Shown here: positions 1 to 14,676 of the stretch, in pieces
How positions within the stretch are numbered: the stretch's first letter is position 1
Layout: each line of letters opens with the position of its first letter
IMG/VR virus record: IMGVR_UViG_3300028490_000001
Coordinates: 1 to 14,676 of that record
Reading direction: 5' to 3' (one strand)
DNA length: 14,676 bases
From: a virus
Taxonomy: Duplodnaviria > Heunggongvirae > Uroviricota > Caudoviricetes > Schitoviridae
Translations under genes and position numbers: made by a program
Notes under the pieces: generated by a model
Told to the model about the DNA's origin: nothing
The model's input: the letters and a program-made list of their open reading frames with translations, nothing else
Database searches by the model: none

Positions 1-6359: not shown

Positions 6360-6436
6360 CGCATGTTAGCTCAGCCTGGTAGAGCACTGGTTTGAAGAAC
6401 CAGGTGTCCCTAGTTCAAATCTAGGACGTGCGACCA
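6360..6436 (+). tRNA. tRNA-Phe(GAA) by anticodon, with Pro-like body
   Basis: Acceptor CGCATGT/ACGTGCG; D-arm GCTC-AGCCTGGTA-GAGC; anticodon arm CTGGT-TT GAA GA-ACCAG; TTCAAAT; A73; CCA. Confidence 0.88.
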
Positions 6437-6446
6437 AGTAAAATGT

Positions 6447-6522
6447 TGTGGTATAGCTCAGTTGGTAGAGTAGCTCCCTGTTAAGGAGAAAGTCCCTGGT
6501 TCGAGCCCAGGTATCACAGCCA
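6447..6522 (+). tRNA. tRNA-Asn(GTT)
   Basis: U1-A72, G73; anticodon loop CT GTT AA; T-loop TTCGAGC; CCA. Confidence 0.93.
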
Positions 6523-6530
6523 AAAGAAAT

Positions 6531-6566
6531 GTTCACGTAGCTCAGTTGTTAGAGCATCGGATTCCT
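6531..6566 (+). tRNA. 5' half of an interrupted tRNA (Trp-CCA or Arg-CCT)
   Basis: GTTCACG TA GCTC-AGTTGTTA-GAGC A TCGGA TT CC(T); the anticodon stem TCGGA finds its partner TCCGA only at 6998-7002. Confidence 0.85.
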
Positions 6567-6592
6567 GACTTTAAGTCTATCGAGTGTATAAT
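6565..6592 (+). promoter_or_regulatory. Putative sigma70-type promoter for the HNH gene
   Basis: CTGACT (6565-6570), 16-nt spacer, perfect TATAAT (6587-6592), about 20 nt before ATG 6612. Confidence 0.45.
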
Positions 6593-6995
6593 ATATATAA
6601 AGGATTTTAGCATGGAAAGACAAATTAAAGACAGTGAGTTATATATAGAGAATTCAAAATCAGTAAGGTCACATGTTCGTAAAAGAATATTGAAAGATAA
6701 TCTTATACCATACAAGTGTAGCATTTGCAACTCACCTCCATCATGGAGAGGGGAACCAATGTCTTTAGTGTTGGACCATGAAAATGGTGTGAACAATGAC
6801 CACAGACTTAATAATCTAAGGTTCTTGTGTCCAAACTGTAACCATCAGCAACCAACTTATGCTGGAAAGAACAAAAAGCGTAGAGAAGATAAGTTATGTA
6901 TGGACTGTGAAAAAGTTATATACAAAACATCTACCAGATGCAATCGTTGTTCACAAAAGCGTAAATATATTGATGGAACATTCTCTAAATAAACA
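6567..6995 (+). mobile_element. 429-nt HNH cassette inserted in a tRNA anticodon loop
   Basis: Removing 429 nt restores a 7-nt anticodon loop and a full cloverleaf; the cassette is promoter-like leader + SD + HNH ORF + 3 nt. Confidence 0.8.
6612..6992 (+). CDS. HNH homing-type endonuclease with Zn-binding CxxC motifs (126 aa)
   Basis: CSIC...LDHENGVNNDHRLNNLRFLCPNCNH core plus C-terminal CMDC/CNRC; AAGGA SD before ATG 6612. The track start at 6546 lies inside the tRNA half. Confidence 0.9.
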   Translation: MERQIKDSELYIENSKSVRSHVRKRILKDNLIPYKCSICNSPPSWRGEPMSLVLDHENGVNNDHRLNNLRFLCPNCNHQQPTYAGKNKKRREDKLCMDCEKVIYKTSTRCNRCSQKRKYIDGTFSK

Positions 6996-7035
6996 AATCC
7001 GAAGGTCGAGGGTTAAACTCCTTCCGTGTTCGCCA
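6996..7035 (+). tRNA. 3' half of the interrupted tRNA
   Basis: AA TCCGA AGGTC GAGGG-TTAAACT-CCTTC CGTGTTC G CCA. Confidence 0.85.
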
Positions 7036-7043
7036 AAAAAGAA

Positions 7044-7131
7044 GGTTCAGTGTTAGAGCGGTTTATTATTCTTCCTTGCTAAGGAAGTGAGGTGAAAGCC
7101 TCCATTGGTTCGAATCCAATCTGAACCTCCA
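7044..7131 (+). tRNA. tRNA-Ser(GCT)
   Basis: GGTTCAG/CTGAACC; CTTCC-TT GCT AA-GGAAG; long variable arm GAGGT-GAAA-GCCTC; TTCGAAT; CCA. Confidence 0.93.
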
Positions 7132-7136
7132 CCTTT

Positions 7137-7211
7137 TCTCGATTAACTCAGCGGTAGAGTGCTTCCCCGATAAGGAAGATGTCACTGGTTCAAGTCCAGT
7201 ATCGAGTACCA
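7137..7211 (+). tRNA. tRNA-Ile(GAT)
   Basis: CTTCC-CC GAT AA-GGAAG (C33); T-arm ACTGG-TTCAAGT-CCAGT; A73; CCA; 1:72 mismatch. Confidence 0.88.
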
Positions 7212-7218
7212 AACATAT

Positions 7219-7293
7219 CGCGGGATAGAAGACTGGTAATTCGCTAGGCTCATAACCTAGAGTACGTTGGTTCGAATCCAACTCCCGCCACCA
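7219..7293 (+). tRNA. tRNA-Met(CAT), initiator-like
   Basis: CGCGGGA start with C1:C72 mismatch; loop CT CAT AA; only two of the three initiator G-C pairs (A29-U41); CCA. Confidence 0.9.
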
Positions 7294-7302
7294 CATTAAT
7301 TA

Positions 7303-7387
7303 TGAGCCATGTCCCTATTGAGGGAGTAAAGCAACAGGAGTGTACATTACTGTTGTATAGTAATTGTCAAAAGATTCATGGCTCACC
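7303..7387 (+). ncRNA. Four-way-junction tRNA-like element
   Basis: 9-bp closing stem TGAGCCATG/CATGGCTCA; arms TCCCT-ATTG-AGGGA and GCAACAG/CTGTTGT; T-like arm AATT-GTCAAAA-GATT; ends ACC(T). Confidence 0.5.
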
Positions 7388-7392
7388 TTAAC

Positions 7393-7469
7393 GGACAGGT
7401 AGCTCAGCTGGTTAGAGCACTCAGCTCATAACCGAGTGGTCGCAGGTTCAAGTCCTGTTCTGTCCACCA
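7393..7469 (+). tRNA. tRNA(CAT), probably Ile2 (lysidine), otherwise elongator Met
   Basis: GGACAGG/TCTGTCC; GCTC-AGCTGGTTA-GAGC; loop CT CAT AA; A73; CCA; overall resemblance to bacterial Ile2 tRNAs. Confidence 0.9.
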
Positions 7470-7495
7470 AAAAATATAAACAAACGGAGGTAAAT

Positions 7496-7732
7496 ATGAA
7501 AATAGTAACAAATCAAAAAGAATATCATGCATCTGTAAGAGCATATGATGAAAACTGTATTGGCTGTAAAAACAATAATTCTGATGTAATGTTATCAGTT
7601 CAAATTGGAAATATACGAGAACCACATCCAACATCTTCAATGTTTAATGATATATTTATGACAAACGAAGAAGCATTAGCTATATCGGATGAAATACAAA
7701 AACAAGTGAAGCAAAATAAAGAAACAAAATAA
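7496..7732 (+). CDS. Hypothetical protein (78 aa)
   Basis: GGAGG SD before ATG 7496. The track start at 7436 lies in a tRNA. Confidence 0.7.
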   Translation: MKIVTNQKEYHASVRAYDENCIGCKNNNSDVMLSVQIGNIREPHPTSSMFNDIFMTNEEALAISDEIQKQVKQNKETK

Positions 7733-7741
7733 AGGAATACT

Positions 7742-7849
7742 ATGTCATTCATTAAGTTTGTAAAAACAAATATGAGTAAAAAAGTTTATACCAAAATGTT
7801 TCCAGTACACATAGCCGACAATAGTGGAGTATATCACCTCATAAAATAA
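7742..7849 (+). CDS. 35-aa micro-ORF
   Basis: AAAGGA SD; MSFIKFVKTNMSKKVYTKMFPVHIADNSGVYHLIK. Confidence 0.45.
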   Translation: MSFIKFVKTNMSKKVYTKMFPVHIADNSGVYHLIK

Positions 7850-7852
7850 CAT

Positions 7853-7944
7853 GGGGGAGTATGAAATAGAATGGTAGAAATACCTTAGCAAGGGCGCAAG
7901 TCCCAGCTTGACTTCAGGTGGTTTGATTCCACCCTCCTCCACCA
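7853..7944 (+). ncRNA. 92-nt alanine-identity tRNA mimic (tmRNA TLD-like)
   Basis: Acceptor GGGGGAG/CTCCTCC with G3:U70, A73, CCA; T-arm GGTGG-TTTGATT-CCACC; interior has two GNRA hairpins instead of D and anticodon arms. Confidence 0.7.
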
Positions 7945-7997
7945 TTACAGAACCATCACATTCGAAAATGATGTTGGTTTATATAAAAGGGGCCCAT

Positions 7998-8654
7998 ATG
8001 GCATCAGTACTAGACACACTTGGAATATCTAAAGAGGTAATCGCACAAGTAGAGCCGGAAGAAGTTTACGAAGGTAGTACTTTACCTGCAGGACTATATA
8101 AAGTAGTTGTAGATAAAGCGTACATTAGAAAGACTGATTCAGGAGCTAACATGCTCGAAGTTGATTTCAAGATGGAAGACGGAACAGACTTTCACTATTC
8201 TACCTGTGTATTATCAGGAGATGAAAAAGGTAACAAGTCTACCTACACTTCAAAGCAAGGAAAAGAGGTTGCACTTCCAGGTGTAGTATCTTTAACAAAA
8301 TTCCTTACAGCGATAGATAGCGTAAAAGCTAATGCAATCGAAGGTGAAGTTGACCACAGAGGTAAAGGTAACATTAAAGCATTGTGCTTCGATGGACTTC
8401 AAGGTAAGGCACTATTAGTTGGTGTAAACCAAGAAGAAAGCTTCTATCAAGGTGATGTACTCATTAAGAATGACGTGAAGTATTGGCTAGATGAATCTGG
8501 TAAAAACTCTGCTGGTGAAGATTTGAAAGAAAAAGTAGAAGAATCACTAGAGAAGCACCCGCTTAAAAAGTTAAAACAAGCAGGTGGCAATACTCCTTCA
8601 GCAGGAGCAGGAGCCGGAGCAGGTAAATCTGCATCTTCAGAATCAGGCTGGTAA
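7998..8654 (+). CDS. ssb: Single-stranded DNA-binding protein, N4 gp45-like
   Basis: AY..K..SGAN and SGDEKGNKSTY...GKE..LPG resemble N4 SSB; Gly/Ala-rich tail; AAAGGGG SD before ATG 7998. The track start at 7908 lies in the ncRNA. Confidence 0.85.
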   Translation: MASVLDTLGISKEVIAQVEPEEVYEGSTLPAGLYKVVVDKAYIRKTDSGANMLEVDFKMEDGTDFHYSTCVLSGDEKGNKSTYTSKQGKEVALPGVVSLTKFLTAIDSVKANAIEGEVDHRGKGNIKALCFDGLQGKALLVGVNQEESFYQGDVLIKNDVKYWLDESGKNSAGEDLKEKVEESLEKHPLKKLKQAGGNTPSAGAGAGAGKSASSESGW

Positions 8655-8657
8655 CTC

Positions 8658-9236
8658 GTGCAGGAGAAAACAATACGATTTGTATTTGTTCCTCCTAGCT
8701 TCGGAAAAAAGAAACCCCAGCTAATAACACTTAACAACGTTACAAAGTGGTGGAAATTCGCAAAAACGAAGTTGAAAGACGAGTTCAAAACTGAACTATC
8801 GGAATGGCATTTGCCAGAATGGGGTGACAACCCCTATACCAAAGCCCAGATTGAATATACCATTCAACGAAAAGACGGTAAAAAAATCGACAGTGATAAT
8901 CTTGCGTTTCCCTATAAATGGCTACAAGACCTTTTGGTCGAGAACCAATATTTAGTGGATGACGACAAGATTCGAGTGGTTCTAAACCCAACCCTTCTAC
9001 ATGTGGAGGGGTCAGTAGAAACCTCTGTACTATGTAGAATTATATTATTTGAAAGGTACGAGATGACAATAGACGAACTTAGAGACACAGTTGCTAGCTT
9101 ACAGATTATGTTGCAAACGCAGATTGGCGAAGGACAACATGTGAAGTCAGCATCAGCAAAAGTAAGAAAATTACTTGGAGAGATTAAGAATGCTACGCCT
9201 CAACTGAGACGTGACCTCGTAGAGCTAGACAAGTAG
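8658..9236 (+). CDS. rusA: RusA-like Holliday junction resolvase with in-frame C-terminal Hc1-like domain
   Basis: KIDSDNLAFPYKWLQDLL...LVDDDKI matches the RusA D-x-D-N...K...D..DD catalytic pattern. Confidence 0.75.
   Translation: MQEKTIRFVFVPPSFGKKKPQLITLNNVTKWWKFAKTKLKDEFKTELSEWHLPEWGDNPYTKAQIEYTIQRKDGKKIDSDNLAFPYKWLQDLLVENQYLVDDDKIRVVLNPTLLHVEGSVETSVLCRIILFERYEMTIDELRDTVASLQIMLQTQIGEGQHVKSASAKVRKLLGEIKNATPQLRRDLVELDK
9063..9236 (+). CDS. Histone H1-like (Hc1 family) small protein, probable internal in-frame start (57 aa)
   Basis: GAAAGG SD 6 nt before ATG 9063; KSASAKVRKLLGEIK...LRRDL resembles the Hc1 core KAAA.RVR......K..RKE. Confidence 0.55.
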   Translation: MTIDELRDTVASLQIMLQTQIGEGQHVKSASAKVRKLLGEIKNATPQLRRDLVELDK

Positions 9237-9243
9237 ACATCAC

Positions 9244-9432
9244 ATGGAGTCCTGGATAAAAGTACTGTACATACTCGGTATGATTTCAGTCTTTATAGGC
9301 CTAGTCTCACTTGCAGTGTCTGTTGCCTTCATCTTAGCTCCGCTATTAGCGGTTGCTGCACTAGTTGCAGCTATCTTTGTACTCGTAAGGGAACATGAGA
9401 AGTCAAGCGAAAGAAGAAACAGACGAAAATAG
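9244..9432 (+). CDS. Small membrane protein (two TM segments, basic tail)
   Basis: About 40 continuous hydrophobic residues, then EHEKSSERRNRRK. Confidence 0.7.
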   Translation: MESWIKVLYILGMISVFIGLVSLAVSVAFILAPLLAVAALVAAIFVLVREHEKSSERRNRRK

Positions 9433-9441
9433 TCTATATAC

Positions 9442-9464
9442 AGAGCCCCTATAAAAGGGGTTCT
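9442..9464. terminator. Hairpin between convergent genes (possible bidirectional terminator or processing site)
   Basis: AGAGCCCCT-ATAAA-AGGGGTTCT in the 43-nt gap between stops; no clear U-tract. Confidence 0.55.
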
Positions 9465-9475
9465 AGTATGAAGAA

Positions 9476-12400
9476 TTATAATATTTGACCTATGGTCTGC
9501 TCTAAAAAGTCAGTAGGAATAATAGCATCCAATGTATCAGTGAACACTGGAGGCTCATTAAACATCACTCCTGCTTTTGAGAAGATATTGCTGTCAGCAT
9601 ATGTAGATACACTTAGGTCTAGTAGCTCTGACAATGCTAATCCACTTGCTATCTTAGCTGGATTGTCCTTTGCTATTGCGTACATAACTTTCTGTATTCT
9701 CATCCAAAATGAAGGGAATAAAAGTATTCCATAATCCGATGCAACTTTAACATTCTTTGGCATATTTACCTTGTAGTCGACAAAAGCTTCATTTACTTTT
9801 ATACCTATCTCTCCCTCAGTATATTCCTTCTTGGTTCTAGACTCTGCATCATAGTAGTCACGCTTGTTCATTAGATGTTTATATAGCGTATATTTTGATG
9901 CAACGTCAGCCATCTGAACCAGCCAAGAACCAAGTCTTACTGCTTCTGAATCAGGAGAAGCTATAAATTCAGATAAGTATCTAGCCATATCGCCATCCTC
10001 TTTCTTAGTTCTTATTCTTCCTGCAGACTCTTTAAGCTGAGTCGACACATTACTTCCAAATTCACCAAACATTTTAACACTGTCAAGATTGTTTGCTAAC
10101 CCATTCAATAAACTATCAACTTCCCATCCTGAATCAGCGAACCACTGAACAGCATCACTTACTGCAGTGGTATCTCCGTTTTCATCCTGAAGAACCCTAT
10201 TGAATATCTTCTCTACATCTTTTTGTAATCCAGCAACAACAGACTCGTCTTTTCTTAGAATATCAGTAGACATTGATTGAATCATACCAGAGTTTACAAG
10301 TGGTGCAAATGCATGGTCTGACATCTTTTTTTCAAGTCTAGCAAGTCTAGTTTCTGACACTTTTTTCTTCGCAGAATTGTCTGGCAGTGAATTGTTTGCC
10401 ATAACCTCGAATTTAAGTGCAACATATTCACTTCTCATTTTACTCATCTCTGCAGCAAGCGGTATTGCAGCTGCCTGGTCTTTAACCATATTTCCTACAG
10501 GAACACCGTATGCAGCAAGAATAACATTGTTTGATATTACATCAACAGCTATTTTCTGTGGATTTACTATTACCCAGTGTGTCTTAATCATAACAACACC
10601 CTGTCTTACTGCGTATGCTAGGGCCTTGAGTCTTGAGTTGTCTTCAAAGAACTCAGGGTCTCTGTATCCCATAATCATGTCACTAAGGTCTTTACGAACA
10701 AGGTCAAATGATTTGTCGAAATCACCTATACTTGATTTATATTCAGGAATCTTATATAGGTTTGCAATCTTTGGATTGCTTTCTAGGAATTCAGATGCTG
10801 TCATGTGAGGATACACATCTGGAAGCTTTATGAACCACGGTTGCTTTTCAGTATCCATCGTAGCAAGTCTAGTATTTAACTTTTTAATACCATCATATGT
10901 TGGAGTCGCTATTTTGTCTGACATCATTATATAATCTCTCGCGGCTTTAGTCTCATGTGCCATTAGCATTTGGGTATATGCTCTTGCAAGAGAATCTGCT
11001 GGATTACGAACCAAGTCATCAAATGTACTAAGCTCTTTTTCTGTCAGAACCACCTTATGATATGGGTTGTTTCCTCCATTATCTATAGATACTGCATTTC
11101 TAGCTGTCTCTTTTTTGATTCGCTCGTCAACCTTGATATCATTATATTTGAACTCTACAGTCGTACCTGTACCTTCCTGTCTTGTTACTTTACTTCTGTC
11201 TCTCCAGATGATGCCGTACTCGCCATCCTTTGGCTTTCTTAGTATCTTCCATCCTTTGTTTGCAGGATACTGGTCTCCAAATAGGTCTCTCTCGTCTACA
11301 GCTTTAAATTCTTTTGGATTCTCGAACTGTTCGTAGACCAAGTTCTCTCTGAAGCTATTCTTGTCTTGTGTTCCACCAAGTACAGCCTCAGACATTTCCT
11401 GAAGTCCTTTTGACAATGACGTTAATTGGTCAGATAGCTCTTGGTTCTCAGCCAATATTTTCATTCCGTTATATTTACCGTCTGTTGCTCGTAAAGCGAT
11501 AAGTGAAACCAATCTCTGTACTTGCTCTTTGGTTCCATCAGTTATAGCAAGTTGTTCTATATTGTATGGAATATCTGTTCCTGGAGCTTTCTTCTTAGCA
11601 AGTATGAGCCCTATGTTGTTTGCTTGTGTGATTCTTTTCTTAGATAGTCCATCCTCTAGCGATGTTATCATGTCATCAACAGTCTTGCTCATATTTTTGG
11701 ACTCAGTTATCTTTCTGAAGTCACCATACTTATTAACAAGGTGAAACATCGGAGTATATGCCATAGTTTTCTGCATATCGTGTATATCTGAATCAGTAAG
11801 TGCTTTCCCGTTAAGTGTAGCACTCTTTATAAGTTTATTTATCCCAGATATCACATCATCATTGAATTTTGTTACAGACTGCTCTGCTTTCAACTGAATG
11901 GTCTGCAGCTTATTTAGAGCAATTGTGTCTCCAGACCTAGCACTATCTACATATCCTTTGATTGCAGCTATGTCCTCATTTGAATCCCATATATTTACAA
12001 GTGAATCACGATTTCTCTTGTAAACAGGGAAATTATCCATAAGATATTCGTCAGCCATTATTAGACCAGTAATTGAATGTGGCTCTAGAAAGTTAGTTAA
12101 TAGCTCATGTGAGTATGTACCTGCTTTGTAGTTTATTGTCTGCCATGCTTCCTCCAGTGGAAGCTGACCTATGTTATCTGTTCTATCATATAGCTCTTGA
12201 CCTTTGTTATATGCAAGAGATTTGTCAAGTATTGCCTGAGCATCTGATTCTCTTGCACTAAGATTAGCTGTACCAGTTAATTTGTTCCTTGCTTTTTTAG
12301 CAACAGAACCATCATCTTTTTTATTGAAGTCGTTTCCTGCAGATATTATCTGAGACACGTTTGCTCTTAACTGAGCAAGTTCATTAATATCCTTACCAAG

Positions 12401-14676: not shown

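Follow-up and report, generated by a model that had tools for sequence, protein, structure and literature searches.

Free-standing homing endonucleases are encoded in the tRNA clusters of phages T4 (SegB) and T5 (F-TflI, F-TflII, F-TflIV) (PMC2330249). Like the gene described here, each is a small endonuclease gene that has its own expression signals and lies within a phage tRNA array, and each is believed to spread by cleaving the tRNA region in phages that lack it. T5-like phages also contain relatives of our protein, annotated as homing endonucleases in the tRNA region, and the two are 34% identical. The T4 and T5 genes lie between whole tRNA genes. Conversely, the gene described here lies inside an anticodon and so breaks a tRNA gene. 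SegB differs further, in that it belongs to another nuclease family (GIY-YIG). In 2007, Friedrich and co-workers reportedly described how nrdA of Aeromonas phage Aeh1 is divided in two by an inserted mobE gene, an arrangement of 'genes in pieces'. As at our locus, mobE (MobE is mentioned in PMC2330249) is a free-standing HNH gene, without intron or intein, inside another phage gene. However, the pieces of the Aeh1 protein reassemble and function is kept, whereas a tRNA nicked in the anticodon needs ligation before it can decode.

The group I intron of cyanobacterial tRNA-Leu(UAA) sits at position 34/35 of the anticodon loop, and some group I introns carry homing endonuclease genes. The tRNA-Ile of Azoarcus also has a group I intron in its anticodon loop (PMC13168695). 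Our insert resembles these introns in that it, too, interrupts the anticodon loop of a tRNA gene of bacterial type, and it shares position 34/35 with the tRNA-Leu intron. It differs in having no ribozyme core, no 5' splice-site U, no conserved omega-G and only 48 non-coding nucleotides. In archaea, introns with a bulge-helix-bulge (BHB) are spliced by proteins, and some contain endonuclease ORFs, while Nanoarchaeum tRNAs are made from separately encoded halves. Our locus similarly has an intervening sequence between tRNA halves. Conversely, it has no BHB motif, the phage encodes no splicing endonuclease and the gene has a bacterial-type promoter and Shine-Dalgarno sequence. Finally, Lak megaphages contain 'enigmatic' tRNA introns of no recognised class, present in some genomes only (PMC6784885). 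These too are unclassed insertions in phage tRNA genes that are present or absent between genomes. By that paper's description, they are short, have no endonuclease gene and, in one instance, contain tRNA-like sequence (PMC6784885). The insert described here, by contrast, has a promoter and an HNH gene, and no tRNA-like fold according to ARAGORN. A 'tRNA-Stop with 2.5-kb intron' in Vibrio phage pVa5 (PMC5746245) was set aside as not comparable, being an ARAGORN intron-mode call only. Our search of the literature found no published description of such HNH insertions inside tRNA genes; the Lak 'enigmatic' introns were nearest.

The DNA analysed, hereafter the window, is a stretch of 14,676 nucleotides. 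It represents the first 14.7 kb of a complete 78,676-bp IMG/VR phage record (IMGVR_UViG_3300028490_000001) with direct terminal repeats. N4-like phages are bacterial viruses, and the Sak4-like protein of this phage is ~33% identical to their gp44-type proteins. Hence, the phage is a distant N4-like virus without a close cultured relative. A megablast comparison of the tRNA array with cultured phages gave no match. The array is on one strand, at positions 6273–7469, and consists of genes for tRNAs Gln, Phe and Asn (6273–6522, forward strand), a 521-nt gap, and genes for tRNAs Ser, Ile, Met and Met (7044–7469, forward strand). Well away from the array, at G000:C1:60127–60202, ARAGORN also calls a tRNA-like gene whose 'anticodon' has 2 bases.

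The gap in the array contains the two halves of a tRNA-Trp gene, both on the forward strand. The 34-nt 5' half (6531–6564) provides the acceptor 5' strand, the D arm, the 5' strand of the anticodon stem and the bases U32, U33 and C34. The 42-nt 3' half (6994–7035) provides C35, A36, A37 and A38, the 3' strand of the anticodon stem, the variable loop, the T arm, the acceptor 3' strand, G73 and CCA. Its T loop is TTAAACT, with A56. A first-pass annotation had proposed that the halves rejoin into a full cloverleaf around a 429-nt insert. This is borne out; when 6531–6564 is joined to 6994–7035, ARAGORN calls a tRNA. The insert consists of a 47-nt leader (6565–6611), a 381-nt ORF, including the stop codon (6612–6992), and one trailer base (6993, forward strand) between the stop codon and the 3' exon. 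The non-coding part thus amounts to 48 nt only. Of the layout given earlier, the 381-nt HNH ORF is correct and the leader of ~45 nt measures 47 nt, but the trailer is 1 nt rather than 3 nt. ARAGORN did not find the split gene, even in intron mode. Annotators should therefore be warned that tRNA finders miss split genes of this kind.

The ORF (6612–6992, forward strand) encodes an HNH (His-Me finger) endonuclease of 126 amino acids, a minimal member of its family. It matches phrog_10822 (E 1.5e-30) and phrog_14736 (E 5.6e-23). Seven residues do not vary across 38 homologues, namely C36, C39, H56, N68, C73, N75 and C76, and they comprise the zinc cysteines and the His/Asn motif. The Pfam HNH match is weak or absent for the window's protein and is recorded for several homologues. 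The structural model has a pLDDT of 90.4 and predicts strands at residues 53–56 and 69–72, followed by a helix at 74–78. The top Foldseek matches were mostly HNH nucleases (McrA, Gme HNH, PacI, Cap5 and I-HmuI), all of them weak (E>0.1), and a PDB sequence search with the protein gave no homologue. At the level of sequence, membership of the HNH family is confirmed.

The 47-nt leader does not consist of RNA structure; as the first-pass annotation had missed, it is made up of a predicted promoter and a Shine-Dalgarno sequence. The putative σ70-type promoter (6565–6592, forward strand) starts at the first base of the insert. It has the −35 element CTGACT, a 16-nt spacer and the −10 element TATAAT; with 10 of 12 matches it is the best in the region. 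In what follows, related loci are designated by L numbers. The pattern TTGACT/CTGACT-N16-17-TATAAT is kept in 5 of 5 cassettes (it is TTGACT-N17 in L002), and so is the Shine-Dalgarno sequence AAAGGA, located in the window at 6599–6604 on the forward strand, 7 nt before the ATG. At the other end, the insert stops 0–1 nt past the stop codon. The cassette is a promoter, a ribosome-binding site, an ORF and little else. Judging by its motifs, the promoter is probably active, and transcripts starting from it could reach the downstream genes for tRNAs Ser, Ile, Met and Met.

We also considered exactly where the tRNA gene is cut. The junction had been described as ambiguous, giving either Trp or Arg. 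For the window this ambiguity is real; ARAGORN calls the joined halves as Trp(CCA) for cuts at 6564/6994 or 6565/6995, and as Arg(CCT) for a cut at 6566/6996. The matter is settled by three relatives. A complete split gene is found in four lineages, namely the window, L002 (the same as L005, L006, L012 and L019), L003 and L014 (the same as L015). These four alleles align end to end through the cassette, with borders ...GATTC^YTGACTT... and ...^CAAATC..., where the caret marks the junction. In each case the joined halves are called as Trp(CCA) by ARAGORN, with the loop TTCCAAA and G73. In the relatives, a common anticodon results from no junction other than TTC^CAAA. Hence, the insert separates C34 from C35 in a gene for tRNA-Trp(CCA).

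Uninterrupted genes give the same tRNA identity. Those nearest to the split alleles are tRNA-Trp(CCA) genes; L193 is 82% identical to the joined halves of the window and L162 is 84% identical to those of L014. The 5' half in the window can be aligned with the 5' halves of L002, L003, L014 and L004, and with the uninterrupted L193 gene. The joined site occurs without interruption in 99 viral contigs, and ARAGORN called 69 of these, all as tRNA-Trp(CCA). In a tree, the split alleles cluster with four uninterrupted Trp genes (support 81/93). The window has U.U mismatches at acceptor positions 2:71 and 3:70. Because these are also present in uninterrupted members of the same tRNA-Trp subfamily, they are a trait of the subfamily and not decay.

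Adjacent pyrimidine mismatches at 2:71 and 3:70 (U.U plus U.U or C.U) are found in the window (6531–6537/7025–7031), L004, L014, L193, L162, L102, L182 and L007:812–885, and pairs 4–7 vary with compensation. The tRNA-Asn of L002 is likewise mismatched at both positions.

The location of the insert raises the question of whether it is an intron with its core concealed in the ORF. Such an intron could be self-splicing (group I or II) or of the archaeal BHB type. In favour, the group I intron of cyanobacterial tRNA-Leu(UAA) occupies the same position, 34/35, and the last base of the insert is G in L002 and L003. However, Rfam gave no match in positions 6500–7060 at E≤10, and there are only 48 non-coding nucleotides. 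Searched against the whole genome, the group I model (RF00028) gave only a chance-level match at 75552–75578 (E 3.3, 6.4 bits), away from the locus, and it had no match in the relatives' loci at E≤1. Nor do the junctions follow the rule for group I splice sites, which calls for a 5' exon ending in U and an intron whose last base is G. The 5' exon ends in C34 in all alleles, and the last base of the insert is A in the window, G in L002, G in L003 and T in L014. A free-standing homologue of the HNH gene in L007 has a collinear ORF of equal length. Hence, no ribozyme is hidden in extra sequence.

The archaeal version fares no better. The junction sequences could not be arranged into a BHB motif, and pairing between the two 60-nt ends of the insert was no better than in shuffles. 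RtcB (PF01139), an Rnl2-type ligase (PF09414) and a tRNA-splicing endonuclease (PF01974) are absent from the phage genome, and the expression signals are of the bacterial type. We regard a hidden intron of either sort as highly improbable and close to refuted. The previous statements that the insert is not self-splicing, and that it does not end in omega-G, accordingly stand; no group I core overlapping the ORF was found with the covariance model, and the final base, A here, is not conserved. A 'tRNA-shaped intron' was a separate idea, which we rejected. ARAGORN found no tRNA inside the insert and the insert ends are unpaired.

Among 5.8 billion sequences, the nearest homologues of the ORF fall into seven protein clusters, which make up one small clade, and the DNA surrounding all of them was retrieved. 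The cassette is at the identical site in at least five lineages: the window, L002, L003, L014 and L004. Its protein is 64–68% identical between phages whose backbone proteins are only ~27–33% identical. The wider HNH family resides in phage tRNA arrays, with members in 80 metagenome loci as well as in cultured phages that infect many hosts. In the commonest layout, the stop codon of the HNH gene abuts the 5' end of an intact tRNA gene. In six cases that tRNA is Trp (L010, L017, which is Rhizobium phage RHph_TM30, L038, L043, L053 and L092). This distribution suggests a whole endonuclease family that uses tRNA genes as landing sites.

Individual members of the wider family vary in detail. The HNH gene ends within a few bases of, or overlaps, the 5' end of an intact tRNA gene in L010, L017, L020, L024, L030, L038, L040 and L043. 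The same layout is seen in L045, L050, L053, L061, L067, L078 and L092. The tRNAs abutted in this way are Trp, Gln, Glu, Lys, Pro, Met, Ser and His. In L017 (NC_070966.1, ~137991–138377) the HNH ORF has 128 codons, is unannotated and overlaps the start of the annotated tRNA-Trp(cca) gene by 9 bases.

An empty allele is present in close relatives of one carrier. The phages nearest to L003 are represented by two contigs, L207 and L209, with 90% amino acid identity and a four-fold-site difference of 0.284. At the locus orthologous to that of L003, and between the same flanks, they have an uninterrupted 76-nt tRNA gene. Compared with the L003 halves, the acceptor, D and T stems of this tRNA are identical, and differences are confined to positions 18–59 and to positions 73 and 75. 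The differences include three compensated anticodon-stem pairs, an elbow of A18/G55 in place of G18/U55 and the anticodon UCA in place of CCA. A replaced central patch between identical outer stems is the expected footprint of homing with co-conversion of the flanks. Furthermore, an inner helix from the donor and an outer helix from the recipient would each arrive as complementary pairs, so that matched halves are possible without selection. L003 and L207/L209 thus show what distinguishes a homing gene, that is, presence or absence at one precise site together with co-converted flanks.

These findings bear on the two suggestions made in the first-pass annotation, which were a compact homing element that targets anticodon loops, and a protein-spliced or two-piece tRNA with its own nuclease. 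The homing element is the better supported, by the HNH protein, the common site and the empty allele. Its range was overstated, however; the target is one tRNA-Trp subfamily rather than anticodon loops in general.

The uninterrupted tRNA gene of L207 and L209 is on the reverse strand at 2787–2862. With its UCA anticodon and A73, the tRNA would decode UGA (and UGG). Under the standard code, the large ORF next to it stays open and, hence, this looks like a suppressor-type tRNA rather than a sign of a recoded genome. The base T34 in this allele may confer resistance to the endonuclease.

Other searches were unproductive. A search of viral contigs with the promoter pattern returned the known contig and two chance matches only, a search with the DUF669 neighbour returned nothing, and a 17-mer from the L002 flank gave chance matches only. 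In tree tests a single origin of the split alleles was not rejected (p-AU 0.18), and the HNH tree is an unresolved star. Consequently, these trees do not distinguish vertical descent from repeated homing.

The explanation that we favour, with modest confidence, is that the insert is a ribozyme-less HNH homing endonuclease gene. It would enter phage tRNA-Trp genes at the anticodon, and the genes so invaded are probably silenced. It would represent a free-standing gene of this type in the smallest workable form, with a promoter, a ribosome-binding site, a 126-codon ORF and a stop codon. During mixed infection, the enzyme would cut the uninterrupted tRNA-Trp genes of the subfamily, at a site resembling GGATTC^CAAATCC. 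Repair off the carrier genome would then copy in the cassette together with a stretch of flanking tRNA sequence. Insertion would ruin the enzyme's own target and so protect the carrier. Lacking both a ribozyme and any known splicing signal, the interrupted gene most likely gives no mature tRNA. The intact look of the halves would have two causes: every allele invaded had been a working gene, and the nested helices were inherited as matched pairs, the inner stems from the donor and the outer stems from the recipient.

The good condition of the halves can also be read differently. The insert could be a true tRNA intron that has no ribozyme. The precursor would fold as a cloverleaf, host or phage proteins would cut both junctions and ligate the ends, a working tRNA-Trp would result and the HNH gene would provide only mobility. 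This is possible, although we think it unlikely. In its favour, the halves in four lineages are as well kept as working tRNAs, with changes that are compensated across the insert. Thus, the complete split alleles of the four lineages keep pairing in 80 of their 84 stem cells, far more than chance would give (62.8 ± 2.9 in shuffles). Compensatory double changes are found in 14 of 21 pairs, many of which span the insert. Among the columns that are at least 95% conserved in 57 uninterrupted tRNA-Trp genes, the split alleles deviate at 0–1, as do those genes themselves. The elbow covaries also; G19U and C56A in the window (6549 and 7015) create a Watson-Crick U19-A56 version of the G19-C56 pair. 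Minimum free energy folds of the ~505–515-nt precursors form the D arm and, across the insert, the anticodon stem in 4 of 4 cases, and the acceptor stem in 3 of 4. There is no other tRNA-Trp in the complete 78.7-kb genome. Although neutral divergence amounts to 0.28, L003 and its uninterrupted orthologue have the same outer stems.

Rates of divergence are relevant here. Identity among lineages is 63–75% for the split tRNA-Trp halves and 65–80% for the neighbouring intact tRNA-Asn, so the two diverge about equally. L002 and L003 are close relatives, with a large virion protein that is 87% identical and a four-fold-site difference of 0.305. Synonymous divergence between their cassettes is 0.40 (n=20), similar to that of the backbone (0.30–0.44). 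Five of the seven acceptor pairs differ between them, and all five are compensated. If the cassette was already in their common ancestor, then the acceptor changes arose in the split state, which would imply selection on pairing.

Several observations count against rejoining. Neither junction has a conserved RNA motif; the insert opens with the promoter and closes at the stop codon, and its last base varies. A BHB motif is lacking, the insert ends are unpaired and the phage is without RtcB, Rnl2 and a splicing endonuclease. In two lineages, L004 and L008, C35 is replaced by T, which forms part of the TAA stop codon of the ORF, and the Trp anticodon is destroyed. Moreover, homing into working alleles with co-conversion accounts for intact halves without selection.

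Other features of the relatives likewise suggest that a working tRNA is dispensable. The L004 halves have an A31.C39 mismatch. The ORF of L003 meets no stop codon ahead of the 3' exon and extends 18 nt into it; L003 has also lost the encoded CCA. In L004 (483–1096), moreover, the 5' exon is separated from the cassette by an insertion precisely at their junction, an uninterrupted tRNA-Trp(CCA)-like gene of atypical form that is flanked by a 6-bp duplication (AGATTC). In L007 the same atypical gene precedes the HNH gene, which is kept, and there are no tRNA halves. In the atypical gene of L004, a single base separates the acceptor stem from the D stem, the anticodon stem measures 6 bp and the score is below the Rfam threshold for tRNA. 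At the elbow, A18 covaries with G55 (for G18-U55) in the L004 halves and in the uninterrupted tRNA of L207 and L209. We had taken A18/G55 in L004 as evidence of decay. This was dropped, as both bases occur together in the uninterrupted L207 gene; they are an elbow variant and not damage.

RNA data are available for the L002 allele, which is marine, rather than for the window's own phage, and 19 seawater metatranscriptome runs were listed. In contigs from 8 of the 19 runs, the L002 locus was present only in the unspliced form, with no joined junction. Absence of the joined form from these eight runs argues against rejoining. However, contigs drop rare variants and the libraries lose RNA of tRNA size and, hence, this is only weak evidence against splicing.

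The tRNA gene upstream of the split gene is itself variable in L002 and L005. The two genomes are otherwise identical, and a patch of ~50 nt differs in this gene (L002:2815–2890 and L005:965–1040). The acceptor ends are the same, but L002 has an Asn(GTT) anticodon arm where L005 has Thr(TGT). One metatranscriptome contig contained a His(GTG)-like variant. Contigs of two RNA runs have ~237 extra bases at L002:2839, perhaps tandem copies.

A further explanation for the intact halves is that they are kept as a handle on RNA. They might form a tRNA-like clamp on the ends of the HNH transcript that is freed from the array transcript by RNase P and 3' trimming and is resistant to nucleases. Alternatively, the T arm and CCA might stabilise the 3' end of the mRNA made from the internal promoter. 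The predicted folds do form a cloverleaf around the insert, and in L004 and L008 the anticodon is dispensable while the T arm is kept. However, transcripts from the internal promoter start downstream of the 5' half and so cannot form the clamp, and L007 keeps the HNH gene without the halves. We consider a role of this type quite improbable.

Were the halves to be rejoined, this would amount to an undescribed tRNA splicing route in bacteria or their phages. Extended to a class, the proposal would be that some phage tRNA genes have protein-coding, ribozyme-less introns that are removed in bacteria by a protein-dependent cut-and-ligate route guided by the tRNA body. We offer this tentatively and think it rather unlikely; we know of no protein-dependent tRNA splicing class of such a kind in bacteria. 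If it were true, the HNH cassette in tRNA-Trp would be one of the smallest members of that class. Because the L002 relative is found in many public metatranscriptomes, the question of rejoining is directly testable. If, as we favour, the cassette is a plain selfish insertion, homing endonuclease genes would need neither an intron nor an intein when the target is a dispensable phage tRNA gene. The conserved anticodon arm would then be a good landing site across very distant phages.

Follow-up and report, generated by a model that had tools for sequence, protein, structure and literature searches.

The DNA analyzed in this study (14,676 nt, hereafter “the window”) forms the beginning (14.7 kb) of a complete phage genome of 78.7 kb that has 127-bp direct terminal repeats and a G+C content of 37.7%. 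The phage is N4-like: its minus strand encodes a virion RNA polymerase of 1714 amino acids, and genes for a primase, a Sak4-like annealing protein, an SSB, and a RusA-type resolvase are located on its plus strand. Seven tRNA genes (Gln, Phe, Asn, Ser, Ile, Met, and Met), called by ARAGORN at its default settings and by Rfam at gathering scores, are clustered at positions 6273-7469. The subject of this report, a tRNA-like RNA gene of 92 nt at positions 7853-7944 of the plus strand, is found 380 nt beyond this cluster. It begins 3 nt past a 35-codon open reading frame (ORF) and ends 45 nt short of the SSB gene (7989-8654), and it was not called under the settings that returned the seven tRNAs. 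The complete 78.7-kb genome contains no tRNA-Ala gene.

Other structured features are present in this part of the genome. A structured, ORF-poor stretch (5831-6187) heads the tRNA array and is conserved in related phages, the loci of which are designated here by L numbers (L018:1-186, L048:1250-1367, and L049 at about 740-917). Its copies have the blocks UUUAUGCAAACAGUUUU and AAACCUGUUACG in common, some of them feature a CCA end, and none was matched by an Rfam model; in L048, an acceptor-like stem of 7 bp closes the stretch (118 nt). The stretch is always followed directly by the first tRNA-like gene that lacks an anticodon. Within the array, an apparent tRNA gene (6534-7026) is split by an insert of ca. 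450 nt encoding an HNH endonuclease (ORF 6546-6992; PHROG HNH, E 6e-31), and the joined halves would give an acceptor stem with two U:U mismatches. From its sequence, this arrangement looks like a homing-endonuclease insertion or a tRNA intron; homing endonuclease genes are common in the tRNA arrays of these phages. Between the last tRNA or tRNA-like gene and the ribosome-binding site of the SSB gene lies a long hairpin (GAACCAnn ... ATACGATTAT ... nnTGGTTC, 7949-7985), which is conserved in nearly all relatives (L002, L018, L020, L021, L030, L031, and L032) and may serve the SSB gene as a promoter or translational operator.

The acceptor stem of the 92-nt element is composed of GGGGGAG at 7853-7859 (G3 at 7855) and CUCCUCC at 7934-7940 (U70 at 7938), and all seven pairs are formed. 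It is followed by A73 (7941) and an encoded CCA (7942-7944). The original prediction, which was made from the sequence of the window, featured a perfect acceptor stem with G3:U70, A73, and an encoded CCA, and these can be read directly. The T-arm, GGUGG-UUUGAUU-CCACC (7917-7933), had been described as good; this description holds for the stem (5/5 pairs) and not for the loop, in which U56 replaces the C56 (UUC) that is present in 36/36 distinct canonical tRNAs of related phages. The unpaired linker UAUGAAAUAGAAU (7860-7872) occupies the place of the D-stem. It contains U8, A14, and the D-loop-like motif AAUGGUAG, and the sequence allows no D-stem: between positions 10-13 and 22-25 a single pair is possible, and in the minimum-energy fold the GG is buried in the adjacent hairpin. 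This hairpin (hairpin 1, GGUA-GAAA-UACC, 7873-7884) is located at the D-arm position. The stretch UUAGCAA (7885-7891) follows, between CC and GG, as an anticodon-loop-like relic. As had been anticipated, two Watson-Crick pairs alone (C31:G41 and C32:G40) support it in tRNA register, and the stretch would make no credible anticodon loop. Hairpin 2 (7887-7908) stands at the anticodon-arm position and comprises AGC, a 2 × 2 internal loop, the hairpin GGGC-GCAA-GUCC (7892-7903), and GCU. Neither a D-stem nor a tag ORF is present in the sequence as read, which agrees with the earlier description. The combination of U56 with a sequestered D-loop GG indicates that the usual elbow contact is not made.

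In the minimum-energy fold of the element (−31.2 kcal/mol, z −2.1), the acceptor stem and the T-arm are accompanied by hairpin 1 and by hairpin 2, which AGC/GCU lengthens; both of the short hairpins that had been foreseen are therefore in it. The TGAA/TTCA helix proposed to close the interior was not borne out. It appears in a near-optimal alternative (−29.9 kcal/mol), and comparative support for it is absent because its bases do not vary. When the threshold was relaxed to 80%, ARAGORN drew a cloverleaf that evaluates at −12 kcal/mol, versus −31.2 kcal/mol for the two-hairpin fold; for the orthologue described next, the respective values are −5.2 and −23.8 kcal/mol.

Relatives of the locus were gathered by way of the neighboring SSB protein from IMG/VR, JGI metagenomes, and an index of 5.8 billion proteins. 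Among the contigs reached from SSB homologues (12 were looked up), there was a single true orthologue of the element, L049:918-1009, in another metagenomic N4-like phage. The two copies are identical at 84/92 positions (the SSB proteins are 71% identical), and the flanks are identical at 34/76 and 28/71 positions (45% and 39%), i.e. at background; the element thus stands out as a conserved block with sharp boundaries. The L049 copy is found inside the tRNA array, ca. 1.5 kb from SSB, and its neighbors differ. That the block is conserved among other neighbors argues that it is a self-contained, mobile cassette acting in trans and not an element that works in cis on SSB. Four of the eight differences constitute two compensatory pairs (G1:C72 to U1:A72 and G7:C66 to A7:U66); single differences change a T-stem G:C to G:U and one base of the 5′ linker. 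The tetraloop of hairpin 1 is changed from GAAA to GCAA, and that of hairpin 2 from GCAA to ACAA, so the claim of two GNRA hairpins stands for the first and fails for the second in L049. Hairpin 1 is part of the minimum-energy fold of both orthologues, UUAGCAA is invariant, and U56 is shared. The core outside the acceptor stem is kept at 54/57 nt (three changes), which is above the conservation of the acceptor stem itself.

A covariance model (R1) was built from the window element and the L049 copy, which score 122 and 118 bits on it. An 89-nt sequence, L018:368-456 (identical in L019), was found to be a distant homologue, scoring 40.7 bits versus ≤23 for true tRNAs. It folds as a cloverleaf in which the D-like arm has 4 bp, a hairpin of 6-7 bp capped by 3-5 nt occupies the anticodon position, and the loop of the T-arm is aberrant; this cloverleaf with its D-arm-like hairpin points to descent from a tRNA. 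The motif UAU..AAYAG of the 5′ linker is common to the element and the L018 homologue. Hairpin 1 is not conserved in the latter, which has its own 4-bp D-like stem, and the counterpart of hairpin 2 is the 6-7-bp hairpin. Across the three homologues, the acceptor and T helices are 100% paired, and the T-stem column pair 66:80 is G:C, G:U, and A:U. For hairpin 2, 95% of cells are paired and two pairs are changed on both sides; with a homologue set of three, helix support beyond the acceptor and T arms is thin and derives partly from an alignment fitted to the model. Homologue covariation, suggested at the outset as a check, is thus observed at 1:72, at 7:66, and in the T-stem, with G3:U70 kept.

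Near and distant BLAST searches with the region against 50,697 phage genomes gave no match. With the 92 nt alone, BLAST returned only stretches of 30 nt (T-arm and acceptor) in Microbacterium phages and the 3′ end of one tmRNA, and exact and degenerate pattern scans of IMG/VR viral contigs and species genomes yielded zero matches. Judged by these searches, the family is rare or poorly sampled. On the comparative evidence above, the element is a real, conserved gene. An unannotated tRNA-like element of ca. 60 nt was seen in the Microbacterium phage Casend (MT657333; L065:368-431), between the SSB and MazG genes. It has GGGGGAG/CUCCCCC with G3:C70, a single central hairpin, and the T-arm GGUGG-UUCGAUU-CCACC, and elements of this type are found in 15 cultured Microbacterium phages. 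The Casend element could be an experimentally tractable relative of such an RNA.

Bacterial AlaRS requires no more than the set A73, G2:C71, G3:U70, and G4:C69 (PMC9976931). All of these and the CCA are invariant in the window element, L049, and L018 (3/3), and among these homologues G3:U70 is unchanged while the adjacent acceptor pairs co-vary. Known tRNA-Ala species also conserve G1:C72 (PMC9976931), unlike L049, which has U1:A72. The marks of the acceptor are enough for AlaRS to charge a minihelix (Francklyn and Schimmel 1989, as cited in PMC9976931). G3:U70 was present in 0/36 distinct canonical tRNAs of the related loci and in four of ca. 12 anticodon-less families; about eight other anticodon-less elements with an acceptor and CCA in the same loci are without alanine marks. 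The four that carry a GG start, G3:U70, and A73-CCA are 92 nt, 89 nt, 35 nt (L030:582-616), and 34 nt (L032:567-600, which is the same as L047:2227-2260) in length. The latter two, from sister phages, are hairpins with G1:C72, G2:C71, G3:U70, A73, and CCA. In the 35-nt form, 7 bp are followed by two tandem G/A pairs and then by another 3-4 bp, which gives a 12-layer helix with the geometry of minihelix-Ala; the 34-nt form is an approximate version of it, and a loop of 5-7 nt caps both. Several architectures in sister phages bear the same alanine marks, from which it seems that selection acts on the acceptor end and not on the body. The alanine identity of the element thus appears from these comparisons to be selected, and its RNA is probably alanylated. 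The central idea of the original prediction, an anticodon-less tRNA mimic of alanine identity, is upheld by the invariance of the full AlaRS set in three homologues in which neighboring pairs co-vary.

The element was compared with the known families that it resembles. Like a tRNA (RF00005), it has a 7-bp acceptor stem, a discriminator, a 3′ CCA, and the alanine identity set. Departures from a tRNA are the D-arm and the anticodon arm, which have one and two formable pairs, respectively, as noted above, and the T-loop, which reads UUUGAUU in both orthologues in place of a loop with T54-Ψ55-C56. The element shares the acceptor identity set of bacterial tRNA-Ala, minihelix-Ala, and microhelix-Ala, as well as a 7-bp acceptor stem stacked on a 5-bp T-stem. 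Unlike tRNA-Ala, it has neither a D-stem nor an anticodon arm, carries U56, and falls below the ARAGORN and Rfam thresholds for tRNA. The sequence features of minihelix-Ala (a coaxial acceptor/T helix of ca. 12 bp, G3:U70, and A73-CCA) are all present; unlike the laboratory minihelix, which AlaRS charges, the element is natural and conserved, and it is a putative AlaRS substrate. The Rfam search that had been recommended (tmRNA, tRNA, and Y RNA models) matched the element to no known family above threshold. In permissive mode, the sole clan match was one of 7.8 bits to positions 86-102 of the beta_tmRNA model, covering the T-arm, and neither homologue (L049 or L018) was matched by any Rfam model at E ≤ 1. 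YrlA (RF02553) is a bacterial and phage Y RNA-like RNA with a tRNA-mimicking domain (PMC4201824). The element is like it in being a noncoding RNA with a tRNA-like acceptor/T-arm module, and the YrlA family also occurs in phages. YrlA has a long Ro-binding stem formed from its ends and is not known to have an aminoacylatable CCA terminus; its model gave no match at E ≤ 10 on positions 7750-8050. RNAC and RNAD are small stable RNAs of the T4 tRNA region whose roles are unexplained (PMC3014915). They are likened to the element by description only, as non-tRNA small RNAs in the tRNA gene cluster of a lytic phage. We know of no report of alanine identity for either.

The original prediction had likened the element to a stand-alone tRNA-like domain (TLD) of tmRNA. 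Such RNAs exist: mycobacteriophage DS6A has a tag-less, TLD-only tmRNA that inhibits the host tmRNA, and tmRNAs devoid of a coding sequence are also found in jakobid and oomycete mitochondria and in Mallomonadaceae plastids (PMC4131195, PMC11915505). The element could accordingly be an ssrA homologue reduced to its TLD that binds SmpB and blocks or re-routes host trans-translation. Its acceptor stem carries G3:U70 and is followed by A73, it possesses a T-arm, and there is neither a D-stem nor an anticodon nor a frame for a tag; at ca. 80-90 nt, this phage-encoded RNA approximates the size of the DS6A form (83 nt), for which there is precedent for an inhibitory activity (PMC4131195, PMC11915505), and a comparable inhibitory or decoy role is plausible for the element. 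The TGAA/TTCA helix that abuts the T-arm in the near-optimal fold would also be in keeping with a tmRNA. However, the DS6A TLD (L063:28478-28560), employed as a positive control, scored 43.2 bits end to end on RF00023 (positions 1-374) in the same mode in which the element gave a 7.8-bit local match to its T-arm; the homologues gave nothing at E ≤ 1. Since a tag-less tmRNA is detectable in this test, the element is not taken to be one. Conversely, the DS6A TLD scores 17.3 bits on R1, like any ordinary tRNA, and the tmRNA search in ARAGORN returned nothing for the element even at a 60% threshold (-ps60). The hallmarks of an ssrA end (the D-loop consensus followed by P2a, and GGAC before the T-arm) are missing, the T-loop has U56 in place of the C56 of tmRNAs, and the TGAA/TTCA helix starts from nt 10, ahead of the D-loop-like GG, whereas P2a of tmRNA comes after the D-loop. 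Further, DS6A has an unpaired D-loop and then a single P2 hairpin and ends in ACUA, whereas in the element a four-way junction holds two internal hairpins and the CCA is encoded; its L018 homologue is a cloverleaf with a D-like arm. Membership in the tmRNA family is thus improbable, and the original prediction is not supported in that sense. Tag-less tmRNAs and T4 RNAC/RNAD (PMC3014915) were known beforehand; the element differs in architecture and is not recovered by the tmRNA test. A further account, which we regard as unlikely although somewhat less so than tmRNA ancestry, is that a decayed tRNA gene serves as a processing signal for RNase P and 3′ nucleases, the released RNA having no function and the alanine marks being inherited baggage. 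The position of the element in a plus-strand operon, 3 nt past a small ORF and 45 nt ahead of SSB, accords with this account, as do the many elements in this phage group with an acceptor, a T-arm, and CCA but no alanine marks; ordinary tRNAs fill the slot preceding SSB in most relatives. Arguing against it, the orthologue has other neighbors and is therefore not bound to one transcript junction, the best-conserved part is the core (54/57 nt), which processing does not need, and the G3:U70 wobble is kept while adjoining pairs are replaced. The occurrence of G3:U70 in four of ca. 12 anticodon-less families, versus none of the 36 true tRNAs, also counts against it.

Could the element nonetheless decode? 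It might be an aberrant working tRNA, either a tRNA-Ala(AGC) of class-II shape or one in which an 8-nt loop presents AGCA and four bases are read. The cloverleaf drawn by ARAGORN at 80% has a perfect 5-bp extra arm (AAGUC/GACUU) and is called tRNA-?(Ala|Cys)(agca), the change of G44 to A in L049 converts U29:G44 of that drawing to U29:A44, and CC-UUAGCAA-GG resembles the tip of an anticodon arm. The energies given above for both orthologues disfavor this fold, however, and in it an A30/C43 mismatch is conserved and the D-stem consists at best of U:G, G/A, and A:U. The elbow pair is removed by U56, the Rfam tRNA model gives no match beyond the T-arm, and L018 has a closed 3-5-nt loop at the equivalent place. 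Bacteria are not known to use A34 in tRNA-Ala, which counts further against decoding; we consider it very improbable. Least probable, to the point of being nearly negligible, is the notion that there is no RNA, with the conservation arising from a minus-strand ORF (7745-7945, 66 aa) or by chance. This ORF starts with ATG and covers the whole element, but the corresponding frame in L049 has no start codon or Met and stops after 43 codons, and nothing outside of the 92 nt is conserved. The eight differences fall 1, 3, and 4 times at codon positions 1, 2, and 3, respectively, and four of them form the two compensatory RNA pairs. As for chance, dinucleotide shuffles of the window contain, counting both strands, an average of 0.023 modules in which a 7/7 acceptor stem, a 5/5 T-stem, and NCCA are combined with G3:U70 and A73.

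Three other candidates were considered and rejected. For an intron-containing or mitochondrial-type tRNA, ARAGORN with -i and -mt gave nothing sensible. An attP-type partial copy of a tRNA is at odds with the presence and co-variation of both halves in an N4-like phage in which no integrase was seen. Regarding antisense targeting, the only notable match is one of 11 nt: CCUUAGCAAGG (7885-7895) is complementary at every base to the anticodon loop of the phage tRNA-Ser(GCU) together with its closing pairs (7074-7084). It was read as the trace of an ancestral anticodon loop and not as a target because any CC-UU-NNN-AA-GG loop complements a loop having the complementary triplet. The match is, on this reasoning, probably a by-product of anticodon-loop ancestry, and loop-loop pairing of the element with tRNA-Ser(GCU) may occur.

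The explanation that we favor, tentatively and at somewhat less than even odds, is that the element encodes a small and stable phage RNA of tRNA descent that takes no part in decoding, is probably charged with alanine, and works in trans on a factor by which acceptor arms are read. According to this proposal, the RNA would be transcribed from the plus strand together with early or middle genes and the tRNA cluster. It would be excised as a tRNA is, with RNase P cutting ahead of G7853 and 3′ trimming halting at the encoded CCA. The host AlaRS would then most likely load alanine onto it, since the acceptor/T half is intact with the full alanine set and AlaRS reads only that half. The other half would form a four-way junction in which a GNRA-capped hairpin replaces the D-arm and a closed hairpin replaces the anticodon arm, and the latter would make the reading of codons impossible. 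An RNA that cannot decode would be expected to act in trans, as a mimic or competitor at the readers of the acceptor end of (alanyl-)tRNA. Candidate targets for such a decoy may include AlaRS, EF-Tu, D-aminoacyl-tRNA deacylase, defense toxins that modify tRNA ends, and the ribosome-rescue machinery. The roles named in the original prediction, a decoy for SmpB, EF-Tu, or defense systems or a donor of alanine, may likewise apply. Genes for SmpB, FemAB, AlaRS, and a CCA-adding enzyme were all sought in the phage and none was found (the best match for SmpB, of 15 bits and with three stops, was below the cut-off); the partner would therefore be encoded by the host or be of an unrecognized type. In relatives, anti-defense genes of the sponge type (Sequestin and Acb2/Tad1-hairpin) are located a few kb upstream. 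Their proximity is compatible with a counter-defense neighborhood; it fits such a role and proves nothing. The conservation of the core (54/57 nt) is not predicted by a plain acceptor-end decoy and suggests a specific partner or recent transfer between phages.

The loci examined contain further tRNA-like elements that have an acceptor stem, a T-arm, and A/G-CCA, and neither a usable anticodon nor alanine marks: window positions 2843-2913 and 6188-6270, L032:72-132, L047:1643-1726, and L018:187-252 (the same element as L062:43-107). Several of these share the UUU (U56) T-loop, and the L018/L062 pair exhibits compensatory changes in the acceptor stem. At the level of sequence, these phages carry a whole set of tRNA mimics. 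Less extreme irregularities were also observed. L004:1734-1815 (the same as L029:448-529), in the slot preceding SSB, is a tRNA with normal acceptor, D, and T arms, the anticodon arm of which can close to CGUA-GAGG-UACG; ARAGORN assigns it the four-base anticodon gagg. Elsewhere in the genome of the phage under study, outside of the window (G000:C1:60127-60202), an isolated tRNA-like gene has an irregular anticodon loop and is called tRNA-?(Ser|Ile) with a two-base anticodon by ARAGORN. Finally, L049:654-738 is an 85-nt gene resembling a class-II tRNA-Tyr(GUA); it is located right after tRNA-Gln and is absent from the default ARAGORN report.

A broader and more speculative proposal, which is possible but which we hold to be rather doubtful, is that the marine N4-like group keeps AlaRS-chargeable, anticodon-less RNAs (four-way junctions of 92 and 89 nt and minihelices of 34-35 nt) as alanyl-RNA effectors off the decoding pathway. 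A partner of the 92-nt form would dock at its strongly conserved core of two hairpins, and such RNAs might jam ribosome rescue, sequester immune toxins that act on the 3′ ends of tRNAs by modification or cleavage, or donate alanine to a non-ribosomal acceptor.

The genes for tRNAs in phages are usually explained by codon supply or by the replacement of tRNAs that are cut by host defenses, and an RNA that retains only the chargeable end matches neither explanation. The genes for the alanine-marked RNAs described here are all overlooked by standard annotation with ARAGORN and Rfam. If it is alanylated, the element would be a natural counterpart of minihelix-Ala, for 35 years a tool in studies of the “operational RNA code”, and phages would then have two kinds of alanine tRNA mimic, built independently: this one and the tag-less tmRNA of DS6A. 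The apparent selection of the acceptor end makes it possible to test directly which factor recognizes an alanyl acceptor arm in the course of infection.
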